64,000 nt of DNA from Podarcis cretensis (Eukaryota), in assembly GCA_951804945.1 (NCBI GenBank), contig OX638151.1, positions 87,358,001 to 87,422,000 of the forward strand. The letters are read 5' to 3'. Below are positions 1-64,000 of the stretch, in pieces. A model generated the notes under the pieces. It ran no database searches and was not told the DNA's origin. It saw only the letters and a list, made by a program, of their open reading frames with translations. The translations under genes and the position numbers were made by a program. Each line of letters begins with the position of its first letter. Within the stretch, counting starts at the first letter, position 1.

Positions 1-1256
1 AAAAATTCCCTGGAGGCCTTTCAGGGAGTGCAGAGGGGCTGCCGTTAGACAGAAAAGATGAAATCCCCACCCCACAGTGCTTTGGATCATAGATGCCAAA
101 ATTTTATATGAAAGCACTGATTTTCAAGTTAAACTTCACTACCATTTTCTTAATGCTTCACTTCAGTAGTGTGAACCCAATTAACTGGAAGAAATTAAAA
201 GGGCATTCTCTAATCATTAAATGGTATTAAAATTAGGCAACATGCAAAAACAATATAATTAAATCACTTTGAAATTATCAAGGTCACATTTAGAAATGAA
301 GGTCAATCATACACACACACACACAAACATAATCATATTGATGATTGCATTAATTTAATTAATGTCATAGTTTGTAACCATTTTTTGACTCTGTGGAGTT
401 GTACGTAAAATGATCACAAAACTGAAAGTAAATGTAATTAAGCAATTTCATAGATACTTATCAGCTACTTTCTACAGAAACTCACCTATGTACTCTATGA
501 AAATACATCTTACTCCGTAATCAAGGTAGTCACAATCGCCTCTGAAATAGTAAATTTTAGTGCGCTTTTTCAGGAGTGTTCATCTTTTAGCAAGAGAAAT
601 CTTTGTTCAGTAGCAGGCCAACTCCTATTCCAAATAGTAAGGAATCAACAGCATCTTAATAATCCAGGATCTTCCTTGCTGTCAATATATAGCGTTTAAT
701 GACTCTAGTCTTTAGGCAGACTCACACTGACTTGTGACAGAGCTAGTTGGAATGCTTCTGCCTTCTCTGTCAAATACAGAATCACATACTAATTCTGAGC
801 CCCTATGGAGTTCTTTACAAGGAGATTGCTCATGAATGCTAATAACTTGAGAGCATGTAGCACTCCTGGACTAAAGGAAAAGATAATCACTTCCCTTTAA
901 TGAGGAACATAATATTTCTAAAAATAAACTACCCACTGTTATTCAAAGTGTGCCACACTGAAGTGCGACCTCAGATCATCTACTGTTGGCCATTCTCTCA
1001 GCAGCACAAAAACTCTGGAGCTAGGACAAATAATCAGCCAGGCAAGGTTGCGGTTCTCTGCAAATATGCTTGCTGATAAGCCCCATTCAAGTCAGCAGAA
1101 GCTATTTCTGAGTAAACATGCATTGTCTTAGAATGTAACTATGATGTAAAACCAAACTGAATGCTTCGGTAGACTAAATGTGATGTGATTCACAAAAGCT
1201 TGCTGTCTGTCGATTCCGACACTTGCCATTGCATTCATGTGTACAACTCTAACGAT

Positions 1257-1327
1257 TCATAGAATCATAGAATCATAGAGTTGGAATAGACCACAAGGGC
1301 CATCGAGTCCAACCCCCTGTCAAGCAG
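1257..1327 (-). mobile_element. CR1-type LINE/SINE 3' tail fragment
   Basis: (TCATAGAA)n on + strand, i.e. the CR1 (TTCTATGA)n tail, followed by GAGTTGGAA...GAGTCCAACCCC. Confidence 0.7.
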
Positions 1328-1587
1328 AATTCAAGTGTTGGGTGTCTAATAATAAAATCTTCTCATTAGTAGGTGCTCAGTCTTGTTGGTCTAGGGACGG
1401 AGGGAGCAACTTGAGATCAGCACCATGGACCAAATACGTACCAAATACGTATGGCATATTCTGAGCTGGTGACCTACATTCACGGTAATGAACATGGCAG
1501 ATGCCAAATGATGATAAGCAACCTGCTGCTCATAAGACAATATGATGATGATGATGAAATTGTTGGCTTCACATGTGGAATCATATA

Positions 1588-1983
1588 CAGTGGTGCCCCG
1601 CAAGACGAATGCCTCGCAAGACGGAAAACCCGCTAGAAGAAAGGGTTTTCCGTTTTGGAGGTGCTTCGCAAAACGAATTTCCTATGGGCTTGCTTCGCAA
1701 GACGAAAATGTCTTGCGAGTTCCTGCAGGGTTTTCCCCCTCCCCCCCTTTTTCTAAGCCGCTAAGCCGCTTATTAGCTGATCTGCAAAGCCACTTATCAG
1801 CTGATCCGCTAAGCCGCTTATCAGCTGATCTGCTAAGCCGCTAAGCCGCTTATCAGCTGATCCGCTAAGCCGCTAATAGTGCTAATCCGCTAAGCCGCTA
1901 ATGGGCTTGCTTCGCAAGACGAAAAAACCGCAAGACGAAGAGACTCGCGGAACGGATTCTTTTCGTCTTGCGAGGCACCACTG
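1588..1983. mobile_element. Tc1/mariner-superfamily (Tigger/pogo-like) MITE with an internal minisatellite
   Basis: 22-bp TIRs CAGTGGTGCC(C/T)CGCAAGACGAA with 1 mismatch. TA target duplications at 1586-87 and 1984-85. Internal CTAAGCCG / CTTATCAGCTGATC repeats at about 1753-1900. Confidence 0.88.
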
Positions 1984-4900
1984 TAATTTGTAGAGTTAAA
2001 AGAGATCCCAAGGGTCATCTGACTAGATGCAATCTCCTGCAATGTATTGTTGACTGATAGTTAATGGTATTGTAAGTGTCTAAGCAGAGGCACTCAACAC
2101 AGACAAGGAGCCCCATGCAAAGTTTGCTGTGGGCAGAACAGTCCTCCATGACCCTGCAAACTACCCACTTCTCAGAACTTATCTTTGGGCAAAAAGATTC
2201 CACTGAGCATATGGATTGATAATATGGACAGGTTAGCTACATACAAAAGAATTGCTTGTCAACGCAAAATAATAATGGATAAATACGAAGAAATTTGGAA
2301 TGAATATCTAAGTGACAAGGAGGATAACAGTGGGAAATAGAGGGGGGAGAGAGTGGTGAGGGGGGAGGAGTAGGCATAGGGATATTACTGTATATAAATT
2401 AGTGTTGCTAATTTGTGTTATTATTGTTATTATGGTTTTTTGTTGTACATATCAACAGGAGTACCAGATTGGCTCCCCTGTTGCCTTTGCACTGTGCCAG
2501 CCTCCTCATCGCCTTGCCTCGCCTCTCTCCATCCCATTAAGCAACAGTGACCCACCTGCTGGAAAGCTAAAATAGTGCCTCCCCTCTCCCCTCCGCAAAC
2601 TGCTTCTGCAATCATCTCTAGATAGTGAGTACTATTTAAACTACACATTGTAGTGCTTTTAGAAACGCACTTTCCACTTTAATTACTAGTGGGGAAAATC
2701 CATTTGTATGAATATGAGGCAAAAGAAAAGTCTGCAATATGGGAAATGTTAACAGTTTCTTGTTAGTAAGAAAGAGTGCATAGTAAAATCCCAATTTATG
2801 CACGTCTCTAATGAGGCAGAATTTGATGATGAGCCATGGAAAAATCTGCAGCCTGCCAGACACATGCTTTGTGATAACCGGAGCTAAGTCATCCTTTTAT
2901 GTCTCAAAAGCAAGCCTGAACATCTAGGCGACAACCACTGCAAATTATCTTGCTGACCTTAAACAGAAGGTGAACCCAAAAGTAAATTACCCTAAGCATT
3001 CCTTTGTTTAGTTTTAGGAGGACAAAACTTGGGCAGCAGCAAAATGCCTGTAGAAGGATGCTGCATTTCTGAGCTGTTTTCATGTCTTCAGTTTCCAAAC
3101 AGGATAAGGAGCACCAAGGAGACAAGTTTCCGAATGAGTTATCCTGCATGTAAATGCACTGGGCATAGAAACGGGGGAAAGGATAACCCAGGACCCCCAA
3201 AGTGTGCAGAAAAATTGTGTTTGGCTTAAAAGGGGTGGGAAGTCACAATGGGTGTACAGGTGAAAGTCCCCAGCTACTGGGGCTGGCAGTTAGGCTGAAA
3301 GAAAGCCAGAGATTTGCTACTAGGGTGGAATCTAGTCACATATCTAAAAAGCTGTGAAAATGCATTTTTAAAAAAATGTTTTGAAAAATATATTGGCTTT
3401 GACATAACTCACCATTGCCATCCAGTGTCGCATTTGTATAATGCACTTATGAAACATTTTATTTGCAGCTCATAGCTGAGTTCTAGGATTCCTCCAGCCT
3501 AGGGCCCAAAGCTACCTCTTTCTAAGAGGGTGATTACCAAATTACATCCCCGCCCTCTCTCTCCTGCAAACTGTGCCAGGGCCTCACAACTCTACACTCA
3601 TAATTTTCTAGTATTTTTTTTTTAATGCAATGGAATTCTAGCATTTTTCCTAGTTACAATCATAGCATCTGATGCTGGTCATTAATCCCAACCAGCCATG
3701 TTGCAAATTATGTGTGTACATGCAAGGAAATAGCCTGGGATCATTCATAAAAGAAATACAAACTTAATTTCTGAACCAGCTCATCTGTATCCTTGCAATA
3801 AGATCTATTCTCTAAAATCAGTCACCTGGTGAAAAGATAAGAGAAGCATCATCTTACAGTGCAGTCCTAAACTTGTCTACTCAGAAGTAAGTTCCACCTA
3901 GTTCAGTAGGTCTTACTCCCAGGAAACTGGGTGCAGGGTTACAGCTTCAAGTACTAAGGCTGCTGCTGCTATGTGCTGACTTTAAAGTAGCCACTTCACC
4001 ACTAAACTGAATGCAAACACTGTCACTGTCCATTAATGCACTGGGTGTTGTTGTTTTTTACAGGCCCTGTTTATATAACAATAAGGAATGGAAAAACCCC
4101 CACCACCATTCTAGGAAAGGGGGGCAGGAGAGAGAACAGGTGAGAGGAAGATTGTACACTAGATGCCAGGAGCATCAGGGCATTGGGCTCACAGAACTTG
4201 CCAAATCAAAAGATGGCAGCTGAATATGTTTTACTTTTAATTTGCCTCATGCAATGAGCTGTCCCTCTTAACCCAAGTGACACCAATACCAGCCTTGCTG
4301 TATCATAGGATTGCAATCTCCACTGTCTGGGGCTTGCTTCACTGGCCTGGAATCAGTTACTTCTGAATTTTTCCGTTATGAGATGGTATTTGAAGGAAAG
4401 AGAATAGACCTTTTCAAAAAATAATAATACAGTTCTGCAGGAATCAATTGCACTATAGCTCCCAAAGGCAAAACATGAGGGGAGCAAAAGGATCATCTGA
4501 ATTCACTCAGTCGGCCACAGGAAGGATAAAGGCAAAATGACTAGCTGCTACTATTTGGGCTCAAGAAAGATGAACATTCATTTCAATTGCTACAAAAGCT
4601 TATGTTAACATAGCTTTACTTTCCAAAGTAGTTCAGATTATACTTTTTATTAAGCAAAAGTGTGGGAATGACACTTCTAAAACAAAAGAGATGGAATAGT
4701 GAAAGGGCAGCTAACCTTTCTGTGTGGATAAGACTTATGTTTTTGTCTCTTATGACCTTGTAGAATTCCCCCCTGAAATTTAGGATACCTAGATGTAATT
4801 GTAACTGAAAGCGACCACTATGAATTCAAAATTGTTGACCAGGAGGAAAACCAGGACACATCACAAAATGAAGATCTCTTCTCCTTCCTCTTATTTGAGA

Positions 4901-5061
4901 TAATAACCAAGCATGTCATAGGCTAGGACATCTAAAGTATTAAATACTCCTAAAGTATTAAATACACCTAGATACCCCTAAAGTATTAAATACTCCTACA
5001 ATTAAAATAGCAGACGAGGATTGAGGGAATAAATATACAAGGGAAGGAAGCTAACTTTTAC

Positions 5062-5205
5062 CTCACATCAGCAACAGTATGCCTTCTCCTTTTCTTTTCT
5101 TCCATATTCATTTTTTTTCCTCTGTGCCCCGTCTCGCCATCTAATTCCCATGATATCCTTCTTTCTTTTTTGCCATCACTTTTGCAGCTCTCTAGGGACT
5201 TTGAC
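5062..5205 (-). CDS. RIMS1: Candidate RIMS1 cassette exon (R-SKSLESCKSDGKKERRISWELDGETGHRGKKMNMEEKKRRRHTVADV), 144 nt, phase 2->2
   Basis: Open frame in the phase required after exon 9554. Purine-rich body, acceptor aaaag|G, donor GAG|gtaaaa, two UGCAUG just upstream. Confidence 0.65.
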
Positions 5206-5535
5206 CTTTTCCATAGTCAAAACATGCAGGCATGCAAAATTAAAATGTAAATAACTCAAAATAAAAATAAGGAACTACAGACACTAGCTCTACATTCACA
5301 CATGATTTTAGAGCACTACAAAGCAAGCAAGAAAAAAGAAACAACCAACTTTGGATTTTAAAAAACAAGCAAACTCAAATTCAACTTAAACAATAACATA
5401 GACCCCAGCTGGCTAATTCTAAGAAGGCAATTATTTTCTGTTTCAGGGTTTCATTCTATGAGAACTGATCTATTATTGCCGTGCAATGTTCTTCACCTTT
5501 AACAATTAACTGAACAAGAACCCCTCAATTAAGCC

Positions 5536-5859
5536 ATGAAGGAGCGTCTCCACCCCCATCGTTCAGCCCAGACACTGAGATCCAGCGCCGAGAGCCTTCT
5601 GGCGGTTCCCTCATTGCGAGAAGTAAGGTTACAGGGAACCAGGCAGTGGGCCTTCTCGGTAGTGGCGCCTGCCCTGTGGAACGCCCTCCCAGCAGATGTC
5701 AAAGCAATAAACAACTATTTTACTTTTAAAAGACAACTGAAGGCAGCCCTCTTTAGGGAAGTTTTTAATGTCTGATGCTGTACTGTTTTTAATATTCAGT
5801 TGGAAGCCGCCCAGAGTGGCTGCGGAAACCCAGCCAGATGGGCAGGGTATAAATAATAA

Positions 5860-5910
<51 letters not shown>
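5536..5910 (+). mobile_element. 5'-truncated L2-clade LINE (ORF2 C-terminus, 3' UTR, (TTA)n tail)
   Basis: ORF 5536..5775 has the L2-type AFSVVAPALWNALP motif. 3' end GGAAGCCGCCCAGAGTGGC...GGGTATAAATAATAAA followed by (TTA)n. Confidence 0.85.
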
Positions 5911-6512
5911 TTTCAGCCTGTCCTGTTGAACAGGGACAATTCAAACACGCTTACATTTCTCAGAAGCAGACCAAGAATCACAAATCTGAAGCTACTGGTT
6001 GCTTTGTATGTGTTTTTCTCTCTTTTTTTAAAGTTAACAGCTCACCATCAACTGTGCTAACTTTGCCATCCTTACAGATATGAACTTTTGAGATTGCAAA
6101 GTTAGGTGAGTCTGCTAAGAATTCATTAACTAAAACCATTTTAAAATTATAACTCAGTAACAATAATGAATGCCTGATCTTTGCAGGACTATTGATTTTC
6201 TGTGAGTCACATATTTATTGAAAAAAATGTAAAAACCTTGAGAAGCAATTAAATATGCAAAATGTTCTATTTTTTTTTTTAAAAAGCAGGGAAAAGTGAA
6301 ATGTCTATTCTGTATTACAACTTTTTTCAAGACTTATTCAACCTCTTTCCTATCCTGAAGAAGAATACTGCAAGTAAACTCTATAACACTTTTATTAGGT
6401 TTCTAAAAAGGAACGAAATATACCCTTTGATCTTATAATCACTTAAGTAGTCCAGGCTATGAATTACACTCCACATTCACATGATTGATGCATACGAAAC
6501 CTTAGTGTGTGA

Positions 6513-6690
6513 GGGAAGGGCCTTAGCTCAATGGCAGAACATCTGCCTGGAATACTGAAGGTTTCAGGTTCAACCCCCTGAAATATTCAGGTTAGGCTGC
6601 TGCCTGAAAACCTGGAGTGATTGTCAATCAGTATACACAATACTGAGGACCACTGGTCTGCTTCCATATAAGGCAGCATCCTATGCTTCT
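6513..6690 (+). mobile_element. tRNA-derived SINE (Squam3-like), decayed
   Basis: A box TAGCTCAATGG, B box GGTTCAACCC, tail TATAAGGCAGCATCCTATG. Confidence 0.7.
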
Positions 6691-7298
6691 GTGCTCTGAA
6701 GTAAGCGAGATGCAGACTTCAGGGAAATAGGCTGCTATCATTTATAAAAATTGATGGGGTGAAACACCTGAGGAACTAGTTTGGCCACATAGCACTACTG
6801 CACTGAACAGGTTTATGGACCATCCTAAATCTACAGGCTGCTGCAACCGAATGGATGGATCACTGCTATAAAGAAGAGACAGGCTGGGAGATGGCTGGCC
6901 TTATCTATCTAGTACCCGCTGAAGTCATATCAGTTACAATATGTACGCTAACGTACTGCTATATAACTCAATGCCATTTTCTCAGCTGTTTGAGCTCTGT
7001 CACCAGGCATGTACATTTTAACAGGAAAATCTAAACTCATGAAAATTCGGCTCAGCTCTACCAAGAGTCTCCCTCCCCAAATTTGAGGCAGAAGGTAGTA
7101 GTGGAAGGAAAATAGTCTCCAGTGGAACACACAAAGACAGGTTACCTATAGCCATTGCCACTTGCTGGAGACCCAAGAGCTCCCTGTACCTTGCAGTTAC
7201 CAAAATTTGCATGTTGCCTCTACCTACTTGCTGAGCTTCTCTAATGCTGCTGAAACCTAGAGGTCATCAGATTTATTTATTTTTTCCATATTTATATA

Positions 7299-7534
7299 AA
7301 GGTAAAGGTAACCCCTGACCATTAGGTCCAGTTGTGACCCACTCTGTTGTTACCTTCCCGCCGGAGCGGTACCTATTTATCTACTTGCACTTTGAGGTGC
7401 TTTCGAACTGCTAGGTTGGCAGGAGCAGGGACCGAGCAACGGGAGCTCACCCCGTAGCGGGGATTTGAACTGCCGACCTTCTGATTGGCAAATCCTAGGC
7501 TCTGTGGTTTAACCCACAGCACCACCCGCGTCCC
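7299..7534 (-). mobile_element. Sauria SINE (lacertid POM type), internally shortened, 11-bp TSD
   Basis: Minus strand starts GGGACGCGGGTGG...GGTTAAACCACAGAGCCTAGG and ends in (ACCTTT)n. TSD ATATTTATATA at 7288-7298 and 7535-7545. Confidence 0.88.
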
Positions 7535-9553
7535 ATATTTATATACCTGCCCTCTAAAATGAGTTTTGGGACAGCTCACGAAGGGGGAAAAAAGATGCAA
7601 GCTTTCAATAAACTGCTATCGCCTCCCATAACTCACTCCATGGCAGTGATACTGCAGGAGATGTTAGCTCAAAGGCATAGGACATCCCTTCCCAACATGG
7701 TACACTCTAGATGTTTTGGACTAAGACTTTAATCAGCCTCAGCCAGCATGGCCAATGGTTAGGGATGATGGGAGTTGTAGTGCCCATCACGCTGAGGTTG
7801 CTTGGTGTTGGACATTATGCTATTAATTAATACTAACTTATAGCTGTGCTATAATGCAGGCTTGGAAATAATGGGCATGTTGGGCATTGAAACCCTAAAT
7901 AAAGAGGAAACTTTGCTACTGGCTTAAATGACAGAGCTCTGTCTTTTAAATGAACTCATGGCAGCTAAAGTGGAAATCATGGCCAGATCATGCTGTAAAT
8001 CTAAAAACTGAGCCAACTGGTCAACTTTTGTCAGAGATGGGATTCCAGCCTATCCCATCAGATTGCTCAAGTTCTCAGGTAACATTCAGTCTCTACTCCC
8101 ACCTGATCCCCCCAAAAAGAAAAACCAAAAACCGTTTTGTCATTAAAAAGAGCCAGAGGGTGGGATTTTTTTGGAATGCTTTCAATATGTTCTGAGATAA
8201 TGATGTGCAATTGCTGCTACCTGGAAAATCTCTGAAAAGCTGGTAAAGCTAGGAGATAGAAGGCCACAATCTTAATTAATGTTGAATAAATGTTGGAGTG
8301 TTGACAATATATTTTGTAATAACAACAAAACATTTAGCTTCATGTTAAAAGCAAAACAAAAATATGTTAACCTGAACTTATGATGCCCCTAAAATGACCA
8401 GAGGAACTAGGCATTAACAAAGCAAAAGGATTTTGACCCTACAATATTTTATTTATTTATTTATTTCATAAAAATTTATATACCACTCGATTGTAGAAAA
8501 AAACACAAAGCAGTGGCAAACATATGGCATGCAAAACAAAATGTATACTTGTTGCAACTATTACTCTACAAATATGACTGTTGCAGGATCCCAGGCAACT
8601 GAATACATTGCTTCTGTTCAATCCAACCTTTTCAATCACTACTATGGGAGAACAAAAAGGAAGACAGCTTAGGACACCTTTAAATGTTACCCTGGTCACA
8701 TAGGACATTCTTTTTTCCATGCCTGGCTCCTGTGCAGATGGGATAATGTTTGAAAGAACCAGCCTCACATAGAGAACTCAAGTGTGCAGTCCCCTGCTGG
8801 GAGGAGGTGAGGAGAAGACCCACCCCACTGACTCTCTGCTAGTGTAGTTGGATCACTACTTCAACCACATGGCAGCCACTCACAGGAAAGTGGGTCCCAT
8901 GCAACCATGGTTAGATTTAAAGGTCTACAAAGACACATCAAGAAAAGGGTACTATCTAAGAAGTTTGTACTGCATGTGCACAAACATTCCATAGGGTTAA
9001 CTGGCTGCAATACAAAAAACAAACAAGCAAACAAAAATCTTGCCTTGTAGGACCATAGGGCCCCATTGATTATGTTTTGAGGAAAGGCTTGAAATGTTAA
9101 TGAAATATATGGAATGCCTTTCAAAGAAAATGTTGATATTTCAAAAGCAATCCTGAAACTTTGATTTCCATATCAGTTCAGAGGTGAAGTCCACTGAATT
9201 CAATGGGGCTTACTCCCCGGTAAAGTGTGTTTTTGGCTTGCAGCCTTGGTTTCTTAAAGCCTTTGAGACTGCAAGCTCCTGTACCCAACAGTATTTAATT
9301 TCCTCTTCATAATAAATGATTGTATGACTATGGCTTTGCAATAAATGATTCTGTTAAAGTTCTGGGTTTCAAGCTGACCCACTATTGATAGCTGCTCAGA
9401 TTTTGTTTTGCTGCTTCAGCAGTCATAATCCAAAGTTTGAGTTTCCTTTTTTCCTCCACCCCCCCCCCCTTGCAATTAGCAATTGCTGTTTGTATATGCG
9501 TGTAAAGAACCGACTATTTGAAATATCTGTATATGTCTACATTGCAAACTCAC

Positions 9554-9720
9554 CTGATTCTGCCCCTCGGGCGCTCTGATTGCTCTGACATAAAGCTTGT
9601 GCTGCTGAGACGTGAGGCACTGCTGGCACGGGAAATGGCTGACACATCACTGACATCACTATCTGATGATTTGGCAGAGACGTTATCACAACTTCTGTAC
9701 TGATCTGCTTGTATGCTATA
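9554..9720 (-). CDS. RIMS1: RIMS1 exon (YSIQADQYRSCDNVSAKSSDSDVSDVSAISRASSASRLSSTSFMSEQSERPRGRI), 167 nt, phase 0->2
   Basis: Acceptor ctctttag|TAT, donor AG|gtgagt. Near-identical to recalled RIMS1. Confidence 0.96.
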
Positions 9721-9914
9721 CTAAAGAGTTAAAAGAGAAAGTGTGAGTTCTCTTGACACAGTGTGAGGGAGGGAAAAGCTTCATGGTGTTACAAATCATT
9801 ATATTGTTGTGACACTGGTAAACTCCAGAAAATTTCTATTATTATTATTATTATTATTGAAAGAAACCCCCAAAAGAACAACAATGTCTTATTTTGCCAG
9901 ACCAGTACAGGGAA

Positions 9915-10128
9915 CACTGGCGGAGGAAGAGGATTGCGGGGGGAGTGCACTGCCCCTGGCAGCGCGATCCTGGTGGGGTGCCATTGTGGCTGCTCCACCG
10001 CCTGCGCTGGGCGCCACGCCCCTGCGGGCGGCATGCCACGCCCCCAGCATGCGCACCACGCCCCCAGGACACACGTCAGCCCCGCCCCCGCCTGCGCTCC
10101 GCACCCAGAGCATGAAGCTCCACCACTG
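9915..10128. mobile_element. GC-rich hAT-type MITE, copy 1
   Basis: Ends CACTGGCGGAG and CTCCACCACTG. 8-bp TSD ACAGGGAA / ACAGAGAA. Homologous to 16451-16623 in opposite orientation. Confidence 0.82.
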
Positions 10129-13100
10129 ACAGAGAATAGTTCTCAGAATATAACAAATGGCTCAGGGGCCAGTTTTCCTCAAAAATAATAATAATAAATG
10201 GCTTCGTTTATAAATGATTTCAGTTCTAAGTAGTTCTATACCAGCCTTCCCAAACCTGATGTGCTCCTGCTTCTTTGGACTACAATTCCCATCAGCCCCA
10301 TCATGGCTATGCTAGCTGAGTTGTAGTCCAAATCATCTGGAGGGCCCCAGCTTACTGAAGGCTCTCTAAAGTTGCTATGAATAAACAAGAAACCAACTAT
10401 TGGGTAGCATTGGGCCAAGGAGTCTCATAAGATGATATTACCATTCTCATTTTCAGTATTGGCCTGGTGGCATTATTTTTTTTAAAAAAAAAAATCTGTT
10501 GACAACAGTAGCATTTTAGTATGTTGACAACTTCAAAGGCTATATTAATTGAAGATATAAAACTGAGAGGTTGATAAGTGATGATGACATCTGCTTTATG
10601 TTTACACCCCATAAAGAAGCTACTAGCCAGACATTTAGCATGCCTGGATACCCACAACTCTGAGAGGAGCTTTGCGGTAACGTAAAGTTAATAAATTAGG
10701 TAAATAACCTAATTAAATAAATAAGCATAATGGCAGTGTCAGCATTGTTAACAATGGCGGCTATTAACACATAGCTGTGCACATTCATGTACTGAAACCA
10801 GCGGGAATTGCATGGATTTCAGTAAGACATGAACACACATACCTACAAAATAGACTACAGCTAATACTTGGGAAAGATGCACAGATTTTTAAGTATAAAG
10901 TTAAGGTATGAAGTAAAGCTGATAGCATCTACTGCACAACACAGGGATTTTAGCCCTAAAATTATAATAGCCAGCCACATTTGAAAACTGAAGCAACCTG
11001 TTCAAAGAGTATTCTCTTGAGTTGAAATGTACTGGAAATATTTAGATGTAATAAGCTTTCATATGCTCATAGATGTCTTTTGCTATTTTGTATATCAGCC
11101 CCCCCCCTTTTGTTGAACTTATCTCATAAGCTATGCAACAAAAATCTTAACAATGGCTATGGTAAGTTAAACAAAGGTGTGGACTCCCAAAGCTCGCACA
11201 CTGTTCCTTCCTGGTCTTTTAAAACTCCTGTACTGTGCTGAACTAAATCAAGGTTTGGCTTAGCATAACATCCAAGCCTGGGGCTCGTGGTTGACCTCTC
11301 TCCTCACTAGCCCAACCGTTGTAGCCAAAAGATTCCGGGACAATGTACATATGTGCATAGAAAGCATCGCAAATATTAAATACAGCAGTAATAACATAAA
11401 TAATACCCAGCCCACTAAATACAGATATATCGGAGCAGTGACAAAGCATAGCACAAAAAGTTCTCCACCCTGTCGTATATTTTAAAACGTTGCTTCCCCA
11501 AAAATCTCCAGCTTATAATGGAGTGCAAGAACCATTATGCAGATATAATTAAGATCAGCCTCATTATGTGGCCGACAGATTTCAGAATGAACCCAGGGTT
11601 CCACTGTTTTTAAAGTCTCCAATCTAAGCCTAAACTAAAATGGGGGACACCTTTTCATAAAGTATCCAAGCGCCTGTGAAAAGGGACTCTCTTTTGGCAA
11701 TCTTTTTGGAGTAAATATGCACACAGGGAGAACTTCACCCAGTGCTCCAGAATTATCAAGGCAACTAGATGTTGCTCCATTTTATGACATTATACTGTGA
11801 GAGGCAATTAAAGTATCCTCAGAGTGCAGGAGAACAGAAAACATTTGCTTTGGCAATGCAGGGATATACTGAATTCCTCCCAGTAAGGTAACTGTTGTTT
11901 TGCTTGCCCTCAGTAATGATATTGCAAGCAAAATTTGATTGGCTATGTAGTGTCTTGATGTTATCTTCCACACTCTATGATCCCTGGTTGGCTAGTGGGG
12001 GGGGGGTTGGCTCTAGAGAAGCAACAACGGGAATAATGAAGTGAATGAAAAACCAAGGAAGAGGTAAGTCTGTCTTTCATGGGAGGGACCTTTACAACCC
12101 CTCCCAACCTTTTCAGCTTGGATTTTTTCAGGGTTGAAAATCTGGTGCAGCCCTCCTAGGTAGCACAACTTAACTTTTGCACTAGCTGCAAGCTGGAGAC
12201 GCATACCATTATTGTGCATGCAGTTTCATTATTTCCAAACAAAAATATCCAACTTCCAACAAGCCCTCTCACTGGTTCAGAGTAGCAAACATGGTCTCCT
12301 CAGATGTTTTGTAACCCAGCTCCCATCAGCCCCAGCCGACCTGGCTAATGGTCAGGGAGCTGTAATCCAAAACATCTGGAAGGTACCATGTTCAGTGTGT
12401 TCCAAACACCTTCAGATCCTTCAAGCTATTCTATTTGACTTAGGTTCTTTATACTTTATCTAAAAATCATGTTTGCAGTTTGGCAGCTTTAATTGGGCCA
12501 TACATGGAAATGGCCATGTCTGGTGCAGTCACACACTGGCGTACCACCTCAAACATGACTGATATAGAACCTGGAATCTGCCTGAGAAGTCTGTTATTTC
12601 TACTCTACAGAAGAAGGAATGCAAGCCTAGCAATCAAGGCAAACTACAGTCCATGTTAGATGTAGTTTTGCATACAACCTAATCTAGTACAGGGGGCAGC
12701 TGCAGAAACAGTAGTAACCATACTGGGACAATGTCTCTCAAAGATTCCACCCTCTCATCTTGCTCCTCTTTGCTGTTCTGATTAAAGAATTGCCACATTT
12801 CATTGGTAGGCTTGCTTTTCTTTAAAAAACGAAAGAAAAACCCCCATGAACACTGAAATCTTAAATTTAATAATCTAGTAAAGACTTATAAATCAGATCA
12901 GCCATTCCAAGCCTTGCTCTGTATCTTCAAGAGGCAAGACACTTATTCCAGTTATTCCAATTATACCAAATATCTACCTAAGAGAAAAACATCAAACACA
13001 AATATGCAAATAACTCTTGCCACTTTCTTGTGAAGTCAAAAAGCCCCTCTGGGGTGATTCTACAGCTCCCATTACATAGGACTAAAGACAACTGTAGCAA

Positions 13101-13287
13101 GACAACTGTTTCAGGAGCTTCTGATGCACTGTAAAAACTGAATGGATGAAATTATGCCCCCAAAATAAAGTTAGTATTTGTAGTGACTTCAAGTCTTCCT
13201 AAAAACTTTTGCGTTAGATCGTATTTTAAATCAAGGTTTCTCCTTCCCCTTTCCAAATAAAGTATTATATTTTAACACTAACTTTAC

Positions 13288-13400
13288 CTTAGTATATTGC
13301 TCACGTTCAAGTTCTTGACTAGAACCAGACTCTGTTGTCTGGTTATAACGGTGCATTTTCATTTTCATCTGTCTCGTTCGTTCCTCCACTACTAAATTTG
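13288..13400 (-). CDS. RIMS1: RIMS1 exon, splice site C region (A-NLVVEERTRQMKMKMHRYNQTTESGSSQELEREQYTK), 113 nt, phase 1->0
   Basis: Acceptor tttttacag|CA, donor AAG|gtaaag. Matches recalled ASLVVEERTRQMKMKVHRFKQTTGSGSSQELDREQYSK. Confidence 0.95.
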
Positions 13401-13685
13401 CTGTAAAAACACATAATGGAAGCCTATTAAAAAGAGACGAAAAGCTTTTAAAGAAACAAATGGTTTACATGCAACTTAGACCTTATTTCAACTTGAACAA
13501 GAAGTATTCAAATAACAAAAAGAAGCACTGTGTGTACACAAGACATAGGCATGCTAATGTTAATATAATGATTTGCTTGCAAATATTTGTATGATACAAT
13601 TCTAAATTTGCTACATAATTATACAATAGATTCTAAACCAAGAAAAGAACATTTGCTTGTTTAAAGCTGATAAATCTTGGCAGTA

Positions 13686-13898
13686 CAGTAGACCCACAAA
13701 TTATGCAGGGGGTACATTATGGGGACAGAGCATAAAGCCAAAATCATGTATAATCAAATCACATTGGGTGCAATGGCGGGTGGGATTGCCAAAGTTTCCC
13801 CCCCCCCCAGATGCCCACCCGCTTTCTATTTATTTATTTGCCAAGCTTGTAAAGCTGAATGTGCACAAGTTAAATGTGTGTAGGTTGCGAGTCTACTG
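13686..13898. mobile_element. Older Tigger-like MITE
   Basis: TA|CAGTAGAC...GTCTACTG|TA with degenerate TIRs. Confidence 0.6.
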
Positions 13899-16450
13899 TA
13901 TTTGTAGAACTGTAGCATTCAATCATCTCAACATAAATATAACTATACTTCGTTATCCTATTCAAAATAACACTATGCAATACTTGCAAGTGTGATAGAT
14001 GTGGGTTCAGACAATCATTGCACTGGCTTCTATACAACTAACTGGCTAAGGCCCCAGTCTTAGTCTATGCTAAAGTCTGGAAAAGGCGCATTTTTACACC
14101 TCACACTTAAACCCTTTGTAAGAGAAGCTGGCATTCCAGAAAGAAAGCCAAGCTGTGGTTGGTATTCAGCTAAATTGAAATTAATGGATCTAACTTAGGC
14201 ATGTTTAATTAATTTAAGTGTCACCTCTGAATAACAGTTGAATACCATCCTGTACGTAGCCTCTTCAGACTTTGATTTGAGTATTTGATTTGCAGTTATT
14301 ATATCACATTATATCACTCACTAATTGGGCCTGAGTGACAGACTCCCTCCCTCCCTCCCTCACTCACAAGGCTATCAAAATTGATAGGTTACTTCTCAAA
14401 CAGCTACAATCTTGAAATCAGGTGCACACGCAGCCTGATGCAATCTACATCTCCTCACAAAACTGGTGACTCAATGTATACCCCAAAATGTTCAAACCAC
14501 TCATGTACCATATACAGACAAGGTACTCTGATTACTCAAAGAGTCTGAAGTGGACGTTAGCGTACCACTCTCAGAAAAAAGGGGGCTCAAAGTATATCCC
14601 TCAAATGGTCGAGGTGTTTCCAGGTGATTCAGGAAGCAGACATGTAAAAATACACAAGGTACAATTTTCATAGAGTCTGTCTGGATTTTTTTTTCTCATA
14701 AAGCTTGCCTACAATTGTGTATTTTGATTTCAGAGGTTACAGATTCAACCAATTTGTGATAATTGATTTTACACAACAAGAGTATTATCAAAACACTGCG
14801 TAAATCACATTATTTTATGTTACAATGATATACAAAAAGATGTTTTATTAAGGAGATACACAATGCAAATGTGGAAAATCTAACCTTAATAGATTTCTTT
14901 CTCTCTCTTCAATAATGTTTTAATTTGGTAAAGTATATAAAGTTATTTAAACTACAGCATGCAACAATAAATCAATGAGCAATATTAAAAAACAGCACAT
15001 ATTTAGCTTTAAATTTAATACTGCCTGATTTTCCACATTCTTAGTCACAAAACCATGTTTTTAGTTGTAAAACTCCATTTAGTAAACAGAACAAAACGAA
15101 ACAGTGCCTCAAAATATTAATCTACTTTTTCAGATTCATGTCCCCTCTCCCATACAAACCCAACTTTATCTGGAAAATGCCCCAAGAAACATATTTAGAT
15201 TGCTAACTATATAGTTACTTGTGCTGAAGTCTCAATGAAACTACATGGTGCCGTCTGTACCAGATCTAAAACACCAAAGTGTTTATTCCATGTGCAGCAT
15301 GTTGTTGTTGTTGTTTTAAAAAAATTTCTGTCTCTGTTATTGTTATGTTGAGCTGCTAATATTACTTTTCTGCACACTGCACTGTTCAATCACGTTGGAA
15401 AAACAGCATGCGAATGAAATAAATTAAAAAATTGTAGGCTATTCCATATGCCTATTTATCACCTACAAACGCAATGATCCTCAGATTGCAGATAGCAGGT
15501 TCCAATATGAATGCATTTATATGAAAATAATGTGAGTTTATTAACTGAATTGTAGATTTGTGTATTAGAAACTCTGTCTTTCAAATTCCCTTTCAGGAAG
15601 CCTGGTCAACAAGGCATCTTTTCTATAGAGAGCAAAGGTGAACAACCTGCAGCCAATGGTGCAGTCCCCAACCTCGTTTTATATGCCCCCCCCCCGAACT
15701 TTCCAGAGTTGCTCTACTCTTCTATCCCAGTGGAATGGAGCCCCTTTCTAACTGTTCACATCCTCCTTACTGTTCCTGGTTTTAAGAAGTGCTTTCCTTT
15801 TTCTGCACAATTGCAGAAAATTTGGAAGAGGTGGTATTACATTTAAGAAAAATATATTGATGGGTTTTAACTAACATTTCCCTGGTTGTATGACTTTGCA
15901 AAAATAAGTCATTGTCCCCCAGATCATTGAGAACAAATTTAGGGTTGTTCTGCTTTGTATATGTGTGCGTGTAGCACATTAAATCTACTTCCACTTGCTT
16001 TTTAGACGGAAAAAAAGATTCATTGGCCTGATGGACTTAAAGAAAACATATGTATGCTTATATGAGAGTAATTTCATCAAACCAGTTGGGCTTACTTCTG
16101 TGTAGAGCTCTACAGGAGTAGGAGCTGGTTAAAACTGAGTAAGAGTAATCTTTATTCTTTATGAATTTAATCTTTATTAATTAATTCAATACACTTTTGT
16201 CTCTTGCTATGTCCACCAATGGCATGTGGCCTCCAACCAATTACCCTTGAAGATATGGGGGCTTTGATAGAAAAAACAAGGTTGCCTATCCCTGCTAGAG
16301 AGTAACCATGCTCATTTGAACATGAAAAATAACATATCTGTCATTCAAATAACTGGTTTAGTGTATTCCCCAACCAGTTCAAATAGTCCCAGTTACGTGG
16401 CCAACTGTCAGAAATCCATCTTGGTGTGGCGAGCAAGAGTAGCCTGTTAG

Positions 16451-16623
16451 CAGTGGCGGAGCTTCAAGCTCTGGCAGGGGGGCGGAGAGCAGGCGAGGGC
16501 ATGGCTGGTGCACTCCCAGGGGCATGGCGCCCAGCACGGGGGGGGGGACTGCGATAGCACCCCACCGGGATCGTGCCGCTGGGGGCGGTATGCTCCCCCC
16601 GCACCCCTGTTCCTCCGCCAGTG
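16451..16623. mobile_element. GC-rich hAT-type MITE, copy 2
   Basis: TIRs CAGTGGCGGAG / CTCCGCCAGTG. Perfect 8-bp TSD CCTGTTAG at 16443-50 and 16624-31. Confidence 0.87.
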
Positions 16624-19600
16624 CCTGTTAGATGATTCGTATGGGCAGGCATGCCATAGCAAGCACAAAACTGGCTGTAGAGTTAGATAGGTGAACTGGC
16701 AAAGGAGGACGAGACCAGTATCAGATGTGGTGGGACAGCAGTGCTCAGCTGCATTACTGTTGCTGACCAGGATGTAGAGGAGTAAGGTCAGCACGGTGCT
16801 AATGAACTGACGAAGCCAAACCAGTGCTCCTGCTGGTGTGTTTGCACCACACTAATCTCACCGTCACCTTGTTCCTTCCCTCTAGCTCCTAGTAAGCAGG
16901 AGTGACACAACTGACTGGAAGTCAGGTGAGCAGTGCCACCCTGCCATGCTGCCCATCACTGGTTTGGGACCATGTGAGTGCAAGAAAAATAAAGTCAACA
17001 GCAACAAGGAGAAGAAAGAAGTCACGCTGCTTGTCAAACTGCAGGTCTTGAGTTATCTAACTTTAGAGAAATACAGTCAGGACACAGCTAGAAGACAATC
17101 AAGGCCTGATGAATATATGGGGGAAACTATGAAAAATGGGGAGAGAAACCTATTACCTGGCTGTCAGGAGTTTAGTCACTATCTGAATGAATACTGAATG
17201 AAACTGAAACATTGACTCTAGAGGACCACCTCACATGATCTGGCTGCCATGGGGAAAGCCACCTGAAATCGCTTCTGTGTGGTCTTTTGTGTACACTGCA
17301 AGCAATTTCATGCGCACCCGCTCACACTTCCCAGATCTGGCCCTACCACATGGCTTCTTTCCATACTCCAGCAAGCTATAATTAGAAACAGTAATTTATG
17401 CATGGTGCCTAGCACAGTGACGGGTGTGGTATGAGTAATCAAAATGATGATGATGAATAGGCAGGGTATTAGCAATTAAAATTATGATGATGATGATTAG
17501 CAATAAGAATGACATGAATTGTTTTGAAAAAAAAATTAAGCTGCAGCACAGATAGAAATCGCACTGTGGGGACCAGTCCATAGGATGACATGAAGTGCAT
17601 GAAACCGCTGGCCCTGTAGACCAGCTGCCATGAGAAGGAAGTTTCAAGCAGCCTCTACATGGCAGCCATATTGTGAGAAACACTTTATTACCCTTGCCTA
17701 TTAACAGACTGTGGGTGGTAGAATTAGATGTATGCTTTCTCTTTCTTTCTCATAATTTAGTAGCAGAAAGTTATCAGAAATCTACAGCCCAGTTCCTACA
17801 CTTAGCAGGCTTGCAATACTCTTCATGCATTAGAGAAACAGGCATGCCCTCCACAAATGAGGTTGATGCTCCGATTTGCATGCTGTTTTTACAAAAGAGG
17901 TGAAGATCATACAAATCATGTTTGCATGTACAAATTTCCACATAGCTTCACATAATATAGCAGGTGCTTGGTGGATGAGAGGGGCATCTACCTCTGCTGC
18001 CCCACCATGTAGATGAAACTAACTTTTTTTAGGTGTACGGCAGCCGAAAAGGAAAGAAAGCAACTCTGAAAATATGTCTGCTATAAAACAGGCAGGCGCA
18101 TTCAAAGCGTGTATGTAACAAAGCTGAAAATAGTTCTCTGTTGTGAAGATATGAATGGGTGTGCGCGCACGCTTAATAGGATTAACATAAACAGTTGGAA
18201 AAATCTGAACGACTTAATAGAGCTAAATTGGATCATAGTTAGTACCACTTTTAACAGTGCAAATTTCAGTGCTTAATCCCTCCTCCAGTTGAACACAAGT
18301 GAGGATATGATTGCTTATGGTCAAAGTTAGATGGACAAATACTGCAGAAAAGAGTAGGCTTCCTTCCTTCTGGAGTCTATGATGCACATTTCTTCCTTGC
18401 TTGCTTTCGTAGCACAGGTTCGTCTGGAACCTGTAGCTTTCCAGATGTTATTGAACTACAGTACTGCCTGCAGAACAGCCAGTGTCTTGGATACTTCTAG
18501 GTCCGGTTGACTTGCATGAGGAGATTCACTGTCATAGTCACATTTGTTTGATCCTTTTACAGACAGCGTGCTCTTGTCATCTTGATAAGGGTATACATGA
18601 AAACTCTGTTGTCTCAAACCACAACCCAAACCAGAATCTTAGTCAATATTATTGGTGAGGGAGAGTTATCAAAGGACAAGGCATCATACTGATAGTAATG
18701 GATGATGAAGCAGAAGTGATAAAATTTCCAGTCATCTGTTCTTATTAGAATGAAAACACAAACATTTTTAGGATCTACAGGTGCTATGAAACTAACTCAT
18801 AGAATACTGGGAGCCACCTGCCAAAGGTTCTCCATCTCAATGTATCAGAGTCTGATGAATTTGTTTAGGCAGTTTTTGCTTACAATGTGTCATGCTCTCC
18901 CATCTATTGAATAGGTGTGAGTGCCATGCTGAATGTTTGACCTCTGTTCCACAACTGTGTGCGCAGCAACTGTTGGATTATCCCTTCTACCAGCCTTTAC
19001 TTTGTCAGATTTCCTGGAATGGGGCAAACTACAAACCAGGCCCTTGAGTACCACCTTGGTTTCAGTGCTGGGGTTGCAGCAGTTTCTGAAGGGCTGTATC
19101 CATTCCAAGGCAAACTTGGTTAGCCACATACTGGCCCTTGGGCACACATATATCAGCCATATTTCTTGCAGAGCTGTATGTGTGGGTTTGCTATGCACCA
19201 ATTCAACTGGTCATTGTTTTAGTAGCTAGACTGACAAAATGCATTGTGGGCTATAAGGTTTGTTAGAGGGACAAAGGAAAAGCTTGTGGTGCCTGAGAGA
19301 AGAGTCATAAGTCCACTCCAGGTGACTAAAAATAAATTACAAACTTTGTTTCTAGCCACTTTAGGTGGGAAGCTGGGAGGCTGCTGTGGCAATTGGCTTT
19401 TCTGCTCAATCATCCTAAAAAAAAAAGGAACTGGAAAACCGATGAGCTGGTGCTTGTGTACACTTACTCACAAGTAGACAGTTGGTTGTGCTGTAGAATT
19501 TTCTTCTCTTTTCTTCCCTCCTTGGGTCCATGGTGCAAAGGCAGCAGACAGCAGATGAAAGGCAGAGGCTTTCCTGACTGCCTTTTTTCCTCCTGCCACT

Positions 19601-22463
19601 CTGGCTTATGGTATGATGTCGGGGAAGCTGACAAGAACGGACCTCTCCATAAGATCAAAATGGTGGTTGCGAGACTATGCAGACCATCTCAGTCTAGCAT
19701 TTCTAGGGGCTAAGGCTGACCTGGAGGAGCAGCTGCTTACCTGATGGCTTTCCTTGGTAACTGTGCTCTAGTAGCCCAAACAACATCCCTGACAAGTCTC
19801 CAGGAAGAGGCAGCTATGACAGAAACAGTTGACTTCTGCCTCAGCAGCTTGGCTTGTTAAGCCAGGGCAGTTCAGGTTTCGAGTTCCCTGTATACAAACC
19901 ATTTCTAGTACAGGTAACAAGCATCTTATGCTTATTTTACTTACACAATTACAGCTTTGTGTAGGTGTGTGGGGGAAATCAATAAATGGAAAATAGTGAA
20001 ACCCACTCTCCATTTATTTACCCACTCCTACCCACAGCTCCAGGCTTACCTGGCTTTGGGAAAGTGGCATGGGGGCTCTGGCAGTATCCCAGAGCCCTTG
20101 CACAGCCTTCACAAAGCTGGGTGAGGCGCCAGGTTTTGAGAAGAAGGCTCAAAGGCACTGGCAGGATTGTAGAGCCCTCCAGCCACCTTCTCAACGCCAG
20201 GTAAACAGCCCTATATCTTGCAGGGGGCAGCGGTTCTGTGGGTTTCTGGATCTACACATGTTTGTGTTTACATGTGGATTCCTGGAACTGAACCTTTGCA
20301 TAAGATGCGAGTTACCTGTATACATGTTGCAAAAACCCTCTATAGATTTGATGCAATGATAAATTGTAAATTCATGATCTTCTTGACTCTTGAAATTTGA
20401 AACGAGTATGGAACATTCCCAAAATGTTAGAAAATTTCCTGGAATCTCCAAAACGTCGTTGTTGCAAAACTCGAATGGATTTCTAATAAATATTCAGAAA
20501 TAATCTCAAACATTATTTCATTTCTAGCTTATTGTTCCTGAATCTTGGGGAGGGGTACATAGTCTCACATTCCATGCTCCAGTCACTTCTCTAGTCCATG
20601 GATGCACTCTCCATTTGCAAACTCTTGTGTTCGTCTGCATTGAGGAACCACAAGCACACCTTCCAAGGTCCCATGAATACTTCCTCATTGGGTCATCAGA
20701 GTCCTCCTTATCTGTCTCCAACTGTATTAATCAGTTCCCACTACCCAACACTAAATTCAAGGTGCAGCTAAGGCTCAAAGGAAGCTATAGCACTTTTACA
20801 TTATCTTCTATAACCCCTTTGGTCATTGGTTTGGGATGCACACAGTTTTGATGTTCTTTCAGCACTTCTCCTCTGAGCCTCTTATGTATTCTAGAAATTA
20901 CCTGAGGGGTAATGTTTTTCTGTTTGTTTCTCTCAAGGTTTCCCTGTAGAAGACCAAATCCTTTATTTTGGATCCACATGCTAGTCGTTCCCATTCAGCA
21001 TGTTATGGTGGTACACATAGTGTTCTTGTTTACCAATGGAAGAAAAATGGTACTCATTCCAGACTGACAAGCAGACTGAACAACTTGACCCAGCCCAACA
21101 GCCATGTTTTATTGTCTCCCAGGTGTTTAGAAACCCCCCCATTTTTTCAGTCTCAGTCAGGCAGCTCAATCTCAGTCAGTGAGTTATTTGTGGGGACACA
21201 AGTTGCGCACTCTTAAAATTTCTGAGCTGGTTCTGGAGGACTCCAGTATATCAAAACCAATCACCTCCCAGAAGAACATTCAAAGGTAGAGATAACCTAA
21301 GCCAATGCCACACTTATTTTTACCTTTTTTACAGTATGCATCAGCAGCCATTAGGTCTCCTGTCTTAACAGTAAACTTCTTAAAAATCATCCAGAGACAT
21401 ATGTATGCATTTCTAATTATTTATATCTTATATTTGTACTTTGCATTGCATTTATATTTTGAGTAATTCTTGTCTCTTGTATACTACCCTAGAAAAAAGC
21501 CCCACTGGGTTTAATAGGATTTACTCCCAGGTAAGGATAGCACTTCAGCCACTATCACTTTTAAGAGTTGCTTAATTTGATGTAGATAGAACATGGAGTC
21601 CGGCTACAGAGCCATTTATAAATCATGGCACAATCGCCACACATCTCTCAACTTTTTAAAATCTAGTCCTGTAGCAGAAAACAGCATGACAGCCATCTCC
21701 AGCTCCACAGGGTAAGATTGAGGGGTTCTCAATAGCAAGAATTTGTACACCATCCTCAGTGACAAGAGGAAATAAAATATTGGCATATGCATGGTTATAA
21801 CAGATTCCATTCAAAACAATACCAGAGGTAACTATGATGCATTTGGAGACAGAGATAGTTATACTCCTTATCTGCTAACTATAGCTCTCTTCACTCATGT
21901 GCAAAATTTACAATAAATGTGTTGAGGAGACAGGCCTTCCAGTGTCAATGCACTCATGGCGTCCATTCCCAATGTTCTGACAGCCTTTGGGGATAGGAAA
22001 CACCTATCCTGATACAGTTGTAGGTCTCTACAACTCCCTTTCACATGTCTAACACAGTGCATGGACATTAGGGTGAGGTGGAGTGATAATGTCAGGGTGG
22101 GGCCCAGTGGGGCCTGGTCCCATCCCATGCATTCTTGTACACATGGGGCACACATGACAAGGGCTTGTGATTAAAAACAATAAAAGGAAATATTTACAGG
22201 GAAAATTCAGAGTTCTTTTTGAGGATTTCTAAGGCTGCTGAAGCAAATGGGAAAACTTTTCGTAGTTGTAGTACCATTTCAGGCTTCAGCTCTCTGTGTG
22301 TGTACATGCTCTCTGCACATAGAAAACTGAGTTTAATGGGAATTACTCCCAGGCAAGTTCTAAACAGCAGCCATAGACTTTCCTTTAAGTTGCTCTACCT
22401 GTTACTTCTTTCTGGAATGTTAATTTCCTGTGGTGGCCACCCCCCCCCCACAAAAGCGAAGTA

Positions 22464-22721
22464 CAGTGGTACCTCGGGTTACATACGCTTCAGGTTACAT
22501 ATGCTTCAGGTTACATATGCTTCAGGTTACAGACTCCGCTAATCCAGAAATAGTGCTTCAGGTTAAAAAGTTTGCTTCAGGATGAGAATAGAAATCGTGC
22601 TCTGGCGGCGCAGCAGCAGCAGAAGGCCCCATTAGCTAAAGTGGTGCTTCAGGTTAAGAACAGTTTCAGGTTAAGTACGGACCTCCGGAACGAATTAAGT
22701 ACTTAACCCGAGGTACCACTG
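22464..22721. mobile_element. Tigger/pogo-like MITE
   Basis: Perfect 18-bp TIR CAGTGGTACCTCGGGTTA, TA TSDs, internal GCTTCAGGTTA repeats. Confidence 0.9.
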
Positions 22722-23709
22722 TAGTCAAAAATGCAGTTAATGTGTCACTGGCAGCATAAACCTGCACTCAGTTTGGGATTTTTAGTTTTTGCTGCATAAA
22801 CGAGTCATGACACAAGATAAAACAGTTGGTTTATGGCCTTTATCAAGGTCACACATCAAGATTCTTCCTGGGTGACAGATTTGTCTCAACACAATAAGTA
22901 AGTTCAATGGTAGATATGCCAGGTTGTTGGTGTTTTAGTGCACACAGGTGCCTGTGAGGCCATATTGTGACAAAACACAATGAAGCATTTGAAATGGAGA
23001 TGCAGATGTTGATAGATTTTTTCCTTTTTTTAAAAAAAAAAGCAGTGGAGTTGAGAAAAGATTTAGAATCAAGTATACAAGGAAATATTAAAGGAACAAG
23101 TTACTGTTCCTTTACAGTAATTCTAATTCTACAGTAATTAGAATTGTGTTGATTGACAGCAACATGTCTTAATTGCCACAGACAATTACAGAACAAGGGC
23201 AATTGCATGGAAGTAGTTTTTGGTTATACATTAGCAGAAACTAAGATCAAACCCACAAAAAAATGTGTAGAGCATTCTTGAGCAGGCCCCCCTGCTTACA
23301 AAAGTAAAGTTGTGCTGATCAGCTACTGTCTGTTTATCTTTACCCATTTAGATCTCAGTGGCCAACCCTCCACCATGACTGCCTGAACAAAGGACAGGCA
23401 TTTGCAGCCTTACAATTTATAACTTTGGGAAAACTTACAGGCAGGCACTTCCAGCACTTTTGAAAGGTTCCAAGCACAGTTTCCAGGCAGCTTGATGGGA
23501 ACCAATGGCACAGCAGTGCTTACTTATGCACTCATTGTGTTTGGTTCCAGCTCCTGATAGAGAGAACAATTCAGTCCTGCTGATGTCACTTGCTGTCTGC
23601 CTGTACTCCACGTGGCCTACTGCTAGAGGGTTCAAATAAGGTGCCTCTATTGCTCAAGTAACCTCCCCCACCCCTTCCCTTTTAAACTTGTTGGCTCCTG
23701 CTTCTCTTC

Positions 23710-23838
23710 TTTAGGGAAGTTTTTAATGTGTGACATTTTAATGTATTTTTAATCTTTGTTGAAAGCCACCCAGAGTGGCTGGGGAAACCCAGCCAGATGG
23801 GCGGGGTACAAATAATAAAAATAAAAATAATTATTATT
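23710..23838 (+). mobile_element. L2 3' end fragment, same family as 5536-5910
   Basis: TTAGGGAAGTTTTTAATG...CCCAGAGTGGCTGGGGAAACCCAGCCAGATGGGCGGGGTA shared with the 5.5-kb copy. Confidence 0.8.
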
Positions 23839-24843
23839 TGTTTGGACAGTCCTGATATCATAAAGCCGTTGACCAACATTGCACCAGGACACTTTCTAGC
23901 ATTCCTAAGAATGCATTCCAGTTCTCTTCCACTGAAGCACTCCAGTGGTAGGTCAGCATAAGAGATAGTAGTGTAGTGGGTTGATCAACTAATGGCAGAA
24001 ATGCTTTGCCCATTATAAAGGTCCAGGTACCTAGACTGCCCCCTTCTTCACACTGCTGGACTTCATAAACAGCTTGGCCAGCATCAGATGTAGATATCCC
24101 CAGTGTCTCCTTCCAGCTGGATTTATGTTACACTTCCTGATTCTTGTAGTTACCTGTTTGTGATGGTGAGTATTTGCTAATGGATTATGTTCTCCCTGAC
24201 TGCTACTGTGATGTTCCCTTCCAGAGACTTCCTTTGTGCTTTACTTCTTACTGCTTTGGCACCTCATTTGCCCCCCATTATGTCCAAACCAGGGAACTCA
24301 GACTAGGAAAATAAGTCAGGATCACACTGAAGTAGAGATGAGGGAAGGAATGCTAAAATCCAGCATTCATTTCCAGCTTACAAAGCCATGGTATATGAAA
24401 CATGGAACAATTGTCAAAACTAGGCTCAAGTGTCTTTTTAAAGTGGCCCATATTGATCCCAATGATTAAACAGAGCTTTCAGAAGATCTACAAAAGGTAA
24501 GGGTTTTTGTGTGTGAATTCTCCAGTCCTTTATACTGGGTCCAGAACTGGGCATATTCTCATTATCTGTGAGATAGAAGTAAACATTCCCAGACGATGAC
24601 AACCAAGTTTGTACCTGGTCAGAGGTTGAGATAATATTTCATTAAAATAGATTTGAGGTTAGTAAAACTATTTTACGACTCTAATGGACTGGACGACATT
24701 TAGATACTTGAGAAGTAACCTTTTCCACAGATTTACATTCTTAACTGAATGTAACCTACAAAAAATGGATTGACATGAAATTAGTGCAGAAGAAAGGTAA
24801 AAATAACATGACGAGTGTTAGTAAAATTGACATGAATATTTAC

Positions 24844-24873
24844 CTTTTGATGATGAGCTATAATTCTCTTGTT
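24844..24873 (-). CDS. RIMS1: RIMS1 30-nt alternative microexon (EQENYSSSSK), phase 1->1
   Basis: Long pyrimidine tract with UGC, acceptor ttgaag|AA, donor AAG|gtaaat, downstream UACUAAC at 24817-24823. Resembles an EQEKxNSSTK insert I recall from mammalian RIM1 isoforms. Confidence 0.78.
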
Positions 24874-25386
24874 CTTCAATGAATAAAATGCACGGAATGA
24901 TGGGAACAAAAGAAAGAAATCAGCAAATTTAAAGTTAGACAAAAAAGGTGTTATACATGAGAATGACAAACACTATAGGCTCTGTTGCAGCATGCATAAA
25001 ATTAATGTGGGGAACTTGGATGACAAGACCATGACAAATTATAAAGTCTGAGGCCAATAGAGAGCTAAGTATGGTCAAGTCCATTGGAATAAATTGCCTT
25101 AAGCCCACTTAACAACATGTTGGGTTGTGGCCTGTTCTTTTTTTAAGATAAACTTTAATATTGAAAAAATTAAAAGCTACATCTCTGTTGTACACAATGA
25201 GCACTTAAGAAAACAAGCAGTAGAAAAAGGGTTACTCATGTGAGGAGACATCTCTTCAACTGTTACTTTTTCACATATTTCATTTAAAAAGATTCACACA
25301 CAAAAAAAAAATTGTGCTGGGTGGAGCCTAAAACGTACATTGGAGCAAGTATTTTCTTTTTATCCATTCCCGATTAGAGTACTTAC

Positions 25387-25464
25387 ATACTGCACTTAAT
25401 CTGACCGGTATTAAAAAATACACGATTGTATCAGAAAGCACTCTCCAGCTCAGTCCAACAACAA
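25387..25464 (-). CDS. RIMS1: Candidate RIMS1 cassette exon (VVVGLSWRVLSDTIVYFLIPVRLSAV), 78 nt, phase 1->1
   Basis: Acceptor tttgctttag|TT, consensus donor T|gtaagt, open frame in the required phase. Confidence 0.5.
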
Positions 25465-26283
25465 CTAAAGCAAAGCTTGAATTGCAAACAACGGAAGAGC
25501 AGGATCACACACACAAAGAGTGAAGCACCTATGGGAGTATGTTAACAAAAGATTGAATGAATGAATAGCTACTGCATGACTTTTCAATGAGCAATTGTCA
25601 TATCATTTTCACAACGGTGACCATTAAAAGTAGCTTGCTTTATTAAATATTACTGAACACCTACTTTTCCTTTGAAAATACCCACTTTTATAAAATGCAG
25701 TGGCTGTAGGGTACCCCCCTCCCCTCTTCTTTCCTGGATGTCCCATGTAATCCAACAATAAGCACTGGCAACTTTAAAATAATTCAAGAGGTGTTTTAAA
25801 CAATGTAATAAGAAATAAATGAATAGGAAGTCCTTTCAATAAACGGGGGTTTACTATCTGAAACTAAACTGCAGAATGCCCAGATCAAATGGCTCACGAA
25901 ACAGTGCAAAATATTGCAGAATTGAACATCGCCTTACTTCCAGGTGGAGTTGTGATTTGTGTGATTTATTGTCACTGAACCAGGTTCAAATATTTTTTTA
26001 AGTGTAAATGACCAGAGCAGCATTTTCCGTTCACCTAGCAATCTATAACCACTGGTATTTGTGAAAGCAAATCCATCAAGCATCTCTTCTAGAAATCTCT
26101 ATTCATCTGAAGTCTGCTGGATAGCATGCTTTGTTGAATCAAACAAGAGCAGAACAAAGGAAAGTCTGAAAATTGAAATATTCTCATAAGCAGGAAGCGG
26201 TCAAGTGTCCTCAGTGAACTGCAATGCTAGTTCAAACATAGCTCAATTGCTGGCAAATGTTCTTCCCTAAGTATCACTTGCAC

Positions 26284-26294
26284 ATTATTATTAT

Positions 26295-26326
<32 letters not shown>

Positions 26327-26327
26327 T
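26284..26327. repeat. (TTA)(TAG)n microsatellite
   Basis: Read directly. Confidence 0.9.
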
Positions 26328-26747
26328 TGCAACAAACACAGCTATATGCATTGAATATAAAGCTTCATACTAAGAACAAGGAGCCATTTTTTACTTTGTT
26401 TTTAAACCGTTATAGCATGTTGGTGTAAAGGTGGCATGGCTGTGCTGAAAACTCAAGAGGTTTATAACTTTTTAGTTAAAAACTGTTGTAACAAGCTAGG
26501 TAAAGACCTTCATGATACAGCTTTATTTTTTATATACACAATATTATTGTAGAGGATAGTAGGGTGTTTGAAAGACAGTGGTAATGCACCTATTTGATTT
26601 TCAACCTTAAAATAATTCTGCCTGGCTAATTCCAGCAAAAGCAATGCAATTTAAATCCATATAAATGTGTTAAGGACTAAAGGCACTCCTATTATTATAG
26701 ATGGTAGTAATCTAGTCCCAGTGCATCAGTGGGCTCAGGCCAAGTAG

Positions 26748-26776
26748 ACACACACACACACACACACACACACACC
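26748..26776. repeat. (CA)n microsatellite
   Basis: Read directly. Confidence 0.9.
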
Positions 26777-29666
26777 TGTTGCTTTGTTTTAGAACTCTGA
26801 ACTCTATCTATATTCTGACATTTGAAAGCACACTTTATCTGCCATCTTTCCCCCACCTCCCTCTTTCAGACGTGTCCTTTCACATCCTCTCTTTTGGCCA
26901 CTCGCTTGCACTAATATACTCATTTCTCAAAAGACTGTTAGAGATACCGTACTATGCTACAAACTGGCAAGCAGGCACAAATGTTATACGGAACAATTAT
27001 ACTTTTGTTTTGTTTTGTTTACTACCGGTAAATATAATTAAGATACAGTCATCATTTCACTGGCAGCATTCCTTTTCCATGAAAACGATTAAGAGAGCCA
27101 ATTCTAGAATACTGACACTTGCTACAGTTTTTAGCTGAGTATTTTGTCTTTGCTTGTCTTTTTTATCCTGTATCTTAGGCATGTGGAAAACTTTATGCAA
27201 TAGAAGCATTTCACCAGAGTTTGTTCATTTTCAATTATACTGTAAGACTGATGTATCATTCTGTAATCACCTAAAGATATATTTCTCAACGAGCCCCTGC
27301 ATATTAGGCTAATTTGGTTAGGAAATGAAGTTGCCATGGGGTTAAGGCCTAATTAATTCAATTAAAACTTCTCCTTGACTTCAGCATGCATCAGCCTTCA
27401 TAATGCTAAATATATACCTTAGGCTTTCCTGAAACCCCTAAAGTCATTTCCGATATTTCTCGATGGGTTATATCCAACAAGCCATATCGAGAGTAAACCC
27501 ATTGAAATCTTTTTACTTAAACTGGCACTTGTTCATTAATTTCAATGGCTCTGCTCTGAGTGTGACTTAATTGGAGACACCCATTTATCTATACTTCCAC
27601 TATGCATGTGTATCTTTATTTCTAACAGATAAGATCAGAAACTGGCCAGATGTTTGATGTCCATTTCCCACTAGGGTGATTGTGTAGACATTATCCTTTA
27701 TCCACAGGAAATAAAATCTGGACTTCCTGTATTTTTTACATTGAGATCAGTTCTTCTTTGGGATCTCATCACTGCTGCCAAGTCAGAGAATTGCACTGCA
27801 GAGGGATTTAACGTTTGGACAAAACTCCTCCTATGCCAGTTTTTACATTTCCAGTTGAGTTAACGACAAATTGAAAAGAACAACAAATGGCAGGATTTGG
27901 CTGAACATATGAAACACTTAAAAAAAGAAAAAAACGCTGTTCAAGGTAACAATGAAAATAGCAAGACTTTCATACTTTAACAATTTATTCTATCCCTGCA
28001 GAAATAACCCTCAGTGTTTTCCTAGTCAAAACCCTGTATGCCTAGTGGGCAAAGAGGGCAAATTGGAAATGCACAAGACAGATGCACAGACCCACCCTTG
28101 GTTATGGCCAGCTGTGAAGGAACTTCCAAAGGAATGGCACCTTTTATCAAAACAAGTGTGTCCCTTTAACAGCAACAGATTAAAAGTTCCAGCCAGAAAA
28201 TCTTCACCCAGAGTCATCATGTTAATTTTTTTAACAACATAAAGCATATACAAGAAGTGATATAAAGTACAAGTGTAAGAGCACCTATTTAAGGAAATGC
28301 CCACAGCATTGTTTTTTGTTTTGTTTTCGACATTGCTGCAGCCATTCTAGTTTTCCACTCTTGTGGTTTGAAACGGAGACCGGTTGATCAGATTACAAAA
28401 TCCTATAAGCATCATTTGAACTGAAATAGTATAGTACATAGTATAGTTTTCCAGTAATAAGAAATTCTTTACACTCAGGGGGAAAACACACAAACATTAT
28501 ACCTCATCTGTTTTCTTATTACGTGCCAACAAAGAAATAATATGCAAATATCCACAAAACTCTCTCCTCTTTGTACAGCCATCCTATAATTGACAGTTTG
28601 AGATCATGCAACCTGTTGAACTGCAATGTAGTTTTGTAGCAAGTTGTTGAACCAATGAGACTTTAATTCATGGTGACATGATATAGAACAGCAGATACAT
28701 TACACATCAAAACCACGTGCAGAAAGGAGCAAATATCCAAGTGAAAATGAATGTATGGAATGGGAAACCACTTTGACATACTCTCTACTCTTCAATGATG
28801 GCTGTCATTCATTAGGAAACTCACATCTATATGATGCATGTATTGGCAAAGAATGAACATTTGAACCATCTCATTCTCAATACATATTCATATCTACAAG
28901 GATGCATGACATCAATTTGCTATAGAGAAAGAAAACCTTCAATGTTTTGCCCTTTCAGTTCTGAACTGCACCATGTAATTAAAATACGAAAACGCTAAAT
29001 AAGTTTCACATGATCTCTAATGTAAACCTAGATATCTGTGATTTCAGAAATGTAAGCAGGTGATTCCATCCCCACCACAGCCCAGTAATCCAGTAATTAA
29101 ACTGTTGTAAATATGATGAAGAAACAAAGCTATTAGTACAAGCTAGATAGCAGATGCTGCAATATCTCTCAGCCATCTGTCTCAAATTTTCTCTAAATGT
29201 GTTGCTGATGGCTTCATTTGTGTTTTCCTAAGTAGTACATTAATTTCCCCCAACTTTTGCTTTTAACTTTTGACATGCTCAGAAAGGGATATTGTTTGCA
29301 TTGTTCACATTTCTGTCAGCAAATTGCAATCAATTAGCATTAGGAAGACAGCAAAATTAATGAAACATGAATAAACAGAGTGGGTTATTCTCCGCCACCT
29401 TAATCTGCCCCCTTGCCAAGAACCCAGCTTTAAAAGTACATACATCGCTAGAAAACATGAAACAGACTTTTTGAAACAATGCAATAATCAATTGCACACC
29501 CCTAGTTTGCAATCCACTTTTATAAGAATGTACTTGTTAATCAGCAGAAAGCAATAAAGCATTGAAGACTCTATTTACAAAAAGAAAAAGCAAGATGGTT
29601 TTGCAGCACAGGAAGAGGAAGGAAAACAAACCCAAGATTTTAAACTGTAAGCTTGTTATTTGATAC

Positions 29667-29779
29667 CTTGCTCTATACTGCCGCTTCTGATAGGAACTTG
29701 TGGAAGCTGTCTCCCCCTACGGCTGCTGAAGGGTGTGTCTGCTGGAGACGACTGCATGGGACTTCCTGGTTGGTGCATT
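29667..29779 (-). CDS. RIMS1: RIMS1 exon carrying the RIM-BP SH3-binding motif RQLPQVP (R-MHQPGSPMQSSPADTPFSSRRGRQLPQVPIRSGSIEQ), 113 nt, phase 2->1
   Basis: Acceptor cctgcag|A, donor G|gtatca. RQLPQVP is the established RIM-BP ligand of RIM proteins. Confidence 0.96.
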
Positions 29780-30163
29780 CTGCAGGCAAAATTAAGATTA
29801 AATGGGATGGTGTAACAAACATCTGAACCAAAGATATATTACAAGCACCAAGGCTAAATACTTTTGTTAAAATGATGGAGAGGAAGTACCTTACTTTGCA
29901 ATGATGCCATAAGCTATTAGTATCTGTTCAATTCAGAAAACATTCATTTTTAGCCTGCTTAAGTGTGTGTAAAACTCAAAAGGCCTTTTCAATTAGCTCA
30001 CTTTGATGTGGCAGACTAGAAGAAAGTTACTTAGCTACAGAGGCAATTAATCACCAATCTGGAACTGGTGAAATCACCAACTCCATTTTGAATTTGGATT
30101 CAAATACTGTAGGCTACTCCATTTGGAAAGCTATGGATAACAAGGGTTGAGAAAAAAACCATG

Positions 30164-30167
<4 letters not shown>

Positions 30168-30203
<36 letters not shown>
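30168..30203. repeat. (CA)n microsatellite
   Basis: Read directly. Confidence 0.9.
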
Positions 30204-30205
<2 letters not shown>

Positions 30206-31351
30206 TAGGTTAGCTATATATATTTTACATCTACAGGCTTTCCATAGTTTTCATTCTTTAAAGCACAACTACTGAATAATACAATTGACAGTGTACATCT
30301 GGTAGTAAAAATGTCGTAAAGTACTTCCAAAAGAATTTAATCTTCTATCCAGCCTGCATTCTTTTTCCAGATACATTACCAGTATAAAGCTACGTACTAA
30401 AGCAATTTCACAGAAGTAGAGGATTATTATACAGGAAAGGGGACAGTTGCAAATCAAGAGTCAGAGTATGTTCACACATCATCAGCTATGTAATCCCTAT
30501 GAATATGAGTTTAGGATTTTCTTTTTGTTTTGTATGTATCTTCTCTCTCATTTCTCTGTATCCTCATTTGACACCATGGCTAGCTGATCAAATTGGTATT
30601 GTTTTTCCTGGTGCAGCACTTCCAGGAAACTTTACAAATACCATGAAGGGCTTGAAGAATAACAGATTATATCACTGGATGAGAAATGGTTTAAGATAAA
30701 CTTATGAAGCATCACTGAAGCTGGGACAAGTCAACCATAACTATTATTTGCTTCTCGTAAGCTTGGGGTGGGGAATTTTCCATTCACTGTTTTCTCTATA
30801 CAATACTTTCATCATACCAGTTCTAAGTTCAGGACCCAATCTGTTCATAATCACGTCTCTGGGTTTGCTGGGACTTATTTCCTGTCTATTTAGCCTCTCT
30901 ATACAATGTACAGTGTGCACAATACCCATATGATAATAACAAAGCCCAATTTCCCTTTCCATACCTAGTATGAAGAAAACGTGTGATGTGAGAACACACC
31001 CTTTGTTATATGAATAGGCTTTTGCATTATGTAGCACATTTCTGAAAAATGAAAAATATTCTGAAAGCTTTCGTATGAATGCATAACACAACAAAACAAT
31101 GGGAAGACAAAACAGAGGCTGATTTTCACCATTGTGATAAAGCTTGTTGGTATGACTGTAAACAATCCAGATAGGGGAGATAGGACTTGAGCGGAGAATA
31201 TGAGAAAAGTGTAGATATTATGGCGGGGGAAACAGATTGCACTGGAGTGCCAGAATGAGTGGATGCACTGCATGTACTCCAGAAAGTACACCACCACATT
31301 TACATCTGGGAGGCAGGAAACAAAATGCTGTGCTGTACATTTAATAGCAAC

Positions 31352-31534
31352 CTTGTCAGAAGTGGAGAAGGTGGTGCAGACCCTCCAGGAACTAGGTGAT
31401 GTACAGAACATAAGGGTCTGATACTAGAATGCTCACTCGACCTTGAGCGAGTGTGATGCTTTCCCCTAGTAATGACTGGCTGATCACTGATTCTTGGGGG
31501 TGGCAGTCCCCTTCTAGAACATGGCAGTAGAACC
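31352..31534 (-). CDS. RIMS1: RIMS1 cassette exon (R-VLLPCSRRGLPPPRISDQPVITRGKHHTRSRSSEHSSIRPLCSVHHLVPGGSAPPSPLLT), 183 nt, phase 2->2
   Basis: Acceptor gttttag|G, donor AG|gttgct. Matches the recalled RSRSSEHSSIR...GGSAPPSPLLT exon. Confidence 0.93.
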
Positions 31535-31814
31535 CTAAAACATTAGGGCCAAAAAAATTGGATTCAGTCATTAGCTGCATATAAGGTTAACACAGAGAGA
31601 GAGACACACCAAATCACCACCAGTATCTGTAGCTGCAAATCCATGATTTTCAGTAACATTCATTATTCGTTATCTTCATAAATCTGGTTAGTAAATGATC
31701 AAACAGCAAGTTTATCCCTCACTACACAGTAATACACAATCTGGAGCTACGAATCTGAAAAAATGATGAGATAGTTACTTGCAGTTCTAAGACCAAACTT
31801 CTTCCCAGTTTTTT

Positions 31815-32097
31815 TAAAAGACACCCAAACTCAGGATGCAAGGGAGAAACGTGCTAAGAGGGAGAAATGTGCACGCTTGGGAAATCCACACCATGATCAA
31901 TTCCTGCCCAGAAACCAATGTCCCTATTATGGAAGGACGTGTGGTTCCAGAATTGGCCTCCACAGTCACTTACGGACTCATTGTTAAAACCGTGTTTATA
32001 GAAGACGATCTTACTCGGCTACGAGTGATCACCAAAGAAGAAGAAGAAGAAGAAGAAGAAGAAGAAGAAGAAGAAGAAGAAGAAGAAGAAGAAGAAG
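31815..32097 (+). mobile_element. 5'-truncated RTE-clade LINE with C-terminal Zn-finger-like motif and (GAA)n tail
   Basis: A + frame reads ...QDAREKRAKREKCARLGNPHHDQFLPRNQCPYYGRTCGSRIGLHSHLRTHC* (stop 31985-87). A short 3' UTR and about 20 GAA units follow. Confidence 0.75.
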
Positions 32098-32131
32098 GTT
32101 GCCACTTAAAAGCTCCTCATGCACTTACACT

Positions 32132-32264
32132 TAGTGCTTTTTTTCCTAGAAAAATAGGTACCAGTACTCACCATTAAGTTGTTACAGTAAGTGTCAAACT
32201 TTTTAACAACAAAAAAGAGGTGCCAGTACTGCATACCCTTGAGTAACCCCTGAAAAAAGCACTG
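32132..32264. mobile_element. hAT-type MITE (AGTGCTTTTTT TIR family)
   Basis: Ends TAGTGCTTTTTT and AAAAAAGCACTG. TSD is degenerate. Termini match 50964-51110. Confidence 0.6.
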
Positions 32265-33672
32265 TTCATACTCATTTGCAAGATAGCAACACCATGGACC
32301 AAGAGAGTTACCATGCTTCTACAACTGTGGAGAAGCAAAACATATGGTAACATTTCATGGCATGGTTAGAGCATACAGGTGAATCTGTTTGGGTCTCTCC
32401 CCCACCCTCCTTTTTCTTTCTTTATTATGTTCTATCTTCATGGAATTAGAAGTAACCTGTGGCATAGTTATTAAGTGTCCAACTGTGTGGGAAGTAGCTG
32501 TCTATTTTCACCCATAGCCATATCCTTATTGTGTGAGAGACCAAGCATCCAATGCTCAAAGAATTCTAACATTTGGGAGATGACTTTCCCCCCATTACAA
32601 TGTAACAGTGATGGGAGAAACTCTCCCAATGGAATGTATAGCACTATACCTTATTATTTTACTAGGTTACTTGTTAGCCAGCTCTGTGAAATAGCTTTAT
32701 TACATCAAAGCCACCCAGTTGCATGATTGTGGCAATAAGCCTACAAAAGAGTACATGAAAGCAGTGAGACCTTTGCGGGGAGGTTCAAGTCTGCTGTCTA
32801 ACCCCAATGGGGTGCTTTGTAAGGCCAGCAGTAAAATATATAATATGAGTAACAAACATTATAGATTTCATTATGTTCCCTGCACTAATGCTTTACTTCC
32901 AGCAGGTGGCTCATATATTCTAGGCAAAATTATAGCCAATGCTAAGTGATGGTTAGGCTAAATTGCCAATTGCTTGGCAATCGGTTGATTGGGGGGGGGG
33001 GGTTCCATGATTGCTGTTCATGTGGGTAAGAGTCAGAGTTTGCTGTATTTATATCTGCCCTGACAGCACTTTTCATGAAGCACAGTACATTCACACATAC
33101 AGAGATGGCTCTCATAAAAAAAAACCCTCCCCATATGGCCAGTGTATGCTGTGGGTATTTGTAAAACTTGCAATTCCTTATCCAAGATGAAGGCTCATGA
33201 CCTACAGTGACTTGAAAAGCCTGAAGCGTCAAACACTCTCTGACAGGGCGGGAAGAAAGGACATTTATTGACAACCCTGCTGAACTTTTTAGATTCAAGC
33301 CTTAAATGTTTGGGAATTTTAGAACTGGCATTTATGTAACAGGAAGTGAAACAACGTATTTATATTGACAAGATACGACACTCCTGTTGTTGCCATTTAC
33401 AGATTTTATTACCGGAAATCTTAAAAGGTTTTAATAAGGCAAATAAATAAATAAATAAGCAAGCAAGCAAGCAAAGTGTTCTTATAGCACCGTCTTGCAA
33501 ATACACTTTAAAATAAACAAGAGCTGAATGCACCTGAGATCTTGGAAATCAATAGGCTTTTCTGTGCATAACTCCCTGTCGTAAATTGTGTCGTAAATGT
33601 GAATATAAATAAATAAAAAAGACTAACTGGTAGGTCACTTGGAGGAGTCCAAGATGGGAAGATAAGCTGATA

Positions 33673-33751
33673 CTAAGAATATAAAAAGAGCCTGCTGGGT
33701 CAGGCCAATGGCCCATCAAGGCCCGCATCCTGTTCTCACAGTGGCCAACCT
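33673..33751 (-). mobile_element. CR1-like 3' end fragment
   Basis: AGAGCCTGCTGGGTCAGGCC...TTCTCACAGTGGCCAA, shared with 58915-59060. Confidence 0.6.
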
Positions 33752-35063
33752 TACTGACCCTACCAGATGTAACTGGAGCACTTTGATGCATGTGGGGTGG
33801 AGGAACCCCTCCCACCAAACCTTATCACGTATGGTCATATAAATGCTTCAAAACAATCCCTCTTTAACCTCCACAGGCAAACCTGTCGTTTGCCAGCTGG
33901 GACCTGTTCCCTGCCTCTGGGCTAAAAACATTCATTCTGAAAAAGTACTTCCAAAAGTAAGTGTCTGGAGTAAGGTAGAGTTGCCACATGTCCAGATTTT
34001 CCTGGAGATGTCCTCTTTTTCAGGGTTAAAATTTCTGTCGGGGAGGATTTTTAAAATTTGGCAAAATGTCCGGGTTTGGGACTGAAGCAGCTAATTGCTG
34101 AGTGCCCTCCCTCATTTACATATGCAGCCCGAGTCTGCTGGAGCCGGACCAATCCGCACTTGTCCCCATGCATTATTCACAATCATAATTACTGAGCCCC
34201 ATGTGCAAGGTGTGCAGCCACCAAAGCACGCCGGGTACCCAGCACAGCCCCCCCGCATCCCCCGCCACTACTTGGGCTGCTTGCTCCGGCGCTTCGTGAG
34301 CTGGTCACCAGGGAGGGGGAGTTGTTGGCACTGCTCTAATTTACTGGTGCCAAAATCAGGAGGAAGGGGTGGTTCGCTAGCCGCCACCAACTTGACTTTT
34401 CCCATGCCACCAAGTCCTCTTCCTCCTCCCCCAACCTACCTAATAGCCCCCCCTCCAGTGCTCCACCTCTCACCAATGTCTCTGCAAAAAGTAGGCACCA
34501 GAAGATGCCTCAGTTAGCAGCATGTCTCAGTGATAGCAAGCCAAGCCCTAGCATCTCAGATCAGATGAGGAGAGTAGAAATGATCCCTTTGGGGAGGGAG
34601 GAGGCAGAAACTCAGTTCATTAAGAAAAGTTAAGCCACTCAGCCCAAGTTTCTTCTGGCTTTCCTCTCTTACACACACATCTTCCCTCCCTTCCCACAAA
34701 GCCCTTTCTGGCCCTGTTGTGTGTGCTCGGCCACTTGAATTATATCTGGACTTCAGAGGCATTGACAGTAATGTTTAGCTTTTAAAAAGAGTAACAACAG
34801 AAAGAACTACAGTAGATCTCCTCTTAATGTACTAGTCAATCAAGTCTTTGAACAAATCCATACCCCGAATGATATACTCTCAATTAATTCCTATTTGAAT
34901 GAACTTCACACTTCAGAAAGTAAAGCTCTGGCCTGTGATGCAAGAACTCTGACATATGTATGGAGTCAGAATGCCTTCCCCATGCATTGTAACTGCAATG
35001 CATTGCTTTTAAAAAATTGCTTAAAAAAATTGGCTGGCACCTTCAACTGAATTGAGCATGGAT

Positions 35064-35065
<2 letters not shown>

Positions 35066-35107
<42 letters not shown>
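35066..35107. repeat. (TA)n microsatellite
   Basis: Read directly. Confidence 0.9.
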
Positions 35108-35109
<2 letters not shown>

Positions 35110-35794
35110 AAGAGTTTTTATATGTTCTTTTAAACAAAGGGTAAGGAAGAAACAGAAGCCATGCAGCAGTACAGTTAGTGGACAATGAAACAGAAATTTA
35201 AATGTTTTTAAAGGAACATTTATTAACATTTGTACTTCATGTTATATCAATAGCTCATATTGTGCTAAGCACACAGGGTATGAAAGGAGCATATACAAAC
35301 CCTGTTGCAAAAATTCTTTTGCACATTATATTGCATTGTGGCTACTTTGCAGCAGCAGAAAGCACATGTGTCCACATGTCAAGGAATATCCAATTTTTGC
35401 TGTTTGCCCTCACCATATGCTAAACTGTTATGGAGGGTTCTCCAACCATAGGGAGAAGCTTTGGGTGGTTGGGGTAGGGGTGGGATAGTCACTAAGACAC
35501 ACAAGGGATCTAAGAAAAGTGTTGTACACTCGCATAAAACAACACATTGGATGCAACACACTATTATAATTTGATGCTCCTTGTTAAGCTTCCTACTGTC
35601 TCCTTCACCCATTTTTCTCATCTATTTATTGCTACTTTCTGAAAGTAGTATATAAAATGTTACAGGTGCAAAATATCTGGGTGATGGGGAGGGTTTTTAT
35701 TTTGACTTCTCACCCTCTGCATCAAGAGTGAAGGTTCTTCAGGGGCTAAGGCTCAGAAGCTCAGAGCCTCATTGGCTGGCCATACAATGATAGT

Positions 35795-35948
35795 ATAGAA
35801 TCACAGTGTAGAATCACAGGTTGAAAGGTACCTGGAGGATCAATTTAGTCCAATCCCCTGCAATGCAGGAATATCCAGCTGTCCCTTATGGGTACTGAAT
35901 CTGCAACCCTGGCATTCTCAGCATCATGCTCTAGCAAACTGAGCTACC
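35795..35948 (-). mobile_element. tRNA-derived SINE with CR1-like tail
   Basis: Minus strand begins TAGCTCAGTTTGCTAGAGCATGATGCTGA (tRNA-like head) and ends in (TGATTCTA)n. Confidence 0.6.
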
Positions 35949-36133
35949 TGCTGCCATAGAGATGTCCTTTGCCAGTTGTCCTTCAGGATCTAGCCCTCTA
36001 GCACAAATACTGGAAACAACCCAATAGGTTTTTCAACTTATCTGCAGCAGAATATTTACTTGTGGTTTTTTGTCAGATTCTCAGCATACGAAGTCACGGC
36101 ATGTGAGCAATTCCAGTAGCCCATCAGTCCTAC

Positions 36134-36205
36134 CTTTCTGTTTCAGACGCAGAGCCTTTCCTAGTCTGTTTTTGGGTGCTATATCTTTCCACCTTTCTGG
36201 GATGC
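36134..36205 (-). CDS. RIMS1: RIMS1 cassette exon (R-HPRKVERYSTQKQTRKGSASETE), 72 nt, phase 2->2
   Basis: Acceptor tttcacag|G, donor AG|gtagga. Similar to recalled HSRKSERSSIQKQTRKGTASDAE. Confidence 0.92.
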
Positions 36206-36854
36206 CTGTGAAATGAGATGTCAAAAAAAAAAAAAAGGAAAAAAGGAAGGAAAGCATGTGATCCAGGAAATATATCACAGAAATTCAAGCAGATGGAAGG
36301 TTTTATGAATGGCTAGTAAATATGGAATTTGAATAAGAGAACTGCCAGCAACAACACTCAACAAATGTATGACTATGAAGGCTTCACCAAGGACAGAAAC
36401 AACAAGATTTAACCTATTTGATATCACTATTTGCAGCACTTTCACACCCACTTGATCCAGAATGAAATTGCTCCTGTGAAATTTTAGAATTCACCCCAAA
36501 GTAATGTTAAATGTGGTAGGAAATGACATTATCTCTAGGTTAAAATGTGACAGGCTGCTTTTGCATCACACTTTCAAGTAACACAGATGGCAAACAATGC
36601 AGTCGATTAAATACTCCATGACAATAAAACTCTATTTTAATTAATCTGAGCTTAAGAATGTGAAAAATATCCCCCTGTTTTAAATAACGTGATAAGATAA
36701 AGGCATCAGACTATAAATTCATTGATATTTCAATTGCTAAACCAATATAAAATTAATGAGTGTTTGAATCAAGCTTTTTTTAGTTTTTTCTCTAGGTTGG
36801 ACATTATGGTGTTCTAGAATACTCTTACCACAACATACAAATTAACTAGCTGTC

Positions 36855-37040
36855 AGATTGTAGCTCAATGGTTTGGTGCAATGCTTTGCAAGCAAAAGGT
36901 CACAGATTCAATACCTAGCATCCTCAGGTAGGACTGGGGAAGTCCCCTAACTGAATTCCTGGAGCACCTCTGCCAATCAGTGTTGACAATGCTGAGCTAG
37001 ATGGACCAATATACCATGTCGGTATAAACCAATTGTTCTC
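36855..37040 (+). mobile_element. tRNA-derived SINE (Squam3-like), decayed
   Basis: TAGCTCAATGG A box, GATTCAATACC B-box remnant. Body similar to 6513-6690. Confidence 0.6.
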
Positions 37041-38162
37041 TGTTGCTTTTCTCATCTGAGATGCCTTTTGTGTTTTCATAGTCACACAACCATCTACCAA
37101 GAAGCTATTTTCAATGTACCAAGTTTTAGGACCACAAATTAATCAATACAATAATGTTTTACCACAGCATTTTAAAAGGCTTCTTGGTATTCTTGTCCAA
37201 GCATGGGATCAGAAACAATGTCTCAGTTTCATGGGCATTATCAAGACAAGCCCAAAGTCATGAATTCTAAAAGCACCTAATGGCTTAGGAAAAGAGGAGG
37301 TATTGAAGAGCTCTTGGTAAATCTCTCTGAAAGTTCTGAAAAATTGACATGAATGAATTCTGGCTTGTAGAATTCAAGGCCTGATTTATGCCAAGGGGAC
37401 AATTGGCAAAACATTCCCGTCTCCTTTATTCTCAAACCAGAGCAATCAAGTCTGCCATCAGTATGACATGGAAAAGAAGAAAAAACGCAGGGTTTGGAAG
37501 TTTGGAACACTTTTAAACAATGATTTGGGCCAAAGACACAGGCCCTGCTTATTTTATGTCCATCAGATCATCTAACTAATTCAGACTGACTATGAAAATC
37601 AAAATAGAGGCCTAAGCTATGGTAACATCTTTACTAAGCAAACACTGACCCATTGTGCCTCAAGAGACTTAAAAAGACCAAACTCTTTATAACTAGTCCT
37701 GTCATGCCTTGGGTTGGTCTTCAGACTCGCTATAGTCCAAGATCTTGCATTTCCTGGGGTTCAGCTTTGGAGCAGCTACACGCTTGTTAGGTTGCCTTAT
37801 CCCTTAGGATGATATCCATTATATAACATGCCGGCTTCCCATCATATAACGTGCTTGACTAGTTAGTGATGGTTCCTTGTCCTCCATCTCAGGTCCATTT
37901 TGTTGTACATTGTCCTAGCCTAGTTCCCTCGTATTGGGTCTGAAATGACTCCTGGAACCTTTTGTTTATTGAACTTTGTTCTACACCCCAGTTACTTTAC
38001 ATTCATGGAGACTTCTTCAAAAGGTCTGATGATGTCTGTCACTTACACTGCCCTCTACGCATTTTCCCGTCTCCCAGAAATAGGTTCTTTTGGCAGTGTT
38101 TACATGACTTCTTGTGCCACATACAGTTTTTAAGACTGCAGTTCATATATAATGACTTTTCA

Positions 38163-38166
<4 letters not shown>

Positions 38167-38195
<29 letters not shown>
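38167..38195. repeat. (TA)n microsatellite
   Basis: Read directly. Confidence 0.9.
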
Positions 38196-38198
<3 letters not shown>

Positions 38199-38380
38199 CT
38201 GCTTCCTTGAACTAAATCTATTATTATACACTAACCCCCCCCCCCAATTTAATATTATTCAAGGGAATGAGAAATAATGCCAAATAAGACTGGCGTGACA
38301 CAGAGCTACGAAGGTATGGCTTATCAAACACTACTTGGTATTTTATGCACAGCGAGTTTCAAGACAACTTAGCAAGATAC

Positions 38381-38458
38381 CTCTGTGTTTCTTCCGGATT
38401 AGCACTTAGGAGGTTTAAGCTGTCTTGTTTTGGAATGCAAGACTCCAGCGCTGTTGTT
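38381..38458 (-). CDS. RIMS1: Candidate RIMS1 cassette exon (R-TTALESCIPKQDSLNLLSANPEETQ), 78 nt, phase 2->2
   Basis: About 100-nt AG-free pyrimidine tract, acceptor gtgaag|A, donor AG|gtatct. Open frame ending in AG like its neighbours. Confidence 0.62.
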
Positions 38459-40526
38459 CTTCACAAGATTTGGAAACATGGAAGTGAAAGTTGAACAGAA
38501 TGGACAGAAACAGATAGAAACAGAGAGATGGTCACATGCAGTGAAGATGGAGACATGCATCAAGATATTTCTATGAACCAAGAACATTCCTCTTGTAGTA
38601 CATCCAAGCAACATTTCTGATCTCTCCTTTTCAGTGTTTCAGAAATAGGAGTGTTGTTGTTGTTTTTTAAAAAAATGTGACATTGCAACAATTGTAACAG
38701 AAAACATTAATAAAGGATAAAGACAGAAATAACAAACAATAGTTCATCTGCAGTGAATAAACTAAAGTTTGGCTTTACTATTTTCATTACTCCTGCTGAT
38801 AACACAACCAAATTTGTCCCCTTGAGGTGAATGTTTGCAAGGTTAGTGTTTGGATTTGTAGAAATAAATATTGGTCAAAATTACCTAAGAATGCCATATA
38901 TAGATATTATTGATTATTGTTTTCAGTAACTGCAGTACTTCGAGAGAGAAAGAATTCCAGTTATCTACTGCAGATCCTGTGCTTTTAGCTTAAGAACCAA
39001 TTTATTATACTGGGTATATAGCAAAATTATTCTGATGCCAGCTTTATTAACTATTTCCCTGTCTTTCTTAAAGAAAACAGCCTTAGGCAACTGTAAATCA
39101 GTGGGACACAATTTTAAAAATGTGAATCTCTAGCTTTTGCCTCCATTTTGCCTCCACATACATATTTATCATTTCTTTGATAAAATTATTTCACGTGCAG
39201 TTACCAATACTAATATTTTTTGGATTAAAATGAATGGGAATGCTGTCAAGATATGGCACACAGCATGGAGGAGGTGTGTGTAGAAAACCTAGCTATTTTA
39301 AATTATGGTTCAGTAACTTAATACATGCACATATACAGAGGACCTGTTACAAGCAATGAAAGAGAAAATGCTTATAATCTAAGAACAACATGACACTAAC
39401 ATTCAAACATTCAAATAAGAAAACCATAACAAAAACAACCACCACCACCAAATATATATCACATTTGGCCAATCAGCATATAAAGAGAAATCCACAAGCA
39501 CTGAAATTGTTTGATGATTGCTATCTTGTAGAGAAAGCCTGCCCTTGGGATTTTTAGTTACGAGATGATGAAATACACCAATTGCACCAAGTAAGTTATA
39601 CTGTCGTGAACTGAACCGCCTGTGCCTTTTCAAAAGCTGCCCATAGGCCATAGTTTAACGGGCTGTTAAGCAAGCAGACAAGATCACTGATTTAAATGAG
39701 CCAAAGGTTGCCTAACCGTATTGGATTGTGGCCTTGAGGCACTCTGAACCCCTCTCACTGCCTGCTGAATTCAATACATGGCAGTGCAATCCTGTGGAAG
39801 TTTGCTCAGTTGGCAAGTCCCATTGTTGTTCAGTGGGGCTTACTCACTAGTAAGCTGTGTTAAGGACTGCAGCTCAAGATGATTATAAAGCACCAATTTA
39901 AAATTCAAAATATGGCTGCCCACTTGCTGTTGAGAGATGAGAGACACTGTGTGGAAGGTTCTCTGCTATTGAGACTACCAGGGGCTAAAGAGAAATAAGT
40001 GATGATTTGTTACACAGCATGAAAACCCAAACAACTCATCTCAACTCCAGTATCTACTGGGGTACTGTAAGATTTATTGCTGCTTATTATCACCAGAACA
40101 ATTCTGGTTCCTTCCTTCATATATGTACTTCACCTTCTTGATGGAAACCCTGTATCTGGGATTCCAAAATAGGCTGGCTCGAAACAGAAGGCTTCATGGT
40201 TTTGGATCTCTGTGTCCTGATGACACAGAGGAGGGGCACCTGTATGAATCATGGATATCCTCTTCCAATCCCCGACTCCATAAGCAGCCCACCACACTGG
40301 GCAAGGCTAATTTGTCAACCAGGCAGCACATTTTTCAGCATTTGACTGCAAGGACATCAGAGGTGCTTTGTAATAACGTGAGTAGAATTCAGGTATGAAA
40401 TGCTTTCTAGTGTCCTATCCTAGATTCCTGGAAAATGTAATTTTTTTTAAAAAAAATACATGCCTTTAGAAACTTCTTGGCAAGATTCATCAAGTCACTT
40501 TTCACTTAGGAGGGGCTGGCTAGTAC

Positions 40527-40610
40527 CTGTCATCCTCCGGAGATGCATGTTGGATTTGAATCCGGGGACTAGTGGGTCGGCTCCTATCTAGGGAGGGGGA
40601 CCATCTACCT
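40527..40610 (-). CDS. RIMS1: RIMS1 cassette exon (R-GRWSPSLDRSRPTSPRIQIQHASPEDD), 84 nt, phase 2->2
   Basis: Acceptor aaacag|A, donor AG|gtacta. Matches recalled GRWSPSLDRRRPPSPRIQIQHASPEND. Confidence 0.93.
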
Positions 40611-43357
40611 CTGTTTGTTCATCCAACAAAATAGGGAGAAAACAGAACATTTAGTGTATAATATTTTTTTAAAAAAGCTTTTTTTGTGGCAAGGAAACTG
40701 AAAAGTACCCCAAAAAGTCAGCGTTTACTTTTTATTTATTTCGAGTAAGAAAAAGCGCCATCGTTATTTAGCTTGAATTTAGAGCCCCATTTCAGACACA
40801 TTTGCATAGCTGTACTATTGTGCTTTACACAGTACTGCAGTACTATGACTTTTTTTTTAAAAAAAAATTATCAGTAAAATAATGATATCATAGAGGTAAC
40901 TGATGGCAGGAATTGTATCTTATGTATTTCATATATCAGTGCCTTTTAAGACCCAGTATGCATTCTTAATGAAGTTTTAACTGGTACCAGATTAAATGCG
41001 AAATAAGGGTTTTTTGTTTATTCAATCAAATGAAAAATATTGAATGACCTCTGAGCATGGATGGAATTTAAGCACCATGTTACACTGCTAGATACAAAAT
41101 ATGTCTTTGAAATTGTCTATTTCCACCACAGCCCATGGTGTACAAAGATATGCATTCCTCTAGACCAGGGGAACCTCTGTGGTGCACTCCAGTTGCTGTT
41201 AGACTCCAACTCCCATCATCCCTGAGCACTGGCCATGCTGGCTGGGGTTGATGGGAGTTGTAGTCCAACACCTAAAAGGCACCACATTGGGTATCCATGA
41301 TCTAGAAAGTCTCATCTACTGTGACTGGCAGCAGAGTCAGTCCCAGCACAACACCCCCCTTTCCCCCTTCCATAGATATATCTATATTACCATGCTCTGT
41401 AATCCTTGTGTTGTTTTAGCCACAGAACCTGCTTTCCTACTTCTGGCATCTATAATTACATGTTTATTTTTCTTAGTTTATTACTTTTCACAAAAAAGAA
41501 AACAAGGGATCTAGGCTTCAATCCTATACACACTTACACACTTACCACTCAATTCAGTGGAGCTTAATTTTTTTGTTTGTTTGTAGGCATGCATAGGATT
41601 GCCTTTTAAAAGAAGCTGATATACATAAGTTACATTAATCAGAGTGTCTCTGGAACTGGCAATAGGGAACTGGGAACTCTCTCCACCTTATCGATAAGTA
41701 CAGTTGTATTAAGAATTAAAAAGGCTGATGTAGCAACTGCACAAACTGACAGAGCAATGTACTGAGTGCCTCCTCCACACACATAGGTTGCCTGGAGAAA
41801 GCATGGTGTTGGGTGCAGAAACTGAATTCTTGCCACTGTGGAGATGGCTGAACTTCTGATCCTCTCCTCTAGTTCCTATGATAATCAGGTTCATGGTGGG
41901 CCAGCATTTGTGGGTTGGTAGTGGTGCTCCAATGGCCAGCTTACGTTCATGCAGAATGAATCACATCACCCGTGCACCATACGTAAGAAGCTGCCATGGG
42001 CTGGGGATAACAACAAAGCCCAAATGTCAGGAACTTGGTGGTTGTGTGAGTCACCCATCTATCCCAATCCAGTACTTCATTTTGCACATATTGCCAGTCA
42101 GTGTCATGCAAAGCAACCAGCAGTCTGGGTGGACTGGACCCTGAATCATTTCTCAAAGCATGCAGCATTTTCAACAGATTCCTGGCAAATATTGCAAACT
42201 TCCATATTGGTCCCCCGGCTATGACTTAATCTTTCTCCCAGGACAATGGCTTTCACTTAATCATTCAGTTTTTTTCATTGTATGCAATTCAGTGAAATGT
42301 TCGCGAACGAATGCCATGTACTCTTTCAACAACTCTGTGTTGCGGGCTTGGCTGAGACAGCAGCTTGTTCCAAGGCCTCTCAGCAAGGACATATTTAGGG
42401 ACTCCAATCCAAAACACATTTACTAGGGAGCAAGCCCCACTGAGCACTGTGGGATTTGCTTCTAAGTAAACATGCTCATAATAGCACTGTGCACGTCCTT
42501 CATTCAAGCCCAATGCTCTGCTCCCTACCTCATTATTCCTGCTTATTTATTTATTTTTGTTATTATTATTATATTTCTTCATATAGACGTATTGATAAAT
42601 ACACAGGAGTGTGTTTATGAAGTGTATTAGAAAGTTCATGAAAACTAATTTTCCATTTAGAAGAGGATGCGTGGAGAGACGCTAGCAATCCTGATTTTCA
42701 ACGAGATATAGAATCATTATTAAAAAGGCAAAATGCATGTTCTGTTAGCAGTGTAACATTTAAAGCACCAGTTTCAGTTGTACTTTTTGAGGTACTTTTC
42801 TGTTCATTAAACATTGGGAGCAAGCAAACTACAAGGACTTCAGGGGGGTTTAGCATTGCAGATTAGTACAGTCTTTTAGGTATTTAGAGGTTTAGAAGGC
42901 TGTTAGTACGCAGCAGCTTTCCCCCCTCTATGCCAAGTGCTAAAGGAAAAAAATATAAAGGTACCAGTGCACTCAAAGCCCTTAATATGCTGATATTCTA
43001 TAGAAACATTTAAAATAATAGAAATAGAAATGTAATCAACTGCAAACATGCATTACGAAATTTGGAAAAAAAATTCACACAATATGTTTTAATGATGTGA
43101 AACGTACTGTACACACTAATGTGGAATAGCATGCAGCAATAGTTTTTGAGAGTTGAAAAGAATGGTCAAAACATAAGAAATCATAGCAGAGCGTGCAACT
43201 AGTAGATGCACCTGCTATACTCTAAGGAAACTGCATCCAATACATTCACAGAGTATCCAACATACCATGCAGTATTGACAGAATTGGAAACTAAGTTCTG
43301 GTTATGTTGAAGAGCTCTAAAAAGTTTGAGCAGGAAGCAACTTCCAGTAACTCCCAT

Positions 43358-43424
43358 TAATATTATTTATATGCCTAGGTTTCCCCAGCCACTCTGGGCA
43401 GCTTCCAACAAATTAAAACATCAA
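43358..43424 (-). mobile_element. L2 3' end fragment, reverse orientation
   Basis: GGTTTCCCCAGCCACTCTGGGCAGCTTCCAAC is the reverse complement of the L2 tail at 5800-5840. Confidence 0.7.
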
Positions 43425-46400
43425 CCACAGTAAAACAAAATTAGATGGCAAAGACATCTAATTTGCACTGAACACTGAGGATCAGGAAGAAAAGCTTTTG
43501 GCTTCCTTATAAACTCAAAAGATAATGGGTGTTATTTGACCAAGTTTTACACAGTGTAAACCCATTGAAATTAAGAGACATAATATAGTCGATGGCTCTA
43601 CTGTAAGTAAAACTTAGCTAAACACCACTCCAAGAAAATAGAGACTGGGGGAAGGCACACCAAAGCATGCTTTTGCACAAAGCACAGTTCACTTGGGATG
43701 TGGGGATTTCCTGACGATTGGTCAGACATGTATTGGGGATGACACAGCTCATGCCCCACTCTTAAAGCTTAGTTTCGCTGGGGTTTCCCACAATCCTGTA
43801 AGTCCTAACAATGTTTACTTAGCTCTGTCTGAACTGTGATTAGTATCCAGCACTAGAACAAAAATCTAGATAACATTTTGAGGGGCAGCTAATAATGATA
43901 AGGCAAACATTACAAATCAACAGAGTACTCTTAAAATCAATCCAGCATTCTCCAATAATCCTTGCTCTTGCTGACCCCATTTCAAATGTGGCTCACCCAC
44001 CACTGGTTCAGGATGTGGTGGCTTTCCTTCTGACAGGGTGGGAAGAAGCTGAGAGTAAGTACATCTTCAGCATCTGTCTTGGCTTCCTATATTGTTTTTG
44101 GAAACACATTCATCTTGCTCCCTATATAACCATCGTGCTGCAAATCTTCACGTCCAAGTTTTACTATCACGTGGAATGAATACAACACCATCTGGATTTC
44201 CATGCCTACTCCTACAACAACAGCAATACATCCATTTGCTCTTTCTTTGTAGTAAAGACGTCAATTCAGTATGTTCAGCCAAGTGCTGACTGCCATCTGC
44301 ATTGACCCATTGCCATATAGGGTAATAGACAGAGGTCTATAGTGCTGCCTTTAATAGAAACAGGAGCCTGACTGCCAGTGTCACCAATCCATGTGAGCAT
44401 ATAAGAACACAGCTTTGCTAAATTTAAGCTGTGCAGTTACCGTGCTACATACAAACTAGTGAAACTGCAAGGTTTGGTTTATATAATGTATAAAACTGAT
44501 ACAATGCTTTGCAGCCAGGATAAAGCAACTCGGCTAACACCGCAGAATGTCTTTGATCTATTATAATAGCCTGCTCAGCTTGCACCATTTGCTCCAACAT
44601 ATGATGGGATGGCTAGAAGAATGAATGAATGGATGGGAGTGTTGTGTGACAGCTTCTTCACCAAACTGCCACACTTATGATACATGTCTGAACTGGACCT
44701 AGGAATCAGGTGGGAATCCAGATCAGGAATTCCATAATTTTACAGTCACATTCAAAAACCTAAATAGTGAGGATATACCCATTAGGGATGCAGTAACCAA
44801 CATGTTGCCCTCAAGATGTTTGGCTTCTGCTGACAGGACTTTGTTAAATCCTGCCCACTATACCCTGCCTTTGTTCCCTCCAAAGGCTTCCAATGCCTGG
44901 AACAGGGCATTCAGGTATTGTAGCCTTATTTAGAGTAAGGGCATGTTTTCTCACATTTGCCAGTTGAGGTACATACTGAGTCTACTCTTCCACATGTCAC
45001 CAGTGCAGGCTACCGCTATATATAAAGAATTCTCTTTCTCCTTTTTCGGTGTGTGAAATGAAGAGGCACCCAAAGCAGAACAAGAGTAGCAGGAAACCCT
45101 AATTCCCAACTTAACAGGGGGATCCTTTGTTGCCTTCAAAAAATTGGTATGAGATGAACAATCGGGGCAAGGTTTATAGGTTCTCCCTTTTCCTGAGTTT
45201 AGTTCTTACATTGGTCACCAGGAAAAAAATGGGGGTTGTGAGAGGGGATCCTTATGCAGTGGCTTTGTAGCTGAAATGTGAATCAGTTCAAGTGGGATAA
45301 TGTTTGCAACTTATACCCCCAAACCAGTAGTGTAGCTTTCTTTTCCCCCCTGCTGCTGTCATAAAAAGCAGTGAGATCTGGGAACAGAATGGCAGGAAGC
45401 AAAAATTAGTTAGGTCAGATCACCCCTGCTCCAAACCACTACAGCACACTAGCTCTCATCCATGGACACAAATCAACATGAGAAGTTTACTGAATCTTCA
45501 AAAATGCTTTTTGCGAGTGTGCACACACATGAAATAAAATGGTATTTTCCAGGTCTTGGCATAAATGTGGGTGGCTTGCCAGTGTTTGATCATCAGTACT
45601 CTCTTGTTGCTCTTGTTTTTAAGCACCTATTGAATTCTTGCCAGTGGCTCTGGTAGATGCTGACACTGCAAAAAAACAGATCTTCAAAGAGCAAAGGCTG
45701 GCTGAATGCCACTTTTCATTATTCACTTGCACAAGCATCTTACTGCCTTCCCAGTTTCAGCATACCCCTGGCAAGCAAAAACAGCATCTTTGCTTGCTCT
45801 CAATAAATCTAGGTGCTGGGGTTTTTAATTTTACTGGTGTCCTTATTCTATGGCTAGGAAAAAGAAAAGATTGCATTCATATTCAAACTCTTCCTCTAAT
45901 GAACCCAAAAGCGGCTTACAGATGGTTCCCAGGAAGTATCTCATCTAGGCAGGAACCACTTCAGGTGCCTTCAGACCATTCTTTAATCACATGCGTGTTG
46001 GCCTATTGAGAATTCCATGACAACACCTGCTTTCTTCTACATTCAGTGTTTGCAGGACAAATAACTCAAGGCACACTATATATATCTATATCTGGTTATG
46101 AAGAAATACTGTTGAATTCAAACACTTCCATACAGAGCCACAATCACATCTGACAATGATTCTGACCAATAGTGTTTGATTACAAAAAGTATCTTTAAAC
46201 TGTTTTTGGGGGTGGGGAATGTTTTCAAACATTTCAAACTCAGCTCTATTTTTTTTTAAGGAACGTGAAACACAATGAATCCAACCCCACAGTGTTTGAA
46301 CCCAGCAATTGGAGTGGCACATGGGTAGAAAGGAAACGAAAAGCGTGCCAATCAGCTGTTGGGGTGCGATTCTGCTACCCACACTCACCCTCCTGAATCA

Positions 46401-46932
46401 GCAAGATTCCAGCCTCCTTTAAAGGGAAAATTTGCTGAATAAGAAGGAATTGCAAGTGAAATGTTACATCTGGTATGGTTCATGGATGTTGATAACCAAG
46501 TGAAAACAACAGAGTTTTGCAGCTCCTTGAAGATGAACAAATTTATTGTGACAAAAGCTCCCATGTGATAGAGCCCACATGTTCAGATGAAGAAACAATA
46601 CAAGTGGTGCTCAGTTAAACTACGTATCTCAATTAACACTGAAATGTTGTTATCAGCATACTGAGGACTTCTGCAAACAATGGCATTAGCTTGGACTTTA
46701 AAGTGAGACAGAGAAAGAGAGACAGACAGAGAACCAAAGAAGCCAAAAGCTGCTATAAGCAACATCAACCTACAATAAGCATGGATATTGGAGCAAAGGT
46801 GTCTACAGATATCAAAGCAGATATGAATAATAACAGGTGGATATGAATAGAAAACTGATATGGGGAAAAATAACAAACTGATAAGGACCACCAGCACAAA
46901 TGACAAGAAATTGAGAAGTCTTTATTTTATAC

Positions 46933-47022
46933 CTTTCTTGTTCTGGTGAGTGCAAACTAGTATCAGGCCTCAAGCAGTTGGTACTAGCACTCCTAGCCCT
47001 GTCAAGCGAGGGCTGCAGTTCA
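46933..47022 (-). CDS. RIMS1: RIMS1 cassette exon (S-ELQPSLDRARSASTNCLRPDTSLHSPEQE), 90 nt, phase 2->2
   Basis: Inside ORF 46812..47069. Acceptor cactag|T, donor AG|gtataa. Confidence 0.94.
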
Positions 47023-47549
47023 CTAGTGCCAGTGCATTGCATCCAATGGAAGGAGGAGGAGAAAAACAAAAAGAAAACAAAGAAAGGAATACAATGTTAG
47101 ATATCAAATCATAAAGTAATGTTCTATTTACATAAGATGTCAACTAACAATGGTCCAATAAAGATACAATGGAACTGGTTGGATGAAAAAGAGAGAGAGA
47201 GAGTGCTGAGATTTGCTTTAAAATAAAATTAAAAAGATAATGCCTGAATTTGGTTGCATAAAAGAACAAAGGAATCAAAGGTGGCTATTAAGAGATTCCA
47301 TGAAGTCAACTCAAGATAGATTAAATAGGCAAGACTGCACCTCAGCAGTGGAAAAACGAGACTTGCCAAATATCAACCAATGGGAAAAACGGGAAGGAAA
47401 CACTGAAAAATTATCTCTGTAACTTATTTCATCTTAAAAGTTCTATAACACAAAATGATGGAGCACAGTTGTCTCGAACTTCACAATGAGGTTGATCTAC
47501 TGGACTAAACTAACAGGAATAGGAAAGGATACTTTGACTGAGACCTTAC

Positions 47550-47663
47550 CTAACCAATAGACCATCAGTAAATCTTGGTATTCGTGAGTTAAGGCAATTA
47601 CGAAGAAGTGAAATATCCTGACTAAGCACTGATTTGGCCTTAACACATGCAGGCAGGGTTGAG
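47550..47663 (-). CDS. RIMS1: RIMS1 cassette exon (S-STLPACVKAKSVLSQDISLLRNCLNSRIPRFTDGLLV), 114 nt, phase 2->2
   Basis: Acceptor tttgtgaag|C, donor AG|gtaagg. Similar to recalled human SILPAHTKTKSVTRQDISLHHECFNSTVLRFTDEILV. Confidence 0.88.
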
Positions 47664-48112
47664 CTTCACAAAGTAAACATAATTCATAAAAGAGAAAAAA
47701 AAAAGTAAGTTTCACACAGGATGCAAACCACACGTTTAAAAAAGAAATAAAATATGTAGTGAATTTAAATAAAAATACTGATTTTTTAAGTGGGGTTTAA
47801 GCAGCAGGGATTTGGGAGATAAGGATGTAGCAACTATTGTGTTCAGTGGGGGTGTGAACATGTTTAGGTCTGCAACTTTAGCCTCCTTTCATTTCTTAGA
47901 TAAATTGGGAACATTTGCTTTGCACCAGATATTATGATGATAATGCGATCAAGCTGCATTTTCGGTGTTTTGGTTGGGAGAGGTTTATTTTATAATACAG
48001 TATATGCTTATAAATGATTCTTAGTAAGAAGCAGATCCAATATTTTTCTTGAATGCATATTTTCAGAAATGTATGTGAGAACTTTAATGGGAACTTTTAA
48101 CAGATTTCTTAC

Positions 48113-48190
48113 CTGTAAATATTCCAGTAAGTGCCATTCTCTAATAAAGGCATCTTGGGAGGTAGTGTTTTATAATGCCTAACAGAATTT
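48113..48190 (-). CDS. RIMS1: RIMS1 cassette exon (R-NSVRHYKTLPPKMPLLENGTYWNIY), 78 nt, phase 2->2
   Basis: Acceptor ctttcacactcaag|A, donor AG|gtaaga. Similar to recalled human HLVRHYKTLPPKMPLLQSSSHWNIY. Confidence 0.9.
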
Positions 48191-49861
48191 CTTGAGTGTG
48201 AAAGAAAAGAAAAGAAATGGAGAGTATCCATGCAAGAAACAAAACAAATAAATAACTAAATAAATAAATAAATGCAAATACAGATGAAGCAGTACTTAAT
48301 GAAAGGTAAAAATAGTAACAATTCTTATGCAGTATTTGCTGTGTGGTTAACAATTGCCACTACTATTAAGGATAATTTTAGTAATGTTATAATGTTAAGA
48401 ATCTATGTAAGGTGTGCTGAAACAAGAGGTTGTAAAGCAGCAGTCTACAGACAACCGAACTCTACAACTTCTTCAGGAGGGTCTTTTCTCTCTCTCTCTC
48501 TCATTACCAGAACATTCTTGTACTAGTATAACACTAAAGCTAGTATCACCTATTTTGTGAACGATCTAGTGCTGGTCGTACCATTAGGCAGAATGAGGCA
48601 GCTCAGGCAGCTGATTCTGTACGTCACAAAAGGATAGCAAATTGTTAAGGAATTTAGCATTGTATTTTTACTCCCAGGGAGAAGTGCTTGCGGGATTTTA
48701 TGTGTCTGGTGCCAAAATAACTGGAACAGCCTTCGGTACTATGCTTGCTCCTTTACTTCTGAGGAGGCGGGGAAGGTAACTTGTGGTCCCTCTCAGGCAG
48801 CACTTTGGTAAGGATTTAAGGAGCCACTTTAAGCATGGCTAGCAAAGGGAGATTTTTAACTTTCTTTTCTTTGAAAAGCAGAGTCCTATGCTATATCACA
48901 AACTACTTTTGGAAGTATGTGCTGGCTAATAATGGAATATCTTATGGACGGTGCTTTAACGTTTAACAGATTTCATCACAGCTTAAAGTGTGTTGGAAGC
49001 TAGGTGCTATAGTCTATAGCCCTGTGTGGACTCATACTGTGTTTCTGCAATAGCAGCCTCCCCAGACCACTTTCACAGACAGAGAAGCGTCATGTATATT
49101 TGCTTGTTCCCTTTGCTAAAATGAGAGGGGAGGCCCTTGAAGGAGTTCTGTATATGTATTGCCATGCCCTCAAAGACTCTTAGCAAGTGAGGGTGTTTAA
49201 TTATAAGTACTTAATGCGATCAGTATGCGAAAGACACAAAACCAATTATGAAAACACAAATGTTTAGAAAGGAAAAATTAATAAACATAATACCACTGCC
49301 ATACATTGGAAGACCTTTTGCAACATTTCTTGAATAATTCCATTCAATGGATGGTATCCAACTGATGTCCCATCACTGATGGAAGGCCTACATCAGTGTA
49401 ATGAGGACAGATGCAATTTTTGGTGATTCCTCCACCTCTCTGCACCCCACAAAATCCAGAATGCATTCCCACCCTCCCTTTTCTGTCTTCATCAGCAGAG
49501 GGACACCAGTTGGTGTGTATGAATGTTCAACTTCTAAACATTAAACTTCTCAGTAACTTAATCTCTATGATCCAGACACTGCAGGGCATATGAATATATA
49601 AAATATGTATAAAAAGCCACAGGTCTGGGTACATTGGGCTCACTATAATCCTATCCACTGAAAGATAGGATAAACATATATCAACAAATGTTTAAAAATA
49701 AGCAAGCTGCTAGACCATAGCCTTTTACTTCAATACAGTATTGCTAATACAGGAATATTACAGCAGAGGACTAACAGAAACAAAAGTGACTTGTAAAAGA
49801 AAAGAAAACACACACACACACCAGAACCATCCAAACTTGGTTACCAAATGCCTGTATTTAC

Positions 49862-49924
49862 CTGGTGGTATGTAGGCACTCTGCACTTCTTCCTCGTTTT
49901 GCCCTGGGCAGCATTAGAAGCTCA
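49862..49924 (-). CDS. RIMS1: RIMS1 cassette exon (S-ELLMLPRAKRGRSAECLHTT), 63 nt, phase 2->2
   Basis: Acceptor gtgcag|T, donor AG|gtaaat. Peptide matches the recalled human sequence. Confidence 0.94.
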
Positions 49925-50963
49925 CTGCACAGACAGGATGGATGATGAATGAAACAGATATAAATATGAAGCATTAAATGGCATGAATTATGCCATGGTA
50001 TGCAAATGAAAACATAAAATAAACCAGAAAGCTTGAACTGAGATAGTTACCTCAACAGAAGTTAAAGACATATTAGCACACTCCATATATATATATTTGA
50101 CTGACTGGGCCAGTATTCTAAAATAAAGGCTACAATCCTTTAGTTTGGCTGATTAACATGTATTCACTGCAACAGATTTTAAAGCAGTTTAACTCTGCAG
50201 TCTTTAAATATCTGGAACGTTTCTTAATTCACAGCTGACCAGCTTCCCTGTTATTCTGCATTTCTAAATACAAGCAACTAAAATAAACTGTTCATGAACG
50301 TAAGGCAATATGCTTATAGTAAGGAAATATTGAAGAAAACGAGTTTTATCTTCCAAATCAAAAAACTGTGGACGTTCAAGCCATTGCATCACTGCAAGCT
50401 TCCTCTAATCTATTCATAGGCGTCGTGATGCCTTTGCACATTTGTTTTTAAAACGCAAATACTTATTATCATTATTGTTGTTATTATTATTTTGTCACCA
50501 CACATCCTGAATATGTCCTCAATGTACATTATAGCATTCTAACTCAGACCTGTTGCTCTCCACTGTAAGGAGCTATACATTACAGGCAATAGTGAAATAA
50601 CTGCAAAGAGAAAGGCGCAGCATGAAGCACGAGTTTTAACAAGACGTGTACATGCTGTGGGACCACTAGGACAGGAACTTCAGGCAGAAGTCAACAGCGC
50701 CACTCAGGAGAGAGACCAGGAGGACCCCCAAATGAAGCAAGGTTGACATGTCATGTTTTGAAGTGATGAGGGGGAGGTCTGTAAGACCATTAAGTCGATT
50801 AAGTAAAACTAATGAACCATATCACTGTGTACTTGCATTCTGCCCAAACACAAATCACTGAGATAAATTTCCAAGGTTCACCAGAGTAAAGTATATTTGC
50901 TGCTCAGGAAGATGTACCATTTCAAAAGAACCAAATAGTCATATGAAATACTATGGTTTAAAC

Positions 50964-51110
50964 CAGTGCTTTTTTCCCCTTTAAAAAATGTTTAGTGGTA
51001 CTCTCATTTTCCTACTCATATTGAAATACTACCCCTCAAGGAGGCCAAACTTAGATTCACAAAATGTTTAGGGGTATGCGACTCCTGCGCCCCCCAGAAA
51101 AAAAGCCCTG
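50964..51110. mobile_element. hAT-type MITE
   Basis: TIRs CAGTGCTTTTTT / AAAAAAGCCCTG. Perfect 8-bp TSD GTTTAAAC at 50956-63 and 51111-18. Confidence 0.87.
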
Positions 51111-52996
51111 GTTTAAACATTATCCAAACTGGTCAATGTGTGAGCCATGTGTTGTCCTATTGTCACAATAGCATACATTTCATTGGGGATTGATCAGTAA
51201 CGTCATAAGAAATAATCCTGTATAAAAAAGCCTTAACTATCTGGTGGAATGTTGCCTAACAGAGTCCTACTAACATTATAGGATTCTGGTGCAACATGCC
51301 ACACACAAAAGAGGCCTAACATCCCACATGCAAAACCATAATTCAACAGGGCAGGTTAAAGAATAATGGAATACTTTGTAAACTAATGAACCATTGAATT
51401 CAATGGTACTAACTCAAGAAAGCTTCTTAAAAATTAGAGATTATTCACCAGTGTTATTAATTTGCTTCACCCATGAATGTGAAGATGTCAGGGGCTCACA
51501 CTTCCTCAAGATTCCTTTGAAGAATCTTATGCTACCAGTAGGACTTTGGTCTGAGTGACTTAAAAAAAAAAAAAAAAGCTGCAGCAGCATTTGTCATCTC
51601 ACCCAGGAGGCAGGAGAGGTGAATGAGAAAGCACTGTCTCCAGTTTAGAAGGGAAAGTTAGGACTGTATGTGGATATCATGGTACTATCTATTTTCATAG
51701 GAAACATGAAAGGAAGAGTGAGATAGTGAGGGAACAACTGTGAATGTGAGAGTAGGAAGCTGAGGTGTGTTTGAAGTGTCTGGTAGTCTTTATGACGGAC
51801 TGAGCCTCCGAGTCCTGCCTGATTAACGACAAATGTGCCAGCATATACCACACTATGTCCACAGAATTATAACTCTGGACCACCCTAACATACAAATAAG
51901 AGAGGGTGGAGAGAATAGAAAACATTCTGCAGAATTACCAGCAATAAAGGAGAAGCAAGCTATACTGAAGAAGAACCAAGATCCAAATTTGGATGAGTGG
52001 AAACAGAATGAAAGAATTTGTCTAATTTCAGTGATAGCCAAGGGTTAAATTCTAACTCAAGACGAATGTTGGCCCCCACGAATGATACGAGGCACCCAAC
52101 ACATTGTGTTGAATTCCTCGCAAGTCAACATTCAGCCCTCTGTTCCCGCTTCTAAACTGGATCATTCTGAGGTCTACTATAGCCAGGGTGTGGGTCTGTG
52201 TCCATGTAATCTTTTGATAAAAATAAAGTTAAAAAAACCTGCAAGATAATTTTCAAAATACTTATTTGTTAACACAAGTGAAAAGTTAAATTCTGGCAAT
52301 CTAGCACAAGTAAATGGGTAGATACTGCCCTTGCTTTAAAATAACTAGGTAAGCGAGGCATCTTCTCCATCCCAAATTCCACCACGGGTGGGAGACAATT
52401 AACACAGCTATCTATATCCTCAAAGTTGACAGCTTCTAGTTCTGAATGGTCAGAGCAGAATGTATAGCTATGCTATGCTCTGTATCACTGAAGAATGAAA
52501 TGAATAATTGGGACATACAGTACACTATTTGACTAGTAGATATGGTTGGCATAGGAAGGCCCAGAACCTCAAATAGATGCAACTTATTGCATTACAGAAA
52601 AGTGTGATCTTTCTATATCTGCAATAACATCTTTGTCCTCACGGAATTAAAATGGTTCAACTGTATTAACCACCCTAGTCCATGGTAATGTTTGCAACAG
52701 AATCAAAATTTACTTTTGCAAGTGCAAAGTCACAAGAACAAAGCTCTTACTAAATGAAGCAAGATTCCAGTTTTGTCTTTTTTTTTAAAATGCTACTCAC
52801 CATATTTGCACTGTGAACATAAAATCAATTATTTTTAATGAGACTCCACTACTGATTAGAATAATGCTTCGCTTCTTATTTGATTACTGTCAGACTATTT
52901 CCCACCTCGTAGTCCAGACCATATAAAGCTCATAGTTCTAGACAGTATAAAGCACATTTCAACACCAGCAAAAATATGTATTTTAAAATGCATATA

Positions 52997-52998
<2 letters not shown>

Positions 52999-53049
<51 letters not shown>
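52999..53049. repeat. (TA)n microsatellite just downstream of exon 53086-53211
   Basis: Read directly. Confidence 0.9.
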
Positions 53050-53051
<2 letters not shown>

Positions 53052-53085
53052 CTACAGATTCACACTCTTAAAGTGGCAAACATAC

Positions 53086-53211
53086 CTTTCTTGATCTGAC
53101 AAATACTGACTATCCATATCTCTGGACCTGCGGTCAACTGGGCTTCGGGAGGCATCATGGTGTCTAGTTGGAGAACGTGATCTTCTCATTTGATGAATTT
53201 CATCTAAACTC
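53086..53211 (-). CDS. RIMS1: RIMS1 exon (SLDEIHQMRRSRSPTRHHDASRSPVDRRSRDMDSQYLSDQE), 126 nt, phase 2->2
   Basis: Inside ORF 53052..53249. Acceptor tttccag|G, donor AG|gtatgt. Confidence 0.95.
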
Positions 53212-55531
53212 CTGGAAATGTTCATAGAAGCACACATGTGTTTGACCATGTTTTTTTTCTTATCACGGTTTAATCAAGGTTTCCCAGACATTTAACAGTA
53301 CTGTAATGGTCAAGGCTGATGAATTGGAAGCAAGTCCTCCCCACCCCAACACCAATGGAGGAATACCCAGAAAGTGATGCAAAAAATCCACATGGCCAGA
53401 AAGAACTGTGAGAGGGAAATTATAGCTCTGCCTGCTTTTGAGGATAGAAAGAACCATGAGCAGGAAATTATATCCCTTTCTGGTTATCAATTTTTATTAT
53501 CTACTGTGTTCTATGCCGTTAAGAAAATAACTGAGCTGCTGTTTCTGGACAGCCTAATCATCTGTATCAAGAAACTATAAATCCCTTTCAGTTACTATAC
53601 CAAAAGAACTATACAAAGCCTCATTTTATGCTATGGTTAGCCTTATTTTGCCAGGTATTACAGGCAATAACAATGTATTTGTTCCTGTTCCTGTGAGAAC
53701 CAGCCCGTTAGAATACATTTATTTCCTTTTTATTCTGTGCTTCCCCCCAAGAGTTGAGGAGGTATTTATTCTTCCTGCCCCACTACGTTGCCCAGTTTAC
53801 TTCCCACAATCCTGTGGCACAGGTTAGGCTGACAGACAGGGAATGATGCAAGGCCATCCGAAGAGCTTTGACAGCTAAGAGGGAATTCTCAGTCTAAGTC
53901 CAACACACTATCCACTACACCAATCTGGCCTCCGTGGATGCATGCATAAAAACATCAACACCCATACACCATGTGCATGGTGGCTGGTGTATGCCCTTGC
54001 TTTTCATAGTGACACAGACTATCTGTCTGCAATGTTTGTGACTTATGAGTAAACAAGGTGGGAGACAAGGAGGAGAAAGGATGGAAGTTGTGACAACTGA
54101 CTTCTTAAAGATGTTTTTAGGAAAGGTGAGAGGGGAAGATTTAAGCCTATATCTTGCAAATACTAAGCTGTCACTTAAGAGTAATTAGTAGTAATTAACA
54201 GTTAATATTAATACAAAGCATAGTGAGCTGTACAAAACAACCCCTTGTGTAGTCGTTTCTTTGATTTGGGCAATACAGGATTGCTTCATGGTGGTGAGCT
54301 ATCTGGAGAAACTTGTCGTGTTTGGAAACCTAGTATTAGGTACGCTACAACACAAATCCAGCTAAATGTGATGGTTTTTTTGGATTTTCTTTTAGTTGCT
54401 AGAAGACTATAGATGCCAACATTGATTTATATTCTAAAAAAAGAAAGTAGTCTACAATACTAAATAGCTTTTGCCCCAAAAGAAACTGATAGACAGCAGA
54501 ACTTTCTGATAATTTTTTAATCTGATTTATAATCTATTGTTGTCCAGTCTATCAGTTTCTCTCCTTAGCTCCTCAATATGCTGGTAAATATCAGAGTCCA
54601 GTTCTCTTCTGTCACCCACACCCTTTTCCTTTAAGTATTTGTCTTCCATAATATCCAACTTCACTGGAATTTTGCTAAGTTATTTCCTACTTCCTTTTGT
54701 TGTGACATGATCTCTCCCTCCTCTTCTGTACAAGGGATAGTCAACATTGTGTCTTTCAAATGTTGTTGGACTATAACTTCCATAATCCCTGACCAATGGC
54801 CATGCCAACTATAGCTTATAAGAGTTATAGTCCAACATCTAGAGGGCACCCTTTGGCTCCCTCTACCATCTGTCAAACTATTCCCTCTTATTTTCACCAG
54901 GGTATGAAAACATACCTAAACATCTCCCCTCCTCCGCAGCTCACTTCTTTCCATTCTTCCTTATCCATTTTCTTTTCAAAACTACAAGGCAGTGCACAGG
55001 GTCTTCTTTGTCTGGCTACCCTAGAGATCTCCTTTGTTCCATGAAAATGGGGGGAAATGTCATTGGTAGCTTAAAGTGAAATGCCCATTTATCTCTTAAT
55101 AGAATCATCTTTTTAGACTGAAGAGCTGCTTTTCTTTCGGTTATGCTTTCACATTCTCCACAAACTCACTAAGGAAAATTCAACATTTAGTATTTCCTTA
55201 AGACAGGTGCACAATTAAGCAAGGAGCCTCTGCATGGCAGACACATGGCTCATCCTAGAGGCAGTTGTCATAGTGTGGAAGTGACCATGCAGGGGTTTCA
55301 TGTGCAGCTGCCCAAGGAAAACATCACCTTCACATTTCTTTAATCACAATGGAGACAATCCAGCCAAAGTTAAGCCCTTTTCAAAGTTATCTCGATTTGA
55401 GCAGGAGAGTCTTAAGCACACATGTTAACAACTCTCCCAACTATAATAAATGGAACTAAAAAGAGCTCGGCTTTGGCTGAAGTCTGCCCAATGTGTGTTG
55501 ATGATGAAAGCAGCTATATTTTGAAGCCTAC

Positions 55532-55688
55532 CTCTGTAATGGCACATTTGGTAAACGAGAACGGGTCCTGCCCTGATCGTCACCACGGTGAGGAGATACA
55601 GATCGTGAACGATGATGGGTTGTTCTTTGCTGTTCTGGCACAGTTAACGTTGTAGATTTACTTTCTCTAGTGCTAGACCTATAGCCTA
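55532..55688 (-). CDS. RIMS1: RIMS1 exon (V-GYRSSTRESKSTTLTVPEQQRTTHHRSRSVSPHRGDDQGRTRSRLPNVPLQ-R), 157 nt, phase 1->2, NAGNAG acceptor
   Basis: Hand translation. Acceptor ctaccag|TAG, donor AG|gtaggc. Matches the recalled RIMS1 linker. Confidence 0.95.
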
Positions 55689-57477
55689 CTGGTAGAAGTG
55701 CAACAAAATGAAGTTAGTTCAGGTCAGAAATGGCAAGTGTTCATATCTGGACTAGTCTTTTCAGGAAAACATCTCTTTATTGATTACAAGATTTTCAGAG
55801 TTGTGCAACTTGTGAAAATCCTGAAATGTCATGCAATCAGGGCTAACAATTAGCATTATATTTAAATGTAATGCGAATATGGGGGGAAAGGTACAGACAT
55901 ACATACAGGAGAATTTACGTGCAAGACTGCAAAATTCCCAAAGGTGAGAAAGTGAATAGGAGCAGAAATAATACCTACAGGGTTAGGTATTATTTGCCAC
56001 AAGCGTCACTTTTTCAGCTCTTCAGTCTTTTTAAATGAAATCTATGCATCTGTGGCTGCAATACTGAAACAAACTGATTTATTCAATTCATCCAGTCTGT
56101 GGAATTGTTTATGAGTAAATTGCTTTAGAATTGAAGCCTCTGTTTCAGTTTCATTTAAATTATCTGCTGACATGAGTATGGTACACAAGTCATTTGACCC
56201 AACGTTGCTTCATATAAAATGATCCACAGAACTTGCTTTACATTCAAGGAAACATAAAGATGTCACTACTAATTATTGTTAGCCAGAGGCCAAACACCAC
56301 AGAACAAAGCTGGATAGGCAAAAAGAACCAAGTCTAAGAGAAAGGTACCCATATGCCATCAAGTTAAAATACTGTTTTATTAGCTAAGAGCCGAAGGCAA
56401 ACACAGATTATACTTTCCATTTAGGTAGTAAAACCCACCCATAGGTTAATATTGGAAGTAACATTTTGTCTTCCTGTAGTGGGGTGGGGGAGTGGGGGAC
56501 ACACGCCGCTGAACTGCACAGAAAACCCTCTTCTTCCAGAAGATGAAAAAGCCCCCATTCAATAGTCAAACTTCCCCAAGAGAAAAAAGGCCAGTTATTT
56601 TAAATCAGGGATTAGCAATGTGGCGCCCTCCAGACATTATTTAACTATGACTCCCATCAGCCCCCCAGATCTTGACCAAAAGGCAGTGATGATGGGTGTT
56701 AGAGGTTAGCAGTATCTGCCCCCCCCACATGGATTACCCCTGTATTAAATGAAGTCCCTCAGATCAAGTTGATAGCATGACAAGAAAGCAGCAGCTCAAG
56801 CTCTTTAAATTAGCTCCCTTTAGTTAGAAGAAAAGCTACATGAAGGATCCGTAGGGGACTTCGGATTTGAGGCTGGAAACAAGGGAGATTACAGGGAACC
56901 ATTCTGAAGATGTATACATCCAAAGCATATGGCATGCATCTCTCTTGTAATTTTTGTGTGACAGCTATGTGGAATGGAAGATGCAGTGTGTTGTGTGTAG
57001 AAAACTTGCTGAGAATGAACAGGACGGGAGGGGCACCCTCCCACAGTTTCAATTACTCTGGCGTTAATTGAACCGCATTCTTATCTTGGAGAAAACCAGG
57101 GATTCACACACATACATAGAAAACCCAAGTACAGAAAAAGGAAACTGTATGTTTCTTTCATTAAAAGTCACTATTAAACTCCCTAGGGGCATTGGTGCTC
57201 AGTTGGTCAGTAAAATATAAAACAACATCCAAATTTTTCAGGTCCCGCTGTTGAAGCTAATGGGGTAATTTATGCAGTTGTGCTCAAATACTGTTCCAGA
57301 AAAATTGTCAAAAATGGCCTAAGTTACTATTTTTGTCATCCTTCTTGAATCTCTAGTTAAAGAGAACTTCACTGCCATCTTTAATGTGATTAGCAACTCT
57401 TGTAAGTAATATTAAAATGAGTTTGTAGACATAGGCAAACTACATCATACTAGACGTGTCATGTTCAAAGAAGTATA

Positions 57478-57527
<50 letters not shown>
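57478..57527. repeat. Compound (GT)(TA)(CA) microsatellite
   Basis: Read directly. Confidence 0.9.
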
Positions 57528-57528
<1 letters not shown>

Positions 57529-58377
57529 TAGTCAAGATTAAATTGGCCACGATACTAGACAACCATAGTAAAATAGTAAAGATGGAAGGCTTTTGAAAAT
57601 TAGTACTGCAGCTAATCACAAAAATATTTTAACAATTCAAGCTGCTTTTCTTGTTCAGGCAGGTGATTGGCAGCAGAAGAAATATTCTCAGAACCTGCAG
57701 CAATGTTGAGCAATTTTTATCTTTGTCTCTGTGTAACAACTGAGAGTCTCCCTCTATGCACACATTTTGGATAATGATAACTTGTGAGTGCTTATGAGAA
57801 TTATAAAAGATATAGCCATGCTTCATGCACTTAATATACAGTCATGCATTTTCAATAGATTCCATGGTGAACCTGTCTAAGATATAAGCAAGAGCAAATG
57901 CATCAAATGGACAATATGTTTCAGTTAGACATTTTAATTACATTTTTTTTTTGCATTTTTTCCTATGCACAGAAAAATAGCTTTGAAAAGCAGCCTCTAC
58001 CCTTGGAATATCCACAATTTTATTAGCTGTATAAACAGAAATATCAAGATTGCCATGCCACTGTTGCTGTTGCTTTTTATTATTGTTTGTCCGATTGATT
58101 TTTGTTAGATTTTATTGTGCTTTAAACTGCTGTAAGGAACCCTGTGCAGTAGAAAGGCAGGATATAAACATTTCTTATGAATGCATAATACATAAATGTA
58201 ATTAATACACAACACAGATTTTTTAAAAAGGTTCACCATGGAATAAAGAATCAAACTACTTTCTAGAAAACATAATCTTCCAATTCATCATCTTTGAAAA
58301 CTCTAGAAAACCAAACTGAAAGGGGGAAGGGAAAAGTAAAAGCAAAGGATGTAGGACCATGCTCTTCACCCACGCAC

Positions 58378-58449
58378 CTGAAGGAACTACTCCAATACCA
58401 TCATCAACATCATAATCTGAGATGTCACTATCACTGATTCGCTGAGATC
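58378..58449 (-). CDS. RIMS1: RIMS1 exon (R-SQRISDSDISDYDVDDGIGVVPS), 72 nt, phase 1->1
   Basis: Inside ORF 58256..58468. Acceptor gcacag|GA, donor G|gtgcgt. Confidence 0.95.
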
Positions 58450-58914
58450 CTGTGCAACAGTAAGGCAAATAGATACCTGTATACTTGGTTCTTTTGTAAA
58501 GGGCAGAAATAAGTTTAAGTAAAGATTCTTGTCATTATGGAGAGTCAAATATGGGATGCATTCATATTTAAAAACAAGATTATATATATATATTTTAAAA
58601 AACTATTGTAAAATGGCTCAGAAAGGAGACATAGTACCTGGGTAATGGCACCAGTCCCAAGTATACTTACTGCAAGTTCTGTTGAAATAAAAAAAATTGT
58701 GCCAGCCTGGATGAGTAGGCTGACATTATCTACAGCAGTGCAAACAGTAACTTGCATAGCTGTGGAAAAGTGAAATTAAATGCCTGCCATGAGGGGCAGA
58801 ACTTGACTGCTCTGCCTCACATACCAGTGCAACATTGTCTTACTAAAATGATCCATAAGGTTGTGGGTTCATATTATCCAGCAACAGTCACCATATTGTG
58901 TCAGAGGCTGTTAA

Positions 58915-59060
58915 TAATGTAAAGAACAGCATGCTGGATCAGGCCCATCTAGTCGAGCATCCCTTTCTCACAGTGGCCAATCAGATGCCTACAAGGAGCC
59001 TGCAAGCAGGAACCAATCACAAGAAGCACTCTGCTCTTGTAGTTTCCAGAAACTTGTATG
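58915..59060 (-). mobile_element. CR1-like 3' end fragment
   Basis: TGCTGGATCAGGCCCATCTAGTC...TTCTCACAGTGGCCAATCAGATGCC, similar to 33673-33751. Confidence 0.55.
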
Positions 59061-59719
59061 TAAGCCCGCCTTTCCCTGGCCCATGTGACTGGTAGGGGCC
59101 TCTCATAACCCATACCCAACCTAGCCTAAAGTTACATTCCATGCCTGAAATCCAGTGTTTCTAGCTGCTAAAGAACCATGTAGGGCTTGAAAGTTCAGCT
59201 TTACATGGACTTCTTTTCTTGGACTCTGTAGAGTTCCCCACTCCCATTAAATGTACACATTTTCTGGGCTAGAGAACAGTCATGGTCCTGAAAGTTGTTT
59301 AAAAGTCAAAGGAACTTGGACCTTTCGTTGGACTTTGAAACTTAGTACAGAGTTTCAAATACATTGCCGCAAATGCAGTAGCCAGAGCTATACATTGAAT
59401 ATTAGTGCCAACAGCCAAGAATCAAATGTCATAATCTTCCAGTGACATTTACAGGACCCCACTTGCTGAATACAGTGAAATTGCTTTAGAAATAAATTGG
59501 ACTGAAGATGACAGCCACATTGTGTTAGCAACAACGAAGTTGGCATAAGCTAAGTGAATTAATATGGAAACAGTAAAGGTCACTGAGGGAGTGTATGCTG
59601 CTCAGCGCTGTTGCTTATCAATGCTTGGATCCTAAGGTAAGATAACTTTTGCTGGGGGTGGGGAGTTTCTTCCCCTCACTGTGTAGCCACCTGTGAACAT
59701 CCAAAAAGACACTCCAGAG

Positions 59720-59855
59720 AAGCCCTTTTCTGCCTTGTGTCTCCAGGGGTTGTTGGACTACAACTCCCATCATCCCTAGCTAACAGAACCAGTGGTCAGG
59801 GATGATGGGAGTTGTAGTCCAACAACATCTGGAGACACAAGGTTGAAAAAGGCTG
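59720..59855. mobile_element. Palindromic hAT (Charlie-like) MITE; decayed relatives near 7690, 10240, 12280, 41165, 54735 and 56610
   Basis: Perfect core arms GTTGTTGGACTACAACTCCCATCATCCCT / AGGGATGATGGGAGTTGTAGTCCAACAAC. TSD CTCCAGAG / CTCTAGAG. Confidence 0.82.
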
Positions 59856-60519
59856 CTCTAGAGGGTCTCCTCCAGCAGCTCCCTGTATACATCCCACATA
59901 GTTCAGGAGAGGCTTTTGGTAGGTCGCAAAACGGGATCAGTGAATCTGTCAATTGGTTTCTCTCAGTTTCTTGCTTTTTCATTCTTAAGCTAAGATAAGG
60001 ACTTGTGATCACGAGTCGGCGACCGTGTTTCAGTTGGACGCACTTAAAATGGTCATCGCCTGCAGATGCATTTTTGTACACGTTTCTTGGCTGGAGAACT
60101 TTACTGCAGAATTCAGAGAAGAGCAAATTTCAAAGCACAGTGATGTTTCGGTTTGGATAGAATCACAGAATCATAGAATGGTAGAGTTTGAAGGCCAACC
60201 CCCTGCAACGCTGGAATCTTAGCTAAAGCATATTGTTTCAGAAAGTGGTAATAAACGTAGATTAGACTTTAAATGTGAACCGAACTCAATTTCTTCCCCA
60301 CCCCTAGATGCAGAGGGCTGCAGCGGTGAGAAAACCTTTCTTCTGTGAACGTCCTAAACTTATCTTAGGATCCAAGCTGAAATTTTCACACCCATTCTTA
60401 TTCAAGTAAAACTCTGGAACCTTTTAAAGAAGGCAGCTGCTTACATGTTCTAACACGTGTTAGTACACCTTTGTTATCATAACAAACTAGCCCAAAAGAA
60501 AAAGGAGTCGTGGACCTAC

Positions 60520-60676
60520 TTTGTAATTTTTTGCTAGAGCTTTCTCCACCATGGGCATGTCTCCTTGGCATGAAAGGTGATGGCTGAGGCAGAGGTAGTG
60601 AGGATTCATCATGTGTCTGCAGCGTATACCAATGTGGTTCATCATCTAAAAGTGCTGTCTCCAGCTCTATAAGGAT
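60520..60676 (-). CDS. RIMS1: RIMS1 exon, end of C2A (ILIELETALLDDEPHWYTLQTHDESSLPLPQPSPFMPRRHAHGGESSSKKLQ), 157 nt, phase 0->1
   Basis: Inside ORF 60398..60715. Acceptor ccacag|ATC, donor A|gtaggt. Upstream intron is 108 nt. Confidence 0.97.
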
Positions 60677-60784
60677 CTGTGGGGGAAGGGAGCAAGCTTC
60701 ATCAACAGAAAACAAAACACTCTGGAGATCCTGTCACATGTCTAAAACAGAACTAGTTTGCAGTGCCAACGTATGTGCATTCAC

Positions 60785-60956
60785 CTCCCCAAGAAAGTCA
60801 CTTTCTTCTTCTTGCACTCTGGGCTGATCCCAAACCGTGATCTCCAACATCCGTTCTCTAAAATCTCTACGGTGCACGTGGGAATAGAGAAAAGTTTGGT
60901 TCCATTTTGGTTCTAAGCTTTTCTTTACCGTTTTGGTCCTCCTCTTACTCTTATCA
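60785..60956 (-). CDS. RIMS1: RIMS1 exon, C2A part 2 (DKSKRRTKTVKKSLEPKWNQTFLYSHVHRRDFRERMLEITVWDQPRVQEEESDFLGE), 172 nt, phase 2->0
   Basis: Inside ORF 60734..60973. Acceptor tttcag|T, donor GAG|gtgaat. Confidence 0.97.
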
Positions 60957-61197
60957 CTGAAACAAACAAACAAAAAACAAAACGTTGTAAATCACAATGC
61001 AGGAAGCAAGGCCTATGACTCACCCCCTACTACTACCATACTTATTCTGCTGGGCTACCCCTGGTAGCTGCAAAGTGAGGTAAGGGAGCACTACTCAGCT
61101 GACTGGTGGCCTTGTTTCTCAGCCACAGAGCAGTGCTGCCAGGCCAAGAACACTCAGCAGTCAAAAGGGCTGAAAGGGGACATTCAGGTTGTCCAGA

Positions 61198-61395
61198 AAC
61201 TATAACATAGGAAGCTGCCTTAAACTGAGTCAGACCACTGTTCCGTCTACCTCAGCCTTGTATACATTGACTGGCAGCTTCTCTGCAGATCATCAGGCAG
61301 GGTTCTCCCCTAATCCTACCCGGAAATACCAAGGATTGGATCTGGGGCCTTCTGTAATCAAAGTAGATGCTGTACCACTGAGTTTCAGCCCCTAA
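61198..61395 (-). mobile_element. tRNA-derived SINE (Squam3-like)
   Basis: AACATAGGAAGCTGCCTT tail on + strand and CCACTGAG head remnant. Reverse complement of the 6513 family. Confidence 0.6.
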
Positions 61396-61559
61396 GTGAG
61401 TGGAAGGACTAAGGGGCAGGCAAATGAACCAAGCCATTATGAGAGTTATCCATCACCCCAAGTCCATTTAGTGAATGAATTATCAGTAACACAAGCCAGG
61501 GGTTGAGTGTTTGATACAAAAGTTGCACTCAAAATAAAAGACCAAGGATTGGACAAAAA

Positions 61560-61769
61560 NNNNNNNNNNNNNNNNNNNNNNNNNNNNNNNNNNNNNNNNN
61601 NNNNNNNNNNNNNNNNNNNNNNNNNNNNNNNNNNNNNNNNNNNNNNNNNNNNNNNNNNNNNNNNNNNNNNNNNNNNNNNNNNNNNNNNNNNNNNNNNNNN
61701 NNNNNNNNNNNNNNNNNNNNNNNNNNNNNNNNNNNNNNNNNNNNNNNNNNNNNNNNNNNNNNNNNNNNN
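61560..61769. other. Assembly gap (210 N) in a RIMS1 intron
   Basis: Run of N. Flanking exons 62153 and 60956 join in frame, so no constitutive exon is missing. Confidence 0.99.
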
Positions 61770-62152
61770 AAATGGAAAAATCAGCTCCACCCATAAGGTT
61801 GAAGAGGGGAAGCGGGGATAACATTGGAAGGGAAGATGTGGTGTGGTGAATATTCTTTTCTTGGGCCAGGATAACTTTCCATTGTGGAAATGGAAATCCC
61901 TTCCATCAAAAAGGATTCTAACTGCTCCCCCAATAAAATATACAGTTCACGGTATTAACCCTTATTCAAAGATGGCCCTTAGAACATGAGGAATCTCCAT
62001 GAGGAGACTGGAGTAAATTACCGGTACTCTAAATATAGAGCCATTCATAGATTGATTTTTCATGGCTATTTTAGAAAAGCATATAAACATATAGCAATAC
62101 AGTATATTCTTTCAAACTATTTTTTCAGCATGTTTTTAATTTAAAGAGCTAC

Positions 62153-62283
62153 CTTCTGTCCGGAAGGAAATACATTTTTACATAAGGATTTCTCGGGCGT
62201 CCATCTATTCTGGGTGGCAGGTCTGTTGCTTGAAGAACATTCACTATTAACTGATGCCCAACTTTATCATACCAAAGCTTTAC
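62153..62283 (-). CDS. RIMS1: RIMS1 exon, C2A domain part 1 (VKLWYDKVGHQLIVNVLQATDLPPRIDGRPRNPYVKMYFLPDR-S), 131 nt, phase 0->2
   Basis: Hand translation of the minus strand. Acceptor attttag|GTA, donor AG|gtagct. Near-identical to the recalled RIMS1 C2A N-terminus and joins the next exon in frame. Confidence 0.96.
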
Positions 62284-62515
62284 CTAAAATGTTATAAAAT
62301 AATTGTAAGTTATCAGTCCAGAAAATGCATTCATTTGGATTCATATCCAATCAGATCCTTGAGACTTGAGCTGGGGTAAAAATATGCTCATTTTAAAATG
62401 GCAAAAGTAAAATACAATATTGTAAATTTAAATATCCACTCCTTCCTTAAGCCTAGCCACAATATACTTGATTAATTGATAAGATCTTGGGCATGATCCA
62501 CTGAAACTGATGGGC

Positions 62516-62680
62516 AGGAGATTCAGGACAGACAAAAGTATTTCTTTCCATAGCATTTAATTAATTTATGGAATTCAGTACCAAAGGAAACTAGTGATGG
62601 TCACAAGCTCAGATGCCTTAAAGAGGGTTAGACATGGAGGATGAGCCTGTTAATGGTGAATAGTCATGATGGCTATTTCC
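62516..62680 (+). mobile_element. Decayed CR1 LINE ORF2 C-terminal fragment; a further CR1-like tail lies at about 63065-63225
   Basis: GGAGATTCAGGACAGACAAAAG...TATGGAATTC...GTGATGG...AGAGGGTTAGACA is typical of CR1 3' coding sequence. Confidence 0.55.
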
Positions 62681-63477
62681 CTGGACAGTTTACAGGGCAG
62701 GTATGATATAAAACACAGTAATTAAGATCAATGAAAAGTTAAAACAGACAGCAATTCTCCCCCCCCCCCTTGTAACAGTATAGAGAGTTCGCAGATTTAA
62801 AATACAATTGAAAAGCATGTGTGAACTTTCTAAACATCTGGGTAGGCTTGTCTATACAATAATGTTTTTACTCAGTGCGAAATAGAGCACATTGAAAGGG
62901 CCTGCTTGATATCAATAGGCAGGGAGTTTCAATTCTTACAAAAGCAGAATGGGTATTATGTGGCATCTGTTGTAATGCAAATTCTGCCAGCCTAAGTGGT
63001 TGATTGAAGCGCAAGACCTCTAAAGAGGATAAAACAAGGAGATCTTTCAGGTAACCTGGAAGCCACTGACCAGTAGCTGCTGAGGAGCAACAACAGGAGA
63101 GGGCGGTTGTCTTCAGCCTCTACTTGCCAGCTGTCCAAAGGCATCTGCTTGAACAATGTGGGAAACAGGATGTCAAACTTAAGCGGAGCTTCCGTTTGAT
63201 CCTGGAGAACTCTTATTATGTTCTTATTAATGCATGTTTATCACTTGATGACTGTTATATCAAGGGATGACTTGCATGTGTAAATGAGCTACCACAGATC
63301 AGTACATTTTGCTGCCCAAAATGATCCCCCCACCCACTACTAGGGCCAAAGTCTTGCCACACCAGTTCTCACCCTCATCTACCCTCCTACAACTTGCTGC
63401 ATTGTAGAACCAGCCCTGCTATACGTGGAGGTGTTTTCATTGAGTCAGTTCACACACCTGACTGCGCAGCAATCAAG

Positions 63478-63892
63478 TGTGGAGAAATCAAGAGGACAGG
63501 AGGTAATGTGGAAGTTGTATGTGTGGTGTTATATCTGGGATAGCTTTGTTACCATAAAGAAGCAATGCAGAAGAAAGAAGCAGCAGCTAAGCTAGCTGCT
63601 GGAGGCTGGAAAGCCAGACAGGATGTTTGTGACTGTTACCATGGCAATAAAGGGGCAGTCCATTCTCCGTATTGAGCACCGGATGTGAGCTCAGTGTGTG
63701 TCATATGATCTGTATAGGATGTACATGGGTGGAGTTTTGAGTTTCTCTCTGTTGTTCAAAGAGTGCAGACATCTTTGTATGTATGGCTGCTAAAGACAGA
63801 AATAAAGACATGTAAATACACTTCTGTCTGTCTGATTCCCCTCCCTGGGGATATGCAGGGAGGAGGAGAAGCAGTGGTGTGTTTTTCTCACA
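63478..63892. mobile_element. Possible LTR-like repeat
   Basis: Termini TGTGGAGAAA...TTTCTCACA and internal AATAAA. No TSD or PBS recognised. Confidence 0.3.
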
Positions 63893-64000
63893 GTCTGGGA
63901 AAAATCGCCGATACGGACCTCATCTGTTTTCCTGCCGGGAGTCGCGGGAGGGAGGTCAAAAGGAATTCAGCCGGTGCCTGGAGACTGGCACATTCCTCTG

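Follow-up and report, generated by a model that had tools for sequence, protein, structure and literature searches.

The DNA analysed here, a window of 64,000 nucleotides from Podarcis cretensis (contig OX638151.1 of assembly GCA_951804945.1, forward-strand positions 87,358,001 to 87,422,000), carries on its minus strand the gene RIMS1, whose product RIM1 organises vesicle priming and calcium-channel tethering at synapses. A 1768-residue Podarcis model of the protein maps exon by exon through the window and the next 30 kb. Within this gene, a sequence-only reading had proposed an additional 144-nt, frame-preserving exon with a particular phase, peptide and donor, and on all these points the borders, the translation and the protein models agree (Table 1). 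The acceptor AG of the cassette is at 5207-5206 on the minus strand, its donor reads GAG followed by GTAAAAGT, and the upstream exon ends at 9554 with ...ATC AG, which gives the cassette its phase of 2/2; the 47 codons from 5204 to 5064 translate to exactly the peptide first stated. The exon is 74% purine and has the canonical AG and GT borders, as well as the frame-preserving length, of a coding cassette exon. The next downstream RIMS1 exon lies outside the window, 10,206 nt further on (L002:4855). The cassette is inside the alternatively spliced block that runs in RIM1 and RIM2 from the proline-rich region to C2B; this block is missing in its entirety from two lizard models, and we take it to be the one named splice site C.

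Table 1. Features of the RIMS1 cassette exon and its surroundings (positions in the window).
Feature	Position	Strand	Remarks
RIMS1 cassette exon	5062..5205	minus	144 nt, phase 2/2; 47 full codons plus split junction codons
Upstream RIMS1 exon	9554..9722	minus	ends in phase 2; 4348-nt intron to cassette
5' splice site GTAAAAGT	5054..5061	minus	fish counterpart is CAG/GTAAAG
UGCAUG site 1, predicted RBFOX site	5231..5236	minus	31 nt before exon
UGCAUG site 2, predicted RBFOX site	5223..5228	minus	23 nt before exon
Putative branch point yUnAy	5239..5243	minus	A at 5240 (-35); directly 5' of UGCAUG pair
Weak purine-rich 3' splice site ending AAG	5206..5225	minus	judged by pyrimidine count
RRIS codons, basophilic R-R-x-S	5151..5162	minus	W at +1; RRISW in 38 of 39 distinct versions (partly circular)
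RRHT codons, basophilic R-R-x-T	5076..5087	minus	V at +1; RRH[TS]V in 38 of 39 distinct versions (partly circular)
UAG cluster (Musashi-type triplets)	4923..5053	minus	seven UAG; weak lead

The comparison of the exon peptide with proteins yielded 263 matches from 275 candidates, and the best 120 of the 263, all of them squamate, were listed. Among these best 120 were 44 lacertid RIMS1 models (Podarcis, Zootoca) that are 100% identical in the exon and 76 other squamate proteins at 79-87% identity in the exon, from the genera Anolis, Hemicordylus, Phrynosoma, Elgaria, Sceloporus, Salvator, Eublepharis and Pogona. The same 120 best matches had the upstream junction in 119 cases and the join to the next exon in 117. 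The exon is also left out of some models: it is included in 45 of the 62 squamate cluster members, 15 go without it and 2 without the entire block around it, although the clusters were picked via exon-bearing proteins and counts of models are not inclusion levels. The sequence-only reading had held the exon to be new, and by its own criterion this was mistaken, as RefSeq models already contain it. The RefSeq-predicted RIMS1 isoforms XP_053237153.1 (Podarcis raffonei X5) and XP_054854064.1 (Eublepharis X2) have the same exon with the same junctions, and so do the RefSeq-type teleost models XP_042282915.1 (Thunnus maccoyii) and stickleback rims1b. The exon is thus already known from automated gene catalogues, and these squamate and teleost models, being automated, carry no function, regulation or tissue. 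No paper on the exon was found in the literature searched, with the subscription papers that define the RIM splice sites lying mostly outside its scope, and the accessible portion of PMC7917623 is silent on it. Some lacertid models (P0002, P0003 and P0004) terminate shortly after the cassette, one of them with a short terminal tail and the other two by skipping the next exon and reading the following one out of frame, with the removal of C2B. The possibility that the start of the exon is a conserved alternative start was rejected, as an in-frame ATG just upstream in some relatives is out of frame here.

A counterpart in fish came from a metagenome scan, in which one locus, L013, among 364 pattern matches carried the same exon upstream at 79% DNA identity, followed by an intron of 306 nt and an exon of 153 nt in phase 2/2. 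The peptide of the L013 exon has matches at 80-98% among teleost models of RIMS1 and rims1b (best 120 of 598 matches), and of 23 fish cluster members 13 include the exon, 6 go directly to the following exon and 4 have other sequence, so that inclusion and skipping are both present among the models of squamates and of fish. Based on the occurrence of the exon in both squamates and teleosts, with included and skipped models, the exon and its optional use would be at least as old as the ancestor that ray-finned fish share with tetrapods. The reading of the lizard stretch as a cassette exon in this frame is backed by squamate and teleost protein models, together with one RNA-like contig.

That contig came from one of four sequencing runs (X1, X9, X20 and X22) mapped over positions 1-9300 of the window, a span without either flanking exon. 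In run X9, which was taken as RNA by an automated guess, a 202-nt contig at a depth of 4.1 covers 5062-5207 with 28 unmatched letters on each side, and depth in the exon bin is zero for X1, X20 and X22, so that the exon was seen in one run of the four. With k = 31, a value taken from the index description, a bubble between inclusion and skipping predicts lengths of 28, 28 and 202, as observed. Were the upstream donor unspliced, the length expected on the 5' side would be 26; the 3' side has no discriminating power. We infer that the flanking exons are at the ends of the X9 contig. In addition, record P0126 is spliced, with the upstream exon joined to the cassette, but has a frameshift in the A-run of the cassette. 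High-copy repeats in both flanking introns (1241-2170, 5271-5890 and 7131-8060) take nearly all of the mapped reads, and the small read shares of X1 and X9 stem mostly from them; short tandem copies are present in the repeat at about 1760-1920.

The exon with its flanks has a single match in the genome, and a recent transposon origin was rejected on that ground. Protein searches of the genome found no paralogous exon, their only other match being stop-ridden (E 9.9). At the RIMS2 locus (G000:C7:71560001-71650000; L021-L029), the equivalent flanking exons are about 12.9 kb apart, and an HMM of the 39 distinct exon versions found no counterpart in the 90 kb searched (best E 1.4). For mammals there is one weak datum: in the accessible part of PMC4991804, the mouse retina table (file 3) has no 144-nt cassette among the 9 Rims1 rows listed.

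The 39 versions exclude the frameshifted P0126 and also P0193, which was dropped as an exon homologue after it proved to be a spurious immunoglobulin-repeat match. Across them the conserved islands are S[KR]SL, RRISW and RRH[TS]V, separated by a variable spacer, and the gecko has S for T in the second motif (RRHS). The RRIS and RRHT motifs that had been reported in the exon are indeed there, each kept in 38 of the 39 versions, a conservation that is partly circular since shared 5-mers served as seeds in two of the searches. An unseeded search brought up P0190, a tetrapod-type record (66%) that has lost both RRxS/T motifs while keeping the frame and the intron element, and that may mark a lineage in which the exon decays. 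The separate basic patch, KKRRR, that had also been proposed dissolved on comparison, as it is only the basic half of the second motif (ELKRRRH in fish), and the region is one R shorter in two records. The exon encodes 14 basic and 9 acidic residues among 47 and has no Pfam match. It is downstream of the C2A Pfam match at residues 758-867 and, based on the layout of the model and on established RIM anatomy, it lies before C2B. The pattern looks like a linear-motif module in a flexible linker. The consensus for PKA is R-R-x-S/T followed by a hydrophobic residue, and both motifs conform to it, including the hydrophobic residue at +1. RRx[ST] occurs five times in all in the 1768-residue model, two of them inside the cassette. 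Conservation of the two motifs supports the idea that they are phosphosites, and they are likely phosphorylated by PKA-type kinases. The fish exon (L013:1186-1338) has a third motif, KRRFS, in the spacer, which 25 of the 39 versions share but no tetrapod-type version has. Inclusion also forms an R-x-R-x-x-S over the 9554/5205 junction (RIRSKS in the lizard, RLRSKS in fish); since the skipped form in the lizard already has an R-x-R-x-x-T (RGRIST), the gain of a junction motif is clear only in fish.

Between gecko and Podarcis the cassette is identical at 38 of 48 residues, compared with 47 of 48 and 78 of 79 for its neighbours. This lower conservation would fit a low-level or decaying splice product without function, its apparent use inflated by automated isoform modelling, and the weak acceptor, the sighting of the exon in one run of four, and the two records with eroded motifs and with a frameshift, respectively, point the same way. 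Neutral sequence, however, would not persist with its frame, phase and both motifs kept from lizard to teleost, and it is because of this conservation that the decay explanation is largely refuted and, to our minds, highly improbable. That the cassette is a real, ancient and optional RIMS1 exon, already present in databases, is next to certain.

What might control its use is suggested by the acceptor. Only 8 of 18 positions before the exon are pyrimidines, compared with 15 and 13 of 18 for the two exons upstream, and the putative branch point is one of four candidates found by a motif scan of 60 nt. The tandem UGCAUG described before the acceptor was found at 5236-5231 and 5228-5223. The minus strand of the window has 40 TGCATG, with three pairs within 25 nt, and at least two copies within 50 nt upstream are found at 6 of 4248 AG dinucleotides. 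Two TGCATG in the upstream 200 nt arose in 16 of 5000 dinucleotide shuffles, a descriptive figure, as the region was chosen afterwards. There is no UGCAUG within 300 nt downstream of the lizard exon. In L013, the 306-nt intron has TGCATG at -171, -124 and -106 (22 of 5000 shuffles reach three), and the rest of the locus (2.5 kb) has one. In four other tetrapod-type records the translated intron gives FNFACLHV at positions corresponding to the lizard pair, and five fish records read CMH[AE] at about -33; both are protein-level matches only, compatible with the hexamers and with a conserved hexamer, respectively. A conserved (U)GCAUG in the proximal upstream intron, as expected of RBFOX-repressed exons, is accordingly found at two sites in the lizard and three in the fish locus, and this conservation supports the RBFOX idea.

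As far as the available parts of PMC10987577 and PMC11874969 go, RBFOX binding upstream of an exon generally represses its inclusion, and PMC11874969 adds there that not every GCAUG is bound and that repressed exons follow the rule imperfectly. The RBFOX-repressed cassettes in those parts of the two papers likewise have upstream UGCAUG and a weak acceptor, and here the 300 nt downstream are free of the hexamer; the differences are that RBFOX control of the present cassette is a prediction and that the distance from sites to AG differs between the lizard and the fish locus. With its UGCAUG more than 100 nt from the AG, L013 does not have its acceptor covered as in the lizard. The lizard sites sit where the factors for the branch point and the pyrimidine tract must bind, so blocking would be the likeliest mechanism: bound to the UGCAUG pair, which sits between the branch-point candidate at -35 and the pyrimidine-poor AG, RBFOX would keep the 3' splice site from being recognised. 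Repression of the exon by RBFOX at its weak acceptor thus appears likely from the sequence, and the exon would be left out in cells rich in RBFOX and used in cells with little of it. RBFOX is expressed by most neurons, and RIMS1 is a neuronal gene, so that under repression the exon should be included in cells poor in RBFOX. Another RIMS1 exon (TTALESCIPK...; about 38458-38380, minus strand), present in the lacertid models mapped, has a UGCAUG pair at 38559 and 38540, about 102 and 83 nt upstream, and may be co-regulated with the cassette. The third close TGCATG pair of the window (57848 and 57829, minus strand) adjoins no exon of the three models mapped.

The same element could instead be read by another factor, SRRM3/4 on the UGC near the weak 3' splice site or MBNL on the UGCC between the two sites, in a cassette just as real that neurons would include generally. 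A UGC does stand 23 and 31 nt before a weak acceptor, RIMS1 is neuronal, and 45 of the 62 squamate models include the exon, a count from a biased sample. The motif of MBNL is given as YGCY in the accessible part of PMC4991804. Yet it is the full hexamer that is repeated, not just UGC, and it occurs also in fish, more than 100 nt from the AG; in addition, SRRM targets are mostly microexons in the portions of the literature available. We regard control by SRRM3/4 or MBNL as unlikely, and RBFOX as the reader of the pair is retained below.

A second alternative keeps RBFOX as repressor in central neurons and makes the cassette an isoform of photoreceptors or other sensory cells, activated by Musashi via the UAG cluster downstream. 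According to the part of PMC4991804 at hand, photoreceptors have no RBFOX, and their exons show an enrichment of UAG clusters on the downstream side; RBFOX motifs are enriched upstream of retina microexons in the source material available. Seven UAG fall in the first 140-150 nt or so downstream of the lizard exon, a number reached by 2 of 426 tiles of the window. It is reached also, however, by 1348 of 3000 dinucleotide shuffles and is thus not significant, while a local repeat accounts for three of the UAG, and 150 nt of the fish locus contain one. Moreover, 'rims1' has no match in the retina-enriched exon table of PMC9303857 (chicken and zebrafish sheets), with 12 of 18 supplements searched. 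Given a cluster that is not significant and is lacking in fish, and the absence of rims1 from the retina tables searched, a photoreceptor isoform is a minor rival, and quite an unlikely one.

For RBFOX repression, then, the proposed consequence concerns the protein. Inclusion would lengthen the linker ahead of C2B by 48 charged residues that contain two R-R-x-S/T motifs and would act as a linear-motif module and not a folded domain. The number of RRxS/T would rise from three to five, and the included isoform would gain a further cAMP/kinase input close to C2B. The mechanism as a whole, RBFOX repression together with the added kinase sites, we consider on balance probable from what the sequence suggests. 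In the lizard model, RRHSDV at residue 368 is presumably the counterpart of Ser413 of RIM1alpha. The cassette motifs share the R-R-x-S/T type of Ser413, and RRHSDV resembles the RRHTV of the cassette. Ser413 is in the accessible parts of PMC3797957 and PMC10171863 a PKA substrate site whose phosphorylation is dispensable for presynaptic LTP in vivo. It differs from the cassette sites in lying in the N-terminal half and in having been tested, whereas the cassette sites, ahead of C2B, are predicted ones and come with an optional exon.

The cassette is one of many optional RIMS1 exons and was already catalogued; what the present analysis adds is the conservation of its kinase motifs and of the UGCAUG sites upstream. 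Which PKA targets serve presynaptic plasticity is still an open question, because S413 is dispensable in mice, and the cassette is a concrete candidate for a PKA-target module, with two of the five RRxS/T of the protein, kept from fish to lizards together with a conserved splicing element. If mammals lack the cassette, it would be no explanation for the mouse results. A broader proposal, which we hold to be doubtful, is that a RIMS1-specific exon of bony-vertebrate age, which mammals may have lost, ties a switch in splicing to one in signalling. Cells poor in RBFOX, such as photoreceptors or sensory cells of other kinds, or neurons that are still immature, would then produce RIM1 with two additional PKA sites beside C2B. 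If that were true, cAMP would act on the release machinery of fish and reptile synapses through an input that mouse RIM1 is without.
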